Shown here: one piece after another, positions 1-64,000 of the stretch
How the letters are laid out: each line of letters opens with the position of its first letter
Position numbering within the stretch: the first letter of the stretch is position 1
Source: Clostridia bacterium
GTDB lineage: Bacteria; Bacillota; Clostridia; UMGS1883
DNA length: 64,000 bases
Assembly: GCA_017440585.1 (NCBI GenBank)
Contig: JAFSGW010000098.1
Location: 5,640-69,639, forward strand
Reading direction: 5' to 3'
Made by a program: the position numbers and the translations under genes
The notes under the pieces: generated by a model
Databases searched by the model: none
What the model was told of the DNA's origin: nothing
The model's input: only the letters and a program-made list of their open reading frames with translations

Positions 1-4
1 AATA

Positions 5-694
5 TTAGCCATTTTTCATTACCTCTAAGGCATCCTTTGCCGCCATCTGCTGAGCCTCCTGCTTAGTTCTGCCGCTTCCCGTGCCAAGGATTTTGTTGTT
101 CATTGAAACAGCCATTGTGAATACCTTTGCATGGGCAGGGCCTTCCTCCTTAACGGGAAGGTATTCAATCGTAACGCTTCCTGCCTTCTGCAGTTCCTCC
201 TGAAGGGCTGTTTTATAGTCGCTGTTCAGAAGCCCCTTTGCGGCACTTTCTATAATGTGGCCGTAAGCGTCAAAAATAACCTCCTGAGCCTTTTCAAGCC
301 CACCGTCAAGGTATATTGCCGCCAATGTTGCCTCAACCATGTCCGCAAGTATCGAGGCTCTTTCTCTGCCACCTGTGAGCTCCTCGCCCTTGCCCAAACG
401 GGCAAATTCCCCTATCATGAGCTTTTTTGCAATCTGCGAAAGAGTTGCCTCACAAACAATGTTTGCCCTCATTCTGCTCATTTTGCCCTCGGGGAAATCA
501 GGGTAATTTTTATATATGTACTTACTTGTTAAAAGCTGAAGCACCGCATCACCTAAAAACTCAAGCCTTTCGTAGCTTTCAACCTGCCTCTCGTGGGCAT
601 AGGAGGTGTGGGTAAGTGCCGTTACAATAAGCTCCTTGTTTTTAAATTCATAGCCTAAATTTTTTTCAAAAGCCTGCATATCCATAAAATTCAT
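5..694 (-). CDS. rnc: Ribonuclease III
   Basis: 229-aa ORF with the RNase III signature ERLEFLGDAVL near the N-terminus and a C-terminal dsRNA-binding-like segment (KTALQE...AAKDALE). Confidence 0.94.
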   Translation of the reverse strand: MNFMDMQAFEKNLGYEFKNKELIVTALTHTSYAHERQVESYERLEFLGDAVLQLLTSKYIYKNYPDFPEGKMSRMRANIVCEATLSQIAKKLMIGEFARLGKGEELTGGRERASILADMVEATLAAIYLDGGLEKAQEVIFDAYGHIIESAAKGLLNSDYKTALQEELQKAGSVTIEYLPVKEEGPAHAKVFTMAVSMNNKILGTGSGRTKQEAQQMAAKDALEVMKNG

Positions 695-813
695 AGCCTT
701 TCATGTAATATTACCAAGGGTATTGTATAACAAAATTTCTCAAAGGTCAATATATTTAAAATTCGACAAAAACCCTTCAAACACTACATTTTACGCGGTT
801 TCGCCCCGTTTGG

Positions 814-1011
814 GAATTATGTAAACCTTAAAAAAGTTTTCCACAATTTCCCCAATGTTGAAAACTAAGGTTTCCACCGTCCTTAAAGCCTCATTTTGCG
901 GTTTTGAACAGACTTTTCCACAATTTCCACAGATTTTTTATGTCTTTCATGTGGAAAGTTTAAGGTTTTCCCACATAGCGAAAACCCGTCAAAATCTGGT
1001 TTACATAATTC
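814..1011. repeat. 198-bp element bracketed by perfect 14-bp inverted repeats, containing a cluster of DnaA-box-like 9-mers
   Basis: GAATTATGTAAACC at 814-827 is the exact reverse complement of GGTTTACATAATTC at 998-1011. Inside are TTTTCCACA at 837-845 and 914-922, ATTTCCACA at 923-931 and TGTGGAAAG at 950-958 (reverse orientation). Weaker sites are GTTTCCACC at 870-878 and TTTTCCCACA at 966-975. The 15-mer TTTTCCACAATTTCC is directly repeated at 837-851 and 914-928. Confidence 0.7.
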
Positions 1012-1069
1012 TTTTTTTGTTGTTTTTTTGCAGAAAATCCGACAAATATTTTTAAAAGTAAAATAATTA

Positions 1070-1098
1070 TTGCAAAATAGGGCTTTTAGGCTTATAAT
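1070..1098 (+). promoter_or_regulatory. Sigma-A type promoter for hisD
   Basis: TTGCAA (1070-1075), a 17-nt spacer, then TATAAT (1093-1098). The resulting leader is only about 25 nt, so there is no room for a T-box. Confidence 0.6.
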
Positions 1099-1123
1099 AG
1101 AGGACAAATAATATTTTGGAAGG

Positions 1124-2425
1124 ATGATTTCAGTGAACATATATAAGCTTTCTGAAATGACACAGGCAGAAAAAACAAAAATTATGAAGCGTGCGGAAAC
1201 AGACATTACCGAGCAGATGAAAATTGCGAAGGAAATTTCCGACGAGGTAAGGGACTTTGGCGATGCAGCAGTTTTGAAATATACCGAAAAGTTTGACCGT
1301 GTTACCCTCACACAGGATAAAATAAAGGTTACCCCCGAGGAAATTGAAACAGCCTACAACCGTCTTGACAGTGAAACACGTGAAGCTATTGAATATGCAT
1401 ACAAGAATATTTACGACTTCCACGAAAAGCAGCTCCCTGAGGAAATGTGGTTTACAAATGTTGATCGTGGTCTTATGGTTGGCGAAAAAACAACACCCAT
1501 CGTTGACGTCTGCCTTTACGTGCCCGGCGGTAAGGGAAGCTTCCCCTCTGTGCTTTTAATGCTCGGCGTGCCTGCAAAGGTGGCAGGGGTTGAAAAAATT
1601 GTTGTTGTAACACCTCCCAATTCTAAAGGCGAGGTTGACGATGCAATTTTAACAGCAGCAAAAATTATCGGTATTACTGAAATTTATAAAATGGGCGGTA
1701 TTCAGGCAGTTGCAGCAGTAGCCTACGGCACCGAAACCGTGCCCAAGTGCCACAAAATCATCGGCCCCGGCAACAGCTATGCAACAGCCGCAAAGAGAGT
1801 GCTTGCACAGCAGATAGATGCAGGCTTGCCTGCAGGCCCAAGTGAGGTTATCATTTTAGCCGACGAAAAGGCAGACCCCGAAAAGGTTGCTCTTGACTGG
1901 ATGATTGAAGCGGAGCACGGTCCCGATTCCTCTGCACTTCTGGTTACACACTCAAAAGAGCTTGTTGAAAAGGTTCTTCCCATTATTGAGCGTCAGAAGG
2001 GAAAAATTTCTGAAAGAAGAAAGAGCTTTATTGAAGCTGTTGAAAATGGCTACGGCGGTGTTATCCTTACAGATTCTTTAGCTGAGAGCGTTCAGTTTGT
2101 TAACGACTATGCTCCCGAGCATATGGAGGTTATGTGCGAAAAGCCCTTCGATGTTCTTCCCGACATTAAAAATGCAGGTGAAATCCTTCTTGGTGACTAC
2201 ACACCCGTAACACTCTGCAACTTCCTTTTAGGACCTAATGCAATTCTTCCCACAGGCGGTTTTGCAAAAACATATTCTTCTGTTTCCGTGTTTGACTTCT
2301 TAAAGCGTTCCTCCATCGGCTATGCATCACGTGAAGGCTTCGAAAGAGTACGTGACTTTGCATATAAGATGGCAACGGTTGAAGGCTTTGACACACACGG
2401 CTTAGCAGTAAAAGAACGCAAATAA
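1124..2425 (+). CDS. hisD: Histidinol dehydrogenase
   Basis: 433-aa ORF with HisD-type motifs (IEAEHGPDSS, YAPEHMEV). The RBS GGAAGGA abuts the ATG at 1124, so the GTG at 1133 may be the true start. Confidence 0.93.
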   Translation: MISVNIYKLSEMTQAEKTKIMKRAETDITEQMKIAKEISDEVRDFGDAAVLKYTEKFDRVTLTQDKIKVTPEEIETAYNRLDSETREAIEYAYKNIYDFHEKQLPEEMWFTNVDRGLMVGEKTTPIVDVCLYVPGGKGSFPSVLLMLGVPAKVAGVEKIVVVTPPNSKGEVDDAILTAAKIIGITEIYKMGGIQAVAAVAYGTETVPKCHKIIGPGNSYATAAKRVLAQQIDAGLPAGPSEVIILADEKADPEKVALDWMIEAEHGPDSSALLVTHSKELVEKVLPIIERQKGKISERRKSFIEAVENGYGGVILTDSLAESVQFVNDYAPEHMEVMCEKPFDVLPDIKNAGEILLGDYTPVTLCNFLLGPNAILPTGGFAKTYSSVSVFDFLKRSSIGYASREGFERVRDFAYKMATVEGFDTHGLAVKERK

Positions 2426-2445
2426 CAGTTGCCCCCTTCATTTTA

Positions 2446-2561
2446 CTGCAACCCACTTCGGGGACATTCCCTACCCGATGTCAGCCCACAATTTCGTTTT
2501 TCTCCCAACTAAATGAAAAATGAATGAATGGGTGTGTCCCCGTACCACTGAAAAATGTTGC
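2446..2561 (+). repeat. Structured intercistronic element, copy A (homologous ends with copy B at 34974-35085)
   Basis: The 5' end CTGCAACCCAC..GGGGACA and the 3' end TGTCCCC-N10-AAAATGTTGC match copy B. There are nested stems: ACTGCAAC (2445-2452) with GTTGCAGT (2557-2564), and CGGGGACA (2459-2466) with TGTCCCCG (2535-2542). Confidence 0.5.
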
Positions 2562-2609
2562 AGTGGTCCCAGATAAAGGTAAACTGATATAACAAAAGGA
2601 TTGATTTAA

Positions 2610-3224
2610 ATGATTAAAGTAACCCGTAAAACATCAGAAAGCACCATGCAGGTATGTCTTTCCGACGGTCCCGTTAAGAAGGACTACAGAAGCAAAATAA
2701 GAACTCCCCTCCCCTTTCTGAATCATATGATTGAACAGACAGTGTGGAGAAGTGGCTTTAATATTGAAGCTTCGGTTAACCTTACCGACTTCTGCCTTGC
2801 CCACCTTGTAACAGAGGATTTGGGTCAGGCACTTGGTAAAGCCTTTGCAAGAAAGCTTGAAACGCAGGATGGCGTTATGGGCTTTGGCGACGGCTTCGGT
2901 ATGATTGACGAGGCACTTGCCCACACAACCATAAGCTTTGAACAGCGTGCCTTTTTTGGCTTTTATCCTGCAGTTTCCATTCCCGAAAATGTTGAGGGTA
3001 TGGCGTCGGAAGAGCTTCTCGTTTTCCTCGATGCCTTCTGTCAGGGTGCAAACTGCACAGTACAGATTGACCTTACACGTGGCGAAAACACTCACCACAT
3101 ATGGGAGGCAGTTTTCCGTTCCTTCGGCATTGCCCTTAAAAATGCCTTTACCGTTGATGAAAGCCGCAAAGGCATGACAAGCGGCGTTGCAGGCAAAGTT
3201 TTGTTTGAAGTTGAGGAAATCTGA
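2610..3224 (+). CDS. hisB: Imidazoleglycerol-phosphate dehydratase-like protein (divergent)
   Basis: 204 aa. IGPD-like blocks FLNHMIEQ, MIDEAL and ENTHHIWEAVFRSFG are present. The canonical DDHHTVED block reads LAHLVTED, and the block aligned to TELVHEF reads SEELLVF. Confidence 0.7.
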   Translation: MIKVTRKTSESTMQVCLSDGPVKKDYRSKIRTPLPFLNHMIEQTVWRSGFNIEASVNLTDFCLAHLVTEDLGQALGKAFARKLETQDGVMGFGDGFGMIDEALAHTTISFEQRAFFGFYPAVSIPENVEGMASEELLVFLDAFCQGANCTVQIDLTRGENTHHIWEAVFRSFGIALKNAFTVDESRKGMTSGVAGKVLFEVEEI

Positions 3225-4267
3225 TGGCAAAGTGTGCACAATTTCTTGATAAATATGAATATATAATTTTCGACATGGACGGGGTTATAACGAGTGAAGA
3301 GAATTACTGGGACATTGCCGCCTTAACGGTTTATGAGCTACTTAATTCCTCACGCTATTACGGCAACGAACAGCTTGACGTTATTGACTGCCTCAACCGT
3401 GTTAAGGAAATCCGCAGTGAGGTTTTTTATAACGATAAAATCATAACCCTTGTAAAAGAGCGTGGCGTAAACTCAAACTGGGACTTGGGCTATGTGGTTT
3501 TTGCCTATATGCTCACAAAAAAGTGCGAAAGCTACAAGGCAGTTTATGACTATATTAAAGAAAGCTCCCTTATGGCATTTGACCTTTATGAGGAATGTGC
3601 CCGTCTTTTAGCAGATAAGCTTAACCTTCCCGTGGAATTATGCCGAAGGAATGAAACAATATGGAATATGTGCCGTGACGTGTTTCAGGAATGGTACTTC
3701 GGAAGTGACGAATTTGAGGTTTTCTACAACACAAAGCCCCGTATGCCCGGCAAATTATCTATGGAAATGCGTGAGGTGCCTGCAATAGAGCTTTCCGATG
3801 TGCTCGCTGTTTTAAAAACACTTAAGGATGGTGGCAAAAAGCTTATGATTGCCACCGGCAGAAGTGACCGTGACGTTTCAAACCCCATGGCACTCTGGGA
3901 CATAAGAAAGTATTTTGAGAGCGATGCCATTGCAACCTATACCCATATAATGAACGCGGAGGAAAATTTCCTCAAAGAGGGTAAAAAGGTTATTTTAACA
4001 AAGCCCGAGCCCTATATTTTCCTCAAGGCTCTTTACCGCACAACCTGCCCCGATGGAAAAATTATTGCGGGTGATTACGACAAAAGCCTTCTTTCCAAAG
4101 CACTTGTTGTAGGCGATGCAGGGAGCGACCTTTTTGCCGCAAAGCGTATGGGCTGTGACTTTCTGGCAGTGCTCACAGGCGTTTCAGGTGAAAAGGCAAA
4201 GGGCTACTTTGAAAAGGAAAATGCAGAGTACATTCTGCCCTCAATTAAGGAAATGATTACATATTGA
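3224..4267 (+). CDS. HAD-superfamily hydrolase with a large cap insertion (candidate histidinol-phosphate phosphatase)
   Basis: 347 aa. HAD motif I is FDMDGVIT, motif II is IATGRS, motif III is the Lys in LTKPEP and motif IV is VVGDAGSDLFAAK. The start ATG overlaps the hisB-like stop (cTGATGg), which indicates translational coupling. Confidence 0.75.
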   Translation: MAKCAQFLDKYEYIIFDMDGVITSEENYWDIAALTVYELLNSSRYYGNEQLDVIDCLNRVKEIRSEVFYNDKIITLVKERGVNSNWDLGYVVFAYMLTKKCESYKAVYDYIKESSLMAFDLYEECARLLADKLNLPVELCRRNETIWNMCRDVFQEWYFGSDEFEVFYNTKPRMPGKLSMEMREVPAIELSDVLAVLKTLKDGGKKLMIATGRSDRDVSNPMALWDIRKYFESDAIATYTHIMNAEENFLKEGKKVILTKPEPYIFLKALYRTTCPDGKIIAGDYDKSLLSKALVVGDAGSDLFAAKRMGCDFLAVLTGVSGEKAKGYFEKENAEYILPSIKEMITY

Positions 4268-4325
4268 CATTTCCGGCAATAATGAATATAATTGTGTAAA
4301 GAATTTTTTTACGGAGGTAATTATT

Positions 4326-4529
4326 ATGGCACAGGTAACTAAGGATACAATTATTATGGACGTTTTGAGGATTGACCCCGAAACAGCTCCCATCTTTTTT
4401 GAAATCGGTATGCACTGCTTGGGTTGCCCCTCAGCATCAGGCGAAAGCTTGGAGCAGGCAGCACTTGTTCACGGTGTTGACCCCGATGAACTCGTTCAGA
4501 AGATTAATGACTTCTTAGAAAGCAAGTAA
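4326..4529 (+). CDS. DUF1858 / hybrid-cluster-protein-associated redox disulfide domain protein
   Basis: 67 aa with the characteristic MHCLGCPSA CxxC segment and an overall pattern typical of this small family (DTIIMDVL...APIFFEIGMHCLGCP...ESLEQAA..HGVD). Confidence 0.7.
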   Translation: MAQVTKDTIIMDVLRIDPETAPIFFEIGMHCLGCPSASGESLEQAALVHGVDPDELVQKINDFLESK

Positions 4530-4537
4530 TTAAACTG

Positions 4538-4568
4538 AAAGCTCTATGCTTTGGCATAGAGCTTTTTT
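4538..4568. terminator. Bidirectional rho-independent terminator
   Basis: Stem AAAGCTCTATGC / GCATAGAGCTTT with loop TTTG, followed by a T-run. It lies between convergent genes and overlaps the 3' end of the ylbJ-like ORF. Confidence 0.7.
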
Positions 4569-5488
4569 ATTGCCTTTACGGAAACCGTTACCGCCAAAAA
4601 TGCCAGAAGTGACAGCAAAACAGTTTCCTTACAGAAAAATGGTCTTTCTGTTATTATGTACATAATTAAAAATGCAACCGATGCACTTAATATTTTCCCT
4701 TTAACGTACCACTTCAGGCTTAAATTGTGGGTGCTTAATATAGCCGCACTCTGTGAAAAAACCCCAAAACCGCCCAATGTGAAGAAAAACGCCGCCAAAG
4801 GAAGGCTATGTGCCTTTCCTGCATGCATAATGCCCTTTGTCATTTCCACACAGCCTTCAAGAAAGGGGAAACTTTCAAGCCCCAGGGCATTGGAAATTGC
4901 ATAAAAAACAATAAAGGAGGATGCAATATTTAAAATAACCCCTCCACCTGAGGCAACGCTTTTGCCCAAAACTGTCATAAAAGGCAGTTTTTCTTTTTTT
5001 GTGGCGAAAACTTCTCTTTCACGGCTTTTGCCAAGCAGTATTGCCGTAACAAGTGCCGAAACTGCGGAAACTGCAAAAACCAATCCCCCTGCCCCTTTGG
5101 AATTAAAAATGCCCTCCCCAACCACGTTCAAGGCAAAAATAAGCCCTCCGTTATTTGCATAGGCAAGGGTTTTTTCCGCCTCCTCTTTTTCAATAAGCCC
5201 TTCCTGATACATATCCCCAACCATTTTACAGCCCGTGGGGTAGCCCGCTAAAAGCCCCGTAAAAAGAGCAGTCATGCCGTAGGGGTTAATGCGAAAAAGC
5301 CTTGCAAGAGGCATAAAAAACCGCCCGAGCCTTTCAGAAAAGCCCGAATAAACAAGAGCACAGCACATTACAGAAAAGGGCAGGATGGAAACTATAACAG
5401 TGTCAAAGGCAACCCTTAGCCCCTCCTCTGCCCCCTCACGTGCCCCCTCGGGAAAAAGAATGAGAATAATAAGAACCAATACAAACAT
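4544..5488 (-). CDS. ylbJ: Sporulation integral membrane protein YlbJ-like (nucleoside-recognition domain membrane protein)
   Basis: 314-aa polytopic membrane ORF with YlbJ-like N-terminal wording (EGAREGAEEGLRVAFDTVIVSILPFSVM). It is shorter than the roughly 400-aa B. subtilis protein. Confidence 0.7.
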   Translation of the reverse strand: MFVLVLIILILFPEGAREGAEEGLRVAFDTVIVSILPFSVMCCALVYSGFSERLGRFFMPLARLFRINPYGMTALFTGLLAGYPTGCKMVGDMYQEGLIEKEEAEKTLAYANNGGLIFALNVVGEGIFNSKGAGGLVFAVSAVSALVTAILLGKSREREVFATKKEKLPFMTVLGKSVASGGGVILNIASSFIVFYAISNALGLESFPFLEGCVEMTKGIMHAGKAHSLPLAAFFFTLGGFGVFSQSAAILSTHNLSLKWYVKGKILSASVAFLIMYIITERPFFCKETVLLSLLAFLAVTVSVKAIKKLYAKA

Positions 5489-5542
5489 AATTCATCCCCT
5501 CCTTTAATAAATATATGTATAGTTTACCGAAAGGATGATTTT

Positions 5543-5827
5543 ATGGCTGAAACAAAAAAGAAGGCAAAAGGCCTTCTCTCCCGTGCGGAGGGTGTGCTGG
5601 ATGTGGCACAGGGCACGCTTAATAACCTTCCCAACATAACCCTTTACGGCACATCCTTAGTTGAAATTGATAACTTCAGGTCCCTGTTGGATTTTTCCGA
5701 AGGCTCCGTAAGGGTTAACACCACAGACGGCATCGTGAGGCTTGACGGCATTGCACTTCACTTAGCATATATGACCGACGAAAGCATAGCCGTAAAGGGC
5801 AGTATTAAAAATCTCAGCTTTGAATAG
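5543..5827 (+). CDS. yqfC: Sporulation protein YqfC (YabP family)
   Basis: 94 aa with a YabP/YqfC-like pattern (NITLYGTSLVEIDNFRSLLDFSEGSVRVNT). It sits immediately upstream of, and overlaps, yqfD, as in Bacillus. Confidence 0.8.
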   Translation: MAETKKKAKGLLSRAEGVLDVAQGTLNNLPNITLYGTSLVEIDNFRSLLDFSEGSVRVNTTDGIVRLDGIALHLAYMTDESIAVKGSIKNLSFE

Positions 5828-7025
5828 GAGAGTGGCAATGAAGCTTAAAGTTATAGATTTTCTCTTCGGTGCCTGCAAAATAAAGGCTACGGGCACATTT
5901 TTGGAAAGAATAATTAACATAGCCACACAAAAGGGCATTTTTTTGCGGAGCATTACCACATCGGGTGAAAAAAGCATTACCTTCACCGTAAGCCGACGTG
6001 GTGCAGAAATGCTTTTAAATGAGCCCTTATGCGAGGGCATTGAAATTGAGATTGTGGAAAAAAGCGGTCTTCCCTACATATTCTCCGCCAGAAAAGGCCG
6101 CCGTGTGGCACTTTTTGCACCCCTTCTCATTATGGTTTTTCTTTTTTTGTCCACACAGATTATATGGCACGTAAATGTAATCGATGCCACGCGTGAGGAA
6201 GAGGAGCTTATTTTAGCTGAGCTTAAAAAGCTTGGGGTAAAAAAAGGAGCCTTCAAGTTTACCATTGACCAGAGCCACGTTAAAAACCGGATCCTTATCG
6301 ACAACCCATCCCTTATGTGGCTTTGGGTTGACCTTAAGGGTGCAAGTGCCATTGTAAAGTTTGCCCCCCGTGACATGGCTCCACCTCTTTACGATGAAAA
6401 CGAGTTTTACAACGTATACTCCACCCGTGACGCGGTTATAACAAAAATAACAGCCACCAACGGAGTAGCGAAGGTTAAAGTGGGCGACACGGTTTTAAAG
6501 GGTCAGCTTTTAATTGAGGGCACTATGCCCGAGGACGGGGAAAGCATAAAATATATCCATGCCACGGGTGAGGTTTTAGGCTCTGTATGGGAGGAAAAAA
6601 CCGTTATAATACCAAAGAAAAAGGAAATACGAACCCCAAATGGTGAAAAGGTGGAGCATTTATCAATAAAATTTAAAAATTTTCTTGTAAAACTTTACAT
6701 AAACAGTAGCATTTCATACCCGGATTATGATATTATAGAGAATAATAGGATTATTGTACCCTTTGGCCCTCTTTTTACAAAAAAGGAGTATATTGCGGTG
6801 GATGTAACATATGAGGAGAATAACATCCCTTTAATGCAGAAGGCTTATGAAAGTGAGTTTTATGCCTCGCTTACAGATAAGGGCTACAGCATAAATTACA
6901 AAGAATCTTTAATTAACGATAAGGGGGACAGCGTGCACCTTACAATGCGTGCATTGTGCGAGGAGCCCGTTGCCACAGAGCGGAGGATGAACCTTGGAGA
7001 AAATTATTCAGGCACAGACAATTGA
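5820..7025 (+). CDS. yqfD: Sporulation protein YqfD
   Basis: 401 aa with one TM segment after about 95 aa. It has the conserved position between yqfC and phoH, and its size and architecture are typical of YqfD. Confidence 0.8.
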   Translation: MNRRVAMKLKVIDFLFGACKIKATGTFLERIINIATQKGIFLRSITTSGEKSITFTVSRRGAEMLLNEPLCEGIEIEIVEKSGLPYIFSARKGRRVALFAPLLIMVFLFLSTQIIWHVNVIDATREEEELILAELKKLGVKKGAFKFTIDQSHVKNRILIDNPSLMWLWVDLKGASAIVKFAPRDMAPPLYDENEFYNVYSTRDAVITKITATNGVAKVKVGDTVLKGQLLIEGTMPEDGESIKYIHATGEVLGSVWEEKTVIIPKKKEIRTPNGEKVEHLSIKFKNFLVKLYINSSISYPDYDIIENNRIIVPFGPLFTKKEYIAVDVTYEENNIPLMQKAYESEFYASLTDKGYSINYKESLINDKGDSVHLTMRALCEEPVATERRMNLGENYSGTDN

Positions 7026-7953
7026 TGAAACAATAGCCGTTTTCGGAAGCTTTGATTTCAACATAAAGCTTATGGAAAAGGCGTTTGATGTTAAAATAAC
7101 AAACAGAGGTGAAACAATTAAGGTTGTGGGCGAGGATGAAGCATGTGAAAAGACAGCCTCGGTTTTTGAAAACCTTTTTGCCCTGGTTTCTAACGGTGAA
7201 GAGGTTACGGAGCAGGCGGTACGCTATGCAATCGACATGGCACAGGCAGGTCTTTCTCCTGACTATGCAAAAAGTGCCGACACTATCTGCATATCTTCTA
7301 AAGGCAGACCCGTAAAGTGCAAAACAAAGGGGCAGCAGGCATATGTTGACAAAATAAGGAACAACACCGTTGTTATTGCCATAGGCCCTGCAGGTACGGG
7401 CAAAACCTACCTTGCCGTTGCCATGGCTGTGGATGCCTTCCGTAAAAAAGAGGTTTCCCGTATTATCCTTACACGCCCTGCCGTTGAAGCAGGTGAAAAA
7501 CTGGGCTTTCTTCCCGGTGATTTGCAGATGAAGGTTGACCCTTACTTAAGACCTCTTTATGATGCTTTATCTGACATGCTCGGCTTTGAAAACTATCAGA
7601 AGTACGTTGAACGTGGCTCAATAGAGGTTGCACCCCTTGCCTACATGCGAGGCAGAACCCTTGACGATGCCTTCATCATCCTTGACGAAGCGCAGAACAC
7701 CACCCCCGAGCAGATGAAAATGTTCTTAACACGTATCGGCTTTGGCTCACGCTGTGTTATAACGGGTGACGTTACACAGATTGACCTTCCCGACGGTAAA
7801 AGAAGCGGTCTTAAGGAGGCTGTAAAAATCCTTAAGGGCATTGAAAACCTGGCAATATGCCACCTTTCCGCATCGGACATTGTCCGTCACCCCCTTGTGC
7901 AGAAGATTATAGCCGCATACGAAAAATACGAAGCAAAACGAAACTCTCACTGA
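6994..7953 (+). CDS. phoH: PhoH-family ATPase
   Basis: 319 aa. It has the Walker A motif [13 protein letters not shown], the ILDEAQN Walker B-like block and the PhoH C-terminal pattern RHPLVQKI. Confidence 0.93.
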
Positions 7954-7968
7954 AAAGGAGCTTTATAA

Positions 7969-9993
7969 ATGACACTAAGGCAGAAAATATTGTGCATATG
8001 TATAATAGTGCTCACCTTTATAACACTTGTGGGCACAGTAATTGCCGCAGGGCTTTCCACACAGTACGACATTACCGTGGGCGGAGTATGCCCTGAGGAC
8101 ATTTATGCAACAAGAACAATAACCGATACCGTTACCACCCAGGAAAGGAAAGCGGCGGCAGCCCTCAGGGTGGAGGATGTTTACGTTACGGATTTTGACG
8201 CTATCGACAGAGCCATTGACAAAGCAAACGAGGCACTTAGTGACATCCGCAAGGCAAGAGAATTGCCCCGAGACGAGGAAACGGGCGAGGTAATTGAAGC
8301 AATTGACAACACTACCTACCTTTCCGACAGAGCCTTTACTGCAGCATTGGAAATTACCGCTTCCCAGTTTGAGCTTTTGGCTGAAAACGTACCCCTTATT
8401 CTTGAAGACGTAATGGTAAACGGCGTTACAAAGAAGGATGAGGGCGTTGAAAAGTTTGACGAAGCCTTCAAAGCCTTGGGCAACATATCTGACCGTGTTG
8501 CAAACATAGCCTATGAGCTTTCAAAGGGTGCAATAAGCGTTAACAAAACCTTCAGCCAGGAGGAAACGGACAAGCAGAAGGAAGTTGCTGCAAGCCTTGT
8601 TTCCAATGTTACATACATGAAAAACCAGGTTATTGCCCGAAAGGGTGAAATAATCACCCCTGCACAGCACGCCATGCTCAAGGAGCTTGGCTTTGTAAAG
8701 GGTGCCATACAGATTGACATTTTCCACACGGTAAGCGTAATATCGCTACTTCTCCTCACAATGGGGCTTGTAATTCTTTATTACATGACCATAGGCAAAA
8801 AGGACGTTTCCACAACAGAAACCATCGCAACAATAATATGCTCCTCCCTTACAGTAATAGGCAGCTTTATTATTCTTTTTGCCATAAAGAGCGGTGAAGG
8901 GCTCATATACCTGATGCCCCTTTCCATTATCCCTGCACTTATTTCCCTTCTTTTAGGAAGTAACCTTTCCTGCATGGTGAATATTGTAACGGCAACACTG
9001 GCAGGCATACAGACAAACGATTTGTCCGTTACCCTTTCCCTTATCCTTGCAGGTGCGGCAACGGGCTACATTTTCTCCCGTGTGAGACGCCGTGCCCATC
9101 TTTTAAGCGCAACGGCACTTTCCTCCCTTGCCTATGCTCTTTCCTACAGTGCAATTATTATCGACACCTCAAAAAGCATACTTGACGTTTTCCTGGTATT
9201 TGCCTATGCCCTTTCAGGTGGCTTTTTCGGTGGCATTTTAACCATAGGCACACTCCCCTTCTGGGAAGCAATTTTTGACGTAATAACTCCCATGAAGCTT
9301 GGCGAGCTCTCAAACCCCGAGCACAAGCTCTTAAAGAAGCTCCTTCTTCATGCACCGGGCTCCTACCACCATTCCTTAACCGTTGCCAACATGGCAGATG
9401 CAGCGGCAGAGGCAATAGGTGCAAACGCTCTTTTGGCACGTGTTGGTGCATATTATCACGATATAGGCAAAATGGAAAACCCCTTATATTTCAAGGAAAA
9501 CCAGTTTGGCGGTGACAACCCCCACGACCTTCTTCCCCCCGAGGAAAGTGCCGATATTTTGCTTAAGCACGTTTCCGACGGTGTACGCCTTGCAAATGCC
9601 CACCACCTGCCTACCGCTGTAAAAAACATTATTGCACAGCATCACGGCACCACAACCACAGCCTACTTCCTTTATAAAGCAAAACAGGACAACCCCGAGG
9701 TTAACCCTGCCCGCTTTACCTACCCCGGTCCTGTGCCACAGAGCAAGGAAGCAACCATCATAATGCTTGCAGATGCCTGCGAGGCTGCAGTGAGGGCAAT
9801 GCGTGAAAAGGGCGCAGTTGATGCAAAAGAGGTTGTAAATAACATTGTAACGGGAAGGCTTAACGAAGGTCAGCTTGCAAATACCTCCCTTACCTTCTCC
9901 GACCTTGAAAAGGTGAAGGAGTCCTTCGTTACAACCTTGGACCAGTACTTCCACAAGCGTATAATTTATCCCGAAAACGAAAAGAAGGATTGA
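7969..9993 (+). CDS. pgpH: 7TM-HD membrane phosphohydrolase (PgpH/YqfF family, cyclic-di-AMP phosphodiesterase type)
   Basis: 674 aa. It has an N-terminal TM segment plus an extracytoplasmic region, a block of about 7 TM helices, and a C-terminal HD domain (HHSLTVANM...AYYHDIGK). Confidence 0.9.
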   Translation: MTLRQKILCICIIVLTFITLVGTVIAAGLSTQYDITVGGVCPEDIYATRTITDTVTTQERKAAAALRVEDVYVTDFDAIDRAIDKANEALSDIRKARELPRDEETGEVIEAIDNTTYLSDRAFTAALEITASQFELLAENVPLILEDVMVNGVTKKDEGVEKFDEAFKALGNISDRVANIAYELSKGAISVNKTFSQEETDKQKEVAASLVSNVTYMKNQVIARKGEIITPAQHAMLKELGFVKGAIQIDIFHTVSVISLLLLTMGLVILYYMTIGKKDVSTTETIATIICSSLTVIGSFIILFAIKSGEGLIYLMPLSIIPALISLLLGSNLSCMVNIVTATLAGIQTNDLSVTLSLILAGAATGYIFSRVRRRAHLLSATALSSLAYALSYSAIIIDTSKSILDVFLVFAYALSGGFFGGILTIGTLPFWEAIFDVITPMKLGELSNPEHKLLKKLLLHAPGSYHHSLTVANMADAAAEAIGANALLARVGAYYHDIGKMENPLYFKENQFGGDNPHDLLPPEESADILLKHVSDGVRLANAHHLPTAVKNIIAQHHGTTTTAYFLYKAKQDNPEVNPARFTYPGPVPQSKEATIIMLADACEAAVRAMREKGAVDAKEVVNNIVTGRLNEGQLANTSLTFSDLEKVKESFVTTLDQYFHKRIIYPENEKKD

Positions 9994-9997
9994 TTTT

Positions 9998-10492
9998 ATG
10001 GCAATAGTTGATTTTATATTTGAAAATGAGCAGGACAAGCTCCCCTTCACAGAGGAGCTTGAGGCTGTTATAAAAAAAGCAGTTGAAACAACCCTTGATA
10101 CACTGGAATGGGAGGATGTTTCCTGCCAGGTTAGCGTTACAATTACCGACAACGAAAAAATAAGGGAAATAAATTCCCTTTACCGCAAAATTGACCGTGA
10201 AACCGATGTGCTCTCCTTCCCCATTATTGAGTTTTCCCCCGATGGTGAAGCACTCATTACAGAAGGTGACTACGACGGTGATACCCTCCTTTTAGGTGAC
10301 ATTATGCTCTCTCTGGAAAAGGCACAGGCACAAAGCGAGGAGTATGAGCATTCCCTCATCCGTGAGGTGGGCTTTTTATCCCTCCATTCTGCTCTTCACC
10401 TTATGGGCTTTGACCATATCGAGGAGGAGGACGCAAAAGTAATGCGTGCTTTAGAAAAGGAAATTGCCGAAAAAATGGACTTAAAAAGGTGA
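9998..10492 (+). CDS. ybeY: rRNA maturation endoribonuclease YbeY
   Basis: 164 aa with the zinc motif HSALHLMGFDH. Confidence 0.93.
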   Translation: MAIVDFIFENEQDKLPFTEELEAVIKKAVETTLDTLEWEDVSCQVSVTITDNEKIREINSLYRKIDRETDVLSFPIIEFSPDGEALITEGDYDGDTLLLGDIMLSLEKAQAQSEEYEHSLIREVGFLSLHSALHLMGFDHIEEEDAKVMRALEKEIAEKMDLKR

Positions 10493-10495
10493 ATT

Positions 10496-10873
10496 ATGAA
10501 AAACAGAAACTTTTTTCAAAGCTTTATTTATGCCACAAAAGGAATATGTGCGGTTATAAAAAGCGAGCGTAACTTCCGCTTTGACCTTGTAATGACAATA
10601 GCGGTTATAATATGCTCACTTATCTTCCCTCTTTTAAAGTGGGAAAGATGTGTGGTTTATGCACTTTGTGCCCTCTGCCTTTTTGCCGAGTGTACAAATT
10701 CTGCCATTGAGGCATTGGTTGACCTTGCCTCGCCGGATTTTCACCCCTTGGCAGGCAAAGCCAAGGACATTGCCGCAGGTGCTGCCCTTATATGTGCAGT
10801 TTTTTCCGCAATCATAGGCTTATACATATTTGTGCCCTACGGTATGGCATTAATTTCAGGAGGTAAATTATGA
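10496..10873 (+). CDS. dgkA: Diacylglycerol/undecaprenol kinase (DgkA family)
   Basis: 125 aa with 3 TM segments and the DgkA motif AECTNSAIEALVD. Confidence 0.9.
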   Translation: MKNRNFFQSFIYATKGICAVIKSERNFRFDLVMTIAVIICSLIFPLLKWERCVVYALCALCLFAECTNSAIEALVDLASPDFHPLAGKAKDIAAGAALICAVFSAIIGLYIFVPYGMALISGGKL

Positions 10874-11190
10874 ACGAAAAATCATTATCCCCCGACCTTT
10901 TGGAAAAGGGTGCAAACCTTTGTCGTTTTCTTGAAAAGGAAAAGGACGAGCACCTTCTTTCCGAAAAGCTCTTTTTGGCTATCTCTGCCCTGTGTGAGTG
11001 CTGTTATTCCTTAAATAACCCCACGTTATCCAAGGCAGACATTGCCCTTTTAAGGAAAAATGCAACACTTGAGGCAGACAAAACAGCCCTTTACCTCAAC
11101 GCCCTTCAGAGCGGAAGCTACATAAGCCCTGCACAGAAGGAAAGCATGGCAAAAACACTGGACATGTTAAAAAAAGAAACAAACATATAG
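10870..11190 (+). CDS. Hypothetical helical protein occupying the slot held by cdd in Bacillus
   Basis: 106-aa ORF with an ATGA overlap with the dgkA stop. I recognise no motif. Coding is supported by operon position and coupling only. Confidence 0.5.
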   Translation: MNEKSLSPDLLEKGANLCRFLEKEKDEHLLSEKLFLAISALCECCYSLNNPTLSKADIALLRKNATLEADKTALYLNALQSGSYISPAQKESMAKTLDMLKKETNI

Positions 11191-11200
11191 GAGATATGAC

Positions 11201-12100
11201 ATGAATAACTTCAAATCAGGCTTTATAACAATCATAGGCAGACCCAATGTTGGTAAATCCACCCTTTTAAACGCCCTCACAGGTGAAAAAATTGCAATTG
11301 TTTCCAATAAGCCACAGACAACACGTAACAAGGTTTTAACCATTTTAACAGACGACGACAGCCAGATAATTTTTGTGGACACACCCGGTGTACATGCCCC
11401 CAGAACAAAGCTCGGGGAATATATGAACCGTGTTGTGACAGACTCTATCGACGGCGTTGATGCGGTGCTTTTTGTAACAGAGGCAACAAGCAAGCTTCAG
11501 AACAACGAAAAGGAAATTTTAGAGGGTCTTTTTTCTAAAAAAATACCCGTTATACTTATTATAAACAAGGCAGATGCAGTAAAGAACAAGGAGGACATGC
11601 TCTCTGTTATACAGGATGCAACCGCTGTTGGTGAATTTGCCGCTATCGTGCCCATTTCCGCCCTTAAAAAGGACGGTGTTAAGGCTGTTCTGGAGGAAAT
11701 AAAGAAGCTTTTGCCACTTGGTCCCATGTACTACCCCGACGACATGATAACAGACCAGACAGAGCGTGAAATTGTTTCGGAAATTATCCGTGAAAAAATG
11801 CTCCGCCTTCTTGACAAGGAGGTTCCCCACGGCACAGCCGTTGAGATCGAGTACATGAAGGAGGGCGACACCTTAACAAAAATAGGTGCCGTTATCTACT
11901 GCGAAAAGGCAAGCCATAAAGGCATTATTATCGGCAAGGGCGGTGAAATGTTAAAGCGTATCGGCTCCTATTCCCGTACAGACATTGAAAAGCTTTTAGA
12001 CAAAAAGGTGTTTCTGGAATTATGGGTAAAGGTAAAGGAAGACTGGCGAAACTCCAACTTCCTTTTGAAGGAATTTGGCTATCAGGAACCCGAGGAATGA
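11201..12100 (+). CDS. era: GTPase Era
   Basis: 299 aa. It has G1 GRPNVGKST, G3 DTPG and G4 NKAD, plus a C-terminal KH domain (GKGGEMLKRIG). Confidence 0.96.
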   Translation: MNNFKSGFITIIGRPNVGKSTLLNALTGEKIAIVSNKPQTTRNKVLTILTDDDSQIIFVDTPGVHAPRTKLGEYMNRVVTDSIDGVDAVLFVTEATSKLQNNEKEILEGLFSKKIPVILIINKADAVKNKEDMLSVIQDATAVGEFAAIVPISALKKDGVKAVLEEIKKLLPLGPMYYPDDMITDQTEREIVSEIIREKMLRLLDKEVPHGTAVEIEYMKEGDTLTKIGAVIYCEKASHKGIIIGKGGEMLKRIGSYSRTDIEKLLDKKVFLELWVKVKEDWRNSNFLLKEFGYQEPEE

Positions 12101-12101
12101 T

Positions 12102-12137
12102 AAAAAGCACAGCAGTTTAAAACTGCTGTGCTTTTTT
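12102..12137. terminator. Bidirectional rho-independent terminator
   Basis: An A-run, the stem AGCACAGCAG...CTGCTGTGCT and a T-run, lying between convergent era and the RHH gene. Confidence 0.8.
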
Positions 12138-12138
12138 A

Positions 12139-12402
12139 TCATTTGCAGATATCTGCAACAAACTTTATAACCTTTAAGAACACAGACCTTTTCTCTTCTT
12201 CGGAAAGAGCGGACGTTCTCGTTACAATATCAGCAAGCACCAATTGCAATGCCCTGTCCTCTTCAAAAGGAACATACTCCAACAGCATCTTTTCGACAAC
12301 CTCACTTTTGGACGTACCTGTCATGCTTGCAATGCTTTCAATTTTCTTCACCGCATTAGGGAGCAGGTTAACCTCAAATTTTACCGGATGTACCTCCTGC
12401 AT
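12139..12402 (-). CDS. Orphan ribbon-helix-helix (CopG/Arc-like) DNA-binding protein
   Basis: 87-aa form starting MQEVHPVKFEVNLLPNAVKKIESIASMTGTSKSEVVEKMLLEY, which has a beta-strand plus two-helix pattern. A strong RBS GGAGGAAGAAAT precedes the ATG at 12402. The longer GTG-initiated ORF-track form (to 12489) would run through a terminator hairpin. Confidence 0.55.
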   Translation of the reverse strand: MQEVHPVKFEVNLLPNAVKKIESIASMTGTSKSEVVEKMLLEYVPFEEDRALQLVLADIVTRTSALSEEEKRSVFLKVIKFVADICK

Positions 12403-12418
12403 ATTTCTTCCTCCAATC

Positions 12419-12448
12419 AAAAAAGGTGTGGGCACGAAGCCGCACACC
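12419..12448 (-). terminator. Intrinsic terminator/attenuator hairpin inside the leader of the RHH gene
   Basis: The minus strand reads GGTGTGCGGC-TTCGT-GCCCACACC followed by TTTTTT, ending 4 nt before the RBS GGAGG. Confidence 0.5.
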
Positions 12449-12574
12449 ATAAAAAGCGTGCTGACTTCATGCTGCGACACATCTTTCACCTAATATTCTC
12501 AGGTATAGAAATCATAGGCACACTTTTTTACAAAGTCTGCCCTGAGAATATAGGTTTCTATTCTGATGTGTCGC
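12449..12574 (-). promoter_or_regulatory. Structured 5' leader (candidate cis-regulatory RNA or small RNA)
   Basis: A 10-bp closing stem pairs GCGACACATC (12474-12483) with GATGTGTCGC (12565-12574). Nested inside is an 11/12-bp stem pairing AATATTCTCAGG (12492-12503) with CCTGAGAATATA (12541-12552). The predicted TSS coincides with the outer stem. Confidence 0.45.
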
Positions 12575-12580
12575 AAAAAT

Positions 12581-12609
12581 ATTATAACATTAAAATTTCC
12601 TTGTTTCAA
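12581..12609 (-). promoter_or_regulatory. Consensus sigma-A promoter driving the leader and RHH gene
   Basis: On the minus strand: TTGAAA (12604-12609), a 17-nt spacer, then TATAAT (12581-12586). Confidence 0.6.
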
Positions 12610-12629
12610 GAGATAATTGAGCTTCCGCC

Positions 12630-12658
12630 TTGACTTTTTCACGAAAAAGGTATATACT
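12630..12658 (+). promoter_or_regulatory. Promoter of the zur-znu operon with an embedded 16-bp palindrome (candidate operator)
   Basis: TTGACT (12630-12635), a 17-nt spacer, then TATACT (12653-12658). The palindrome CTTTTTCACGAAAAAG (12634-12649) fills the spacer. Confidence 0.5.
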
Positions 12659-12696
12659 GATACTTAATCTCATTTTCAAAAAAGGAGGCAGAAAAA

Positions 12697-13101
12697 ATGC
12701 CTGTTCATCACAATACAAAACAAAAGGCTTTAATACTTGAAGTGCTTGACAAAAACCGTAACCACGTAACCGCCGAGGACGTTATAACCCTTCTCCACTC
12801 ATGCGGTGAAAAGGTAGGCAGGGCAACTGTTTACCGTTACCTTCGTGAGCTTGAAGAAGCAGGCAGGGTGAGGAAATATACCTTAGGTGAAAAGAACACC
12901 GCTTATTATCAGTACATGGGTGAAGAGGACGGCTGTCACGGTCACTACCACTTAATGTGCGACGTTTGCGGAAAATTAGAGCATCTGGACCGCACCGTTG
13001 CCGAAAGCTTTGCAAAGAGTGCCCGTGAAAGCTACGGCTTTATTATCGACTGTTCAAAAACTGTTTTTTACGGCAAGTGCAAGGACTGTGCGGAAAACTG
13101 A
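12697..13101 (+). CDS. zur: Fur-family metalloregulator, probably Zur
   Basis: 134 aa. It has a winged-helix N-terminus and the motifs HGHYHLMCDVCG and CKDC. It lies 11 nt upstream of a zinc-type ABC importer. Confidence 0.82.
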   Translation: MPVHHNTKQKALILEVLDKNRNHVTAEDVITLLHSCGEKVGRATVYRYLRELEEAGRVRKYTLGEKNTAYYQYMGEEDGCHGHYHLMCDVCGKLEHLDRTVAESFAKSARESYGFIIDCSKTVFYGKCKDCAEN

Positions 13102-13112
13102 GGTGAATTGAA

Positions 13113-14009
13113 ATGAAAAAAATATTTGTTTTATTACTTATACTTACCCTTCTGCCTCTTGCAGGCTGTGCGGGCGAAAGCACGGATAGCTCAAAAATAC
13201 AGATAACCGCAACACTTTTCCCTCAGTATGACTTTGCCCGTCACATAGGCGGCGACAAGGTTGAGGTAACACTTCTTCTGCCATCAGGGCAGGAAAGTCA
13301 TCTTTATGACCCCTCCCCCTCGGACATGGCGAAAATTTCCGAAAGTGACCTTTTTATTTACACAGGCGACATGATGGAGGGTTGGGCAGGTGACATTGCC
13401 TCCTCTGTGGGAAGTGATGTTAAAATACTTGATGCGTCAAGAAACATTACCCTTTTTGCCCACGACGATGATCACGGGCATTCACTTGACCCTCATATAT
13501 GGCTTGACTTTGACAATGCAAAGGCAATGTGTGCAAACATTGCCACAGAGCTTATCCTTCTCTCTCCCGAAAACGAGGCATACTTTACAGAAAACCTTAT
13601 AAATTACACAAATGCTCTCACAGCTTTAGACAATGAGTTTAAAAAGGAATTTGAAAACGGTCAGGGGAAAGAGCTCATTTTCGGCGGAAGGTTTGCCGTT
13701 GGCTACCTCACACGCCGATACAACATAAAGTATAAGTCCGCATATGACTCCTGCAGTGCAAATAGTGAGCCCAGCGTGCAGGATATTACCGCACTTTCCG
13801 ACTTTGTGAAGGCAAATGACATTAAGGTTGTTTTCTGCGAGGAGTTTTCCGACCCGAAAATTGCCCGTGAAATTGCATCTGCCAACAATGGGGAGGTATT
13901 GGTTATGCACTCCTGCCACAACACAAGCCGTGAGGAAAGAGAGCAGGATGTGACCTTTATTTCATTAATGGAAAACAACTTATCAAACATCCGAAAGGGG
14001 CTTCAATAA
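13113..14009 (+). CDS. znuA: Metal (zinc-type) ABC transporter substrate-binding lipoprotein
   Basis: 298 aa. It has the lipobox LLPLAGC and the His/Asp-rich loop HDDDHGHSLDPH typical of ZnuA/AdcA-type binding proteins. Confidence 0.87.
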   Translation: MKKIFVLLLILTLLPLAGCAGESTDSSKIQITATLFPQYDFARHIGGDKVEVTLLLPSGQESHLYDPSPSDMAKISESDLFIYTGDMMEGWAGDIASSVGSDVKILDASRNITLFAHDDDHGHSLDPHIWLDFDNAKAMCANIATELILLSPENEAYFTENLINYTNALTALDNEFKKEFENGQGKELIFGGRFAVGYLTRRYNIKYKSAYDSCSANSEPSVQDITALSDFVKANDIKVVFCEEFSDPKIAREIASANNGEVLVMHSCHNTSREEREQDVTFISLMENNLSNIRKGLQ

Positions 14010-14686
14010 TGGAAATACTTACAGCCTCGTCTGTTACAATAAACTACGGCAACGTAACCGCTGTTGACAATGCCACCTTTTCGGTTAACGAGGGTGACTA
14101 CTTCTGTATTGCAGGTGCAAACGGAAGCGGAAAGTCCACCCTTTTAAAGGGCATTGTAGGGCTTGCCCCCATAAAAAGCGGTCATTTGCACATTCACTTT
14201 CCCAAGGAGCAGATTTCATATCTCTCCCAGTCAAACAAAGCAGAAAGGGACTTCCCCGCAACAGTATGGGAAATAATTTTGTCGGGTACACAGAAGCCCG
14301 GGAAAAAGCTCCCCTTTTATTCAAAGGAGGACAAAATCCGTGCGGAGGAATCCATGGTTAAGTTAGGCATGGAAAAATTCCGCAACACACGTATAGGCAA
14401 TCTTTCGGGCGGTCAGCAGCAGAGAGCACTTCTGGCACGTGCCCTTTGCAAAAGCCCCCGTCTTATGCTTCTTGACGAGCCCTTTGCAGGGCTTGACAGT
14501 GCAATAAGTGAGGAATTGTATTCTCTTTACCGTGACCTTAACCGTCAGGGAGTTACAATTGTAATGGCATCACACGACTATCAGGCAATAGGCAAGTATG
14601 CCTCCTCCGTTATGCTTATGAATAACTCCCATGTTGACTTTGTGGGCACTATTGAAGACTGGAGGGCAAGCTTATGGCAGAATTGA
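14009..14686 (+). CDS. znuC: Metal ABC transporter ATP-binding protein
   Basis: 225 aa. It has Walker A GANGSGKST, the signature LSGGQQQR and Walker B LLDEP. Confidence 0.9.
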   Translation: MEILTASSVTINYGNVTAVDNATFSVNEGDYFCIAGANGSGKSTLLKGIVGLAPIKSGHLHIHFPKEQISYLSQSNKAERDFPATVWEIILSGTQKPGKKLPFYSKEDKIRAEESMVKLGMEKFRNTRIGNLSGGQQQRALLARALCKSPRLMLLDEPFAGLDSAISEELYSLYRDLNRQGVTIVMASHDYQAIGKYASSVMLMNNSHVDFVGTIEDWRASLWQN

Positions 14687-15492
14687 TTAACCTTCTCTCC
14701 TACCCCTTCATGACCCGTGCACTGGTAACGGGCACGGCTATTTCCTTCTGTGCGGCACTTTTGGGTGTTATACTTGTTTTAAAGCGTTACTCCATGATAG
14801 GTCACGGCTTGGCAGACGTTGCCTTCTGTGCGGTGAGCCTTGCGGTGGCACTTGGTCTTGCCCCCTCACAGCATATTTTTGTTACCCTGCCCGTTGTTGT
14901 GGCGGCATCCTTTGTTATTATGAGCTTAACCCGTAAGGGTGGCAAGGGTGACGTTGCCATTGGTATGGTTTCAACGGGGGCATTGAGTCTGGGCATTATA
15001 ATCACAAGCCTTTCAAAGGGCTTCAACGTGGACGTTTATAACTACATGTTCGGCTCAATCCTTGCATCCTCCACTTACGATATGTACATGAGCATAGTTC
15101 TTGTTTTAATTGTGCTTATTATGTTTGTTGTGTTCTATAACCGTCTTTTCCTTATAACCTACGACGAAAGCTTTGCAGAGGCAAGCGGTATAAACGTGAA
15201 CTTTTATCAGTTCCTTATATCCTTCTTAACAGCCCTCACCATTGTTATAGGCATGCGGATTATGGGTACGCTTTTAATTTCAAGCTTAATTATTTTCCCT
15301 GCAGTTACAAGCAGAAGGCTTGTGAAAAGCTTCCGAGCATTGGTTATATCCGCCTCCCTTATTTCGGTTGTGTGCTTCCTTATAGGGCTTTTTACGTCCT
15401 ATGCACTGGATTTGCCCACGGGTGCATCAATCGTAGGAGCGAATATTTTAGTATGCAGCGTGGTTACACTTTGCACCTTAAGAAAGGAGTAA
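14674..15492 (+). CDS. znuB: Metal ABC transporter permease
   Basis: 272 aa with about 8 TM segments, a ZnuB/TroCD-like pattern, and an overlap with znuC. Confidence 0.88.
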   Translation: MAELINLLSYPFMTRALVTGTAISFCAALLGVILVLKRYSMIGHGLADVAFCAVSLAVALGLAPSQHIFVTLPVVVAASFVIMSLTRKGGKGDVAIGMVSTGALSLGIIITSLSKGFNVDVYNYMFGSILASSTYDMYMSIVLVLIVLIMFVVFYNRLFLITYDESFAEASGINVNFYQFLISFLTALTIVIGMRIMGTLLISSLIIFPAVTSRRLVKSFRALVISASLISVVCFLIGLFTSYALDLPTGASIVGANILVCSVVTLCTLRKE

Positions 15493-15496
15493 AGCT

Positions 15497-16117
15497 ATGG
15501 ATAGCTTAAATGAAATAAAAAGAAAAGTGCACTCAGGTGAGCTTTACTTTGAAAGCGGCGAGTTTTTAGGCGAACAGAGACAGTGCTTAGAGCTTTTGTA
15601 TGATTTTAACGCTACACGCCCATCGGAATATGCAAAAAGGAAAGAGCTTTTAGGTAAGATGCTTGCAGAGATGGGCGAGGGCTGTTACATAGAGCCTCCC
15701 TTCCGTGCCAACTGGGGCGGTAAGTTTGTTCATTTCGGAAAGCACGTATATGCAAACTTTAACCTTACAATGGTTGACGATACCCACATTTACGTTGGTG
15801 ATGGAACGCTTTTCGGGCCTAATGTAACCGTGGCAACGGCAGGTCACCCCATTGACCCTGCCATCCGTGCAACGGGCTGTCAGTTTGCCGCAAGTGTTAA
15901 AATAGGCAAGGGCTGCTGGATAGGGGCAGGAAGCATTATCCTCCCAGGTGTTACAATAGGCGACGGCACGGTTATCGGGGCAGGCAGTGTAGTAACACGT
16001 GATATTCCCGAAAACGTGGTTGCAGTTGGTAACCCCTGCCATGTACTTCGCCCCATAGGCGAAAGAGACCGTGAGTTTTACTTTAAGGACCTGAAAATAC
16101 CGGAGGAGCTCAGATGA
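15497..16117 (+). CDS. maa: Maltose/galactoside O-acetyltransferase (hexapeptide-repeat family)
   Basis: 206 aa. It has an N-terminal Mac domain pattern (KVHSGELY...) and left-handed beta-helix hexapeptide repeats (IGKGCWIGAGSIILPGVTIGDGTVIGAGSVV). Confidence 0.87.
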   Translation: MDSLNEIKRKVHSGELYFESGEFLGEQRQCLELLYDFNATRPSEYAKRKELLGKMLAEMGEGCYIEPPFRANWGGKFVHFGKHVYANFNLTMVDDTHIYVGDGTLFGPNVTVATAGHPIDPAIRATGCQFAASVKIGKGCWIGAGSIILPGVTIGDGTVIGAGSVVTRDIPENVVAVGNPCHVLRPIGERDREFYFKDLKIPEELR

Positions 16118-17289
16118 AACTTACATATAACCACACCCTTTACGCCTGCTTTTTAGGCTACATAACCCAGGCGGTGGTAAATAATTTTGCACCTCTGCTT
16201 TTTGTAATTTTCCACGAAGAGCTCAATATTCCCCTTTCCCAGATAACGCTTTTAGTTACAATAAACTTTCTTGTACAGCTTTTTGTAGACTTTATTTCCC
16301 CTTTCTTTGTGGACAAAATAGGCTACAAAAAAAGTATTATAATCGCCCACGTGTTTGCATCGGCGGGCTTGATAATGCTTGGTGTTCTCCCCACCTTAAG
16401 CCATAATGCCTTCCCCATGCTTCTTTTGGCGGTAATTACCTATGCAGTAGGCGGTGGCATTATCGAGGTATTAATAAGCCCTATTGCAGAAGCTTGTCCA
16501 ACTGATAACAAATCAGCTGTAATGAGCCTGCTCCACTCCTTCTATTGTTGGGGCACCATAGGCGTTGTTCTTATTTCAACTGTTTTCATTGCCCTTCTGG
16601 GCAAGGGGTCATGGCAGGTTTTAGCATGCATATGGGCTCTTCTTCCTGCCCTTAACGCAGTTTTCTTTCACCTTGTACCCGTTAACCACCTTACGGAGGA
16701 AAACGGTGCAATGGGCGTTAAAGAGCTTTTTACAAGCAAAGCTTTTATAATTTTTATTTTTCTGATGATAAGTGCAGGTGCAAGTGAGCAGGCAATGAGC
16801 CAGTGGGCATCCTTCTTTGTGGAAAGTGCCCTCCATGTTCCCAAAATGATAGGTGACATAACGGGCGTTTGCCTTTTCTCACTTATGATGGGGCTTGCAA
16901 GGGTTGGCCACTCCCGCTTCGGTGACAGGCTCAATTTAAGAACCTGCCTTATTTTAAGCGGAAGCTTAAGCATAATATCCTACATAACGGTAGCCTTAAG
17001 CCCATGGAGCTTTCTTTCCCTTATCGGCTGTGCCTTCTGTGGTTTAGCAGCAGGCGTACTCTGGCCCGGTGTGTTTTCAATGGCGGCAGAGCACTTCCCC
17101 AAGGGTGGCACCTTAATGTTTGCCTACCTTGCCTTAGCAGGCGACTTAGGCTGCAGTGCAGGGCCCACCTTAACGGGCTTTGTGTCCTCGGCATTTAACG
17201 ACAACTTAAACACGGGCCTTTTTGCCGCAATCATATTCCCCATAATTTTAATATTATCCGCATTATCATTAAAAAAGAGTCAGTCCTGA
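16114..17289 (+). CDS. MFS transporter
   Basis: 391 aa with about 12 TM segments and a 4-nt overlap with the acetyltransferase gene. Confidence 0.82.
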   Translation: MKLTYNHTLYACFLGYITQAVVNNFAPLLFVIFHEELNIPLSQITLLVTINFLVQLFVDFISPFFVDKIGYKKSIIIAHVFASAGLIMLGVLPTLSHNAFPMLLLAVITYAVGGGIIEVLISPIAEACPTDNKSAVMSLLHSFYCWGTIGVVLISTVFIALLGKGSWQVLACIWALLPALNAVFFHLVPVNHLTEENGAMGVKELFTSKAFIIFIFLMISAGASEQAMSQWASFFVESALHVPKMIGDITGVCLFSLMMGLARVGHSRFGDRLNLRTCLILSGSLSIISYITVALSPWSFLSLIGCAFCGLAAGVLWPGVFSMAAEHFPKGGTLMFAYLALAGDLGCSAGPTLTGFVSSAFNDNLNTGLFAAIIFPIILILSALSLKKSQS

Positions 17290-17303
17290 AAGACTGACTC
17301 TTT
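17271..17303. terminator. Bidirectional terminator hairpin (better T-tract for the minus strand)
   Basis: AAAAAA, then the stem AGAGTCAGTC / GACTGACTCT with loop CTGAAA, then TTT. It overlaps the MFS stop codon. Confidence 0.7.
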
Positions 17304-17310
17304 ACTTATT

Positions 17311-17421
17311 TATCTCACGTTTTGCAAAGCAAAACATATCGCGCCGTAAGGCATATCGCATTTGCGGAGCAAATATATCGCATGGCAATGCCATATATCA
17401 CGTGATGCATTTATGCATCAC
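17311..17421. repeat. Mini-hairpin array 1: five different short hairpins separated by a conserved 7-nt word (ATATCGC x3, ATATCAC, TATCTCAC)
   Basis: The plus strand reads TATCTCAC [GTTTTGC-AAA-GCAAAAC] ATATCGC [GCC-GTAA-GGC] ATATCGC [ATTTGC-GGA-GCAAAT] ATATCGC [ATGGC-AAT-GCCAT] ATATCAC [GTGATGCAT-TT-ATGCATCAC]. The last hairpin overlaps the degV stop codon. Confidence 0.75.
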
Positions 17422-18302
17422 AATTTTGATCTGTCGTCGCCCATAAAGAACAGTGCAAGTGTGCCCTGACCTGTATGTGCGGCAATAATTGTGCCTATAT
17501 CAAAAATCTTCACGTCAACGTTTTTGAACTTTTCTTCAACCATAGCCTTAACAGCCTCGGCATCCTCCAGGCAGTCTGCATGGCAGATAAAGCACTTGCC
17601 CGAATAGTCATAGCCGTTCTGTGCATGCTCCTCCATAACCTTAACTGTCTCAATCATTGCCTTTTTCTTGCTTCTTACCTTGCCGTAGGCATGAATACTG
17701 CCCTCTGCATTAAGACGCATAATGGGGCAAATACCCAAAACTGTACCAATCATTGCCGCAGGACCTGAAACACGTCCGCCACGCTTTAAGTGGAAAAGGT
17801 CTGTAGCATAAATCTGATGGTGAACATTAAGGCGGTTTTCAAGAACCCACGCCTCAATTTCTTCCATAGTGCTGCCATTATCACGCATATCTGCCGCATA
17901 GTCAACAAGCATGCCGTAGCCCGATGCACTTGCAAGGGTGTCCACAACAATAATCTTTCTGTCGGGGTACTGTTCACGGAGCTCATTTGCTGCATTTACA
18001 GCATTCACAACAGATGCAGACATGCCTCTGCCGAAGGCAAGGTGCAATACGTCACCCTTCTTTAAAAGCTCTTCAAAATATTCAAGATATGTGTAATGAT
18101 TAATCTGAGAGGTAGAGGGCATTTTGCCTTCTTTGAGCATACGGTGGAAAGCGGGAAGTGCCTCAGGGTCACGACCCATATCGTCAACATAAACCTCTCC
18201 GTCAACTGTGTAGGTATAAAACGCAACGGAAATATCTCTGCCCGAAATGTAGGAATAAGGCATATCTACCGTTGATTCGCAGGATAACTGAAAATTACTC
18301 AT
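17418..18302 (-). CDS. DegV-family fatty-acid-binding protein
   Basis: 294 aa with a DegV pattern throughout (STVDMP..., SASGYGMLV, IIAAHTGQGTLALFF). Confidence 0.92.
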   Translation of the reverse strand: MSNFQLSCESTVDMPYSYISGRDISVAFYTYTVDGEVYVDDMGRDPEALPAFHRMLKEGKMPSTSQINHYTYLEYFEELLKKGDVLHLAFGRGMSASVVNAVNAANELREQYPDRKIIVVDTLASASGYGMLVDYAADMRDNGSTMEEIEAWVLENRLNVHHQIYATDLFHLKRGGRVSGPAAMIGTVLGICPIMRLNAEGSIHAYGKVRSKKKAMIETVKVMEEHAQNGYDYSGKCFICHADCLEDAEAVKAMVEEKFKNVDVKIFDIGTIIAAHTGQGTLALFFMGDDRSKL

Positions 18303-18371
18303 AACACTATCACCTCATATAACTTTATCGTATTTATTTTATCACTTTTTCATTTTCTGTGCAATAAACAC

Positions 18372-18405
18372 ATTAAAACGGAGTGTTGCTTTTGCAACAC
18401 TCCGT
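18372..18405 (-). terminator. Rho-independent terminator of the beta-helix surface protein gene
   Basis: Stem ACGGAGTGTTGC / GCAACACTCCGT with loop TTTT. The minus strand continues with TTTTAAT. Confidence 0.7.
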
Positions 18406-18410
18406 CTATT

Positions 18411-20486
18411 TTACCATCTGCGACCGCCACCAAAGCCTCCGCCTGAGCCAACATTTGTAACATTGCTTGTCATTTCAACGGTATATGCCGTCTCGCCAAT
18501 TGTAACTGTATAGGTTTCGCCCACCTTAAGCTTATCGGAGGAAAATACAATGCTGTTGCCCGTTTTTATTGTGGTGTAGCTGTAAATTTCCTCTCCTGCA
18601 GCATTGTTTATAACAATACTGCTTCCCTGGGGTATGTTTTCACTTGTAACTAACCTGAAGGAGGGCTGAAGTGACTCATTGTCGGGGGTTTCTGCCATGC
18701 CCGAGGCACCAAGTGCAATAAGTGTGCCACCGTTTATTCTTATAACACCGCCTGAGTCAAGAGCACCGTTGCCGTTATTTGTGGGCCCTTCAACAATTAT
18801 ATTACCGCCCGAAATTATCATTCTGCCGTTGGCATCAAGCCCGTCACCTGAGGCGTTAACAAAAATATCTCCACCATTTATAAACAAGTCATGCCCCGTT
18901 TCAGCATTTTTGTCCTGACGGTTTACTGCATCACGGCCATTTGTACCGCCTGCATTAATGCCGTCGTCACTGCCCTTAATATTAATTGTGCCACCGTTAA
19001 TTGTAAGGTTTGCCTTGCTCTCCAGACCTTCTGTAGCCTTAAGTATATTTATAACGCCATCGTCTACAGAGACATCGCCGTGAGCGGAAATGCCCTTGCC
19101 CTTATCCGAGGTAAGGCTTATTTCGCCACCCTTGATATTTAATGTGCCTGCACTGTGGAGTGCATGGTCGGCAGAATTTACAACTATAGTGCCACCTGAA
19201 ATTTCAAGGTTTGTTTCTGCCTTTATGCCCTTTGTTGCAACCGCTTCGTCCTCGGCTGTTTCATTCTGCATCTCTTCGGGGGGCATCATACCGCCCTCGG
19301 GAGGAGTCATACCTTCAGGAGGCATCATACCACCCTCGGGACGTGTCATGCCTTCGGGGCGTACAGCCTCGCCTGTCTGCATCCAGCCTCTGTCCTTGAA
19401 GCCACGACCACCACCGCCAAAACCGCCAAAGTTTCCGCCCTGGGAGCTTTCAACAGTGCCCGTTGTGGTCACGTTTATGCTGCCGTTTTCAATAACAACA
19501 TCCTCTTCTGACTGTATGCCGTCACCCTTTGCGGTGATTGTGATATCGCCACCCTTAATTTTAATGGTGTTATTGGCATGTATGCCGTCCTTTTTATCTG
19601 CCGTAAGGTTAAGTGTGCCTTCTTCAATCTTTATATCGTCATCACTTGCAATGGCGTGGTGAGCCTTACTTGTAACATAAAGTGTGCCCTCGCCCTTTAT
19701 TTCAATATCGTCGTTGGAGAAAATTGCCGCTTTTGCATCAACGGTGTATTCCTCTCCGTCAGTTATATAGTTTTCTGTGCCCTTTGATATTGTAATGAGT
19801 GACTTTTCCGAGTTTTCAAAGAAAATTACGGGGTTTGCGGGGTTTTCAAGCTTTACCCCTTCAAGGCGTAATTTCACCTTGTATTTTGTGTTTACATGGA
19901 TTAAAACATTGCTGTTTTCACCCGTAACGGTAAAATCACCGCCATCTGTAATTAAAACAGTATTACCGTTAACTGTAACACCGTTACCCGTAGCTGTCAT
20001 TCCCGTTACGTCAATAGTGCCGGTGTTTTCCTTCCATTTGTCCTTATTTGCCTCATATTCCGCCGTTGTAATTTCAACGGTGTTCTTTTCGCCTACCCAT
20101 TCCACGGTAGCATCAACGCTTTCGCTCACCGCTCTCACAGGCACAAGGGTGCTTCCCTCAGAAATAAAGGGAGCCATGTTCAATTCCTTTTCCTCTCCGT
20201 TAAGGTAAAGGGTTTTTTTACCTATAACAAGCTTTATTTCGTCCTCGCCCTTTGTGGCTGTAACGCTTCTTTCCTCGTTATTCCAGTTAACAGTCATGCC
20301 CAACGCTTCAAAAATTGCTCTCATGGGCACCATTGTACTGCCGTTTTCAATACGTGCAGGTACATTGCAATCAAGCTTTTCACCGTCAATTTTTACGGTT
20401 ACCTCCTGGGCTGATGTGGGAATTACAAGACATGCGGTAATAACTGCAACCAATATTGTAATACAAAGTATTTTCTTAAGCTTCAT
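18411..20486 (-). CDS. Secreted protein: copper-amine-oxidase-like N-terminal domain plus Cthe_2159-type parallel beta-helix carbohydrate-binding domain
   Basis: 691 aa with a signal peptide. It has a CAO-N-like stalk domain (IENGSTMVPMRAIFEALG...TLVPVRAVSE). Repetitive beta-helix rungs follow (GDGIQSEEDVVIENGSINV, DDGINAGG...). It also has the G/M/P/E low-complexity tract GGFGGGGRG...RPEGMTRPEGGMMPPEGMTPPEGGMMPPEEM and the C-terminal tail GGGFGGGRRW. Confidence 0.75.
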   Translation of the reverse strand: MKLKKILCITILVAVITACLVIPTSAQEVTVKIDGEKLDCNVPARIENGSTMVPMRAIFEALGMTVNWNNEERSVTATKGEDEIKLVIGKKTLYLNGEEKELNMAPFISEGSTLVPVRAVSESVDATVEWVGEKNTVEITTAEYEANKDKWKENTGTIDVTGMTATGNGVTVNGNTVLITDGGDFTVTGENSNVLIHVNTKYKVKLRLEGVKLENPANPVIFFENSEKSLITISKGTENYITDGEEYTVDAKAAIFSNDDIEIKGEGTLYVTSKAHHAIASDDDIKIEEGTLNLTADKKDGIHANNTIKIKGGDITITAKGDGIQSEEDVVIENGSINVTTTGTVESSQGGNFGGFGGGGRGFKDRGWMQTGEAVRPEGMTRPEGGMMPPEGMTPPEGGMMPPEEMQNETAEDEAVATKGIKAETNLEISGGTIVVNSADHALHSAGTLNIKGGEISLTSDKGKGISAHGDVSVDDGVINILKATEGLESKANLTINGGTINIKGSDDGINAGGTNGRDAVNRQDKNAETGHDLFINGGDIFVNASGDGLDANGRMIISGGNIIVEGPTNNGNGALDSGGVIRINGGTLIALGASGMAETPDNESLQPSFRLVTSENIPQGSSIVINNAAGEEIYSYTTIKTGNSIVFSSDKLKVGETYTVTIGETAYTVEMTSNVTNVGSGGGFGGGRRW

Positions 20487-20556
20487 ACTATCGCCTCCAT
20501 ACCCTTATCATATAAGGCTTTTATATAAATTCCGCCAAGCAAAGATGAACATTCTG

Positions 20557-21024
20557 TTAATTAAGAAGTGCCACCGCCCTTGTCTCAATGCCCTCTTCTC
20601 TGCCCGTAAAGCCCATTTTTTCGTTGGTTTTTGCTTTAACGTTTATCTGTGATGGGTCAATTTCAAGAACCTCTGCCATTTTTTCTGCCATTAAAGCCTT
20701 ATAGGGTGCCATCTTTGGCTTCTGGGCAATTATTATTGTGTCAATGTTTACAATTTCAAAGCCCTTTTCCTTTATCCTTCTTCCTGCTTCCTTTAAAAGC
20801 ACCAGGGAGGAAATGTCCTTATATTTACTGTCTGTATCGGGGAAAAGAGTGCCTATATCACCCTCACCTGCCGCACCTAAAAGAGCGTCAATCACAGCAT
20901 GAACCAGGGCATCTGCATCGGAATGACCAAGAAGCCCCTTGTCGTGTTCAATTTCAATACCGCCTAAAATAAGCTTTCTTCCTTCTGTAAGGCGGTGTGT
21001 ATCGCAGCCTATACCAATTCTCAT
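20557..21024 (-). CDS. ispF: 2-C-methyl-D-erythritol 2,4-cyclodiphosphate synthase
   Basis: 155 aa with the motifs IGIGCDTHRL and GHSDADALVHAV. Confidence 0.95.
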   Translation of the reverse strand: MRIGIGCDTHRLTEGRKLILGGIEIEHDKGLLGHSDADALVHAVIDALLGAAGEGDIGTLFPDTDSKYKDISSLVLLKEAGRRIKEKGFEIVNIDTIIIAQKPKMAPYKALMAEKMAEVLEIDPSQINVKAKTNEKMGFTGREEGIETRAVALLN

Positions 21025-21719
21025 AATGCACCTCTCGCTCTCAAAACCTCTGTCATGTATAAAACGTCCTCAGGATATGTAAGCTTCACGTTATCCCTGC
21101 CCGTTATAACCGTTTTTATTGGGAACCCGCACCTTTCCACAAGCATGCACTCGTCGGTGCCGATAAAGCCCTCACTGAGTGCCTCCTCGTGGGCACGGAG
21201 CAATATTTCCTTCTTAAAAATCTGCGGTGTTCTCACCTGCACGGTAGCCTCACGGTCAATTGTGCCCATAATCATGCCCTGTTCATTTACGCTTTTTAAG
21301 GTGTCCACGCTTAAGGCTGATGCAACTGCACCGCCAAAGTCAATGGCAGCTTGTGCCACAAGCTCAATGGACTCCTCTTTTATAAGAGGGCGTGCACCGT
21401 CGTGCACTGCTATGTAGTCACAATCGGGTGAAATTTTATCAAGGGCGTTTTTAACACTTCCCTGACGGGTATCACCACCCTGCACAATGCCCACAACCTT
21501 GGTATAGCCCTTTTCACGAACAATTTCGCCGTAGATTTCAATGCTGTCACGGGGTGCCGCAACAATAATTTCATCAATCACATCACAGTTTTCAAATGCC
21601 TCAAGGGTTCTTTCAAAAACTGTTTTACTGCCTATTTTAAGAAGCATTTTATTGTAGCCCATCCGCTGTGAGCTTCCTGCCGACAACACAATTGCCGTAA
21701 AAAATTTACCATTCAACAT
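21021..21719 (-). CDS. ispD: 2-C-methyl-D-erythritol 4-phosphate cytidylyltransferase
   Basis: IspD motifs are present (VLSAGSSQRMG, VHDGARP). I chose the start at 21719 because AAGGAGG lies 8 nt upstream. The ORF-track start at 21767 adds 16 residues and has no RBS. Confidence 0.92.
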   Translation of the reverse strand: MLNGKFFTAIVLSAGSSQRMGYNKMLLKIGSKTVFERTLEAFENCDVIDEIIVAAPRDSIEIYGEIVREKGYTKVVGIVQGGDTRQGSVKNALDKISPDCDYIAVHDGARPLIKEESIELVAQAAIDFGGAVASALSVDTLKSVNEQGMIMGTIDREATVQVRTPQIFKKEILLRAHEEALSEGFIGTDECMLVERCGFPIKTVITGRDNVKLTYPEDVLYMTEVLRARGAL

Positions 21720-21868
21720 AACCGGTACCTCCTTAAATAACAAAGTGTCTCCGACACTCCCTGGCAATAATTGCAGCTAAGGAAAACAGAGGAGAAAACA
21801 CTTTGTAATGCCATATGCGTTTTCCGAGTCTTGCGAGGAAATTCTCGCATGGCAATAAAATCAAATTT

Positions 21869-21934
21869 ATTTGTTGCATTATAGGGAATGTGCAATTTCC
21901 TATAATGCAACAAATGCGACCGTAATACGGTCGC
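21869..21934 (-). other. Tandem hairpins between carD and ispD (candidate terminator/attenuator)
   Basis: A perfect 17-bp stem pairs ATTTGTTGCATTATAGG (21869-21885) with CCTATAATGCAACAAAT (21899-21915) around a 13-nt loop. Directly abutting it is GCGACCG-TAATA-CGGTCGC (21916-21934). Confidence 0.45.
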
Positions 21935-21960
21935 ATAATTATTACGCCGCAAACATAAGT

Positions 21961-22467
21961 TTATTCCGCCTTCGGTTTTTGCAGCATCTGCTCTTCAACA
22001 ATTTCCTTTAAAGCCTTGTCAACCTCCTCATAGGTGGTGTTACGGCTCATAACAATTTCGCTTATTAAAATTTGCTTGGCGTTGGAAAGCATTTTCCTCT
22101 CGCCGGTGGAAAGGCCCTTTGCCTTGTCCCGCATCATAAGGCTCTTCACAACAGAAGCAACCTCAAAAATGTTACCGCTTTTTATACGTATCATGTTTTC
22201 ACGGTAGCGTTTGTTCCAGTTAAGGTTTGTATCAATTTCAACCGTTTTGAAGCTCTCTAAAACCTCACCTGCTTCTTCAGCGGAAATAAGGTCTCTCACG
22301 CCGATTTTTTCAGCTCCGTCTATAGGAATGAGCACCTTCATGTCGCCCAGAGGGATGCGCATTGCATAGTAACGGTACATGAGGCCCGAAACCTCACGCT
22401 CCTCAATAGCTTCGATTACACCTGCACCATGCAAGGGGTAAACAATGCTGTCACCTATGCTATACAT
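21961..22467 (-). CDS. carD: CarD-family transcriptional regulator
   Basis: The CarD/CdnL N-terminal motif is present (MYSIGDSIVYPLHGAGVIEAIEEREV). I chose the start at 22467, the internal Met of the 188-aa ORF-track call. Confidence 0.9.
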   Translation of the reverse strand: MYSIGDSIVYPLHGAGVIEAIEEREVSGLMYRYYAMRIPLGDMKVLIPIDGAEKIGVRDLISAEEAGEVLESFKTVEIDTNLNWNKRYRENMIRIKSGNIFEVASVVKSLMMRDKAKGLSTGERKMLSNAKQILISEIVMSRNTTYEEVDKALKEIVEEQMLQKPKAE

Positions 22468-22603
22468 AAAAAATTCACATCCTTCGCCTTTTATCATGAT
22501 ACAAGTAAATTGTAACATATTTTTCATTATTTGTCAAATGCAAATTTTAAATAGGCAATGATATCATATAACAGACTAAAAAGCAATAGTTTTTTTCAAT
22601 TAT

Positions 22604-23701
22604 TTATATTTTTTTGAAATTTCCCAGATATTTGTAGCTTGTGGCGTATTTTTTAAGCTCTCCTATTGCATTTATCATATTTTCGTCGCCTATATTACCC
22701 TCAAGCTCGGCAAAAAACCTGTACTCACCCATGCGGTCAATAACGGGGCGTGACTCAATTTTCAGTAAATTTACGCTGTGGCGTGCAAAAATTTCCAGTG
22801 CGGAAACAAGTGCACCCGACACGTGAGGCACAGAAAAAACAACAGCCGCCTTTGTTGCCCCCTCGCCCATCTGAGGCTTTTTGGAAATAATTATAAACCT
22901 TGTGGCATTTGCCTTGCCGGAGGCAACATCCTCACAAAGAACCTTCAAGCCGTAAAGCTTTGCGGCTCTTTTTGATGCAATTGCCGCCTTGTGCACGTTA
23001 CCTTCCTCGCTTACGCTCTTTGCACCCACCGCTGTATTAACAACGCTGTTAAGTCTCCAGTTTTTGTCCTTTAAAAATTCCTTACACTGGAAAAAGCCCT
23101 GCTCGTGGGAGTAAACATCCGTAATATCGGAAAGTGATGCTTCGGGGAGAGCTAAAAGGTTATGCTCAACCTTTATGGCTGTTTCGCCCACAATGTATAC
23201 CTCGTGGCTGCAGAGCATGTCAAGCACGTCGGTAATACTGCCCGTGGTGGAGTTTTCCATGGGAAGCACACCGTAATCGGCATTGCCTCTTTCAACCTCT
23301 TCTATAACGTTTTCAAAGGTTTTTACGTTATATATATTCTCACCGAAAACCTTCGATGCGGCAATGGAGCCGTAGCCTCCGTCAACACCCTGATAGCACG
23401 CCTTGCCTGAAAGTGACTGTTTCATTTTATAAGAATCGATAAGGTTTTGCTGAACACCTCTTGAAAGTGCCATAACCTTAACAAAAAACTCCTCAATAAC
23501 GCCCTCGTATTCCTTTTCCGTAACCTTTTCCATACGGCTACGTAAAACCTTTTCCTCACGGGCAGTGTCCAGAACCTGCATACCGCTTTTAAGCTTAATT
23601 TCGCCTATATGCTTTGCCACATCCATTCTTTTTTCCATGAGGGCAATGAGCTCTGTATCTATTTTGTCTATTTCCGCTCTGTAATATTCAAGATTTTCCA
23701 T
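22604..23701 (-). CDS. pheA: Bifunctional chorismate mutase / prephenate dehydratase
   Basis: 365 aa. It has an N-terminal CM_2 helix bundle (YRAEIDKIDTELIALMEKRMDVAKHIGEIK), a PDT domain and a C-terminal ACT domain (ESRP motif in LLKIESRPV). Confidence 0.9.
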   Translation of the reverse strand: MENLEYYRAEIDKIDTELIALMEKRMDVAKHIGEIKLKSGMQVLDTAREEKVLRSRMEKVTEKEYEGVIEEFFVKVMALSRGVQQNLIDSYKMKQSLSGKACYQGVDGGYGSIAASKVFGENIYNVKTFENVIEEVERGNADYGVLPMENSTTGSITDVLDMLCSHEVYIVGETAIKVEHNLLALPEASLSDITDVYSHEQGFFQCKEFLKDKNWRLNSVVNTAVGAKSVSEEGNVHKAAIASKRAAKLYGLKVLCEDVASGKANATRFIIISKKPQMGEGATKAAVVFSVPHVSGALVSALEIFARHSVNLLKIESRPVIDRMGEYRFFAELEGNIGDENMINAIGELKKYATSYKYLGNFKKI

Positions 23702-23716
23702 ATTTTCACCTTTTTA

Positions 23717-24805
23717 TCAAAACATTTTTGCTTCGACTAAATAATCGAAGGCACAAAGTGCCGCACAGGCATCGATAACGCTTACCGCCCTTACACATAT
23801 GCAGGCATCGTGTCTGCCCTTTATCACAAGCTTTTCGTTTGTTTTTTCAACAAAGTTTACAGTGTCCTGCTCACGAGATATGGAGGCGGTGGGCTTTATT
23901 GCCGTCCTGAACACTATGGGCATGCCGTTTGTGATACCGCCGTTTATACCGCCGTCGTGGTTTGTTTTTGTGTAAATACCCTCGCCGTCGGTGTAAAGGG
24001 TGTCGTTTGCTTCACTGCCTCGCATTTTTGTAACGCCAAAGCCCTCACCGAATTCAAGCCCCTTAACTGCAGGCACGGAGAATATGAGTGATGAAAGGCG
24101 TGACTCAAAGGCGTCGAATATGGGGTTACCAATGCCCTTTTCCATGTTCATTATTGCACATTCTATAACGCCGCCTGCACTGTCAAGTTCGCTCTTTAAG
24201 GAAAGAACCCTCTCCTCCATCATCTTTGCCGCAGAGGGCGAAACGGTGGGGATAATCATGTTTTTTAATTCATTTGCCTTAAGGGGTGTCATATCATCAA
24301 GGCACCATGCATCGTCCTCAATGTCCATAATGCTTTTTATTCTGGAAACGGTGTAAATACCCTTCTGTCTGAGGGCACATTTTGCCACAGCACCTGCAAA
24401 AACCAAGGGTGCCGTAAGCCTTCCCGAGAAGTGACCTCCGCCACGGTGGTCGTTAAAGCCCTTGTAGCGTAAATAGCCCGTGTAGTCAGCGTGGGAGGGG
24501 CGTGCCGTTACCTTTAAGTTGTCGTAATCAGAGGAATGCTGGTCAGAGTTATAAATAACAAATGCAAGGGGTGTGCCCGTTGTTTTGCCATCTACAACGC
24601 CCGACAAAATTTCGGGAATATCGGGCTCTTTTCTTGCTGTTGCTAAACTGGAGGAGCCTGTCTGCCTTCTTTTTAATTCAAATGCGATTTCCTCCATATC
24701 AATTTCAATACCCGGGGGCAGGTTGTCTATAACACCGCCAATGCCACGAGAGTGACTTTCGCCGAAAATTGAAAGCTTTATGCTGTTACCCCAGATTGAG
24801 CTCAT
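23717..24805 (-). CDS. aroC: Chorismate synthase
   Basis: 362 aa with the motifs FGESHS, RPSHADYT and GGGHFSGR. Confidence 0.95.
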   Translation of the reverse strand: MSSIWGNSIKLSIFGESHSRGIGGVIDNLPPGIEIDMEEIAFELKRRQTGSSSLATARKEPDIPEILSGVVDGKTTGTPLAFVIYNSDQHSSDYDNLKVTARPSHADYTGYLRYKGFNDHRGGGHFSGRLTAPLVFAGAVAKCALRQKGIYTVSRIKSIMDIEDDAWCLDDMTPLKANELKNMIIPTVSPSAAKMMEERVLSLKSELDSAGGVIECAIMNMEKGIGNPIFDAFESRLSSLIFSVPAVKGLEFGEGFGVTKMRGSEANDTLYTDGEGIYTKTNHDGGINGGITNGMPIVFRTAIKPTASISREQDTVNFVEKTNEKLVIKGRHDACICVRAVSVIDACAALCAFDYLVEAKMF

Positions 24806-25973
24806 CTGCCTTACCTCCCAACTGCCTGAACCTTTCCCAGAAATCAGGCATGCTTTTTCTTACGCTTTCCGCACCCTTTATAATAACCTCATCTGTACAA
24901 TAAGGTGAAATTGTTGCAATTGCCATTGCAATACGGTGGTCGTTATGAGAAGAGCACACACCACCCAAAAGGCGTGGCTTACCATTTATAATAAGATAGT
25001 CCTCCCCTTCTGTCACAAGGGCACCTAAGTTTTTAAGCTCCATGGTTATCGCCTGAAGGCGGTCACTTTCCTTAATGCGGAGCCTTGCAGCATTTATTAT
25101 CCTTCCCTCGCCGGGGGTTACTGCCATAACACATGCTAAAACGGGCACACAGTCGGGTATCTGGCTCACGTCAACAGTTATGTTTCTTACTGCCCTGCCC
25201 TTTGTAATGTAAAGGTTATCCTTCTCCTCTATTTCCATGCCCATAGCACGGTAAACCTCAACTATTTCCTTGTCACCCTGGATGGAATTAGGGTTAAGCC
25301 CCGTAAGTGTAACATCACCCATGGCAAGGAAAAACGCCGCTTGTGAAAAATCGCCCTCAACAGTGTATTTTTCGCTTTTGTATTTCTGATTACCCTTTAT
25401 AAGGTAGCAGTTTTCCTCTTCCTTTATTTCAATGCCGAACTTTTTTAAAACGTCAAGTGTCATGTCTACATATGCGCGACTTTCAAGACGGGTTGTTATA
25501 ACAATCCTACTGTCCTCCTTTATAAGAGGAAGAGCAAATAAAAGCCCCGTTATAAACTGGCTCGAAACGTCGCCTCTTATAAAATAATCACCGCCTGTAA
25601 GGTTGCCCTTTGCATATAGTGTATTATTCTCAAGTGAGTATTCAATGCCCTTTTCATTAAATATTTTAAAATAGTCATCAAGAGGCCTTTCCATAAGCCT
25701 TTCAGAGCCTGAGATGTTCACCTCGCCGTTAACTGCAAGAGCTATAGGTATCATGAAACGCAATGTCGAGCCCGACTCGTTTGCATATAAAGCCCTACCC
25801 TCTTTCAGTGCCTCAAGGCACTCACGTGTTGCCCTTGTGTCGGCACTTTCGCCAACGCCAATTGCTTCACCGCCCCCTAAATAAGCGGCTATAAGCGCTC
25901 TGTGTGAGTAGCTTTTGGAAGGGGGTATTTCCATACTTCCTTTAAGCTTACATGGTGTAATTTTTATGTCCAT
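24786..25973 (-). CDS. aroA: 3-phosphoshikimate 1-carboxyvinyltransferase (EPSP synthase, compact form)
   Basis: 395 aa with the motifs PPSKSYSHRALI, ESGSTLRF, KESDRL and NDHRIAMA. It overlaps aroC by 20 nt. Confidence 0.92.
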   Translation of the reverse strand: MDIKITPCKLKGSMEIPPSKSYSHRALIAAYLGGGEAIGVGESADTRATRECLEALKEGRALYANESGSTLRFMIPIALAVNGEVNISGSERLMERPLDDYFKIFNEKGIEYSLENNTLYAKGNLTGGDYFIRGDVSSQFITGLLFALPLIKEDSRIVITTRLESRAYVDMTLDVLKKFGIEIKEEENCYLIKGNQKYKSEKYTVEGDFSQAAFFLAMGDVTLTGLNPNSIQGDKEIVEVYRAMGMEIEEKDNLYITKGRAVRNITVDVSQIPDCVPVLACVMAVTPGEGRIINAARLRIKESDRLQAITMELKNLGALVTEGEDYLIINGKPRLLGGVCSSHNDHRIAMAIATISPYCTDEVIIKGAESVRKSMPDFWERFRQLGGKADELNLG

Positions 25974-25978
25974 TCAAT

Positions 25979-27022
25979 TCATCCCTTTGCGATTTCACTG
26001 AGAAGGCTCACGTCTACCTTTTCATAGTAGCTTTCGCCCATTTTTTTGACAAGCACAATGCTTATCCTGCTGCCGCTTCGCTTTTTGTCGTGCATTGCGG
26101 CACCTGTCATGTTTTCTAAATTATCAATATGTGTGGGCAGGCTGTATTTTTCACAAAGAGCCTTTATTGTGTCATAAGTGCCCTTTTCTGTATAACCCAT
26201 CCTTTCGCTCCAGGCGGTTATGGTGCACATGCCTATAGCTACCGCCGCCCCGTGGGAATAGGTGCCGTAGCCCGTGTAGTTTTCAACGGCATGACCTAAG
26301 GTATGCCCAAAATTCAAAAGCATTCTTTCGCCTTTGTCAAGCTCATCGTTTTCCACAATGGATGCCTTTATGCTGCAGCAGGTTTTTATAACCTCTTCAG
26401 CCTTAAATTCGCCCTTCAATAAAGCCTCTGCAAGCTGTTTGTCACGTATGGCACCGTATTTTATAACCTCTGCCATACCGCAGGCAACCTCACGGGGAGG
26501 AAGGGTTGTCAATGTATCTGTATCAATCAAAACCATCTTGGGCTGATAGAAGGTGCCCACAAGGTTTTTACCCTCGGGAATGTTCACCGCAGTTTTACCG
26601 CCTACGGAGGAATCCACCTGGGAAAGAAGTGTGGTGGGGCACTGGATAAGGGTTACGCCACGGAGTACAACCGATGCACAAAAGGCTGTCAAATCACCCA
26701 CAACGCCACCGCCCAAGGCAATGATAACGTCACTTCGGGTAAAATTACGGCTTATTATTTCACGGCATAAGTATTCAAGGTTTTTAAAGCTTTTTGCCTC
26801 TTCCCCTGCTGTAACCACAAGGGAAAACACATCCCCTCCTGCCTTCTTCACAGCATTTTCCATTCCTTCGCCATATAAGGGAAAAACGTTTGTATCAGAG
26901 ATGATGCAAACCTTTTTATTTTCAACAAAGGGCTTAAGAAGCACATCTGCTTCATTAAAAAGCTTGTTTCCTATATGTATTTTATATTCCTTACCGGGGA
27001 TTTTCACGTCAAGTGACAGCAT
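25979..27022 (-). CDS. aroB: 3-dehydroquinate synthase
   Basis: 347 aa with the motifs GGGVVGDLTAF, VDSSVGGKT and FGHTLGHAVE. Confidence 0.95.
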   Translation of the reverse strand: MLSLDVKIPGKEYKIHIGNKLFNEADVLLKPFVENKKVCIISDTNVFPLYGEGMENAVKKAGGDVFSLVVTAGEEAKSFKNLEYLCREIISRNFTRSDVIIALGGGVVGDLTAFCASVVLRGVTLIQCPTTLLSQVDSSVGGKTAVNIPEGKNLVGTFYQPKMVLIDTDTLTTLPPREVACGMAEVIKYGAIRDKQLAEALLKGEFKAEEVIKTCCSIKASIVENDELDKGERMLLNFGHTLGHAVENYTGYGTYSHGAAVAIGMCTITAWSERMGYTEKGTYDTIKALCEKYSLPTHIDNLENMTGAAMHDKKRSGSRISIVLVKKMGESYYEKVDVSLLSEIAKG

Positions 27023-27060
27023 TTTAAAACCTTCTTACTTTAAAAATGTATATTAGGTTT

Positions 27061-27089
27061 ATTATAGCACTGCATATCACTTATTTCAA
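27061..27089 (-). promoter_or_regulatory. Consensus sigma-A promoter of the aroB-aroA-aroC-pheA operon
   Basis: On the minus strand: TTGAAA (27084-27089), a 17-nt spacer, then TATAAT (27061-27066). The leader is about 30 nt, so there is no room for a riboswitch or T-box. Confidence 0.55.
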
Positions 27090-27170
27090 GTTTTTTGCAA
27101 AATCACCTTGAAAAAACGACATTTTGTGATACAATAGTATCAATTATTTTTTGGAAGGTCTTGGTTTTTT

Positions 27171-27911
27171 ATGTACATCACAGGCATTGGCACAATTGTT
27201 AATGTAGCTGCCGTTCTCATAGGCAGTATTTTAGGTCTTTTCTGCAAAAGCCTTATAAATGACCGCCTCCGTGAGGGCGTTATGGCATCTTTAGGGCTTG
27301 CAGTTTTCACAATAGGCGTTTCGGGTGTTGTAACAAACAGCATTTTTACAAAGGGCGATGCTTTAAGCAGTGAATATACTCTTATCATGATACTGTCCCT
27401 TGCAATAGGCACACTTTTCGGCACACTTATCGACATTGAAAAACGCCTTGATGATTTGGGCATGTTTTTCCAGAAAAAGTTCACAAAGGACGATGCAAAC
27501 TCCACCTTTGCACAGGGCTTTGTGTCTGCCTCCCTTCTTTTCTGCGTGGGAAGCATGGCAATTGTAGGCTCACTTAATGACGGTATTTCACATGACCCCA
27601 ACATACTTTTTGCAAAGAGCATCTTAGACGGTATTATGGCAATTGTTTTTGCCTCCACCTTAGGTATAGGCACCGCTATGAGCTGTGTTTCGCTCATTGT
27701 TTATCAGGGCGGTATAACCTTGTGTGCATCCTTGGTTGCGCCCTATCTTACAGACATGGTTATTGCACAGATGGGCTTTGTTGGTAACATCCTCATTATG
27801 GCAATCGGTCTTAACTTTGTTTATAAGCCCAAGTTCAAGGTGGGCAATATGCTCCCCTCGGTTTTCATTCCCGTTATATATTACGTTATAAAAACTATCT
27901 TTAATTTTTAA
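27171..27911 (+). CDS. DUF554-family membrane protein
   Basis: 246 aa, polytopic, with a DUF554-like N-terminus (GIGTIVNVAAVLIGSILG). Confidence 0.8.
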   Translation: MYITGIGTIVNVAAVLIGSILGLFCKSLINDRLREGVMASLGLAVFTIGVSGVVTNSIFTKGDALSSEYTLIMILSLAIGTLFGTLIDIEKRLDDLGMFFQKKFTKDDANSTFAQGFVSASLLFCVGSMAIVGSLNDGISHDPNILFAKSILDGIMAIVFASTLGIGTAMSCVSLIVYQGGITLCASLVAPYLTDMVIAQMGFVGNILIMAIGLNFVYKPKFKVGNMLPSVFIPVIYYVIKTIFNF

Positions 27912-27922
27912 GGAGAATAGCT

Positions 27923-29431
27923 ATGTTCAATCGTTCCTGTGGCGTGCTTTGCCACATTTCATCACTCCCCGGTCCCTACGGCATCGGCACCTTCGGCAAG
28001 GAGGCTGTAAAGTTTGCCGAAATGCTCCGTAGCATGGATATCCGCTCCTGGCAGGTATTGCCCCTTTGCCCCACGGATGACTATAACTCACCCTATGCAG
28101 GCTGCAGTGCCTTTGCAGGCAACCCCTATTTTATTGACCCCGAAATCCTCTTTGAGGAAAAGCTTCTTACAAAGGAGGAGCTTGAAAGTGCACGAGCTTC
28201 ACAGCCCTACAGTGCTGATTTTGAGTTTTTGAAGGAAACACGCCTTCCCCTTTTTAAAAAGGCGTTTGACCGCTTCAAGGAAGAAAATATGCCCATTCTT
28301 GAAAAGTTTCTTAAGGAGCACCCTGCCCTTGACGATTATGCTCTTTTCACAGCCCTCAAGGAGCATTATGACCTTCTCCCCTGGTGGGAATGGCCCGATG
28401 GGTTAAAAATGCGTGAAAAAGCCGCCCTTAAAAAGGCAAAGGAAGAGCTTCGTGATGAATATTTCTTCGCCCTCTTTTTACAGTATCAGTTCAATAAGCA
28501 GTTCACTTCCCTTAAAGAAAAGGTTAATTCTTTAGGCGTTTCAATTATAGGCGATATGCCCATTTACCTTGCACATGACTCGGCAGACGTGTGGGCAAAC
28601 AGGTCCATTTTCTCCGTTGATGAAAAAACTTGTGCACTCCGCTCCGTTGCAGGCGTACCTCCGGACTATTTCTGTGCAGAGGGTCAGCTTTGGGGCAACC
28701 CCCTTTATGACTGGGAGGAAATGAAAAAGGACGGCTACAAGTGGTGGATAGACAGAGCAGGCTATTCCTTCAGCCTTTACGATGCTGTACGTATCGACCA
28801 CTTCAGAGCTTTTTCCGCTTACTGGGCAGTGCCTGCAGGCGAAAAGGCAACAAAGGGTGAATGGATAAAGGGCCCCGGTATGGACTTTTTCAATGCTCTC
28901 AGCGAAAAGTATCCCCAAAGCCCCATCATTGCAGAGGATTTAGGTGACATTGACGACGATGTACGTCAACTTGTGAAGGACACAAATTTCCCCGGTATGG
29001 GCGTTATGCAGTTTGCATTCCTCTCCGATGGGGACAACACACATATGCCCTATAACTATTCCCCCTCAACCGTTGCATACACAGGCACGCACGACAACAA
29101 CACCATCTTAGGCTGGCTGTGGGAATCTGACGATGCCTCCAGAAGAAGAATTTGTGAATACTGCGGTTTTGAAGGCGACTGGGGCATGGGCGGTCCCGAT
29201 GCTCCCTGCATAAAGACAATTATCAAAACCCTTTTCGAGTCCTCCGCACTTTTAGCAATCGTGCCCGTGCAGGATCTGGTAGGCTTTGGTGCCGACACAA
29301 GGATGAATACCCCCGGTGAAGCTGACGGCAACTGGGCATTCAGAATAACATGGGACAGCTTGGAGCGTATTAATAAGGACTTCTTCAGAAAAATTTCAAA
29401 TATGTATCACAGAAACAATAATCTTGTATAA
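27923..29431 (+). CDS. malQ: 4-alpha-glucanotransferase (amylomaltase, GH77)
   Basis: 502 aa with GH77 blocks (GVLCHISSLPGPYGIG, VRIDHFRAF, IIAEDLG, TGTHDN). Confidence 0.93.
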   Translation: MFNRSCGVLCHISSLPGPYGIGTFGKEAVKFAEMLRSMDIRSWQVLPLCPTDDYNSPYAGCSAFAGNPYFIDPEILFEEKLLTKEELESARASQPYSADFEFLKETRLPLFKKAFDRFKEENMPILEKFLKEHPALDDYALFTALKEHYDLLPWWEWPDGLKMREKAALKKAKEELRDEYFFALFLQYQFNKQFTSLKEKVNSLGVSIIGDMPIYLAHDSADVWANRSIFSVDEKTCALRSVAGVPPDYFCAEGQLWGNPLYDWEEMKKDGYKWWIDRAGYSFSLYDAVRIDHFRAFSAYWAVPAGEKATKGEWIKGPGMDFFNALSEKYPQSPIIAEDLGDIDDDVRQLVKDTNFPGMGVMQFAFLSDGDNTHMPYNYSPSTVAYTGTHDNNTILGWLWESDDASRRRICEYCGFEGDWGMGGPDAPCIKTIIKTLFESSALLAIVPVQDLVGFGADTRMNTPGEADGNWAFRITWDSLERINKDFFRKISNMYHRNNNLV

Positions 29432-29470
29432 AAAACATACCGTTGGGTTAACCCAACGGTATGTTTTTTA
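29432..29470. terminator. Bidirectional terminator
   Basis: Perfect palindrome AAACATACCGTTGGGTT/AACCCAACGGTATGTTT flanked by A- and T-runs, lying between convergent malQ and htpG. Confidence 0.85.
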
Positions 29471-29473
29471 TCG

Positions 29474-31354
29474 TTACATTAATTCACTTACCAGCTGTGC
29501 AAATTCCACTGCATTTTCAATGGGCATATCTGCAATAAGCAATGCCTCTGTGTAGAGGATTTTACAAAGCTTTACAGCCTTTTCCTTATCCTCTTCAAAT
29601 GCCTTTTTCAATGCTTCAAAGGCACGGTGGTCGCCGTTTAATTCAAGTACACGTCTTGCCTTTATTGCATTTTCCTTTTCGCCGGGAAGGCTCTTGAAGT
29701 ATTTTTCCATCTCGAGCGTTATCTCGCCCTCGCTTGCAAGGCACACGGGGTGGCTTTTAAGCTTGTGGGAAAGGCGTACAAACTCAACCTCTTCACCTAA
29801 GGCTTCCTTCACAAAGTCTAAAATAGGCTTGTTTTCCTCTTCTTTCTTTTCTGCCTCTGCCTTTTCCTCGTCGCTCTCCAGCCCTAAGTCCTTATCGTTA
29901 ATATTCTTGAACTCCTTTTCCATAAAGGTGCCTAAAATATTCACAACAAACTCGTCAACATCGTCTGTAAGATAAAGTATGCCGTAGCCCTTTTCCTTAA
30001 CAGCCTCAGTCTGGGGAAGGGAGTTTATCTTTGCAATGCTTTCGCCACGTGCATAGTAAATGTACTGCTGGCTCTCGGGCATAGAGGAAACATATTCCTC
30101 CAAAGTTACCATCTTTTCGGCAAATGAGGAGTAATACAGAAGAAGGTCTGTAAGGGTGTCCTTATGAACGCCGTAGTCACTTACAACACCGTACTTGAGC
30201 TGAAGACCGAACTCTGTAAAGAAGCCCTCGTACTTTTCTCTTTCATTTAATAAAAGCTTTTTCAATTCGCTCTTTATTTTCTTTTCAAGGTTATTTGCAA
30301 TCTGCTTAAGCTGTCTGTCGTGCTGCAAAATTTCGCGTGAAATGTTTAAGGACAAATTGTCGGAATCTACAACACCCTTTACAAAGCGGAAATGCTCGGG
30401 AAGAAGCTCCTCACAACGCTCCATAATCATAACAGAGGAGGTGTAGAGGGCGAGCCCCTTCTGATATTCCTTTGTGTAGTAGGTCATGGGTGCCTTGGAG
30501 GGTATAAAGAGCATTGCTTTATAGTTCAGACTGCCTTCGGCATTTATCCTTATAACCTTCACGGGGTCATTTATGTCGTAGAAGGTTTCCTTGTAAAACG
30601 CCGCACAGTCCTCATCTGTTACGTCGCTCTTATTTCTCTGCCAGATGGGCACCATGCTGTTAATTGTTTCGTCCTCGTAGTATTTTGCCTCTGTGCCCTC
30701 AACTGTTTTTTCCTCAGGCATAACGATGGGGTAGCGAACATAGTCGGAATACTTTTTAATAATGCCCTTTATTCTGTAGGGACGTAAAAATTCGTCATAA
30801 ACCTCGTCCTCAGTATTGGGCTTTATGTACATAACAATTGTTGTGCCCACCTCGTCCTTAACGCAGTCGCGGATGGTATAACCGTCAACGCCTGTGCTTT
30901 CCCACACAAAGGCTTCATCACTCTTTATGCTTTTTGTTGTAACAGTAACCTTTTCGGCAACCATAAATGCACTGTAAAAGCCAACGCCGAACTGACCTAT
31001 AATGTCAATTTCCTTTTCGTCCTTTTCATCCTTTGAAAGGTTTTCCTTAAAGCTTAAGGAGCCGCTTTTTGCAATTGTACCCAAATTTTCCTCAAGCTCC
31101 TCACGTGTCATGCCTATGCCGTTATCGGAAACTGTTATTGTACGTCTTTCCTTGTCAATTTCAACCCTTATTTTAAAATCTGTTCTGTCAAAGCCCTCGG
31201 CTCCCTCCGTAAGTGCCACATAGCAACGCTTATCGATTGCATCGGAGGCGTTTGAAATAATTTCACGGAGGAAAATTTCCTTATGTGTGTAGATGGAGTT
31301 TATCATTAAATCAAGTATTCTTTTAGACTCCGTTTTAAACTGTTTTTTTGCCAT
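29474..31354 (-). CDS. htpG: Molecular chaperone HtpG (Hsp90)
   Basis: 626 aa with the Hsp90 N-terminal signature YTHKEIFLREIISNASDA and GQFGVGFYS. Confidence 0.96.
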   Translation of the reverse strand: MAKKQFKTESKRILDLMINSIYTHKEIFLREIISNASDAIDKRCYVALTEGAEGFDRTDFKIRVEIDKERRTITVSDNGIGMTREELEENLGTIAKSGSLSFKENLSKDEKDEKEIDIIGQFGVGFYSAFMVAEKVTVTTKSIKSDEAFVWESTGVDGYTIRDCVKDEVGTTIVMYIKPNTEDEVYDEFLRPYRIKGIIKKYSDYVRYPIVMPEEKTVEGTEAKYYEDETINSMVPIWQRNKSDVTDEDCAAFYKETFYDINDPVKVIRINAEGSLNYKAMLFIPSKAPMTYYTKEYQKGLALYTSSVMIMERCEELLPEHFRFVKGVVDSDNLSLNISREILQHDRQLKQIANNLEKKIKSELKKLLLNEREKYEGFFTEFGLQLKYGVVSDYGVHKDTLTDLLLYYSSFAEKMVTLEEYVSSMPESQQYIYYARGESIAKINSLPQTEAVKEKGYGILYLTDDVDEFVVNILGTFMEKEFKNINDKDLGLESDEEKAEAEKKEEENKPILDFVKEALGEEVEFVRLSHKLKSHPVCLASEGEITLEMEKYFKSLPGEKENAIKARRVLELNGDHRAFEALKKAFEEDKEKAVKLCKILYTEALLIADMPIENAVEFAQLVSELM

Positions 31355-31381
31355 TTTCTTTTAATTCCTTTCTTTTGTGCT

Positions 31382-32281
31382 TTATTCTGCCACGGCGATT
31401 TTTATGGCACCGTTAATGTTTTCAATTTCTGCCTCAGTACCCGCACCGCCAAACTCCCCGTCAAGGGTCCATGCAACATTATCTTCCGAAGTAAAACGTA
31501 TTTTGTCGCTTTTTAAAACGTAGTAGTGCTCACTGTCGGTCTTTTTCTGCAAAAGGTCAGTTAAAATTGTATTTATATCCATCGGCTTCCCTATCTTCTT
31601 TAAAAGAAGCACTTCAAAAAGCCCGTCACATAAATCCACATTAAGGGATTTTATTTTCATCCCTCCCACAGAGTTTGAATTTGCAACCATACCGAATATA
31701 AATTCGTCCTCTATTACTTCGCCGTTATATTCAATTTTCATTTTGTAGCTTTTAACGTTTGCAAGCCTTTTTACACCCTCCACAATATATGCCGCCCTGC
31801 CGAAAAGGTTTTTTATTTCCTGAGGGGTATCGTATGCCACATCTGTGAGCACGCCAAAGGCTGCTACATATGCAAAACAGCTTTCATTGAACCTTCCTGC
31901 ATCAATTGCCACTATGTTTTCACCCACAGCCACCCTTGCCGCCTCAATGGGGTCAAAGGGTATATTGCAGGATGCGGCAAAGTCGTTGGTTGTGCCCATA
32001 GGTATGTAGCCTAAAATGGGCTTATCCTCACCAAGTGCCATTAAAGCATTGAACGCCTCGTTAACTGTGCCGTCACCGCCTGCTACCACAATGCGGTCAA
32101 ACCGTCTGCCCTCGCATTTTATATATTCACTGCAATGGTTACGGTACTGTGTGGGTACAAGGGTAACCTCAAAGCCTTCTTTTGAAAAAGCCTTTACAAT
32201 GTCAACAAAATATGTTTCAATATTGCCTTTTCCTGCCCTGGGGTTATAAACAAATGCTAATTTTTTCATTTTTATCACCAC
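31382..32281 (-). CDS. Diacylglycerol-kinase-family lipid kinase (YegS/DagK type)
   Basis: 299 aa with the motifs NPRAGKG and VVAGGDGTVNE. The alternative start at 32269 (MKKLAF...) is equally plausible. Confidence 0.87.
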   Translation of the reverse strand: MVIKMKKLAFVYNPRAGKGNIETYFVDIVKAFSKEGFEVTLVPTQYRNHCSEYIKCEGRRFDRIVVAGGDGTVNEAFNALMALGEDKPILGYIPMGTTNDFAASCNIPFDPIEAARVAVGENIVAIDAGRFNESCFAYVAAFGVLTDVAYDTPQEIKNLFGRAAYIVEGVKRLANVKSYKMKIEYNGEVIEDEFIFGMVANSNSVGGMKIKSLNVDLCDGLFEVLLLKKIGKPMDINTILTDLLQKKTDSEHYYVLKSDKIRFTSEDNVAWTLDGEFGGAGTEAEIENINGAIKIAVAE

Positions 32282-32340
32282 TTTTACTATAATACCACTT
32301 TTTTAACATTTTGTGAATATACTTTTTAAACTTAATTAAA

Positions 32341-33057
32341 TTATAAGTTTTTCGATATATCCTTACGGAGGCGTTGCATTATCTTTTTTTCAAGGCGTGA
32401 TATGTAGCTCTGGCTTATGCCAAGCATATCGGCAACCTCCTTCTGGGTTTTCTCGCTTCTGCCCTCCAAGCCGTAGCGCAGGCATATTATCTCCCTTTCA
32501 CGCTCATTAAGGCGCATCATTGCCCCCTTTAAAAGCTGAAGCTCTGCCGCTTCCTCCAAGGATGCCTCCACAGTATCGTTTTCCGTGCCTAAAACGTCCG
32601 AAAGCAAAAGCTCGTTGCCGTCCCAGTCAACATTCAAGGGCTCGTCAAAGCTCACCTCGCTTTTTCGGGCGTTATATTTTCTTAAATACATAAGTATTTC
32701 GTTTTCTATACAGCGCGATGCATAGGTTGCAAGCTTTATTTTCTTTTCGGGGTTAAAGGTGTTAACCGCCTTTATCAGCCCTATTGTGCCTATGCTTATC
32801 AAATCTTCAATGTAAATATTTGTGCTTTCAAACCTTTTTGCTATGTAGCACACAAGCCTCAGGTTGTGCTCAATAAGCTTGTTTTTTGCACTCTGTGTTT
32901 CAATTTTCGATAAAAGCAACGCCTCCTCTTCCCTTTCCAGTGCCTGAGGGAGAGCCTCGGTGCCACCTATGTAGTGCACCCGACCTCCTTCAAGGCTCTT
33001 TATTATTTCTCTGTAGCTTATGCGGGCAATGCCTCTTATAAGTGTCTGAAAATCCAT
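32341..33057 (-). CDS. sigE: Sporulation sigma factor SigE (pro-sigma-E)
   Basis: 238 aa. It has the pro-sequence plus [13 protein letters not shown] motif, a sigma-70 region 2 ([26 protein letters not shown]) and region 4. It lies directly downstream of spoIIGA. Confidence 0.9.
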
Positions 33058-33072
33058 ATTCCCTCTCCTTTC

Positions 33073-33924
33073 TTATTTCACCACAGTGGCAGGATTAAGC
33101 AGAGCGTGGTACTCTTCACCCTCTGAAAGAGTGCTCCTTGTTATGCCGATAATGCATCTTTTTACCTCCATCCCGTCAATTTTTACTTTGTCGGGCAAAA
33201 AACCGGGCATAATTCCATCCTCCTTGCCTATGCTTGAAAAGGGTATCAGCCTTACCCTTAAGCCCATAGTGCCCATTTTTTCCATCCATTCATCCTCCTC
33301 GGGCACTAAAGCTTTAAGTGCCCTATGCTCGCAGACAATAACCGGTGCCCCGGTTATTGGGTCAAAAAGTGAATTTCCCGTATCGATAATGGCACTTGTT
33401 TCAATTACGTTGCCGTTTATGTAAATGGTAAGGGTGCGTTTTACCGCCTCCCTTACAATACGCCTCTTCCGTATGCGGGAGAAAAACAAAATAAGCACAT
33501 AGGTACCAACTGCTGAAGCAAAAACCCACCTCCAGGGCAAATTGAGGTAAACCTCACCGTTTGAATACACGGCTCCAAGTCTCCTTCCAAGCCCCGTTGT
33601 GCTCATAATGGCAATAAGGCTTCCGCCGAAAATGAAGCTGGCAAGGTAAAAGCTTCCCCACATTTTTAAAAAATGCGGTAACGACTTAAATCCGAATGCC
33701 ACCCACACCAAAACTGCCGATATAAGTATTTTCATTATAATACTGCCTGCTATACCCATGCCCGGGAAAAATATCAGAACGGCATAAATTGCTCCTATCA
33801 GTGCCGAAAGAAGGCTTCTATACCATTTTGTGTCAACACACATTATGCTTCCCGTGCCCTCTGTTATAAGAATGTTTATCATAAAATTAACCAGAAACAG
33901 CACATCTATGTACACAGTAACCAT
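33073..33924 (-). CDS. spoIIGA: Sigma-E processing peptidase SpoIIGA
   Basis: 283 aa. It has 5 N-terminal TM segments (VYIDVLFLVNFMINILI) and the aspartic protease motif IIDTGNSL. Confidence 0.9.
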   Translation of the reverse strand: MVTVYIDVLFLVNFMINILITEGTGSIMCVDTKWYRSLLSALIGAIYAVLIFFPGMGIAGSIIMKILISAVLVWVAFGFKSLPHFLKMWGSFYLASFIFGGSLIAIMSTTGLGRRLGAVYSNGEVYLNLPWRWVFASAVGTYVLILFFSRIRKRRIVREAVKRTLTIYINGNVIETSAIIDTGNSLFDPITGAPVIVCEHRALKALVPEEDEWMEKMGTMGLRVRLIPFSSIGKEDGIMPGFLPDKVKIDGMEVKRCIIGITRSTLSEGEEYHALLNPATVVK

Positions 33925-33944
33925 ACTATCAACCTCACTTTACC

Positions 33945-33978
33945 ATTATACAATCCCTTCTCATAAAATATTGTCGCA
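33945..33978 (-). promoter_or_regulatory. Possible spoIIG promoter with a Spo0A-box-like site
   Basis: On the minus strand, TATAAT lies at 33945-33950. TGTCGCA (plus strand, 33972-33978; one mismatch to the 0A box TGTCGAA) sits about 22 nt upstream, resembling the B. subtilis spoIIG arrangement. Confidence 0.3.
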
Positions 33979-34005
33979 CTAAGGCAGTAAACCCATCTTT
34001 TTTTA

Positions 34006-34034
34006 TTGACACGGCATAAAAAAAGATATAGAAT
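34006..34034 (+). promoter_or_regulatory. Sigma-A promoter of the glycyl-radical enzyme operon
   Basis: TTGACA (34006-34011), a 17-nt spacer, then TAGAAT (34029-34034). Confidence 0.55.
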
Positions 34035-34063
34035 TATTCTGATAAGGAATGCGAGGTAATACT

Positions 34064-34969
34064 ATGGAAAATGTATTAATATCAAACATTCAGCGGTTTT
34101 CCACAAAGGATGGTCCCGGAATCAGAACAACGGTTTTCTTCAAGGGCTGTCCCTTAAGGTGCAAATGGTGCCACAACCCGGAAACGCACCTTTTAAGTGA
34201 GGAAATTATGTACAACCGCGAAAATTGTACCCTTTGCGGCAGGTGTGTTACAGCATGCCCCGAGGGTGCGGTGAAAATTGAAAACAATACTGTTGTTACA
34301 GATACAAAAAAGTGCACATCTTGTCAGAAATGCACCGAGGAATGTTTTTATAATGCAAGGGAAATTTCGGGTAAAAGCCTTTCCTTTGACCATGTTTGTG
34401 ACATAATTGAGCGTGATACCGCCTTTTACAGTGAATCGGGCGGTGGGGTTACCTTCTCAGGCGGTGAGTGCCTCATGTTCCCCGAAATGCTCACAAAGCT
34501 TTTAAAGTTCTGTAAAAGCCGTCGTATACATACTGCGGTTGACACCTCAGGCTTTTCCACATGGGAGGTTTTGGAGAATATAGCTCCTTTTACGGACCTA
34601 TTCTTATACGACATAAAGGCTTATTCTTCCTCCCTGCATGAAAAATTAACAGGGGTGCCCAACAGCCTTATATGGGAAAACCTTGAAAGGCTTGCCCAAA
34701 AAGGTGCGGATATAAACTTACGTGTTCCCCTTATTGAGGGCTGTAACGCAATCGATGAAGAAGTTGCAAAAATTGCAGAAAGGTGTGCATCAATGGGCAT
34801 AAAGAAGGTTAACCTTCTGCCTTATCACGATATGGGTAAATATAAGTACACAAAATTGGGACGGGAGTATGACTCAAACAGCATGTCTACCCCATCCGAT
34901 GAAAAAATGCAGAAATTCAAAAAAATATTTGAAGACTATAAGTTTACAGATGTAAAAATCGGCGGATAG
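34064..34969 (+). CDS. Glycyl-radical enzyme activating protein (radical SAM, with auxiliary ferredoxin-type clusters)
   Basis: It has the radical SAM motif CPLRCKWCHN plus CTLCGRCVTACP and CTSCQKCTEEC. I chose the start at 34064 (MENVLIS...) because GAGGT lies upstream. Confidence 0.9.
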   Translation: MENVLISNIQRFSTKDGPGIRTTVFFKGCPLRCKWCHNPETHLLSEEIMYNRENCTLCGRCVTACPEGAVKIENNTVVTDTKKCTSCQKCTEECFYNAREISGKSLSFDHVCDIIERDTAFYSESGGGVTFSGGECLMFPEMLTKLLKFCKSRRIHTAVDTSGFSTWEVLENIAPFTDLFLYDIKAYSSSLHEKLTGVPNSLIWENLERLAQKGADINLRVPLIEGCNAIDEEVAKIAERCASMGIKKVNLLPYHDMGKYKYTKLGREYDSNSMSTPSDEKMQKFKKIFEDYKFTDVKIGG

Positions 34970-34973
34970 TGAC

Positions 34974-35085
34974 CTACAGCCCACAACACGGGACAGCGGG
35001 TGAAAAAACATCCGCAGATGTTCTTTTTGAACTCGTCTCCCGGGTTCAAAAAGCAGCCCTGTCCCTGTTCCTTATAAAATGTTGC
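34974..35085 (+). repeat. Structured intercistronic element, copy B (between activase and glycyl-radical enzyme)
   Basis: The 5' end CTACAGCCCAC..GGGACA and the 3' end CTGTCCC-N10-AAAATGTTGC match copy A. The closing stem pairs GGGACAG (34990-34996) with CTGTCCC (35059-35065). It encloses two hairpins: AACATC-CGCA-GATGTT (35007-35022) and TTTTTGAAC-N11-GTTCAAAAA (35024-35052). Confidence 0.5.
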
Positions 35086-35134
35086 GATTACCCAATCAAA
35101 TTAAATTAAAACCCACCAAAGGAGGATTATACAT

Positions 35135-37504
35135 ATGAGAGGTTATACAGAAAGAACAAAAAAGCTCCGTGAAATGAGTGTTTCCACAAACCCTGCCCTT
35201 TCCATTGAGCGTGCGGTTATTATGACCGAGGCTTATCAGAAGTATGAAGGCAGTGTGGACATTCCCGTGCTTCGTGCACTGGCTTTTAAGGAATATATGG
35301 AAAGAAAAACCCTTGTTATAAACGAGGGGGAATTAATCGTTGGTGAAAAGGGTCACGATTTGCAGTGTGCCCCCTCCTTCCCCGAGCTTTGCTGTCACAC
35401 AATTGAAGACATGGAGGTTATGGACAAAAGAGAATTAATCAGCTTTTCCGTAACCGAGGAGGATAAAAAGCTTCAGGCAGAAAAGGTTATTCCCTACTGG
35501 GAAAAACGTTCCATCCGTCACAAGATTATGCAGTCTACCTCACAGGAATGGAAGGACTGCTACGCGGCAGGTATGTTTACAGAATTTATGGAGCAGCGTG
35601 GTCCCGGTCATACAGGTGCAGGCAACATTATCTACAAAAAGGGCTTCAGTGATTTCAAGCGTGACATTGATGCACGTATTGCACGCCTTGACTTTGTAGG
35701 CGACGAAAATGCATACGATAAAAAGGCAGAGCTTGAAGCAATGAAAATTGCCTGCGACGGCATTATTGCCTTCGGCAGACGTTACAGCGAGTATGCTTTA
35801 AAGCTTGCAGAAAATGAAACAGACCCTCAGCGCAAGCAGGATTTGCTCCTTATTGCCGAAAACTGTAAGCAGGTGCCTGAATTTGCACCTAAGACCTTCC
35901 ATCAGGCACTTCAGATGTACTGGTTTGTACACATAGGCGTAACAAGCGAGGTTAACCCCTGGGATGCCTTCACCCCCGGCAGGCTTGACCAGCACCTTAA
36001 CCCCTTCTATCAGAAGGAAGTTCGGGAAGGCACACTTGATTACGACAGAGTACGTGAATTGATGGAGTGCTTCTGGATTAAGTTCAACAATCAGCCTGCT
36101 CCTCCCAAGGTAGGTATCACCTTAAAGGAAAGCGGTACATATACTGACTTCTGTAATCTTAACACAGGCGGTATCACAGAGGACGGTAAGGACGGCGTAA
36201 ACCCCGTAAGCTACATTATCCTTGACACAATGGATGAAATGAAGCTTCTTCAGCCCTCCAGTAATGTTCAGATTTCGAAAAAAACACCCGATGCTTTCCT
36301 TCTCCGTGCATGTGAAATTTCACGTAAGGGATGGGGTCAGCCTGCCTTCTACAACACAGAGGCAATTATTCAGGAGCTTTTAAATGCAGGCAAATCCATT
36401 GAGGATGCACGCCATGGTTGCTCCACGGGCTGTGTTGAAACGGGCTGTTTAGGTAAGGAAAACTACGCTTTAACCGGTTACTTCAACATTCCCAAGGTGC
36501 TGGAAATCACATTAAATAACGGCTTTGACAACTACACCGGCAAGCAGATTGGTTTAAAAACCGGTAACCCCGAGGACTTTGGCAGCTTTGAAGAATTATA
36601 CGATGCATTTCTTAAGCAGATGCACCACTTCCTCGACATTAAGATTGCAGGCAACAACATAATTGAAAAGATTTATGCAAAGTATATGCCCGTGCCCTTC
36701 CTTTCCATCATTATGGAGGACTGTATTGAAAAGGCACAGGACTATAACTGCGGTGGTGCACGCTACAACACCTACTACATTCAGGGCGTTGGTATAGGCA
36801 CAATTACAGACTCTCTCTCTTCCATTTCATACAACGTATTTGACAAGAAGAACTTTACAATGGCAGAGCTTTGCGAGGCTATCAAGGCTGACTTTGTTGG
36901 CTACGACCGCATTTATAACCTTGTATGCAATAAAACACCCAAGTACGGCAACGATGATGACTATGCCGACACAATCATGAAGAGGGTGTTTAACAGCTAC
37001 TGCGACTATATCACGGGCAGACCCACCATCAAGGGCGGTCAGTACCGTATAGATATGCTTCCCACAACCTGCCACGTTTACTTTGGCGAGGTTTGCGGAG
37101 CTACCCCCAACGGAAGACGTGCACAGAAGCCCATGAGCGAGGGCATCTCCCCCGAAAAGGGTGCCGATACAAACGGCCCCACAGCTGTTATCAAGAGCTG
37201 TTCCAAGATGGACCACTTAAAGACGGGCGGTACACTCTTGAACCAGAAGTTCACACCTGCAGTTCTTCAGGGTGAAGATGGTCTTAAGAACCTTGCAGCA
37301 CTTATCCGTGCATACTTTGCCCTTGACGGTCACCACATTCAGTTCAATGTTATTGACCGTGCAACACTTATTGAAGCACAGAAGCACCCCGAGGAATATA
37401 AGGACCTTATCGTTCGTGTTGCAGGCTACAGCGACCACTTCCGTAACCTTTCAAAGGCTTTGCAGGACGAAATTATCAACAGAACGGAGCAATCCTTCTC
37501 CTGA
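35135..37504 (+). CDS. hypD: Glycyl radical enzyme, most like trans-4-hydroxy-L-proline dehydratase
   Basis: 789 aa. It has the glycyl radical motif IVRVAGYSDHF near the C-terminus and the catalytic Cys loop TGCVETG. From memory, it closely resembles the C. difficile HypD sequence along its length (ERTKKLRE..., FTPGRLDQHLNPFY, NNQPAPPKVGITLKES, KYGNDDDYAD). No alignment was run. Confidence 0.8.
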   Translation: MRGYTERTKKLREMSVSTNPALSIERAVIMTEAYQKYEGSVDIPVLRALAFKEYMERKTLVINEGELIVGEKGHDLQCAPSFPELCCHTIEDMEVMDKRELISFSVTEEDKKLQAEKVIPYWEKRSIRHKIMQSTSQEWKDCYAAGMFTEFMEQRGPGHTGAGNIIYKKGFSDFKRDIDARIARLDFVGDENAYDKKAELEAMKIACDGIIAFGRRYSEYALKLAENETDPQRKQDLLLIAENCKQVPEFAPKTFHQALQMYWFVHIGVTSEVNPWDAFTPGRLDQHLNPFYQKEVREGTLDYDRVRELMECFWIKFNNQPAPPKVGITLKESGTYTDFCNLNTGGITEDGKDGVNPVSYIILDTMDEMKLLQPSSNVQISKKTPDAFLLRACEISRKGWGQPAFYNTEAIIQELLNAGKSIEDARHGCSTGCVETGCLGKENYALTGYFNIPKVLEITLNNGFDNYTGKQIGLKTGNPEDFGSFEELYDAFLKQMHHFLDIKIAGNNIIEKIYAKYMPVPFLSIIMEDCIEKAQDYNCGGARYNTYYIQGVGIGTITDSLSSISYNVFDKKNFTMAELCEAIKADFVGYDRIYNLVCNKTPKYGNDDDYADTIMKRVFNSYCDYITGRPTIKGGQYRIDMLPTTCHVYFGEVCGATPNGRRAQKPMSEGISPEKGADTNGPTAVIKSCSKMDHLKTGGTLLNQKFTPAVLQGEDGLKNLAALIRAYFALDGHHIQFNVIDRATLIEAQKHPEEYKDLIVRVAGYSDHFRNLSKALQDEIINRTEQSFS

Positions 37505-37537
37505 TTTGTTCAAAATAACAAATTTGTGAAAATGGTG

Positions 37538-37566
37538 TTGACAAACGTATTTTTTCGGTATACTAT
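37538..37566 (+). promoter_or_regulatory. Sigma-A promoter of the 83-aa gene
   Basis: TTGACA (37538-37543), a 17-nt spacer, then TACTAT (37561-37566), followed by the 5'-UTR hairpin GTAAGGGAAATCCCTTAC. Confidence 0.55.
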
Positions 37567-37627
37567 GTGCGTGTAAGGGAAATCCCTTACAGCAATATAA
37601 ACTCTCGATTATGAGGAGGTTTTAATT

Positions 37628-37879
37628 ATGAGAAAATTTACAGTACATGATCTTGACTTACAGGGTTTCATCCAGGAGCTTAGTAACTGCACAGGCAACG
37701 TATGGATGACAACAGAAGATGGCGATAAGATTAATCTTCAGTCTGCATTCTGCCGTCTTATCGGTCTCAAGAGCATTCTTGAAGGCGGTAAGCTCAGCCA
37801 GGCTACTATTGAATGTGATAATATCGAAGATGAATCCCGTCTTTTCAGATTTAACCTTTACGGTAAGAGTGAAAACTAA
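37628..37879 (+). CDS. Small hypothetical protein (weak HPr-like resemblance)
   Basis: 83 aa with the RBS GAGGAGG upstream and its own promoter and terminator. The segment GDKINLQSAFCRLIGLKSILEGGKLSQATIECDNIEDE loosely recalls the HPr core, but the active-site GxHARPA motif is absent. Confidence 0.5.
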   Translation: MRKFTVHDLDLQGFIQELSNCTGNVWMTTEDGDKINLQSAFCRLIGLKSILEGGKLSQATIECDNIEDESRLFRFNLYGKSEN

Positions 37880-37887
37880 ATAAAATC

Positions 37888-37919
37888 AAAAATCGCACCG
37901 AATTCGGTGCGATTTTTTT
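37888..37919 (+). terminator. Rho-independent terminator
   Basis: Stem ATCGCACCG / CGGTGCGAT with loop AATT, followed by TTTTTTT. Confidence 0.85.
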
Positions 37920-37942
37920 GTTTAAGTGCCAAATTCATAATT

Positions 37943-37975
37943 AAAAAAGAACGCAACTATCCGTTGCGTTCTTTC
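37943..37975 (-). terminator. Rho-independent terminator for the minus-strand SLH gene (downstream of mini-hairpin array 2)
   Basis: Stem AGAACGCAAC / GTTGCGTTCT. The minus strand continues with TTTTTT. Confidence 0.7.
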
Positions 37976-37981
37976 CTTAAC

Positions 37982-38069
37982 TCGCCATCAGGCGAATTTC
38001 ATATGCGTAAGCATATTTCACCGCGAATCGATTTCACAAATCCTCGGGATTGATTTCATTGATTGAAAT
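37982..38069. repeat. Mini-hairpin array 2: short hairpins separated by the conserved 7-nt word ATTTCAT/ATTTCAC
   Basis: The plus strand reads [TCGCC-ATCA-GGCGA] ATTTCAT [ATGC-GTAA-GCAT] ATTTCAC [CGCGAATCG] ATTTCAC [AATCC-TCG-GGATT] G ATTTCAT TGAT TGAAAT. The array starts 9 nt below the stop codon of the SLH gene at 38078. Confidence 0.7.
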
Positions 38070-38077
38070 AATATTTA

Positions 38078-39382
38078 TTATTCCAATCCAAACGCTGCAT
38101 TAAGTGCACTGTGAATCATAACCGCACATTCTGCTCTTGTTGCAGGAAGCGTGGGTTCAAACTTGTTATTCACAGTATCTCTCACAGTTGCAATGCCGTG
38201 AGAAGCAAGCACATTTACTGCTTCAACGTCCCATACGGGGATAGCGGAAGAGTCAGCAAAAACAATTGTTGCGTTGTCCTTCGCCTTGAACTCAGAATTC
38301 ATAGACTTAATGTATCTGTAAACGATAAGGCAAAGATCTGCACGGGTAATGTTTGAAGCGGGGTCAAAAATTGTTTCGCTTCTGCCCTTTATAAAGCCAA
38401 ACTTTAATGCTGCCGATACAAAGGGGTATTCCCAGCTTGCCGCGGGCACATCCCAGAAGAGGCTTGTATAGGTTGCCTTGTCCTTTTCAGCGTATCTGCC
38501 GGAGGCAAGCACAATCATCTTTGCAAATTCAGCTCTTGTAACGGGGTTGTTGGGCTTAAAGGTTTTGTCGGGGTAGCCGTTTATAACGCCCATGTCAACA
38601 AGGGCATAAATAGCCTTTTCTGCCCAGGGAGCCTGGTTTATATCGGAGAAGGTTTTATCAGAGGGTCTTGTGGGAGCCTCTGTTCCCATCTCAACCGTTA
38701 CATCCTCATAATCATCCTCAAAGCCACCGGGGCCACCTGTGTCGGGACGGGTGGGCTTTTCTGTAGGTTCGTCCTTTTCATTTTCTGTGGGAGGAGCTGT
38801 TTCCGCCTCGGTAGGAGCCTCTGTTTCGCCCTCAGTGGGTTCTTCTTTTTCACCCTCTGTGGGAGGAGCTGTAGGCTCATCAGTTGTAGTTTCTTCCTCT
38901 TCTGTTGTAGTTTCCTCTTCCTCGGTTGTTGTTTCTTCCTCTTCCTGACCGTTACCGAAAAGCATAAGCTTTATTGTTTCAACAAGAGGCTCAAATTCGG
39001 GGCTTATAATGCCGTCCATACCGTCAACAACAGCACCGGGGAATGCACCAACAAGGGCATCTCTCACGTCTGTGTTTTTCTTGAGGTTGGTTGCATAAAG
39101 CACAGCATCCATCATGTAGTCCTCAAAATTGTCCTCTGTAATCACATCACCCTGACTGAGCAGGTAAGACTGCATAGACTCAAGGAAAGAAATAATCTGT
39201 CTGTCGGAAACCCTTTGAGGCTGAGCCTTCAGTTCTTCAACAAAATCGGGGTACATGGAGGCACATTCGTAATATGCATCTTCAACATCTAAATTTATAC
39301 CTGCCATTGCAACAGGCATTGTTGTCATCATAACGGCAGCAACCGTTAAAAGGGCAACTATCTTCTTCACTAAAGTTTTCAT
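38078..39382 (-). CDS. SLH-domain cell-surface protein with an acidic E/T/P-rich linker
   Basis: It has a signal peptide (MKTLVKKIVALLTVAAVMMTTMPVAMA) and the linker EEEETTTEEEETTTEEEETTTDEPTAPPTEGEKEEPTEGE. C-terminal SLH repeats follow (FSDINQAPWAEKAIYALVDMGVINGYPDKTFKPNNPVTRAEFA...). I chose the start at 39382 for its RBS. Confidence 0.85.
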   Translation of the reverse strand: MKTLVKKIVALLTVAAVMMTTMPVAMAGINLDVEDAYYECASMYPDFVEELKAQPQRVSDRQIISFLESMQSYLLSQGDVITEDNFEDYMMDAVLYATNLKKNTDVRDALVGAFPGAVVDGMDGIISPEFEPLVETIKLMLFGNGQEEEETTTEEEETTTEEEETTTDEPTAPPTEGEKEEPTEGETEAPTEAETAPPTENEKDEPTEKPTRPDTGGPGGFEDDYEDVTVEMGTEAPTRPSDKTFSDINQAPWAEKAIYALVDMGVINGYPDKTFKPNNPVTRAEFAKMIVLASGRYAEKDKATYTSLFWDVPAASWEYPFVSAALKFGFIKGRSETIFDPASNITRADLCLIVYRYIKSMNSEFKAKDNATIVFADSSAIPVWDVEAVNVLASHGIATVRDTVNNKFEPTLPATRAECAVMIHSALNAAFGLE

Positions 39383-39447
39383 GGTATAATTGTTTCCTTT
39401 CATCGGATAAAAGTATCCGTATATTTCCACACATATAAAACAATCTC

Positions 39448-39475
39448 AAAAGGTTGCAGCAAGCTGCAACCTTTT
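39448..39475. terminator. Terminator after the large SLH gene
   Basis: Palindrome AAAAGGTTGCAGC-AA-GCTGCAACCTTTT. Confidence 0.75.
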
Positions 39476-39497
39476 GATTTATACCTTAATTATGATA

Positions 39498-42400
39498 TTA
39501 TTCAACAATTTCGGGCCAAGCTCTTGCAAGGAGTACGCAAGCTTCAGCTCTTGTTGTGTTCTTGAGAGGCTTGTAGGAGCCGTCTTCATAACCTGTGATA
39601 AGACCGTTAGCTACAGCGGCATCCATTTCGCCGTCGAACCACCAGGAGATATCTTCAGCGTCTGTGAATACGTCCTTAGCACCTTCCTTGGCTTCTGTCC
39701 ATACAGCACTCTTAGCTCTTGCAATGATTGCAACTGCCTGTTCACGAGTAATCAGGTCGTTAGGACCGAAGTTGCCGTCACCGTAACCACGGAGCATTCC
39801 GTAGCCTTCGGGAAGAGACATTGTTGCAATAATGTCTTCTGCCCAGTGACCTACTGTATCGTCATAAAGAACGCCGTCTTCAGCCTTTTCAAGACCAAGA
39901 ATTCTGTAAACAATTGCGGAGAATTCAGCTCTTGTAATGTTCTGGTCGGGCTTGAATGTGCCGTCTTCGTAACCCTTGATGTAACCATTGATTGTCATCT
40001 GGTCGATTGTTTCATGTGCCCAGTGAGCTGCCTTTGTACCTGTTGCAGCAATATCGGGCCACTGACAAACGTGAGGCTTAACTACATCATCTGTGGGCTC
40101 TGTGGGTTCTTCCTTGTCGGAAACGCTGATGCCGCCGGACTTCTTCTTAACTGTTACGTTAACTGTAACTGTTGCACTTGTAGCAACACCGTCAACATAA
40201 AGTGTACCTGTGATAACAACGCCGCTACCTACTGTGATACCCTTAATCTGAAGGATATTGTTGTAGTCGCCGCCTACCTGAACAAGCTCAACTTCACCTT
40301 CAGCGTTTGTAATTGTCCAAACTACTTCAGCCGTGGAGCCTTCAGGAATGTTCTGAGGTGTTGTTGTGATATCAATCTTGCTGCCCTTCTTTACAGTTCT
40401 GTCAGCTACGCCGTCACCGTCTGTATCGCCTGCAAGGCTGAGTGTGGGTTCAAGAACGGGTTCTGCAAGAATTGTGAAGTCGTCTGTATCATAAGCGAGT
40501 TCTGTACCAACTGTTACTGTGTATACATCACCTGCTGCTGCACCATCGGGAACATTAAGTGTGATACCTGCTTCAAATTCAGCCTTTGTATATACAAGTA
40601 CATAAACCTTTTCTTCGCCCTTAACGATAGAAACTGTTACATGGTCAAGGTTTGTTGTACCCTTGATTGTGATTGTGCCGTCAGCTTCAACGTCTGCGAT
40701 ATCTTCAAGAACTACTTCGTAATCTGTAGTATCTGCAAGAATTGTGAAGCTCTTTGTATCGGAAGCGAGCTCTGTACCAACGATTACATCGTATACATCG
40801 CCTGCTGCTGCACCATCGGGAACATTAAGTGTGATACCTGCTTCAAGCTCTTCCTTAGAGTATACAACTGCGTAGATTGTTTCTTCACCGTCACGGATAA
40901 CCACTGTTACATAGTCAAGGTTTGTTGTACCCTTAACTGTGATTGTGCCGTCAGCTTCAACGTCTGCGATATCTTCAAGAACTACTTCGTAATCTGTAGT
41001 ATCTGCAAGAATTGTGAAGCTCTTTGTATCGGAAGCGAGTTCTGTACCAACAATTACTTCGTATACATCGCCAACCTCTGCACCATCGGGAGCAGGAATG
41101 GAAATACCTTCTTCAAGTTCTTCCTTAGAGTATACAACTGCGTAGATTGTTTCTTCGCCGTCACGGATAACTACTGTTACATAGTCAAGGTTTGTTGTAC
41201 CCTTAACAGTGATGATACCGTCTGCTGTTACATCAGCAATGTCATCAAGAACTACCTCGTATTCTGCTGCATCTGCAAGAATTGTGAAGCTCTTTGTATC
41301 GTAAGCTGCTTCTGTACCAACAACTACTTCGTATACATCGCCAACCTCTGCACCATCGGGAGCAGGAATGGAAATGCCTTCTTCAAGCTCTTCCTTGGAG
41401 TATACAACTGCGTAGATTGTTTCTTCGCCATCACGGATAACTACTGTTACATAGTCAAGGTTTGTTGTACCCTTAACTGTGATGATACCGTCTGCTGTTA
41501 CGTCAGCGATATCTTCAAGAACTACTTCGTAGTCTACTGCTTCGCTTTCAGCTGTTACTGTGAAGGAAGTTACATATCTGTAAACGTCTTCAGCATATTC
41601 ATCGAAGGAGTAACCACGGTAAACTGCAACTACTGCTTCACCGTCAGCTTCGTCTGTTACGTCGATGTAGAGCATACCGATGGGGCTGTCGTCAGTGCCG
41701 GAGTTAACCACGAAACCGTCTGCATCGTAGTTGGCATCGAACTGAGCAAGGCTTGTACCGAGCTCGTTGAGCTTTGCGATGGAGGGGTAACGGTCATGTG
41801 CAAAGCCAAGTGTGAGCTCTGTCACTTCGTCACCGTTTATTGCAGCACCGCCAAGTCTTGTCCATTCTTCGCCATCCTTGTAGCGGAGAAGCTCTCTGCC
41901 CATGTAAACGTTCATCTGAACAAGCTCAAGACCGTGATTTTCATCAATTGTATCCATTGCTGTGAAAAGAGCCTCAACTACTGTGCCGATAGCAGCTACT
42001 GCATCAACATCGTATGCATCGCTGACAGCCTGTATAGCATCTGCACAGAAAGGCTGAGAAGCAATGTATTCTGCAACAGCCTTCATTGTTTCATACATGG
42101 ATGTGATTGTTCTTTCGTTGTCACCGCTCATAACGCCTGTGCCGTTTGCACCTGCAACTGCAGCGATGAGCTCTTCCTTGTTAAGAGCCATAAACTCACT
42201 TCTGAGTGTGGGAACAAGGTCGATAGCATATCTTACGAAATCTTCACCAAGAATAAGGAAAGCAGCCTTCACGTCACGGTCAGCAATCATATCGAAAAGA
42301 CCTGTGGAGTTGCCTTCATTAAGCTGGTTTGTAGCAAGCTGCATACCAAGGTCAAATGCATTGAACATGCCGTCTGCGGCAAGCTCAACAACGTCTTCCT

Positions 42401-43031
42401 TAAGTGCTTCTGCAAAACCGTCAGGATAAGCTTCGCCTGCTTCTTCTGCAAGATAAGCATCAACATAAAGAGCTACCTTGTCAGCATTTTCGCCTGCAAG
42501 TACGCCACTTTCTTCAATAAGAGCAAGCTCACCGAAGAATACTGTAAGGTCATCAGCGTAATCGCCAAGACCGTTAAGAGCTGCCATAGGAGCAGACACA
42601 CTGATAGCTTCGTCGTTAGCTTCTTCAAAAGCTGTGAAGCTGTCAAGCCATGCTGTATAGGAAGCATCTTCACTTGTAACATCAAGGTTTTCTTCCATGA
42701 TGTCTCTCATAAGCTTCCACTTATAAAGATCCTTCATTGTTTCATTTGTAAGAACCTTCTCTGTTACGAAACCATCTGCCAGAGCTACTGCCTGTGCCTT
42801 TATAGCATCCTTATTAGCTTCGTAGGATGCCCATACAGAGTCAATAACTGCTGTCTGTTCTTCTGTCATGGAGCCAAACTGATTTGCCTGCCAGTCCCAG
42901 ATTCTGTCTCTGTACAATTCAACCATGTTGTCCATTCTTCCGAAGAGCTCTGCTTCATCAGCTGCGAAAACAGAAACCACGGAAAAACACATTACGATTG
43001 CGAGTACAAGACTCAAAATGCGTTTTTTCAT
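39498..43031 (-). CDS. Large SLH-anchored surface protein with four 90-aa tandem repeats and a Big_2-like domain
   Basis: About 1177 aa from the ATG at 43031 (RBS AAGGAAGG). It has a signal peptide, a helical N-terminal region and 4 near-identical 90-aa repeats (DYEVVLEDIADV.ADG.ITVKGTTNLDYVTVVIRDGEETIYAVVYSKEELE...). An Ig-like segment and C-terminal SLH repeats follow (HWAHETIDQMTINGYIKGYEDGTFKPDQNITRAEFS...). Confidence 0.87.
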   Translation of the reverse strand: MKKRILSLVLAIVMCFSVVSVFAADEAELFGRMDNMVELYRDRIWDWQANQFGSMTEEQTAVIDSVWASYEANKDAIKAQAVALADGFVTEKVLTNETMKDLYKWKLMRDIMEENLDVTSEDASYTAWLDSFTAFEEANDEAISVSAPMAALNGLGDYADDLTVFFGELALIEESGVLAGENADKVALYVDAYLAEEAGEAYPDGFAEALKEDVVELAADGMFNAFDLGMQLATNQLNEGNSTGLFDMIADRDVKAAFLILGEDFVRYAIDLVPTLRSEFMALNKEELIAAVAGANGTGVMSGDNERTITSMYETMKAVAEYIASQPFCADAIQAVSDAYDVDAVAAIGTVVEALFTAMDTIDENHGLELVQMNVYMGRELLRYKDGEEWTRLGGAAINGDEVTELTLGFAHDRYPSIAKLNELGTSLAQFDANYDADGFVVNSGTDDSPIGMLYIDVTDEADGEAVVAVYRGYSFDEYAEDVYRYVTSFTVTAESEAVDYEVVLEDIADVTADGIITVKGTTNLDYVTVVIRDGEETIYAVVYSKEELEEGISIPAPDGAEVGDVYEVVVGTEAAYDTKSFTILADAAEYEVVLDDIADVTADGIITVKGTTNLDYVTVVIRDGEETIYAVVYSKEELEEGISIPAPDGAEVGDVYEVIVGTELASDTKSFTILADTTDYEVVLEDIADVEADGTITVKGTTNLDYVTVVIRDGEETIYAVVYSKEELEAGITLNVPDGAAAGDVYDVIVGTELASDTKSFTILADTTDYEVVLEDIADVEADGTITIKGTTNLDHVTVSIVKGEEKVYVLVYTKAEFEAGITLNVPDGAAAGDVYTVTVGTELAYDTDDFTILAEPVLEPTLSLAGDTDGDGVADRTVKKGSKIDITTTPQNIPEGSTAEVVWTITNAEGEVELVQVGGDYNNILQIKGITVGSGVVITGTLYVDGVATSATVTVNVTVKKKSGGISVSDKEEPTEPTDDVVKPHVCQWPDIAATGTKAAHWAHETIDQMTINGYIKGYEDGTFKPDQNITRAEFSAIVYRILGLEKAEDGVLYDDTVGHWAEDIIATMSLPEGYGMLRGYGDGNFGPNDLITREQAVAIIARAKSAVWTEAKEGAKDVFTDAEDISWWFDGEMDAAVANGLITGYEDGSYKPLKNTTRAEACVLLARAWPEIVE
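40468..41547 (-). repeat. Four tandem 270-bp coding repeats
   Basis: The marker GCAAGAATTGTGAAG recurs at 40466, 40736, 41006 and 41276, an exact 270-bp period. Neighbouring units are identical at most positions by eye. Confidence 0.9.
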
Positions 43032-43277
43032 AAACTGCACCTTCCTTTATTTAAACTAAAATTAAATACAACAACGTATATTTATCGACACTACCCGATA
43101 ATACACATTACCATTGTAACACAACCTATTCTCCATTTCAAGTATTTTATTCAATTTTTTTGAACTTTCTGTGCCTAAATTTGTGCAATTCATGACATTT
43201 TTTTCAATTTGATATTGTTTTTTTCTTATCTGTTTATTATAATATAAACTATATATTTTCGGAAAGGTTTTGATCAC

Positions 43278-44453
43278 ATGAACACTCTCAGAACACCTGC
43301 CGGTGTAAGCGACATTTACGGCAAGGACTGTATTCTGAAAGCACATACAACAGATGCCATAAAAAAGGTCTGTCACTCTTTCGGCTACAGTGAAATACAA
43401 ACTCCCGCCTTTGAATATCTGGAGGTTTTCGGGGACGATATGTCCATCCCCACAGATGAGGCTATAAAGTTTATCGACTCAAACGGCAAAATACTTGCCC
43501 TCCGCCCCGACTTTACAACCTCCATTTCCCGTGCTGTTGCCACACACTTTGCAGACTCACCCCTTCCCTTAAGGCTCTGGTACTCCGGCAACGTTTACCG
43601 CAGCGGTGAGGCATACAAAAGTGCCAAGAAGAGGGAATTTGCACAGGCAGGCGTTGAATTAATAGGTGTTAACACCCCCGAGGCTGATGCGGAGGTTATT
43701 GCACTCACAATAAACGCCCTTTCAGAGGCAGGTCTTGAAGATTTCCAGATAGAGCTTTCCCATTCCGACTTTTTGCAGGGCATTATGGAGGACTGCAGCC
43801 TTTCGGAGAAGGACTCTGAAGCACTCCGCTCTCTTATCGACAAAAAATTTGCCATCGGCATCGAGGAATTCTGTGCTTCTCATAATATAACGGGGACAAA
43901 CTATGAAATACTTACGGAAATTTCCCTTTTCTTCGGTGACGGCGAAGAGGTTTTGTCAAAATACAGAAGCATGACCTTAAACCCCGTTTCAAAAAATGCA
44001 GTAGATGACCTTTGCAGGGTTTATTCCATATTAAAGGCATATAATCTTGAAAAGTATATAACCGTGGACTTAGGTCAGGTAAGAAGCTTCCGTTACTATA
44101 CGGGGGTTATCTTCCGTGCCCTTACCACCTCCTCCGCCTTCCCCATCTGCGGTGGCGGACGCTACAACACCCTGGGCAGAAGATTTGATTTGGACCTTCC
44201 CGCAACGGGCGTTGCCTTCTGGATTGACCGCCTTGCCGATGCAATACTTCGTGCAAACAGCTCCCTTTCATTAAATAACTGCCCCGATGCAATCATATTT
44301 ACATCGGAAGAAAACCGTGCAGAAGCATATAAGCTGGCACAGTCCCTTCGCGAAGAAGGCAAAAGGGTCGTTTTAGACGTTACCGCACAAAGTGAAGAGG
44401 ACGCAAAAAAATCTGCCCGCGAGAGAAGCATAACAAACATTTACTTCGTATAG
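43278..44453 (+). CDS. hisZ: ATP phosphoribosyltransferase regulatory subunit (HisRS paralogue)
   Basis: 391 aa with a class-II aaRS-like core (GVSDIYG, LRPDFT, RLWYSGNVYR, GGGRYN). It is immediately upstream of a short-form hisG. Confidence 0.87.
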   Translation: MNTLRTPAGVSDIYGKDCILKAHTTDAIKKVCHSFGYSEIQTPAFEYLEVFGDDMSIPTDEAIKFIDSNGKILALRPDFTTSISRAVATHFADSPLPLRLWYSGNVYRSGEAYKSAKKREFAQAGVELIGVNTPEADAEVIALTINALSEAGLEDFQIELSHSDFLQGIMEDCSLSEKDSEALRSLIDKKFAIGIEEFCASHNITGTNYEILTEISLFFGDGEEVLSKYRSMTLNPVSKNAVDDLCRVYSILKAYNLEKYITVDLGQVRSFRYYTGVIFRALTTSSAFPICGGGRYNTLGRRFDLDLPATGVAFWIDRLADAILRANSSLSLNNCPDAIIFTSEENRAEAYKLAQSLREEGKRVVLDVTAQSEEDAKKSARERSITNIYFV

Positions 44454-44467
44454 AAAGAGGAAAAACC

Positions 44468-45103
44468 ATGAAATATCTTACAATTGCCCTGGCAAAGGGC
44501 CGTCTTGCAGAGCTCAGCGTTAAAATCCTTATGGATTTAGGCTACAACTGCAGCGAGGTTTTAGAAAAAACACGTAAGCTTATTTTCACAGATGAGGAAA
44601 ACAAGCTTAAATTTATCTTAGTTAAAGCAAGCGACGTTGCAACCTATGTTGAATACGGTGCGGCAGATATAGGCATTGTTGGCAGAGATACCATTTTAGA
44701 GGAAGGCAGAAATGTTTACGAAATGGTTGACTTAAAGTTCGGCAAATGCAGAATGTGCGTATGCGGTCCCCGTGAACTTAAGGGCAAACTGGGTGAGCAC
44801 GCCCCCTTAAGGGTTGCCTCCAAATACCCCAACATAGCCAAGGACTATTTCGACTCAAAGGACATGGGCATAGAGCTCATAAAACTGAACGGCTCTGTGG
44901 AGCTTGCTCCCCTCACAAATCTTTCCGACGTAATTGTGGACATTGTTGAAACGGGCAAAACCCTTTACGAAAACGGTCTCGACGTTTTAGAGGAAATATG
45001 CCCCTTAAGTGCCCGCATTATTGTAAACCGTGTAAGTGCAAAAACGGAAAGAGAACGTATAAGTAAAATAGTAAGTGCCATGAAAGCGAAGGTAAACGAA
45101 TAA
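44468..45103 (+). CDS. hisG: ATP phosphoribosyltransferase, short form
   Basis: 211 aa with the motifs LTIALAKGRL and DIVETGKTL. Confidence 0.93.
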   Translation: MKYLTIALAKGRLAELSVKILMDLGYNCSEVLEKTRKLIFTDEENKLKFILVKASDVATYVEYGAADIGIVGRDTILEEGRNVYEMVDLKFGKCRMCVCGPRELKGKLGEHAPLRVASKYPNIAKDYFDSKDMGIELIKLNGSVELAPLTNLSDVIVDIVETGKTLYENGLDVLEEICPLSARIIVNRVSAKTERERISKIVSAMKAKVNE

Positions 45104-45699
45104 TGATAGCTATAATCGACTACGGTGCAGGTAACCTTAAAAACGTGGCAAAGGCATTTGACTTTTTAGGTGTTGAAAACATCGTTACCTCCGATATAAA
45201 CGAAATTAGAAAGGCCGATAAAATTGTGCTTCCCGGGGTTGGTGCCTTTGGTGAAGGCATGGCAAACCTTACCAAACTCGGACTCGACGAGGTTTTAAGG
45301 AAAGAAGCCTTATCGGGAAAGCCTCTTTTAGGTATATGCCTTGGCATGCAGATGCTTTTTGAGGAAAGCGAAGAGTCGCCCGGAGTTAGCGGTTTAGGCA
45401 TACTTAAGGGCAAAATCCGCCGTCTGCCCAAGGTGGGTGACTTAAAAATCCCCCATATGGGCTGGAACGACCTTAACTGCAAGGGCAAGCTCTTTGAAGG
45501 TCTTTGTAACCCCTATGTTTACTTTGTTCATTCCTATTATTTAGATGCAGAAGACAAAGAGGTTGTTTCCGCCACAACAAACTACGGCATCACAATTGAG
45601 GTTGCAGTTGAAAGCACTAACGTGTTCGGCTTCCAGTTCCACCCGGAAAAGAGTAGCGAAGCAGGGCTTAAGATGCTTTCAAACTTTGCAAGTTTATAA
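45103..45699 (+). CDS. hisH: Imidazole glycerol phosphate synthase, glutamine amidotransferase subunit
   Basis: 198 aa with the motifs LPGVGAF, GICLGMQ and HMGWN/FQFHPEKS. Confidence 0.95.
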   Translation: MIAIIDYGAGNLKNVAKAFDFLGVENIVTSDINEIRKADKIVLPGVGAFGEGMANLTKLGLDEVLRKEALSGKPLLGICLGMQMLFEESEESPGVSGLGILKGKIRRLPKVGDLKIPHMGWNDLNCKGKLFEGLCNPYVYFVHSYYLDAEDKEVVSATTNYGITIEVAVESTNVFGFQFHPEKSSEAGLKMLSNFASL

Positions 45700-45711
45700 A
45701 GGAGAACACTT

Positions 45712-46470
45712 ATGTATGCTAAACGTATAATCCCTTGCCTTGACGTTAAGGACGGACGGGTTGTAAAGGGTGTAAATTTTGTAAATTTAATAGATGCAGG
45801 CGACCCCGTTGAGGCGGCAATAGCCTACGACAAAAAGGGTGCCGACGAGCTTGTGTTTTTAGACATTACCGCCACAAGTGACAACCGTGACACTGTGGAG
45901 GACATGGTAAGAAGGGTTGCCCAAAAGGTTTTCATTCCCTTCACTGTGGGTGGCGGCATAAAAACCGTTGAGGATTTCAGAAAGCTTCTTTTAGCAGGTG
46001 CCGATAAAATTTCCGTTAATTCCTCTGCCATAAAACGCCCCGAATTAATAACTGAAGCTGCAGAAAAATTCGGCAGTCAGTGTGTTGTAGTGGCAATCGA
46101 TGCAAAAAGGCGTGAGGATAATTCCGGTTGGGACGTGTACGTTGCCGGAGGCAGGATAAATACACACCTTGATGCGGTAGAGTGGGCAAAGAAGGCAGAA
46201 AGCTTGGGTGCAGGGGAAATACTTCTCACAAGCATGGACTGTGACGGCACAAAGGCAGGCTATGATCTGGATTTGACCCGCACCATTTCCGAAAGCGTTT
46301 CCATCCCCGTTATCGCATCGGGAGGAGCAGGCAATATGGAGCATTTTTATGATGCCTTCACCCTCGGCAAGGCAGATGCTGTCCTTGCGGCAAGCCTTTT
46401 CCACTTCGGTGAAATACAAATTGAGGACTTAAAGCAGTATTTGTCGACCAAAGGCATAAGTGTGCGATAA
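45712..46470 (+). CDS. hisF: Imidazole glycerol phosphate synthase, cyclase subunit
   Basis: 252 aa with the motifs [13 protein letters not shown] and ASGGAG. Confidence 0.96.
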
Positions 46471-46506
46471 AAACCTTTACAATTCGGGAAATTTGTGTTA
46501 CAATTC

Positions 46507-46543
46507 AGGCTGAAGAGCAATGTGCTTTTCAGCCTTTGTTTTT
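46507..46543 (+). terminator. Rho-independent terminator after hisF
   Basis: Stem AGGCTGAAGAGCA / TGCTTTTCAGCCT followed by TTGTTTTT. Confidence 0.7.
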
Positions 46544-46580
46544 AATTTTAAATTCACATAAATAAGAGGAGGAAATTTAC

Positions 46581-48137
46581 ATGAACAGAATTTTTGTAAA
46601 CGAACCCGAACGTGACTTTTCCGTGGCTGAAGTGAGGGCAGAAATGGAAAAGGCAATCGCCATGGTTGAAAGCGAGCTTGGTAAGGATTACCCCCTTGTT
46701 ATCGGTGGCGAAAAGATTTTTACAGAAAAGAAAACAACATCCATTAACCCCTGCAAAAAGAGCCAGATTATAGGCTATGCTTCCAATGCATCAAAGGAGC
46801 TTGCCGACAAGGCAATAAGAGTTGCATACGACACATATGAGGAATGGAGACTTGTTCCCACCCGTGTTAAGTATGACTATATCATGCGTCTTATCGGTGT
46901 TCTTCAGAAGAGAAGATATGAAATTGCAGCATGGATGATACTTGAGACAGGCAAGAACTTCGGCGAAGCAGACGGTGAAATCTGCGAAGCTATCGACTTC
47001 TTCAATGCTTATGCTCAGGGTGCAGTTTATCTTGAAGAGCATCCCGTTCCCCTTGTTGAATCCAAGGTTGAAAACAACGTTAGTGAATACCGTCCCATCG
47101 GTGTAGGTCTTGTTATTCCTCCCTGGAACTTCCCCTTCTCCATTATGGCAGGTATGGTAATTAGTGCTGTTGTTACAGGTAACACAGTATGCATTAAGCC
47201 CGCAAGTGATGCTCCCATCACAACCTGCAAGTTCGTTGAAATGTGCGAAGAGGCAGGGTTACCCTCCGGTGTTATTAACCTTATCCCCGGCAGTGGCAGT
47301 GAAATCGGTGACTTTGTTGTTGACCACCCCTTAACACGCTTTATCAACTTCACGGGCAGTAAGGCAGTAGGCTTACGCATTGCAGAGCGTGCCGCAAAGG
47401 TTAACGAAGGTCAGAAGTGGATTAAGAGAATTATTGCCGAAATGGGCGGTAAGAATGCTATCGTGGTTGACTCCTCCGCTGATTTAAGATGGGCAGCAAA
47501 GCAGGCAGCCGCTGCAGCCTTCACCTTCCAGGGTCAGAAGTGCTCCGCATGCAGCCGTGCAATTGTACTTTCCGATGTATATGATGAATTCCTTACATAC
47601 TTCAAGGAAGAGGCAGAAAGCTACAAGCAGGGTGCAGGCAAGGACAACATGGATATCTGTGCCGTTATCAATAAGGCATCCTTCGACAAGATTGCTTCCA
47701 TGATTGAGCAGGGCAAAACAGAGGGCAGGCTTATTACAGGCGGTACATACGATGATTCCGAAGGCTTCTACGTAAAGCCCACAATCATTGCCGATGTTGA
47801 CCCTCGTACAAGCGTTATCGCAAATCAGGAAATTTTCGGACCCGTTGTTGCAGTTATGAAGGTTGACACCTTTGAAGATGCTATCGACCTTGCAAACGCT
47901 ACAGAATACGGTCTTACAGGCTCTGTATTCAGTGCTAACCGTGAAAACATCGAATATGCAAAGGATAACTTCTTTGTAGGTAACCTTTACATTAACCGCA
48001 AGTGTACAGGTGCAGTTGTTTACAACCACCCCTTCGGCGGCTACAACATGAGCGGTACAACGGCAAAGACCGGTACTGTTGACTATCTCTACAACTTTGT
48101 ACAGCTTAAGTCAATATCCGAGAATGTAGTATACTGA
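46581..48137 (+). CDS. pruA: L-glutamate gamma-semialdehyde (1-pyrroline-5-carboxylate) dehydrogenase, ALDH superfamily
   Basis: 518 aa with the ALDH catalytic blocks EMGGKN and FTFQGQKCSACSR. Its size and N-terminal pattern resemble RocA/PruA. It has its own RBS AGGAGG. Confidence 0.8.
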   Translation: MNRIFVNEPERDFSVAEVRAEMEKAIAMVESELGKDYPLVIGGEKIFTEKKTTSINPCKKSQIIGYASNASKELADKAIRVAYDTYEEWRLVPTRVKYDYIMRLIGVLQKRRYEIAAWMILETGKNFGEADGEICEAIDFFNAYAQGAVYLEEHPVPLVESKVENNVSEYRPIGVGLVIPPWNFPFSIMAGMVISAVVTGNTVCIKPASDAPITTCKFVEMCEEAGLPSGVINLIPGSGSEIGDFVVDHPLTRFINFTGSKAVGLRIAERAAKVNEGQKWIKRIIAEMGGKNAIVVDSSADLRWAAKQAAAAAFTFQGQKCSACSRAIVLSDVYDEFLTYFKEEAESYKQGAGKDNMDICAVINKASFDKIASMIEQGKTEGRLITGGTYDDSEGFYVKPTIIADVDPRTSVIANQEIFGPVVAVMKVDTFEDAIDLANATEYGLTGSVFSANRENIEYAKDNFFVGNLYINRKCTGAVVYNHPFGGYNMSGTTAKTGTVDYLYNFVQLKSISENVVY

Positions 48138-48146
48138 TTCAAATAT

Positions 48147-48184
48147 AAAAAATGAGGAAACCCGTTTGGGTTTCCTCATTTTTT
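48147..48184. terminator. Bidirectional terminator
   Basis: AAAAAATGAGGAAACCC-GTTT-GGGTTTCCTCATTTTTT, lying between convergent pruA and nadE. Confidence 0.85.
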
Positions 48185-48914
48185 ATATCTCAGGTTTAAA
48201 GCAGGGCATAAATTCAAGCTTGAATTTATTTATTCTGTGTAAACGGTCAATCTTTGCCTTCTTTTCCTCATCCTCAATAATGCCCTCACGGATATAGCGG
48301 TCAAGCTCGGCATATGTAAAGCCTAAATTGTCCTCGTCTGTTTTACCGCATAAGCCGTCGATGGGTGTTTTTTCAACCAAATCGGAAGGCAAGCCCAAAA
48401 GATGGCCTATCTCCTTAACTTCTCTTACCGTTAAGAAGGAAAGAGGCGAAAAGTCCCCTGCAGCATCACCGTAGCGTGTAGAATAGCCTACCCAGTCCTC
48501 GCTTAAGTTACAGGTGTTGCACACTCTGCCGTTCATACTCTGGCTCACGGCATAAACAACGCTCATTCTTATTCTGGGAGGCAGGTTTGTTTTCGACTGC
48601 ACACTGAGCTCTAAATCCTCGGGGATTGCTCCTAAAACACCGTCAACCGCATCCTTTATATTTATAACATAACGCTTTATGCCTAAATGGTCGCACAATT
48701 TGTGGGAGCAGTCAATGTCAAACTGGTCACCCTGGGGCATCAGTACACCGATAACTCTGTCCTTTCCCAGAGCTTCAACACAAAGTGCCGCCGCAACGGA
48801 GGAATCCTTACCCCCCGAAATCCCTAAAACCGCATTGCAACCGGGACCGTTTTCTTCAAAAAACTTTCTTATCCATTCAACACATTCATTTTTAACCTTT
48901 ACCGCATCAAACAT
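48183..48914 (-). CDS. nadE: NH3-dependent NAD+ synthetase
   Basis: 243 aa with the PP-loop GISGGKDSS. Confidence 0.92.
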   Translation of the reverse strand: MFDAVKVKNECVEWIRKFFEENGPGCNAVLGISGGKDSSVAAALCVEALGKDRVIGVLMPQGDQFDIDCSHKLCDHLGIKRYVINIKDAVDGVLGAIPEDLELSVQSKTNLPPRIRMSVVYAVSQSMNGRVCNTCNLSEDWVGYSTRYGDAAGDFSPLSFLTVREVKEIGHLLGLPSDLVEKTPIDGLCGKTDEDNLGFTYAELDRYIREGIIEDEEKKAKIDRLHRINKFKLEFMPCFKPEI

Positions 48915-48953
48915 GACTTCATCTCCTTTTAGAGTATTTTATCATGTGTATGC

Positions 48954-50732
48954 TTATTTTTCAAGGCTTCCCTCACAAATTCCGCAAAGCCTGTATTCCG
49001 ACAGATTAAAGCTTCGCCAATTGTTATCCTTTGCCCTTATCAGCTCATATTCCTCCTTCAGCCAGTATTTTGCCTTAATGCGATAAGTGGTATCCGACAG
49101 ATATACTCTCTCGATCTCCTCTGCCGCATCTATAGATAAGGTCCAGACATAATCAAGCTCTTCCCTTTCACCTGCAAAATATCTGTCAACCTGGTTTTTT
49201 GCAACAACGGCATCCATGGGCACAACATTTAAAACCATGTAATATAAAAGTGCCAATGCTCCATAAACAAGCACAATATTGAATTTTGGTTTTGCAATGT
49301 AGAAGAAGGTTAATATAAGCCCTGCAAATTCAAATGCCAGAAAGCCGAAAACTAAAAAGCGGAGCCTTGTCAAGCCGTCGGTTTCATTATACATCCACAT
49401 TCTGTAAAAGCTGGATGCCAGTAAAACCACCGTCACCGCACAAAGGTACATATTCATCACCTTTACAAGGAGTGCCTTTTTGCCCGAAACGTGCTCCGTA
49501 AGCTTTGTAACAACCAGGATTGCCGCAAGGTTTACACCCGTTAAGCCCAAAAGCTCAAAGAAGCCACGCCTTGCATACTCTGTCACGTTTAACCCGTAGG
49601 GAAGCTCACTTCCCGAAAAGAGATACCGAAACTGAATAATAACAAAAACAGTGTACACAGCCAAAGCTGAAAGCATAACGCAGGTGATTATGAATAAATC
49701 GCCTTTTATTTTAACACCCTGCCTTTCAACCTCGTAATCAACATAGGCGTTATATGCTATGCCGAAAAGATACAGCCCCACCACTATACCGAAAATAATT
49801 TTCCAGAGTGTGTCAGCTGTGAAAATATCGCTGAAGCCTTCGAGGAAATTTTCCACGCCATAGGAAAATACCATATCGGCACTTGAAAGCACTGCACTGA
49901 GCACCCCAACCACCCCAAGGCTTATCACAAGGGCAATTGCACCACGCTTCACATAGCCCTTCTTGCCCTCGGTCATATCAAAAAACCACTCTGCAGGCTT
50001 TATGAAGGTGCCAAGGGGTGCGAAAAACCTCTCGAAGGTTTCCGCAAAAAACCTCATTGTTATATCCTTTATGTTAACGGGCACAAACATCATGGCGTAG
50101 AGGAAAATGCACACTATAAAATTGGGCACACGCCATATTTCGTTGGCACTTATAAATGAATTGAGGCACAACACCCCAATGGGTATAAGCCATAAAAGCC
50201 TTCTTTTTTCAGGCACTATAAAGTAAAGCATTATAAGCTGTAAAAGTGCAAACACAGCTACGCTCACCCCTGCCCGCTCGTAAAGCACTAAAGCTATAAA
50301 GCTTATTGCCGAAACAAGTGCATATATAAGCATTTTAAGCCTTAAGCCTTTTGTAAAAACCTCACATTCTTCCATTATGTTAAACCTCCGTAATTTAAAT
50401 TGATGACCTCTTGTTAAAAGGGCTGCTGCCAGGGCAACCATTGTGCCGAAAAAACCGCCCACGTAAATGTTTAAATTCGGGAATATAGCCCATGCCAGCA
50501 CTATCTGAAAAAAGAACATGGAAAACAAGCCTGCAAATCCACATGCAAAAATTTCGCCTTTTTCCTCTCTCTTCAGAAAGTATATCCCTGCCAAAAGAAA
50601 CACCACAAAGCCTGCAGCCATTTCAAAGGCTTCTTTAAAGACAATTTGGCTTAACAAACCATTCAGCACAACAAGGCTGAAGCCGTATAATACACCTCTT
50701 TTGAAGATTGTCACAAAATCATCCCCTTTCAA
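48954..50732 (-). CDS. DUF4153/DUF4173-family polytopic membrane protein
   Basis: 592 aa with more than 12 TM segments. The hallmark-like motif EYARRGFFEL is present, and the C-terminal region is soluble. Confidence 0.65.
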   Translation of the reverse strand: MKGDDFVTIFKRGVLYGFSLVVLNGLLSQIVFKEAFEMAAGFVVFLLAGIYFLKREEKGEIFACGFAGLFSMFFFQIVLAWAIFPNLNIYVGGFFGTMVALAAALLTRGHQFKLRRFNIMEECEVFTKGLRLKMLIYALVSAISFIALVLYERAGVSVAVFALLQLIMLYFIVPEKRRLLWLIPIGVLCLNSFISANEIWRVPNFIVCIFLYAMMFVPVNIKDITMRFFAETFERFFAPLGTFIKPAEWFFDMTEGKKGYVKRGAIALVISLGVVGVLSAVLSSADMVFSYGVENFLEGFSDIFTADTLWKIIFGIVVGLYLFGIAYNAYVDYEVERQGVKIKGDLFIITCVMLSALAVYTVFVIIQFRYLFSGSELPYGLNVTEYARRGFFELLGLTGVNLAAILVVTKLTEHVSGKKALLVKVMNMYLCAVTVVLLASSFYRMWMYNETDGLTRLRFLVFGFLAFEFAGLILTFFYIAKPKFNIVLVYGALALLYYMVLNVVPMDAVVAKNQVDRYFAGEREELDYVWTLSIDAAEEIERVYLSDTTYRIKAKYWLKEEYELIRAKDNNWRSFNLSEYRLCGICEGSLEK

Positions 50733-50806
50733 GAAGTAATATACACCCTATCTCTCCGTTTGTCAACAACTTTTTATCGTTTATCAATAATTCTTTAACG
50801 AAAAAC

Positions 50807-50855
50807 AACAGTTATTTACCAAATGGGGACAGTCCCCATTTGGTAAATAACTGTT
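50807..50855. terminator. Perfect 23-bp-stem hairpin, terminator of the DUF2975-HTH operon
   Basis: AACAGTTATTTACCAAATGGGGA-CAG-TCCCCATTTGGTAAATAACTGTT. The minus strand continues with GTTTTTCG. It begins 3 nt after the HTH gene stop. Confidence 0.75.
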
Positions 50856-50857
50856 TA

Positions 50858-51061
50858 CTACTCAATAAATTCGATTATATCTCCCGGCTGGCAGTCCAGC
50901 ACCCTGCATATTTCCTCCAGAGTGGAAAACCTGATTGCCTTTGCCTTGTTATTTTTAAGGATAGATAAGTTTGCAGGCGTAATGCCTATTTTTTCGCTTA
51001 ATTCCATAAGACCTATTTTCCGCTTTGCCATCATAACATCCAGATTTATAATAATGGGCAT
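50858..51061 (-). CDS. XRE-family helix-turn-helix regulator (YozG-like)
   Basis: 67 aa from the ATG at 51061 (RBS GAGGTG). The HTH is MELSEKIGITPANLSILKNNK. It shows the typical pairing with an upstream DUF2975 membrane protein. Confidence 0.85.
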   Translation of the reverse strand: MPIIINLDVMMAKRKIGLMELSEKIGITPANLSILKNNKAKAIRFSTLEEICRVLDCQPGDIIEFIE

Positions 51062-51071
51062 TTTTCTCACC

Positions 51072-51533
51072 TCATATGGTTAAATCGTTCTCTGTTTTGT
51101 AATTTATAGCCTGCTTGAATAAGTCCTTCAAGGTAAGGCAGAAAAGGCAGGCAATTGCAAAAATAAGCGCAATTGTCACGCTTCCCACCGTAAAGGCAAG
51201 GATGGCCTGAAGGGTAAAAATTACACAGATAAGTGCCGCCGCTACAGCCATACGCCTGAAGGCGGCAACATTTTCATCCACAAAGGGGCTACCGTCAAGT
51301 AATGTTTTGTACATTCCCTTAATATTAAAAAGTATGTACACCGCACAAATTCCTGCCAATGTAAGGGTTACTCTGTAAACCGACTCGCTCTGAGGAGAAT
51401 AGGAAAAATACTTTATAAGGCTTCCTATCACAAAGGGCACAGCTATTGTGCACACAATGCCGCAGTAAAACATAATTTCAATAACCCATTTTGCTATATG
51501 ATGAACAATGCTTTTTTCGTACATAAAATCCAC
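51072..51533 (-). CDS. DUF2975-family membrane protein
   Basis: 153 aa with 4 TM segments, adjacent to the YozG-like HTH with a 10-nt gap. Confidence 0.65.
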   Translation of the reverse strand: MDFMYEKSIVHHIAKWVIEIMFYCGIVCTIAVPFVIGSLIKYFSYSPQSESVYRVTLTLAGICAVYILFNIKGMYKTLLDGSPFVDENVAAFRRMAVAAALICVIFTLQAILAFTVGSVTIALIFAIACLFCLTLKDLFKQAINYKTENDLTI

Positions 51534-51603
51534 AACCTTTCCCCTTTATTGTACCCTCAGCAATAGCTCCTTGTCAATCACATTTTATTGACAAACGATA
51601 AAT

Positions 51604-52275
51604 TTATATAATCCCGAACAGCATAAAGCCGATTGTGTTAATTGCAAAGTTTGCAAACATATGAACAAGCCATGAAGTATAAATGTTATCGCTCTTACAG
51701 TCAAGATAATTAAAAATTAAACCGCCGAGGAAAAGTCCAAAAAGTGCAATTGCAAACACCCATATGCTGAACCAGCCCGTCATCATGGCAATGTGGTAGA
51801 TGGCAAATATGAATGCACTGAATATGTATGCTACCTTTCCCGATGAATACTTTTTGAGTGTTAAAAAGGAAAAGCCACGGAAGAAAAATTCCTCCAAAAG
51901 GGAATTTACAAAGGATATGTAGATTGCCACAAAAACGAAATTGTTTTTGTCTACACCTATGTTACCCGTAAGTGCCCCCGTTACGGCAGAAAAGTCGAAC
52001 ACATCCTTCAAAAGAAGGTATGCACCAAGTATGAGCACAAAAAGGGGCACGCATAAGCTAAATGCCAGTACCATTCCTTTTTTGTTGGGTTTAAAAAGGC
52101 TTTTTATGTCTACATCCTTATTGCAAAATGCAAATATGGCGGGCAAAAGAAGAAAGAGTGCCACCTTGCAGGCAGATTTTATCCAATACACGGGCTGAAT
52201 TACCGCATCTATAACGCCCATTATGCCGCAGCATAAAACTGCAACGCCAATTATTATCCATCCTTGCTTTTTCAT
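51604..52275 (-). CDS. CPBP-family intramembrane glutamic endopeptidase (CAAX/Abi type)
   Basis: 223 aa with the motifs EEFFFRGF, FAIYH and HMFANF. Confidence 0.85.
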   Translation of the reverse strand: MKKQGWIIIGVAVLCCGIMGVIDAVIQPVYWIKSACKVALFLLLPAIFAFCNKDVDIKSLFKPNKKGMVLAFSLCVPLFVLILGAYLLLKDVFDFSAVTGALTGNIGVDKNNFVFVAIYISFVNSLLEEFFFRGFSFLTLKKYSSGKVAYIFSAFIFAIYHIAMMTGWFSIWVFAIALFGLFLGGLIFNYLDCKSDNIYTSWLVHMFANFAINTIGFMLFGII

Positions 52276-52292
52276 TTCTATCTCTCCATATC

Positions 52293-52321
52293 AAAAAGGA
52301 TTTTGCCTTGCAAAATCCTTT
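52293..52321 (-). terminator. Rho-independent terminator
   Basis: Stem AAAGGATTTTG / CAAAATCCTTT. The minus strand is followed by a T-run. Confidence 0.7.
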
Positions 52322-52339
52322 CCTTAATTGCTAATTAAA

Positions 52340-52741
52340 TCAGTGGTGGCAATGATGCTCCCCACAGCCGTGCTCACCGCAGGTATGACCTTCGCCGTGG
52401 TGATGGTCGTGATGATTACAGTTAGCCTCTGCATTCTTATCAAGGTTACCTGCAAGAAGGTTTTCAACAGCCTCGTCGCAGTCACCGCTGTTTCCTGCAT
52501 AAATTTCGATACCTACCATGTTAAGAGCGTTTACTGCACCGCCACCGATGCCGCCGCAGATAAGAACGTCAACGCCTGCCTCTAAAAGCATACCTGCCAG
52601 AGCACCGTGACCTGAGCCGTTAGTGTCAACAACTTCGCTCTTTACCACTTCGCCGTCCTTAACGTCGTACACCTTGAATGCACCTGTGTGTCCAAAGTGC
52701 TGAAAAATCTGTCCTGCTTCATAAGTTACTGCAATTTTCAT
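52340..52741 (-). CDS. NifB/NifX-family (dinitrogenase FeMo-cofactor-binding fold) protein with a His/Cys-rich C-terminal tail
   Basis: 133 aa from the ATG at 52741 (RBS AAAGGAAG). It begins MKIAVTYEAGQIFQHFGHT and contains the block VLICGGIGGGA. The tail is CNHHDHHHGEGHTCGEHGCGEHHCHH. Confidence 0.78.
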   Translation of the reverse strand: MKIAVTYEAGQIFQHFGHTGAFKVYDVKDGEVVKSEVVDTNGSGHGALAGMLLEAGVDVLICGGIGGGAVNALNMVGIEIYAGNSGDCDEAVENLLAGNLDKNAEANCNHHDHHHGEGHTCGEHGCGEHHCHH

Positions 52742-52802
52742 TTTTATATACTTCCTTTCAACTAAAATCGGCACCCTTTAAGATGCCGATATGTTTTCAT
52801 TT

Positions 52803-53471
52803 TCAGTCGTTTGCACCATATACCGCAAGGTATTCACGTATTCTGTTGATGCAATCGGGGTCGCTCATTCTTTCGGGATGGCTTTCAAGATATTCGATAA
52901 TTTCGTAAACTGTAACTACGGAATATACGGGGAAGCCGTGCTGCTGTTCAATTTCCTTCATGGCAGAAATTTCGCCAAGCCCCTTTTCCATTCTGTTAAC
53001 CATAATCATAACGGCATTAATCTTAACGCCTTCAAGAGTTTTCATAAGCTCGATGCTTTCACGGATAGCTGTACCTGCTGTGATAACGTCTTCAACGATA
53101 ACAACGTTCTGACCCTCTTTAGGTGTGTAGCCAACGAAAATACCGCCTTCGCCATGGTCCTTAACCTCCTTGCGGTTGAAGAAGAAGGGAAGGTCAATAC
53201 CCTCACGGGAAAGTGCACTTGCGGCACTAACTGCCAGGGGAATACCCTTGTATGCAGGGCCGTAAAGCACAACGTTTTCAGCCTTTATGTTTTCCTTATA
53301 GCACTGAGCGTAGTATTCGCCTAACTTACAAATCTGGTCACCTGTTTTGATTTCGCCTGCATTGATAAAGTAAGGAAGCTTTCTGCCGCTCTTTGCAATG
53401 AAATCACCAAACTTTAAAACGCCTGCATCAAGCAAAAATTCAATAAAAGAAACTTTATATTCTGCCAACAT
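52803..53471 (-). CDS. pyrE: Orotate phosphoribosyltransferase
   Basis: It has the PRPP-binding motif VVIVEDVITAGTA. I chose the start at 53471 because GGAGGAA lies upstream. Confidence 0.92.
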   Translation of the reverse strand: MLAEYKVSFIEFLLDAGVLKFGDFIAKSGRKLPYFINAGEIKTGDQICKLGEYYAQCYKENIKAENVVLYGPAYKGIPLAVSAASALSREGIDLPFFFNRKEVKDHGEGGIFVGYTPKEGQNVVIVEDVITAGTAIRESIELMKTLEGVKINAVMIMVNRMEKGLGEISAMKEIEQQHGFPVYSVVTVYEIIEYLESHPERMSDPDCINRIREYLAVYGAND

Positions 53472-53536
53472 ACCGAATTCCTCCATAATGTTTTTTTATA
53501 TAATATCACAATCTTTCGTCTTTTTCAACCTCTATT

Positions 53537-54385
53537 TCATAAGAGAGGTAATAACTCACATATGGGAGCTTCTATGGTTACCCTCTCCCCTTTTGAGGGA
53601 TGATTAAAGGATAACCTGTGGCAATGAAGCCTTAAGCCTTCGCCTTTAATTTCTTCGCCGTAGAGCCAGTCGCCGTATATGGGAAAGCCCAGGTGTGCAA
53701 GGTGCACCCTTATCTGATGTGTTCTGCCCGTAAGTGGCTTTAAGCGTAAAAGGGTAAAAGTGCCCATTTCCTTTTCAACTGCATATTCCGTAACAGCCTC
53801 TTTCCCATCCTCTGCCACAACACGCCTTATGCCTTCCCCACGCTTTATAGGAGCATCTATAACGCCCGTTTTTTGGGAAGGGGTACCCTTAATTACTGCA
53901 ACATATTCCTTTTCTATTTTCTTCTCCCGCATAGCCTTATTGAGAAGGTGTGCCGAAAGAGCATTCTTTGCAATAAGTACAGCTCCCGAGGTTTCCTTAT
54001 CAAGGCGTGTTATAACGTGAAATTCAGCACTGCCATTAAAGTAATGGACTACACCGTTTGCCAATGTGTTGGTATAATTGCCCTTTGATGGGTGAGTTTC
54101 CATGCCACGGGGCTTATTAAGGACAAGCACATCCTCGTCCTCGTAAATTATATGAAGTTCCATCCTTGAGGGCACAATGCAGCTTTCCTCGTGCTCCAGA
54201 TCAAGGCTCAGCACGTCGCCCTCTTTAAGCTTTTCATTAATACGAGCTGCTTCCCCGTTCACTTTAATACCGCCCGATGCCTTAAGCTTCTTTATGATGT
54301 TCCCGGAAAGCTGCAGGTCACCCTTCAATACATATTCAATTTTTCTCCCTGCCATATTTTTTGTGACAATAATTTCTTTTTTCAT
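53537..54385 (-). CDS. RluA-family pseudouridine synthase
   Basis: It has an N-terminal S4-like domain and the catalytic motif ITRLDKETSGAVLIAK, plus HQIRVHLAHLG. Confidence 0.9.
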   Translation of the reverse strand: MKKEIIVTKNMAGRKIEYVLKGDLQLSGNIIKKLKASGGIKVNGEAARINEKLKEGDVLSLDLEHEESCIVPSRMELHIIYEDEDVLVLNKPRGMETHPSKGNYTNTLANGVVHYFNGSAEFHVITRLDKETSGAVLIAKNALSAHLLNKAMREKKIEKEYVAVIKGTPSQKTGVIDAPIKRGEGIRRVVAEDGKEAVTEYAVEKEMGTFTLLRLKPLTGRTHQIRVHLAHLGFPIYGDWLYGEEIKGEGLRLHCHRLSFNHPSKGERVTIEAPICELLPLL

Positions 54386-54446
54386 AGTATCACCGTATTC
54401 ATTATAACACAACAAAATCTTTCTTGCAAATTTTTAAAAAAAGTGC

Positions 54447-54475
54447 TTGACATTTCTTGAAATAGCGGTTATAAT
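54447..54475 (+). promoter_or_regulatory. Perfect consensus sigma-A promoter for tRNA-Asn
   Basis: TTGACA (54447-54452), a 17-nt spacer, then TATAAT (54470-54475). Confidence 0.7.
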
Positions 54476-54496
54476 AACGAAGTAGCAATCAGATAT

Positions 54497-54572
54497 TCCT
54501 CTATAGCTCAGTCGGTAGAGCGCATGACTGTTAATCATGATGTCGTTGGTTCAAGTCCAACTGGAGGAGCCA
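54497..54572 (+). tRNA. tRNA-Asn (anticodon GTT), CCA encoded
   Basis: 76 nt. The acceptor stem TCCTCTA pairs with TGGAGGA (one G-T pair). It has a D-arm AGCTCAGTCGGTAGAGC, an anticodon loop CTGTTAA, a T-arm GGTTCAAGTCC and a terminal GCCA. Confidence 0.93.
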
Positions 54573-54574
54573 AA

Positions 54575-54607
54575 CAAAAAAAGCAAGTCGTTTGACTTGC
54601 TTTTTTT
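54575..54607 (+). terminator. Rho-independent terminator after the tRNA
   Basis: Stem AAGCAAGTC / GACTTGCTT with loop GTTT, followed by TTTTTT. Confidence 0.85.
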
Positions 54608-54641
54608 ATTTGAAAACAAGCCCGGGTTCGACTCTTAACAT

Positions 54642-54677
54642 AAAAGAAAACCATCGCAAATGCGATGGTTTTCTTTT
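54642..54677. terminator. Terminator of the SLH/CAZyme gene string
   Basis: AAAAGAAAACCATCGCA-AA-TGCGATGGTTTTCTTTT, immediately below the stop of the 1028-aa gene. Confidence 0.8.
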
Positions 54678-54685
54678 ATATAATT

Positions 54686-57600
54686 TTATTCTTCTTCTGC
54701 GTTAATAACTTCTTCCTGAACCTGCTTGTAGAAGTCCTGGAGATAGTCAAGCTCTGCAGCATCATCAGAGATAATGAAGAATTCGTTTACAGCATAGCCT
54801 GTAAGAGCTGCCCAGTTGGGGCTACCTGCGTTATAAGCACGCTTTCTTACAATTACAAGCTGACCGGGAAGAATATCCTCAAGTGTACCTCTTGTGATGG
54901 AAGCAATGTTACCTTCACGGTTGAAGTTAATCTTGAATACGTTACCTTCAAGTCTTTCGTTGGGAAGAACTTCAAGTTCGTATGTGTTGCCGTCGTCGCC
55001 TGCATATTCATTTCTTGCACATGCAATACTGAAGAGCTTATTGTTTACAACCTCGTCGATAGCTGTGACAATACCGCAGTAGTGACGGATGTTGTACTTA
55101 TTGGAGTCAGAATCCCAGTAATTCCACTTTCTCCACTGATCCTGATAGAAGGGCTTGAAGGGAGTTACGAAGGACTTTGTAGACTCGTTGAAGATGGGTT
55201 CAACCATTTCGTACATATCGAAATAGAGGCTGTCATCATAGTAAGGAGCAACGTCTTCAATATAAGCACCGTCTGTAGAAATTCTTACAGGGAAGCCTGC
55301 AGGAAGGAAGGGCTGAGAAAGGTCGTTATTAACGTGACCTTCGCCGTCCTTATAGTACTTGGGTCTTACAAGTGCATTTCTTACGCTTGTGCCATCGAAG
55401 TAGTAAATTCTTACTGTGTTTTCCTGAGCATTCTTATCGTAAGCTTCTGTAACCTTCATAATGAATTTGGGAGCAAGGTCAGGCTGGTTGTTTGTTGCAG
55501 CCGTATTCTTGTCTGTATCCTCTGTAGAGTCGTTGGATTCTACATACCAGTCAGCCATTACAAGGAAGTTACAAGCTGTCTTCTGCATGTCTACGGGAGA
55601 TTCATCATCACTGTAGTAGTATGCATAAATCCAGTCATAAGAGCTGAAGTGATAGTTATCCCAGTAGCTACTCATGGGCTTTACGTAGAAGGACTGGTTG
55701 TCGTTCTTGTAGTCAGCTTCTTCCTGAAGGAATGCTGTTGTCTTTTCGTCGCAGTAGGTTCTCATACCAACGTTCTTCTTGCTCACTTCGTCGTAAACCA
55801 TTTCCTGGCTGTAGTGCAAGCAACCGTAGTTCTTGCTGAAGTAAAGCATTGTGTTGGAACCGTTCTTAACAGTACCTGCCTGTCTTGTCTGCAGGTAGCC
55901 GTCTTCTTCACCAACAACTACAACCTCGCAGATCTGCTGCTTCTGGTTGAGCTTGTAAAGGAAGCCTGCTCTTGAAGGATGGGGACGCTGATTTTCACCG
56001 TAGTTGGGGTCTTCGGAAGCACCGAAGAGAGCGTCTGTAAATGCCAGCTCATAGAACTCGGAAGCTGTCATCTTTTCGTCGTTAACCTTAACAGAGGAAG
56101 CAAGGTTATAAATCATAACGCCGCTGTTCTGTGTAAGAACCTTAACCTGGTAGCCTGCTTCAAGACCACCGTTGTTGATAGCAATGAACATACCAATGTT
56201 CTTACGGATAACTGTTGTACCCTCGAAGCCTGCAATACGGTTGTCAGCATCAAGATAGAAGTCGCCTTCGTCGGAAACAGCAAGCTCAAGTCTGCCTTCT
56301 ACAGCAGGAGAAACTTCATATTCTGTACCGTTGATAACGTAGCCGTCAGAGGATGCTTCTGTGATTGCACCTGTAACTCTGTTGTTGGAGATAACAACCT
56401 TCTTTTCAAGCTTGTCAAGAGATTCGTATACATAAAGCACGCTGTACTGCTTAATGTCAGAAAGCTGTGCCACACCACCGTAGGAGTTGAGGAATGTAAC
56501 GTGATAGTCCTCATCCTCGGGGTCGAAACGATATGTTGTAGAGCGGTCGTAGGAGCTTGTTACGTTACCGGAAGACTGAGAAACTGCGAAAACGTATACA
56601 AGGTCATATTCCCATACGTCAACTATATCATAGTCATCGTCACCGTTGTTATCAATAAGTACAACGTGACCGTTTTCGGGCATAAGAAGCTCTTCGCTTA
56701 CATCGATAACAGCCTTGCCGTTATACATAACGTAAGGTGTGGAGGATGTCTTAACATCCTTTGTCTTTCTGTCTGTTTCCTTGTTTACCCAGTATTCGAA
56801 TGTGTAGCCGTCTACTGCAGAGTAGGAAACGTCAACGAGGTTGTCACCTTCGATTGTAAGTGTGCTGTTCTTTACGCTCTTTGCACCGTATGCAATAATT
56901 GTTCTGTACTCTGTGGAGTCTTCAGCATCGAGAGCATAAACAGTTGCATAGTAGCCAAGATAATCTGCGATGTCTGTGTAACCTGTGTTGAACACTTCAT
57001 CGTTGATAAGTACCTGTTCTTCTTCAACAGTTGTTTCACCATCGATAGCAGCGTACTCGTTTTCCATAACAATACCCTTTATTTCCTGAACATCGAAGAA
57101 GGAATTAAGAGCATTCTTGCCTTCAACCGCCTCGTACTTAACCATTGTACCGTCAGCGGAGTAGGATATGGGAAGCATAAGGTCTACAGTAAGAGCTGCA
57201 TAAACGAGCTTTGCAACGTCACTACGTGTAATGTTCTGACCCATGCCTGTGTCAAGCTTCTTTGTGATGCCGAGTCTCTGAGCTACATAAACGTAGTCCT
57301 TAAGCTCGTCACCGCGAACCTGTGCCTGGTGACCGTAACCGAGAGCGGATACAACCATCTGCACAGCATCTTCATATGTAGCAGACATTTCGGGATTGAA
57401 GTTACCGTCTTCATCACCGCGGGCAATACCTACAGTCTTCGCCATAGCGATAACACCTGCAGCCCAGCCCTCATAATCGTACATATCGTTGAAGAGCTCC
57501 ATGTCATCGGGAGCTTCTTCATCGTAGCCGTCAATGCCTACAAGCTTTACGGCAATAGATGCCATTTCAGCCTTTGTAATTGTGTTATAGGGAAGGAAAG

Positions 57601-57772
57601 AACCGTCCGTATAACCTCCCATAATGCCCAATGCGTCGAGCACGTCAACTGCAAGCTCACAGTCTGTATCAACTGTGTCGTAGTAGGTTGCTGCCACAGC
57701 GCTGTTGGGAACAACTATAAGAGAGAAAACCATTGTGAGCATAAGTAACATGCTCAGAATTCTTTTTTTCAT
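54686..57772 (-). CDS. Large surface protein with N-terminal SLH repeats and an uncharacterised roughly 800-aa C-terminal region
   Basis: 1028 aa with a signal peptide (MKKRILSMLLMLTMVFSLIVVPNSAVA). Three SLH-like repeats are present (AVDVLDALGIMGGYTDGSFLPYNTITKAEMA..., GWAAGVIAMAKTVGIARGDEDGNFNPEMSATYEDA..., YVAQRLGITKK...ITRSDVA). I recognise no catalytic motif. Confidence 0.82.
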   Translation of the reverse strand: MKKRILSMLLMLTMVFSLIVVPNSAVAATYYDTVDTDCELAVDVLDALGIMGGYTDGSFLPYNTITKAEMASIAVKLVGIDGYDEEAPDDMELFNDMYDYEGWAAGVIAMAKTVGIARGDEDGNFNPEMSATYEDAVQMVVSALGYGHQAQVRGDELKDYVYVAQRLGITKKLDTGMGQNITRSDVAKLVYAALTVDLMLPISYSADGTMVKYEAVEGKNALNSFFDVQEIKGIVMENEYAAIDGETTVEEEQVLINDEVFNTGYTDIADYLGYYATVYALDAEDSTEYRTIIAYGAKSVKNSTLTIEGDNLVDVSYSAVDGYTFEYWVNKETDRKTKDVKTSSTPYVMYNGKAVIDVSEELLMPENGHVVLIDNNGDDDYDIVDVWEYDLVYVFAVSQSSGNVTSSYDRSTTYRFDPEDEDYHVTFLNSYGGVAQLSDIKQYSVLYVYESLDKLEKKVVISNNRVTGAITEASSDGYVINGTEYEVSPAVEGRLELAVSDEGDFYLDADNRIAGFEGTTVIRKNIGMFIAINNGGLEAGYQVKVLTQNSGVMIYNLASSVKVNDEKMTASEFYELAFTDALFGASEDPNYGENQRPHPSRAGFLYKLNQKQQICEVVVVGEEDGYLQTRQAGTVKNGSNTMLYFSKNYGCLHYSQEMVYDEVSKKNVGMRTYCDEKTTAFLQEEADYKNDNQSFYVKPMSSYWDNYHFSSYDWIYAYYYSDDESPVDMQKTACNFLVMADWYVESNDSTEDTDKNTAATNNQPDLAPKFIMKVTEAYDKNAQENTVRIYYFDGTSVRNALVRPKYYKDGEGHVNNDLSQPFLPAGFPVRISTDGAYIEDVAPYYDDSLYFDMYEMVEPIFNESTKSFVTPFKPFYQDQWRKWNYWDSDSNKYNIRHYCGIVTAIDEVVNNKLFSIACARNEYAGDDGNTYELEVLPNERLEGNVFKINFNREGNIASITRGTLEDILPGQLVIVRKRAYNAGSPNWAALTGYAVNEFFIISDDAAELDYLQDFYKQVQEEVINAEEE

Positions 57773-57802
57773 ATTGCTAACCTCTCTATCTGCTGGATTA
57801 TA

Positions 57803-59614
57803 TTACTTCATGAATCTGTAAATCTGGTCAAGGATAACTGCCAGATAAGCACGGGAAGCGTTCTTCTTGGGTGCGAATACGTCTACGCTCTGCTTGTTGT
57901 CTGTAGCGTCGAGGTAAACACCTGTGTTGTGAAGAGCTGAAACTGCTTCATATGCATAAGCTGCAATTTCTGCCTTATCTGTAAATGTATCTGCACTTGC
58001 CTTGAACTTGTCAAGGGATAAGCCCTTGCCAATAGCGGCTCTGTACACGATTGTGATTGCATCCTGTCTTGTTACAGGGTCATTAATTCCGAATAAACCG
58101 TTGCCGTAGCCCTGAGCTATACCAAGCTTTTCAGCACTTGCAACGTAAATATAATACCATGCATTGGGGTCAACGTCTGCGAAGGAGGATACTGCTGTGA
58201 TGTCAGCTAAGCCGAATACGTTGATAACCATCTTCATGAATTCAGCTCTTGTAACGCTTCTTTCAGGACCGAAGGTCTTATCACCGTAACCGGAAACTAT
58301 CTGGTTCTTTGTAAGGTTCAATACAGCATCGGATGCCCAGTAGTAAGCTGTGTCAGCGATATCTGTGTAATAGTCCTTGATTTCAACGTTGGGGTCCTTC
58401 TGGTTTTCGTCCTGAGAAATCTGTGTGTTGATTTCAGCTGTCTTTACAGGTGTGCTCGGACCGCTGGGGCCGCTGGGACCGTTGCTGTCCTTCTTGGATT
58501 CCTTGTACTTCTTTTCAGCCACCTCGTAAGCTTCTTCCCAGGCTTCCCGGATTTCCTCTACGCTGTAGTATGTGCCCTTGAACTCGTCACAGAAGAGAGT
58601 TCTGAGCTTCTTTGTATCTTCAAGCTCTTCGATTTCGTCTTCGTCAACATTGAAGATTTCGTTGTTAGCCTTTACAACATTTACAAGGCTGAGCCAGCTT
58701 GTTTCGTTAACAATCTGTACAGCTGCTGCCTGTTCAACCGCAGCCTTGAGCTCGTCAACTGTTTCAACCTCAGCATCAATTGTCTTCAAAACCTTTGCAA
58801 GTGTGCCAAGCTCTTTTATCTTACCGTAAAGGTCTGCTTCTTCGCTGTCAAAGCCGATTACAGAATCAAATCTGTAAACGAGCTCTGTAAGAGCCTTGTC
58901 TGCAGCACCGGCTGTGTTGTAAGCTGCCACAAGGTATGCTTCCTTAACGAAGCTTTCGCTGTTTTCAGCTGTGTAGCTGCCCTTGCCGGGAAGGTATTCG
59001 CCGTTTACACCGTTTGTGATAAGCTCAGCAAAAGCTGCCTTGCCTTCATCGTCAGAAAGTGCTTCGTAGTCCTCGCCTGTAAGCTTAAGGAGTACATTGC
59101 CGTCTTCGTCCTCTGTAAACTCGATAACAGAAAGAGCATTGTAGTGAACATCAAGCTTCGCCTTAACGTCGCCCTCTGTCATATTGATAGCTTCGAAGAA
59201 GCCTGTAACGTCTTCTGTACCGATGTAGAAAATTTCTGTCTCAAAAAGGTCTGCCGCCTTGTTAAGAGCAACCTGGAGCTTGTATTCACCTGTTGCAACT
59301 GCGTCGGGAGCACCGAGCTTAACCTCAGCCTTGTTACCGCCTACGGGAGCATAACCTAATGTTACCATGTCACCGTCTTCATCTACCATGTAAACCATAA
59401 CGGTCTGGTCGTTGTCGCTGTTTTCTGTAACAACGTCAACATACACATAATTCATACCAACCTGGTTAGCAACAGCTTCTGTCACTTCAGGTCTTACATA
59501 TACGACTGCTTCAGGAGCAATATCCGCTGCAAGAGCACCGATTGCTGTGCACTGAATGAGCACAAATGCACAAATGATTGCAGCCAGAATTCTTGTCATT
59601 TTATTGCCGTTCAT
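57803..59614 (-). CDS. Surface protein with C-terminal SLH repeats
   Basis: About 603 aa from the ATG at 59614 (RBS GGAGGAAG). It has a signal peptide and C-terminal SLH repeats (YWASDAVLNLTKNQIVSGYGDKTFGPERSVTRAEFM..., YIYVASAEKLGIAQGYGNGLFGINDPVTRQDA...). Confidence 0.83.
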   Translation of the reverse strand: MNGNKMTRILAAIICAFVLIQCTAIGALAADIAPEAVVYVRPEVTEAVANQVGMNYVYVDVVTENSDNDQTVMVYMVDEDGDMVTLGYAPVGGNKAEVKLGAPDAVATGEYKLQVALNKAADLFETEIFYIGTEDVTGFFEAINMTEGDVKAKLDVHYNALSVIEFTEDEDGNVLLKLTGEDYEALSDDEGKAAFAELITNGVNGEYLPGKGSYTAENSESFVKEAYLVAAYNTAGAADKALTELVYRFDSVIGFDSEEADLYGKIKELGTLAKVLKTIDAEVETVDELKAAVEQAAAVQIVNETSWLSLVNVVKANNEIFNVDEDEIEELEDTKKLRTLFCDEFKGTYYSVEEIREAWEEAYEVAEKKYKESKKDSNGPSGPSGPSTPVKTAEINTQISQDENQKDPNVEIKDYYTDIADTAYYWASDAVLNLTKNQIVSGYGDKTFGPERSVTRAEFMKMVINVFGLADITAVSSFADVDPNAWYYIYVASAEKLGIAQGYGNGLFGINDPVTRQDAITIVYRAAIGKGLSLDKFKASADTFTDKAEIAAYAYEAVSALHNTGVYLDATDNKQSVDVFAPKKNASRAYLAVILDQIYRFMK

Positions 59615-59643
59615 TTTTCTTCCTCCATTCATATCGGATTAAA

Positions 59644-60843
59644 TTACTTTCCCTGCACCACGTAGGGGTTTTCTCTTGAAGGCATGTAGCCATAGTACTG
59701 AGTGGGAGTATCTTCGTTTACGAAGTATACCATGTACTTGTACTGGCTGAGGTCTTCATCCTCAGGGATTTCAATTTCAAAAGTAACTTCTGCTTCATCC
59801 AATACGAGGGCACATTCATCAACTGTTGCAAAATCAATCATGATATCGTTCTTGTAAAGAACCATAACAGCAGTGAAGAATACGTCGTCTTCATCGGAGT
59901 TATAAAGAGTTGTTGTATGTGTAAGAGTGCCGGAGGTTGTAAAGCCTGTGGAGTAGTCATAGGGGTTACCCTCAGCATCTGTACATTCAATATCTGTTAT
60001 TTCAAGGGGATTGTCAAACACTTCAGCTTCATAAAGCTCAATATCGTCAATTGCAAGAGGTGTTCTGCCCTTGTAGTTGAAGTCAATTGCAAAGAGACCT
60101 GTTTCGGGAGCCTTGAAAGTGAAGAGAATCTGCTGCCATGCACCGTTTCTTTCGATTTCTCTGCCGATTTCGTTCCAGCCTACAGTATACTTTGTCTTAT
60201 AGCCGTCACCCTTATCGTTGAGAACAAGAACCTTGAATGCACGGTCGTCGTCGCTTATTGTGTTACCGTTGGGCATTCTTACCCATGCGGAGAATACATA
60301 AACCTGACCGCCTGTTACGCCTGTACGGTAAATGAAGTCACCTGCGGAAACGGAAAGACCGAAGTATCCGCTGTGAGCAGCATCTGTGGAGATTTCACCG
60401 TTAGCCTTAAGAATATTCTTAGCTGTTTCGATGATGGGTCTTGTTTCGATAGTGGGGTTGGATTCAAAGCCGTCAAGCTTTATTGCATTACCCATACCTG
60501 CCTCTACCTTGTAACGAAGGTTGTCGTATGTGAATACTGCAGCGTTGTCATCGCCGGGAGTTACATACACACCGCCATCACGGAGAGTTGCTGCGAAAAG
60601 GTCAAGAACTTCTTCTTCCTCTTCTTCAACTTCCTCTTCGACATCTTCAACTTCTGTAACTTCTTCCTCTGCTTCGGTTACTTCTTCGATTTCTTCCTCT
60701 ACTTCGGAAACCTCTTCTGTAACCTCATCGATTACATCTTCAGCCTCTGTAACTTCTTCTGCAAAAGCAGTCATTACAGAAAAGCCAAGAGCAAGCGCGA
60801 GTGCTAAGCAGAGCATCTTGAAAATTGTGCTTTTCTTTTTCAT
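59644..60843 (-). CDS. Secreted protein with an acidic EEV/TEAE repeat and a CBM-like beta-sandwich region
   Basis: About 399 aa from the ATG at 60843 (RBS AGGAGGAA). It has a signal peptide and the acidic repeat EEVTEAEDVIDEVTEEVSEVEEEIEEVTEAEEEVTEVEDVEEEVEEEEEE. The central region resembles a CBM4/9/22-type sugar-binding module (AHSGYFGLSV...GQVYVFSAWVR...IDDIELYE). That assignment is tentative. Confidence 0.6.
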   Translation of the reverse strand: MKKKSTIFKMLCLALALALGFSVMTAFAEEVTEAEDVIDEVTEEVSEVEEEIEEVTEAEEEVTEVEDVEEEVEEEEEEVLDLFAATLRDGGVYVTPGDDNAAVFTYDNLRYKVEAGMGNAIKLDGFESNPTIETRPIIETAKNILKANGEISTDAAHSGYFGLSVSAGDFIYRTGVTGGQVYVFSAWVRMPNGNTISDDDRAFKVLVLNDKGDGYKTKYTVGWNEIGREIERNGAWQQILFTFKAPETGLFAIDFNYKGRTPLAIDDIELYEAEVFDNPLEITDIECTDAEGNPYDYSTGFTTSGTLTHTTTLYNSDEDDVFFTAVMVLYKNDIMIDFATVDECALVLDEAEVTFEIEIPEDEDLSQYKYMVYFVNEDTPTQYYGYMPSRENPYVVQGK

Positions 60844-60934
60844 CTGACATTCCTCCTGATAACTCGTCGGCGAGCCGACATGTATATTCAAAAATTTAAA
60901 ACAACCTTAAGCCCCCATGGGCGCATCCGGCAGA

Positions 60935-62239
60935 CTATTCATTAAGCTGCCATGCTCTTACATAATCGATTTTGAATTCGGCAGGCCACTGGGTTGAGCC
61001 GTCGGGTTTACCGTCCCAGCCATCAATGGCAAGGTTCAAAATCATATACATTCCCGTTGCTTCCTTTATGGCACTCTTGTTTGTAAAGTCGTGACCGACC
61101 TGAACACCGTCCACATAGTAGCGCATATAATCGGGAGTCCATTCAAAGCCGTAGGTATGGAAATCATCACTTGTGCTGTAGCCCAGGTTAAGTACCTGTT
61201 CATGGCTGTAGTGCTCATTCCATGCAGGGCCGTAATGGAAGTTTACGTGAAGCTCATTGGGCTTTGAGCACAGCACCTCAAGCATATCAATCTCGGGGGG
61301 CCATCCGTCCTTGAGCATCCACCATGCAGGCCACATACCTTTGCCCTTGGGCATCTGCATTCTGGCTTCAAAATAGCCATAGTCAAAATTATACTTGTGG
61401 TGAGTGTTCACCGCACCTGAAGTATAAATAATGTCATACTTTTTATTATTGAAGGTACCCTGCTTACCTACTGCATCCGGGTGCTGTCTGTTTTCACCCT
61501 TCAAGGTAAGGATACCGTCCTTTACAATTACATTTTCGGGAACACACCATGCCGCATGGTTATGTGAGTGACCCCAGGAGTAGTTATAACCCCATTTTGT
61601 TGTATCAAGGCTTTCACCATCAAAGTCGTCATTGAAAACAAGCTGATATCTTTCATCGATATAGTCAGGTCTTTCAACCTTGCCATCTTCAATAACGGGG
61701 AACTGTATGCGTCTTATGCCGCTGCCTTTTACTACGGGAAGCTTCATATAACATTCCTTCATATTCTTTATCATCTCTTCCATTTCGGAAGGAGTGACAC
61801 TTTTTTCAGGCTCCAGAGCACCTTCGTTTTTAATAATGCCGTTTGAAGCTGCCACCTCTATATATGTAAGAAACTTTGGTGAAATCTCATCCTTATCGGT
61901 AAAGGCTACATCCACGCCCACAGCCAGCTCGTTTTTCATTGCCGCAAGCCCTCTCACAATCATGGCGATTGCTTCCTGCTTTTCTATGGCTCTGTCGGGC
62001 ACAAAATCCTCTTTATCGATAATGCCTGCACGGAGTGCTGCCTGAATATATTCCGCCTCGGGAATTTTTGAGTTTACATGCGAGGGAATAAGCGGTTTAA
62101 GCTTTGCCGTAAGGCAAACCTCTTTCATGAACTCAAGCCGTGTAACCGAAGGTATTGCCGCTGTTCCCCTGATGCAACCAAAAACCAGAACAAAGCACAA
62201 AACCATGGCAAACAGCCTGTGTATTAACTTGCTTTTCAT
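60935..62239 (-). CDS. Glycoside hydrolase family 16 (beta-glucanase type) with an N-terminal SLH-like region
   Basis: 434 aa with a signal peptide. The GH16 catalytic motif EIDMLE lies within WPPEIDMLEVL, and the fold-typical block YHTYGFEWTPDYMRYYVDG is present. Confidence 0.87.
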   Translation of the reverse strand: MKSKLIHRLFAMVLCFVLVFGCIRGTAAIPSVTRLEFMKEVCLTAKLKPLIPSHVNSKIPEAEYIQAALRAGIIDKEDFVPDRAIEKQEAIAMIVRGLAAMKNELAVGVDVAFTDKDEISPKFLTYIEVAASNGIIKNEGALEPEKSVTPSEMEEMIKNMKECYMKLPVVKGSGIRRIQFPVIEDGKVERPDYIDERYQLVFNDDFDGESLDTTKWGYNYSWGHSHNHAAWCVPENVIVKDGILTLKGENRQHPDAVGKQGTFNNKKYDIIYTSGAVNTHHKYNFDYGYFEARMQMPKGKGMWPAWWMLKDGWPPEIDMLEVLCSKPNELHVNFHYGPAWNEHYSHEQVLNLGYSTSDDFHTYGFEWTPDYMRYYVDGVQVGHDFTNKSAIKEATGMYMILNLAIDGWDGKPDGSTQWPAEFKIDYVRAWQLNE

Positions 62240-62351
62240 TTTTCTCCTCCCCTAAGGGCACAAAAATAGCGATTATGATACATCTATCTTATATAATACA
62301 CTAAAAAATTCCCCGTGTAAATAGTTTTGTTACTTTTTTTCCATAAAATTT

Positions 62352-64000
62352 TTACCAAATTTTTAAATGATTAAGTGTATTTCCCCATTTATCGGTGGCA
62401 TTTGCCTCAATAATTTTACGTATTCCCAGAACAAAAAAGCTACACATTGCATCGGCACCGCGGCTTGACAGGTGCATCATGTCACCGGGAGCATTTTTCT
62501 CATAGTCCCAGAGATGATAAAGCTTATAAACCTCGCTTCTTCCCACCTCGGAGAACCAGCCCGAGGAAAGATCAGTAAGGTCAACATAGAAACAGCCCTT
62601 TTCCTCTGCAAGAAGCCTTACCGCATCAAAGAATTCCGAATATGCACCTCCGTCAGACTTACCCATGTCGCCTTCCTCGCCCCAGCCGTAGCCTGCAGAA
62701 ATCTGCGGGCTTACAAGGATGGGGATAATGCCCTTTGCCACGCTGCGGTCAAGCATTTCCCCAAGGGAGGCTTTCATCTTCTCAACCGTGGACTTATCGT
62801 GGTCATTTATGCCAAACTGCACAATGAAAATATCGCCCTTTTCCCCTTCCTTTTCAATTACGGGGAAGCTGTTTATAAGCCAGTTTTCAGCCCAGTCGCC
62901 TGAAGCGGCAAGGTTCATAACACGGGCATCCACGTATTTTTCAAGAAGCATTCCCCAGCCGGTCATAACCGTGCCGTCTGCCTCCTGCCCCGTTCTTAAA
63001 AGAGGGTAGTAGTTGCACACGGTGGAGTCACCGCCCATGAATATGCGGGGCTTTTTTTCATTTATAATATTGCTTTCACGGAGCATAATAAAATCAAGCT
63101 TATCAGTAAGCCCCTTCACAGTAACATTAAATTCACCGCCCGTGAAATGATAGCGGTCAAAGGTGTGTATTGCCGCATCAACCACCTGCTGTGTACCGGG
63201 CATGTCAAGGTTTGAGGCTATGAGGTAATTGTCAAAATAAACGCTTGCCTTCAAAGGCTCTGTTTTCCTCACTGTTATATCGTATTCACCGGGAAGAGCA
63301 GTTGCCTTAAAGGGGGTATCTTTTGTGGCAAATGCATTTGCATTAAAGGTAAACACAGGTGTTATCTGCAATGCTTCGCAGGAGGTAAAGCTGACGTTTA
63401 CCTTTCCGTTTACGCTTTTTGTGACAATGGCTTTTCCGTCGTCAAAAAGCATGCCCTCGCAAGCTACGCCTACACCGCCCTTTGCATAAACGGCAAAGGT
63501 GTCTGTAAGGCGGTTTTCCACAGTAACGTCAAAGCTCTTATTCCATTCACCGGGCTGTATGGTGTATGTACGGCTGAGGCTTATTTTAAGGTTATCTCTT
63601 ACAGTTGCAATTTCATTAAGTGCAAGGAAAACCTCGTAGGCACACATTTTGTTTGCCGCTTCCGTGAGGGAAAGGGTTGACTTGTAGATGGATGATGCAC
63701 CGTTTGAGCCTGCACGGGTTGCCATAGTGGCAGTAAGTGCGGCAAGGTCAATATATGTAACAGCCTTGCTTTTTGCAAAATTACGTGTTGTTTCCGTATA
63801 GAAATTTTTTGTTTCCGCCATCTGACCTGTAAGTGTATTAAAACGCATGGTGCTGCATACAGAGGCAAAAATCACCTCTGCACCATTTTTTGCGATAGCC
63901 TCCGTTACTTCTTCAAGTGCCTTTTTGAATTCCGCATTCTTGTCAGAGGGGCGGTCCTTTTCCAGTATACCGTAGGAAAGGATAACCACATCGCCCTTTT
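62352..64000 (-). CDS. SGNH/GDSL hydrolase (rhamnogalacturonan-acetylesterase/CE12-like), 5' end probably outside the window
   Basis: The C-terminal SGNH domain has block I IFMGGDSTVCNY, block III FGINDH and block V GDMMHLS. A middle beta-sandwich-like region is present. The N-terminal part looks like the tail of a second SGNH-like domain, and the frame stays open to the window edge. Confidence 0.78.
   Translation of the reverse strand, partial: KGDVVILSYGILEKDRPSDKNAEFKKALEEVTEAIAKNGAEVIFASVCSTMRFNTLTGQMAETKNFYTETTRNFAKSKAVTYIDLAALTATMATRAGSNGASSIYKSTLSLTEAANKMCAYEVFLALNEIATVRDNLKISLSRTYTIQPGEWNKSFDVTVENRLTDTFAVYAKGGVGVACEGMLFDDGKAIVTKSVNGKVNVSFTSCEALQITPVFTFNANAFATKDTPFKATALPGEYDITVRKTEPLKASVYFDNYLIASNLDMPGTQQVVDAAIHTFDRYHFTGGEFNVTVKGLTDKLDFIMLRESNIINEKKPRIFMGGDSTVCNYYPLLRTGQEADGTVMTGWGMLLEKYVDARVMNLAASGDWAENWLINSFPVIEKEGEKGDIFIVQFGINDHDKSTVEKMKASLGEMLDRSVAKGIIPILVSPQISAGYGWGEEGDMGKSDGGAYSEFFDAVRLLAEEKGCFYVDLTDLSSGWFSEVGRSEVYKLYHLWDYEKNAPGDMMHLSSRGADAMCSFFVLGIRKIIEANATDKWGNTLNHLKIW

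Follow-up and report, generated by a model that had tools for sequence, protein, structure and literature searches.

Between the end of a degV gene and its terminator, the 64,000-nt stretch of a Clostridia bacterium contig analysed here (the window) carries a string of short hairpins punctuated by a repeated heptanucleotide. We asked what this element is, how it came to lie behind degV and whether it is better understood as an RNA or as a DNA structure. Positions 17311-17421 (array 1) comprise five perfect hairpins abutting four copies of a 7-mer and a degenerate fifth copy. In the direction of degV the words are GTGATAT, GCGATAT three times and GTGAGAT, and the inter-word gaps of 13, 15 and 10 nt are each exactly filled by a perfect hairpin. 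This bears out the grammar that a first-pass annotation had proposed for the locus, in which a conserved 7-mer alternates with variable, self-complementary filler. The features are listed below in window coordinates, with the words and hairpins of array 1 taken from a reading of the sequence and the ORFs called as crude stop-to-stop frames; the letters of array 1 are given in the degV sense, followed by the plus strand in parentheses.

16114..17289, plus strand: MFS transporter ORF, convergent to degV
17274..17303, both strands: bidirectional intrinsic terminator AAAGAGTCAGTC-CTGAAA-GACTGACTCTTT, serving the MFS gene (plus) and degV (minus); kept in sister species
17311..17318, minus strand: degenerate fifth word GTGAGATA (plus strand TATCTCAC, from 17311); its GTGAG is one of the two commonest 5-mers after H4 in the family described below
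17319..17335, minus strand: hairpin H4, GTTTTGC-TTT-GCAAAAC (GTTTTGC-AAA-GCAAAAC)
17336..17342, minus strand: heptad W4, GCGATAT (ATATCGC)
17343..17352, minus strand: hairpin H3, GCC-TTAC-GGC (GCC-GTAA-GGC), with a 3-bp stem; the loop TTAC recurs in the Gut-1 family
17353..17359, minus strand: heptad W3, GCGATAT (ATATCGC)
17360..17374, minus strand: hairpin H2, ATTTGC-TCC-GCAAAT (ATTTGC-GGA-GCAAAT), the same as hairpins in the Gut-1 arrays L399 and L408
17375..17381, minus strand: heptad W2, GCGATAT (ATATCGC)
17382..17394, minus strand: hairpin H1, ATGGC-ATT-GCCAT (ATGGC-AAT-GCCAT), flush with the words at both ends
17395..17401, minus strand: heptad W1, GTGATAT (ATATCAC)
17402..17421, minus strand: hairpin H0, in gene sense GTGATGCAT-AA-ATGCATCAC (GTGATGCAT-TT-ATGCATCAC), containing the degV TGA (17418-17420); the first hairpin in the alignment to the covariance model R1 (see below)
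17418..18302, minus strand: degV, encoding a DegV-family protein (Pfam DegV, E = 2.6e-60), with array 1 in its 3' UTR
37982..38077, minus strand: array 2, a canonical Gut-1 array with the words ATGAAAT, GTGAAAT, GTGAAAT and ATGAAAT, then TCGCC-TGAT-GGCGA and GTTAA

The 17274-17303 hairpin is flanked by an A-run and, at its other end, by a T-run, and is therefore a terminator shared by the two convergent genes. Since array 1 lies upstream of it, the array would be transcribed as the 3' UTR of degV, in the GYGAUAT orientation; the ORF end and the terminator thus support the placement that the first-pass annotation had given it, downstream of the degV stop codon and ahead of a bidirectional terminator. 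Its suggestion that the array begins in the last codons of degV was correct in that the two overlap, but the TGA lies within the right arm of the last hairpin, so that the overlap is limited to the stop codon plus the G from the codon before it. None of the hairpins of array 1 is followed by a T-run, and at this locus only the 17274-17303 hairpin qualifies as an intrinsic terminator. Folded alone, array 1 forms local hairpins on either strand. The closing pair is C:G in four of its five hairpins, and the loops TCC, TTAC and TTT are loops of the Gut-1 family, whereas ATT and the AA centre are not.

Array 1 is real and lies far from what chance produces. Because loose chains of hairpins proved equally common in shuffled sequence, we replaced them as a detector with identical gap words and flush hairpins. 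A strict scan of this kind (words with at most one mismatch, gaps wholly hairpin) matched array 1 alone in the window and 545 kb of related loci. Clusters of at least three RYGAWAT words occurred twice in 608 kb, both times in the window, against zero or one per shuffle, and four hairpins with stems of at least 5 bp arose in only 4 of 20,000 shuffles of the 128-nt spacer. These shuffles rule out chance or low complexity as the source of array 1, which settles the doubt, raised with the original observation, that such strings might arise by chance in AT-rich convergent spacers. The 171 nt around array 1 are identical in 10 independent metagenome contigs from the same species (99.6-99.9% identical), so the array is not an assembly artefact. 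Two other candidate identities were set aside: the other Rfam families at the locus (Yfr19, GibS and DUF3577) gave only sub-threshold chance matches, and a Chi-like oriented word was rejected since ATTTCAY has no strand skew outside the array.

Array 1 and the Gut-1 family

An Rfam scan of the window at curated thresholds returned two matches, one to a tRNA and one to the Gut-1 RNA (RF01706). The latter falls on array 2, at 37991-38061 on the minus strand, with a score of 51.9 bits that passes the gathering score of 50. Array 2 sits between the stop codon (38078-38080) of a gene for an SLH-domain protein (Pfam SLH) and a terminator (37946-37974). It had been reported as a second array with the same grammar, and the Gut-1 match upholds the link between the two, with the qualification that its plus-strand words are ATTTCAY and that two of its gaps are imperfect hairpins. 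The Gut-1 consensus, CAaUGAAAU-hairpin-GUGAAAU-hairpin-GUGAAAu-hairpin-gUGAAAU, follows the same alternation of words and hairpins as the window arrays, and the seed alignment contains GUGAUAU and GCGAUAU variants of the word as well as forward arrays followed by inverted ones. Weinberg et al. (2010, Genome Biol 11:R31; PMC2864571) based the description of the family on 43 sequences from human-gut metagenomes. It was rated an RNA on covariation ('RNA? Y') and judged neither cis-regulatory nor a riboswitch, and its description amounts to one sentence, 'found in human gut metagenomes', and an alignment (PMC2864571). Rfam lists RF01706 under the type 'Gene; sRNA', and we found no paper on Gut-1 later than the 2010 description. 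The first-pass annotation had stated that no described element has this organisation; that statement has to be withdrawn, as the organisation is that of Rfam Gut-1 (RF01706; PMC2864571), whose gathering score array 2 exceeds.

Array 1 itself scores 24.4 bits against RF01706 (E = 0.0045 in a 141-nt search), under the 50-bit gathering threshold. We therefore scored it against a covariance model, R1, built from 11 arrays with GTGATAT words (T-type), all of them from other contigs, with the structure projected from their hairpins; these rows replaced a MAFFT alignment of 16 T-type arrays that was out of register by one repeat unit. R1 matched array 1 with 44.8 bits and E = 2.6e-7 (both strands, whole window, filters off), an E-value that rests on a shortened calibration. 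The match covers the full model and places H0, W1, H1, W2, H2 and W3 in register. Falling short of the Gut-1 threshold is not peculiar to array 1, as the GTGATAT-word arrays L125 and L266 (2620-2690) do so too, and the phage contig that carries the latter has T-type and A-type arrays in equivalent positions.

Arrays built from the very words of array 1 also exist elsewhere. Exact GCGATAT arrays, with four words and flush hairpins, are present in the phage contigs L496 and L573; in L573 there are three, each directly after a stop codon, and one of them has an inverted partner with ATATCGC words. Among the matches listed for three-word patterns in viral contigs, most are tandem repeats, with true arrays also present, seven of which pass the Gut-1 threshold. 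The hairpins of array 1 had been called unrelated, and they do differ from each other; H2, by contrast, is identical in L399 and L408 and one base off in L355, L409 and L412, while 1 of 200 arm-shuffled controls reached distance 0. Array 1 has the four RYGAWAU heptads and three gap hairpins of Gut-1, together with its flanking H0 and H4 architecture, and the sequences that follow H4, GTGAG in array 1 and GTTAA in array 2, are both typical of the family. An inverted partner array 20-31 nt downstream is absent for both window arrays. The closest DegV loci come from Oscillospiraceae/Clostridia metagenome-assembled genomes (MAGs) of goat, deer and buffalo gut, which matches the host range of Gut-1.

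Taken together, the R1 score, the phage arrays with the same words and the shared H2 hairpin indicate that array 1 is a diverged yet genuine Gut-1 member. Judged by sequence and predicted structure, it is a sub-threshold member of the GCGATAT subtype that stands solo and before a terminator, and array 2 is a canonical one. It is scarcely credible that array 1 is instead a previously unknown element of local origin, or that it arose by chance in an AT-rich convergent spacer. Its absence from sister species and the rarity of GCGATAT among the words of our census (4 of 667, three of them from the window) would suit such an origin, which is nevertheless refuted by the Rfam and custom-model matches, the same-word phage arrays, the shared H2 hairpin and the shuffles. 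Both window arrays thus belong to a family catalogued in 2010, and the flag that marked them as a categorically new element has been removed.

Census of the family and origin of the degV copy

We assembled a census of 962 kb of viral and metagenome contigs with 167 non-tandem arrays (142 distinct), related copies included. A pattern more specific than three plain words, with one word on either side of the common hairpin core CCTGCGG, matched 11 viral and at least 120 metagenome loci. The arrays outside the window came from human-gut and rumen metagenomes and IMG/VR contigs. Because it was seeded with word patterns and a single hairpin core, the census is biased towards canonical members. It supplies the further arrays, GCGATAT-word arrays in phage contigs among them, whose existence the first-pass annotation had made the measure of its finding, and the RYGAWAT consensus proposed there turns out to be the word set of the family: GTGAAAT was counted 456 times, GTGATAT 128, ACGAAAT 45, ATGATAT 18, ATGAAAT 13, GCGATAT 4 and GCGAAAT 3. 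Exactly four words were present in 126 of 173 arrays. Perfect pairing of at least 3 bp from the word boundary was found in 229 of 291 distinct gaps, compared with 6 of 291 shuffled ones. Beyond the fourth word, 53 of 96 four-word arrays carry a further flush hairpin, followed by GTGGG (10), GTGAG (10) or GTTAA (5). These flanking hairpins show that the 'five hairpins' of array 1 are the canonical H0-(W-H)x4 architecture.

The arrays favour gene ends, and more than one kind of junction is represented. Among 124 distinct arrays, 38 have the end of a same-strand ORF at most 45 nt upstream and 30 start right after the T-run of a terminator (TTTTTTCA running directly into ACGAAAT). Of the 90 arrays with enough flank, 52 have a convergent gene end within 300 nt, 36 a same-strand ORF end within 60 nt upstream, and 13 have co-directional genes on both sides, phage head operons being among these settings; in the phage contig L266, arrays flank each of the junctions between the portal, scaffold and coat genes. 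By strict criteria, 85 of the 167 arrays have an inverted downstream partner, mostly across a gap of 20-31 nt, which makes a convergent pair.

Such placement could suggest that the array is a multi-hairpin transcription barrier, or an mRNA-stabilising block for convergent genes, in which the repeated word is incidental. The 52 arrays that face a convergent gene end and the many that abut terminators speak for this, as does the position of both window arrays before terminators. Nevertheless, we consider it quite improbable: the array hairpins lack T-runs, sister species terminate degV without an array, and it would be left unexplained why the heptad is so strictly conserved, why arrays are quantised at four words and why some end just before a ribosome-binding site in operons.

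Copies of the element also recur in different settings. A module of 114-210 nt, comprising a terminator and arrays, is 88-97% identical across unrelated flanks; it follows a full tRNA gene in L367 and a tRNA 3' fragment in L152 and L216. Carrier contigs have about one further element per 56 kb, and the window has two in 64 kb. This density extrapolates to tens of copies per genome, as expected of a dispersed repeat and not of a single sRNA gene. Gut-1 therefore fits better as a multi-copy, dispersed, structured intergenic repeat, REP/BIME-like rather than a dedicated sRNA gene, and its sRNA label is doubtful.

Two specific kinds of element were considered and rejected. A transposon with arrays as its ends and cargo between them is contradicted by the 200-600-nt segments between some convergent arrays, which are mutually unrelated. 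Integrase arm sites or an att site beside tRNA genes do not agree with the window, where the arrays do not follow a tRNA, share one orientation and lie 20 kb apart. No target-site duplication, transposase or other means of spreading was found.

The history of array 1 can be read from its relatives, a comparison of orthologous degV 3' regions that the first-pass annotation had recommended. In eight related species, ruminant-gut Oscillospiraceae/Clostridia MAGs whose DegV is 82-94% identical, the end of degV is kept, and the closest also keep the terminator. Array 1 is absent from all eight and was therefore gained in the window's lineage. No arrays were found in 545 kb of DegV neighbourhoods from 69 related species, so the element is not tied to degV. 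A GTGA stands at each end of the extra DNA, at 17417-17420 within the stop-codon region TTGTGA and at 17315-17318 within GTGAGAT; this direct repeat is a candidate insertion boundary and could represent a target word or microhomology. Separately, two sister species carry at the same place four tandem heptads without hairpins, along with long perfect hairpins that take in the stop codon of degV.

RNA or DNA

We consider it probable that array 1 is a 'forward half' of Gut-1, complete but solo, of the GTGATAT/GCGATAT subtype and with the architecture H0-(heptad-hairpin)x4-GTGAG, and that the family is a dispersed repeat of Oscillospiraceae-type gut Clostridia and phages that presents four heptads to a factor, here from the degV 3' UTR. 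On this explanation, the copy would have arisen in the lineage of the window species, in the convergent degV/MFS spacer. Wherever the strand is single, its short C:G-closed hairpins would fold, and because they are flush with their neighbours, we propose that folding sets the four heptads side by side and unpaired. Together the heptads may then form a multivalent landing pad, offering several sites to a single sequence-specific factor that recognises RYGAWAT. Where an inverted partner is present, folding models suggest that the heptads would pair with those of the partner in stacked four-way junctions. For degV, the effect would probably be no more than a structured 3' end that hinders exonucleases or read-through. 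Several points count against this explanation: array 1 lies below the Rfam gathering score, no spreading mechanism was found, about a quarter of the arrays (30 of 124) start after a terminator T-run and may be poorly transcribed in the heptad sense, and the loop sequences and the lack of a G·U excess would sit better with DNA folded on the opposite strand than with an RNA.

The structural signals behind the last objection come from stems and loops alike. Stem mismatches on the heptad-sense strand comprise 38 G·T and 41 A·C, nearly equal counts that show no wobble excess of the kind usual in RNA helices. In the 192 hairpins that the search pattern had not itself imposed, the closing pair is almost always C:G. 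Heptad-sense loops are led by TTC (39), TTGC (13), TGC (12), TTT (9), TGAC (8), TTAC (7), TAC (6) and TTTC (5), which on the opposite strand read GAA, GCAA, GCA, AAA, GTCA, GTAA, GTA and GAAA. On that ATWTCRC strand, GNA accounts for 60 of 91 triloops and GNRA for 27 of 56 tetraloops, and GTCA, GGCA and GACA also occur, giving GNNA overall; these counts include related copies and so are not independent events. The heptad-sense strand has no GNA triloops, no GNRA tetraloops and a single UNCG loop. When a convergent pair was folded as DNA, the forward heptads paired with the inverted ones around local hairpins (z = -5.6). As DNA, c(GNA)g and c(GNNA)g mini-hairpins are very stable and nuclease-resistant, and far less so as RNA, while controls with a TTC loop are not nuclease-resistant (PMC13037366, PMC3201870). 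Such mini-hairpins have been found at single-stranded DNA (ssDNA) priming sites and at N4 promoters (PMC13037366; PMC3201870).

These observations raise the possibility, which we hold tentatively, that Gut-1 arrays act as folded single-stranded or cruciform DNA, with ATWTCRC as the functional strand and the heptads as words of a DNA enzyme such as an HUH/RAYT-like nuclease, a primase or a recombinase. The C:G closing pairs and GNA/GNNA loops of that strand belong to a class of stable, nuclease-resistant, SSB-excluding mini-hairpins that are more stable as DNA than as RNA (PMC13037366; PMC3201870). The balance of G·T and A·C mismatches carries no RNA wobble signature, and the convergent inverted pairs, the dispersal among unrelated flanks and the position just after terminators point the same way. 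On the other side, the surrounding genes are arranged such that the heptad-sense strand is the one transcribed. Should genes be co-oriented with replication, this strand would serve as the lagging-strand template too, which would put the GNA hairpins on the strand that is least often single. Only two of the five plus-strand loops of array 1 (GTAA and GGA) are in the GNA/GNNA class, the loop counts include related copies, and no gene for an HUH, RAYT or other enzyme is linked to the arrays. A more specific account, possible though doubtful, would have Gut-1 mis-typed as an sRNA: it would be a REP/BIME-like DNA repeat, mobile or spread by recombination, in which hyperstable d(cGNAg) mini-hairpins hold four heptads in register and convergent pairs form four-way junctions, the whole being read by a putative heptad-specific protein. 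On this account, a GCGATAT half-element would have been inserted recently at the degV TGA to give array 1.

That Gut-1 is an sRNA, or an RNA derived from 3' UTRs, whose GUGAWAU heptads titrate an RNA-binding protein or draw it in, in the manner of a CsrB/RsmZ-like sponge or of a site where an RNase enters or processes the transcript, seems to us rather unlikely. This reading has the Rfam type 'Gene; sRNA' and the covariation-based 'RNA? Y' of Weinberg et al. (PMC2864571) in its favour. The arrays are also necessarily transcribed, in 3' UTRs in the window and within operons in phages. Conserved single-stranded words set among variable hairpins would resemble sponge RNAs. A copy number of about one per 30-60 kb, with near-identical copies in unrelated flanks, is harder to accommodate, as are the lack of an evident promoter and the many arrays with the terminator at their upstream rather than downstream end. 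The RNA-sense strand shows no G·U excess, no GNRA loops and UNCG in one loop only, and inverted partner arrays would be antisense transcripts.

The census thus raises a testable question, namely whether Gut-1 is an RNA or the clostridial counterpart of REP/BIME with a dedicated protein. If the latter is true, an abundant and poorly studied gut lineage would have a structured genomic repeat of a new class, and the heptad would offer a handle for finding the partner protein.

Comparison with known systems

Set against Gut-1 (RF01706) as catalogued, array 1 shares the three internal, variable and covarying hairpins between four GUGAAAU-type heptads and the association with uncultured gut Clostridia. 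It differs in having GCGAUAU three times, in its score of 24.4 bits, in standing solo and before rather than after a terminator, and in coming from a ruminant-gut lineage, whereas Gut-1 was described from human gut.

CRISPR arrays resemble array 1 in that constant and variable segments alternate. In Gut-1, unlike CRISPR, the constant part is an unstructured 7-mer, the variable part, of 9-20 nt, is self-complementary, and array length is fixed at about four units; neither a leader nor a cas context was noticed. Array 1 accordingly has no repeats of 23-50 nt and no non-palindromic spacers; its repeat is 7 nt and its 'spacers' are palindromes of 10-20 nt.

The CsrB/RsmZ sponges likewise present numerous short conserved motifs in single-stranded form, placed on variable hairpins or between them. 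Their GGA motifs are mostly in loops and the sponges are single-copy, each with its own promoter and terminator, while Gut-1 is multi-copy and usually has no evident promoter.

Closer in the details of folding are the d(GCGAAGC)/d(cGNAg) mini-hairpins of phage G4, ssiA and the N4 virion-RNAP promoters (PMC13037366), with which Gut-1 shares, on the strand opposite to the Rfam orientation, the C:G pair and the loops GAA, GCA, GTA, GAAA, GCAA and GTAA. Those are single hairpins in defined origins or promoters and do not form arrays punctuated by heptads, and any function of Gut-1 as single-stranded DNA is putative.

The REP/BIME and REPIN elements of Enterobacteria and Pseudomonas, which are mobilised by RAYT transposases, are short, palindromic, multi-copy intergenic repeats that often occur as inverted pairs. 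REP sequences cluster behind gene ends and in the spacers of convergent genes, are transcribed along with their neighbours as part of 3' UTRs or of intercistronic stretches, and carry a short conserved word, GTAG, next to the hairpin. A conserved palindrome shared by copies, by which REP/BIME are recognised, was not found among the Gut-1 arrays, whose hairpins differ within and between arrays, though some recur. Where REP conserves the palindrome, conservation in Gut-1 is confined to the heptad, the C:G closing pair and the class of loop, and its units are quantised at four per array. Both are short, palindromic and multi-copy, are placed at gene ends and between convergent genes, often occur in inverted pairs and set a short word beside a hairpin.

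The degV 3' end in two sister species

In two sister species (loci L011 and L013), degV ends in a long perfect hairpin (stem of 13 bp in L011 and 17 bp in L013) whose left arm is made up of the final degV codons together with the stop codon. Base changes between the species are matched by compensating changes, affecting both arms. Between this hairpin and the terminator, at the site equivalent to array 1 of the window species, both loci carry four tandem heptads without intervening hairpins. These heptads could be either the seed of an array or its scar.

Features at the degV end of the sister species
L011, about 4865-4895: long perfect hairpin
L013, about 4865-4910: long perfect hairpin
L011, between hairpin and terminator: tandem heptads GTGAATA ATGAATA GTGAAGA GTTAAGG
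L013, between hairpin and terminator: tandem heptads AGTAATA AGTAATA GGGAATA AGTAAGG

Phage, tRNA and start-codon neighbours of Gut-1 arrays

Gut-1 arrays flank all of the portal, scaffold and coat gene junctions in an IMG/VR phage contig (L266, 1-4487). Its forward arrays start at or within the TGA stop codon, and its inverted arrays end immediately upstream of the next RBS. Two features lie between them.

Features between forward and inverted arrays of L266
Conserved hairpin GGTACACGC-TAAA-GCGTGATTGG
Repeated module of about 170 nt

Elsewhere, many arrays of the T-type, built on GTGATAT words, are followed downstream by a conserved module, GTTCAGGTGGATTCTCC-N4-GGAGAATC (L381, L398, L410, L426 and L428), which sometimes sits directly 5' of an RBS and start codon. 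On three other contigs, a terminator plus Gut-1 element adjoins tRNA 3'-end fragments, at which ARAGORN called no full tRNA; the same element lies downstream of a complete tRNA gene in L367.

tRNA 3'-end fragments
L152, about 9715-9758
L216, about 470-510
L212, about 650-680

Inserts at the centres of convergent pairs

Inserts of 200-600 nt occupy the centre of some convergent Gut-1 pairs, in which an inverted partner array lies downstream of a forward one.

Inserts in convergent-pair centres
L435, 1128-1629: long inverted repeat
L453, 3922-4501: long inverted repeat
L423, 5220-5622

The inserts are almost wholly unrelated to one another. These observations suggest an insertion hotspot at the centre of the pair.

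Strand composition and other features of the window

Cumulative GC skew declines steadily along the window (1-64000), so the plus strand is C-rich throughout; arrays 1 and 2 have their heptad sense on the minus, G-rich strand. Separately, a perfect palindrome of 49 nt at 50807-50855 (24-bp stem, 1-nt centre) is much longer than every other hairpin in the window.

An Rfam match to DUF3577 RNA at 37944-38025 on the minus strand, overlapping both array 2 and its terminator, scores below threshold (27.3 versus 42.6 bits) and probably reflects a chance likeness of hairpin strings.

Follow-up and report, generated by a model that had tools for sequence, protein, structure and literature searches.

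A Gut-1 hairpin array in the 3' region of an SLH-protein gene, and the two-part element of gut Clostridia to which Gut-1 belongs

Directly downstream of a gene for an SLH-domain surface protein, the window (i.e. the whole stretch of 64,000 nucleotides that was analysed) contains short repeated words which alternate with small palindromes. The locus raises the question of whether this arrangement represents a real family of elements, which family this would be, and whether it acts as RNA or as DNA. On the plus strand, the array reads TCGCC-ATCA-GGCGA, ATTTCAT, ATGC-GTAA-GCAT, ATTTCAC and CGCGAATCG, followed by ATTTCAC, aAATCC-TCG-GGATTg and ATTTCAT-TGAT-TGAAAT. An initial annotation had placed four words alternating with palindromes at 37982-38069, and every one of these features is found there; the TGAAAT with which the last word pairs is present at 38064-38069, and so are the minus-strand stop codon just before the array (TAA, 38080-38078) and, after it, a terminator hairpin with T-run (37943-37975).

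A series of four or more identical 6-mers, 12-32 nt apart, is found once in the window, compared with a mean of 0.02 in Markov shuffles, and the only other intergenic array of this kind in the window is array 1 (17336-17401). The region also folds better than shuffled sequence (z = -5.4 for 151 nt including the terminator). Over the whole window the pattern RYGAWAT is found 107 times versus 65 expected; this excess is mostly an effect of composition, and the evidence lies in the clustering of the words, not in the excess.

The array behind the SLH gene is a copy of Gut-1

The Rfam model of the Gut-1 motif (RF01706) matches 37991-38061 on the minus strand with 51.9 bits (E = 2.3e-7 for the whole window), and the match spans the full model (1-77). 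With hairpins 1 and 2 shorter than in the consensus and a mutation in hairpin 2, the gathering score of 50 bits is exceeded by only a small margin. The consensus itself, CAaUGAAAU-hairpin-GUGAAAU-hairpin-GUGAAAU-hairpin-UGAAAU, is exactly the grammar that the initial annotation had read from the array: the four UGAAAU words and three hairpins with variable stems that define Gut-1 are all present, and hairpin 1 of the window (cAAUCC-CGA-GGAUUu) is homologous to the first hairpin of Gut-1 (AAAUCC...GGAUUU). The window array is a copy of Gut-1, and the real element family proposed in the initial annotation thus already has a name. Gut-1 was described in 2010 from 43 human-gut metagenome fragments and rated as a certain RNA, non-coding and not cis-regulatory; the one further statement made on it was that it occurs in gut samples only (Weinberg et al. 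2010, Genome Biol 11:R31). In Rfam, its assigned type is sRNA gene. Beyond Weinberg 2010, the searchable literature yielded no later work on Gut-1, RF01706 or its words.

The initial annotation had also joined the words of arrays 1 and 2 (the latter being the array behind the SLH gene) in the common pattern RYGAWAT. This generalisation holds for the published family: the Weinberg seed alignment contains the variants GUGAUAU and GCGAU beside GUGAAAU. Array 1 comprises three GCGAUAU words, one GUGAUAU word and five hairpins, carries the mini-hairpin motif GCGGAGC at 17364, and is flanked by the stop codon of a DegV gene (17418) and a terminator (about 17263-17303). Its Gut-1 score of 24.4 bits is below the 50-bit threshold; it is a divergent relative inside the Gut-1 family. 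AUAU-word and AAAU-word types thereby coexist in one genome, whereas the 797 kb of sequence from loci seeded with the AAAU type yielded no array of the AUAU type. Both window arrays are Gut-1-family elements in 3' UTRs, and do not constitute a new class. The weak third hairpin, on account of which a coincidental resemblance between them had been considered, is a stem defect specific to the window.

Table 1. Coordinates of the SLH gene, the parts of its array and array 1 in the window
Feature	Coordinates	Strand	Evidence or remark
SLH-domain surface protein gene	38078..39382	-	Pfam SLH E = 1.8e-32; translation; ribosome-binding site; orthologues
Hairpin 0 AUUUCA-AUCA-AUGAAAU	38053..38069	-	sequence; predicted in RNA and DNA folds
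Hairpin 1 cAAUCC-CGA-GGAUUu	38038..38052	-	family-conserved first hairpin AAAUCC...GGAUUU
Word 2 GUGAAAU	38031..38037	-	sequence; Rfam model alignment
Hairpin 2 CGAUUCGCG	38022..38030	-	one substitution weakens stem
Word 3 GUGAAAU	38015..38021	-	sequence; Rfam model alignment
Hairpin 3 AUGC-UUAC-GCAU	38003..38014	-	plus strand GCGTAAGC = GCGNNAGC mini-hairpin motif
Word 4 AUGAAAU	37996..38002	-	sequence; Rfam model alignment
Hairpin 4 UCGCC-UGAU-GGCGA	37982..37995	-	sequence; fold
GUUAAGG tail motif	37975..37981	-	common to other forward-only Gut-1 copies and to the centre of some two-part copies
SLH transcript intrinsic terminator GAACGCAAC-GGAUA-GUUGCGUUC then UUUUUU	37943..37975	-	homologous in L121, L325, L123
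Word ATTTCAT	37996-38002	+	
Word ATTTCAC	38015-38021	+	
Word ATTTCAC	38031-38037	+	
Word ATTTCAT	38053-38059	+	
Palindrome TCGCC/GGCGA	37982-37995	+	
Palindrome ATGC-GTAA-GCAT	38003-38014	+	
Palindrome CGCGAATCG	38022-38030	+	weak
Palindrome AATCC-TCG-GGATT	38039-38051	+	
Array 1, GYGAUAU-word copy	17320..17420	-	between DegV gene stop codon and terminator; Gut-1 24.4 bits

With the SLH gene's stop codon before it and the intrinsic terminator behind it, the array must, judging from this arrangement, be transcribed within the 3' UTR of the SLH mRNA; a promoter scan found no promoter on the array's strand. A reading of the array as a series of terminators was rejected, as its hairpins run into RUGAAAU words and not into U-runs. 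The sole terminator call on the plus strand, at 37982, corresponds to hairpin 4 followed by ATTTCAT, and the true terminator is separate from it. Word 1 (AUGAAAU, 38053-38059) is held in hairpin 0, where it pairs with a reverse-complement word (TGAAAT on the plus strand).

Concerning the gene itself, the likely start is the ATG at 39382 (MKTLVKK...), which gives a signal peptide; for the relative P0001, the gene caller chose the ATG at 39403. An exact-protein look-up returned no identical protein for the SLH protein of the window, and homologues were used instead. On the other side of the array, a plus-strand ORF of 83 aa (37628-37879) has no Pfam match and is conserved as an 87-aa gene in relatives. 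Between this ORF and the SLH terminator lies a bidirectional terminator with a perfect A-run/hairpin/T-run (37888-37917), so that the convergent gene pair has two terminators in series. Upstream of the SLH gene, two very long ORFs overlap on opposite strands (39474-43163, plus; 39498-43040, minus). The minus-strand ORF encodes an SLH protein of 1180 aa that is syntenic in relatives; its plus-strand counterpart, for which there is no Pfam match, is probably a shadow ORF.

Distribution, architecture and genomic context of the Gut-1 family

In a collection with one genome per species, a search pattern built on the first hairpin (GAAATNAATCC N3-8 GGATT N0-2 GTGAAAT) was found at no fewer than 119 genome loci, i.e. 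at least 119. The family counts given below rest on 124 elements from the matches listed (loci L206-L324). The forward halves of the pattern-defined members that were tested score 56-80 bits with the Rfam model, all as Gut-1, and the pattern-defined set is for this reason equated with Gut-1. All but two of 80 matches listed are gut MAGs under Clostridia-type labels (Clostridia, Eubacteriales, Oscillospiraceae, Acutalibacteraceae, Ruminococcus/Ruminococcaceae, Faecousia, Christensenella, Fimenecus, Congzhengia); the exceptions are one Lachnospiraceae MAG and one Bacteroidales MAG. The hosts sampled for the matches listed include humans, ruminants, deer and horses. Within Oscillospiraceae, Acutalibacteraceae and Ruminococcaceae, Gut-1 is widespread among gut MAGs from many animals. 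Two other searches yielded little: broad three-word patterns in viral contigs gave about 20 real matches out of 95-120, the rest being mostly chance hits or tandem repeats, and a metagenome scan with the GTTAAGG tail gave 5 real matches out of 120.

The motif known from Rfam makes up one arm of an intergenic, REP-like element built as an array of hairpins, which gut Clostridia (Oscillospiraceae, Acutalibacteraceae and relatives) carry in dispersed copies. The grammar of this element is a single-stranded 7-nt word, R-Y-G-A-W-A-U, alternating with short hairpins of differing stems. In 66 of the 124 elements, four forward words are followed on the same strand by four or five reverse-complement words (ATTTCAC); 30 are forward-only. 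The two-part element is about 187 nt long and aligns well (alignment A2, 62 sequences). Its forward half consists of TTTTTTCA, A(C/T)GAAAT, hairpin 1, GTGAAAT, hairpin 2, GTGAAAT, hairpin 3, GTGAAAT and hairpin 4; then come GTGAGGGGATTTATTTCATTTCAC and three further hairpins with ATTTCAC behind each. The reverse half represents a weaker Gut-1 on the opposite strand (51 bits in L203). Furthermore, word 1 and the 5' strand of hairpin 1 can form a long-range helix with the centre. In 70 of 75 copies this helix is AAATCC/GGATTT; the variants are TTGCCC/GGGCAA (L359), CCACCC/GGGTGG (L018) and AAATCCGTCC/GGACGGATTT (L333, L346), and Weinberg's sequences of the GUGAUAU type have AUAUUCGCC/GGCGAAUAU. 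Across these five sequence variants, the helix covaries. No such closure was found in the reverse half (0 matches), and the two-part element is in this respect polar. The 5' strand of hairpin 1 can engage either in the local hairpin or in the long-range helix, the two being mutually exclusive (seen in L209, L246, L166, L128 and others). RNAalifold predicts pairs between the forward and the reverse words, but the words are nearly invariant, and L128 and L197 carry an uncompensated ATATCAC. A further observation concerns hairpin 7 in the reverse half (L077, L128, L166, L073), where a tandem G-A/A-G mismatch recurs inside an otherwise Watson-Crick stem (..cGAgc-NNN-gcGAg.., on the printed strand).

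The window copy has neither the reverse words nor the centre (GGGGATTTATTTCATTTCAC) of the two-part element. It is of the forward-only type, in which hairpin 0 with word 1 and hairpins 1-4 with the words between them are followed by GTTAAGG (GUUAAGG in the transcript) and a terminator. The same tail recurs with different stems at unrelated loci (L252, L288, L229, L259, L340, L402), which indicates that the forward-only type is recurrent and no one-off truncation.

Regarding the genomic context, a complete same-strand tRNA gene lies no more than 150 nt upstream of the start of 59 of the 124 elements (48%), with fifteen tRNA types represented, and in none of the 124 copies was a tRNA found on the reverse side. 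In relation to the transcription unit that precedes it, the element is therefore polar. A hairpin almost always directly precedes the element, often as an A-run/T-run terminator ending in ...TTTTTCA. Many two-part copies lie behind a terminator and show no conserved promoter; about half of them have a co-directional gene downstream, so that they may be barely transcribed. The order of stop codon, array and terminator, put forward as a common positional logic for the two window arrays, applies to both of them and in all to seven of nine forward-only copies, which lie directly behind a co-oriented ORF. It is not a rule of the family, in which most copies are two-part elements placed after a tRNA gene and its terminator. 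The window's own tRNA gene (54497-54569) has a terminator behind it and no Gut-1 element.

Downstream of the element, 97 loci have unrelated housekeeping genes as neighbours, with no enrichment of an integrase, a DNA enzyme or any other partner family. Gut-1 copies were also noticed in IMG/VR contigs, several of them beside a tRNA 3' fragment; in L056, L077, L128, L166 and L197, only the 3' part of the tRNA (T arm, acceptor strand, CCA) and a terminator precede the element. These fragments look like the att-site duplication at a prophage border. A role as integrase arm sites or attP was rejected given that integrases are not enriched downstream in the 97 loci, and the tRNA fragments are probably host DNA that flanks prophages. 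In L224 (about 1226-1660), L246 (5474-6003) and L175 (744-1025), tandem duplications comprise whole elements, or forward halves with the T-run hairpin before them, which suggests that this hairpin is included in the copied unit. A simple MITE with long terminal inverted repeats was dismissed, as the stems differ between the two halves.

Conservation of the array, its stems and its loops

At the orthologous SLH loci, the order of a large SLH gene, the SLH gene, the 87-aa ORF and PFL is kept. The number of words, which the initial annotation had suggested comparing between strains, indeed varies. Like the window locus, L121 and L325 have four words (protein identity to the window 99% and 76%); L123 (68%) has two words and a fused remnant, and no array is present in L122 (75%), L326 (72%), L327 (69%) and L328 (64%). 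In L122 the array was lost, since its protein is 86% identical to that of L325, where the array is present. Judged from these loci, the element appears to be dispensable, having been lost or eroded in sister lineages. Between the window and L325, identity is 76.9% in the coding sequence and rises to 85.8% from the stop codon to the terminator. Hairpin 2 is weak through a point change peculiar to the window: L121 and L325 have CGCGAAGCG, a perfect stem, the hairpin of the relatives being CGCUUCGCG with GCGAAGC on the plus strand. In L123, a public call of a 51-aa gene (11332-11487) covers the eroded Gut-1 array; this gene call is almost certainly spurious.

Compensatory changes in the stems are frequent across the 124 relatives; at one pair, for example, GC occurs 14 times, AT 12 times and CG 10 times. 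The stems are under selection, and the paired state is kept by compensatory change. The array stems are about 99% Watson-Crick, with 15 GT versus 14 AC in about 1700 pairs. The adjacent terminator hairpins have 33 GT versus 15 AC and RNA-type UUCG and GAAA loops.

The loops are asymmetric between strands, with TNC/TNNC on the GTGAAAT strand and GNA/GNNA on the ATTTCAC strand. Triloops outnumber every other loop class, and about 87% of hairpins are closed by a C-G pair. Among 319 distinct hairpins, C-GNA-G or C-GNNA-G is present in 187 on the ATTTCAC strand versus 6 on the other, and the full motif GCGNAGC or GCGNNAGC in 67 versus 0. The window array contains this motif on its plus strand (GCGTAAGC, 38005-38012). 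Mini-hairpin DNA is defined by C-G-closed GNA/GNNA loops in which any N is allowed (PMC13037366), and the RNA versions are much less stable (PMC13037366; PMC3201870). In sequence, the loop signature of Gut-1 corresponds to this published definition. The initial annotation had remarked that the GTAA loop in both arrays would be a GNRA-type tetraloop if the plus strand were the RNA. GNA/GNNA loops on the ATTTCAC strand are indeed found family-wide, but the tetraloops show no preference for GNRA (29 versus 29 GNYA), which fits DNA mini-hairpins at least as well as RNA tetraloops. Taken together, neither the counts of wobble pairs nor those of loops favour RNA over DNA. Predicted folding energies discriminate neither strand nor molecule, and gene strand confounds the GC skew of the window, which is weak.

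Possible roles and comparison with known systems

REP/BIME sequences of enterobacteria protect mRNA 3' ends and bind gyrase, and they provide the functional model used here. By analogy with them, we favour, if only tentatively, a REP-like module at the 3' end of the transcript that would protect and insulate it and whose words would bind a putative factor. Five consecutive hairpins and the terminator would give the SLH transcript a compact, structured 3' end, which could resist 3'-to-5' exonucleases and could insulate the SLH gene from convergent transcription; the four exposed RUGAAAU words would serve as multivalent sites for the factor. Binding to the words could be the reason why words rather than stems are conserved. 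In favour of this reading are the place of the array between stop codon and terminator, the polarity towards the preceding transcription unit, as expected of a 3'-end element acting in RNA, the covariation of the stems and of the long-range helix, and the high identity to L325 behind the stop codon. Several observations count against such a 3'-end role: two of the nine forward-only copies (L288, L340) are found 5' of an upstream gene that is transcribed divergently, close relatives lost the array without obvious replacement, many two-part copies are downstream of a terminator without a conserved promoter, the array stems contain almost no G-U pairs, unlike the adjacent terminators, and the favourable GNA/GNNA loops sit on the strand that is absent from the SLH mRNA. 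This last point leads to a serious rival, possible though somewhat unlikely in our estimation, in which the ATTTCAC strand, as single-stranded or extruded DNA, would fold into arrays of very stable d(C-GNA-G) and d(GCGNNAGC) mini-hairpins separated by ATTTCAC words, the mRNA copy being a by-product. Candidate readers would be primase in ssi-type priming, a HUH/RAYT-like transposase, gyrase, or a hairpin-promoter RNA polymerase. The strand-specific loop signature speaks for this DNA-level explanation, as do the motif at 38005 in the window and GCGAAGC in its relatives, the dominance of C-G-closed triloops, the missing GNRA preference, the lower stability of the RNA versions, stems without the G-U excess of the adjoining terminators, and the many promoterless copies behind terminators. 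However, the strand with the mini-hairpins serves in forward-only copies as template for the upstream gene and, going by the weak GC skew, probably as leading-strand template too, neither of which is expected to be exposed as single-stranded DNA. Moreover, no gene for a DNA enzyme was found adjoining the elements, the polarity relative to the upstream transcription unit is explained equally well by RNA, and the motif has been rated as a certain RNA (Weinberg et al. 2010). Taken further, Gut-1 might be no RNA gene at all: in gut Oscillospirales, it would then be a chromosomal DNA-structure element that marks where tRNA and other transcription units end, a possibility that we regard as unlikely. 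If it were true, the copies would be sites of priming or fork handling or recognition sites of a HUH-type enzyme, and Gut-1 would be a Firmicute counterpart of REP/BIME with a conserved word and free stems.

Two further explanations concern what a transcribed or decaying copy might be. A selfish repeat without function here, i.e. a truncated remnant of a two-part element kept by drift or by hitch-hiking with the terminator, seems improbable to us. The absence of the array from four orthologous loci and its fused remnant in L123 agree with decay, and so do the stem-breaking mutation in hairpin 2 of the window and the tandem duplications elsewhere (L224, L246, L175). Yet the array is better conserved than the coding sequence in the comparison with L325, the stems are maintained by compensatory changes, and the tail of GTTAAGG and terminator recurs at unrelated loci. 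Very improbable, in our judgement, is a trans-acting sRNA, either stand-alone or derived from the 3' UTR, whose words would act as seeds or as a protein sponge in the manner of CsrB/RsmZ or of multi-seed sRNAs. Gut-1 has been classed as a non-coding RNA and not as cis-regulatory (Weinberg 2010), its exposed motifs repeated between hairpins resemble sponge RNAs, and array and terminator together would yield a stable 3' fragment. On the other hand, word 1 is preceded by a variable hairpin or terminator and not by a conserved promoter, the promoter scan was empty on the array's strand, the copies are dispersed, variable and different in unit number, and word types AAAU and AUAU occur in one genome.

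Among known systems, a CRISPR array or the repeats of a type III toxin-antitoxin system (ToxI-like) would show identical repeats, 20 nt or longer, that are separated by unique spacers or accompanied by an adjacent toxin gene. Both were rejected: the unit is only 7 nt, the spacers are palindromic and the neighbours are unrelated housekeeping genes. The word bears what we take to be a resemblance to a parS/Noc-binding half-site (GTGAAAC, GGGAAAT), of which the required palindrome is never formed; followed by AAT, it presumably resembles an extended -10 promoter element, a combination that does not occur in the window copy. Protein-sponge RNAs (CsrB/RsmY/RsmZ) likewise use hairpins as a scaffold that displays a short motif many times. 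Their motif, GGA, is placed in the hairpin loops, whereas the Gut-1 word is placed between hairpins; unlike Gut-1, they have their own promoters and are not dispersed in dozens of copies. To our knowledge, no primase or vRNAP connection exists for Gut-1 arrays. The mini-hairpin DNAs GCGNAGC/GCGNNAGC (Hirao; PMC13037366) share with Gut-1 the C-G closing pair and the GNA/GNNA loops on one strand only; they act in the G4 and ssiA priming origins and in the hairpin promoters of the phage N4 virion RNA polymerase (PMC13037366). These are single hairpins in phage or plasmid origins and promoters, whereas Gut-1 forms chromosomal arrays of 4-8 with a conserved word between the hairpins.

The likeness to REP/BIME, and also to BOX, RUP and Correia-type repeats, consists in dispersed intergenic hairpins at the 3' ends of transcription units, in clusters of opposed orientation, and in a copy number that varies between relatives. 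REP stems are conserved in sequence and contain the GTAG recognised by RAYT, whereas Gut-1 has variable stems, a conserved 7-nt word and no GTAG. The likeness to REP/BIME is confined to function. As far as the searchable literature goes, the two-part architecture, the tRNA linkage, the long-range helix, the host range and the DNA-type loop signature of Gut-1 are undescribed. With respect to the window, the result is an annotation: both of its mini-hairpin arrays belong to the Gut-1 family and are of a known kind. The window copy shares with the described motif the four (R)UGAAAU words between three variable hairpins and the origin from gut-associated uncultured bacteria; it differs in being a 3'-UTR segment with its own terminator, whereas Rfam lists an sRNA gene from human gut metagenomes. 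Gut-1 has been an orphan since 2010, with neither host nor context, and is now placed in named lineages. The strand-specific loop signature raises the question of RNA versus DNA, and the function of Gut-1 is now testable. Compared with the Rfam model, which covers the first half only, the complete element is a larger and polar two-part structure, often linked to tRNAs and tied to the ends of tRNA genes and coding genes.
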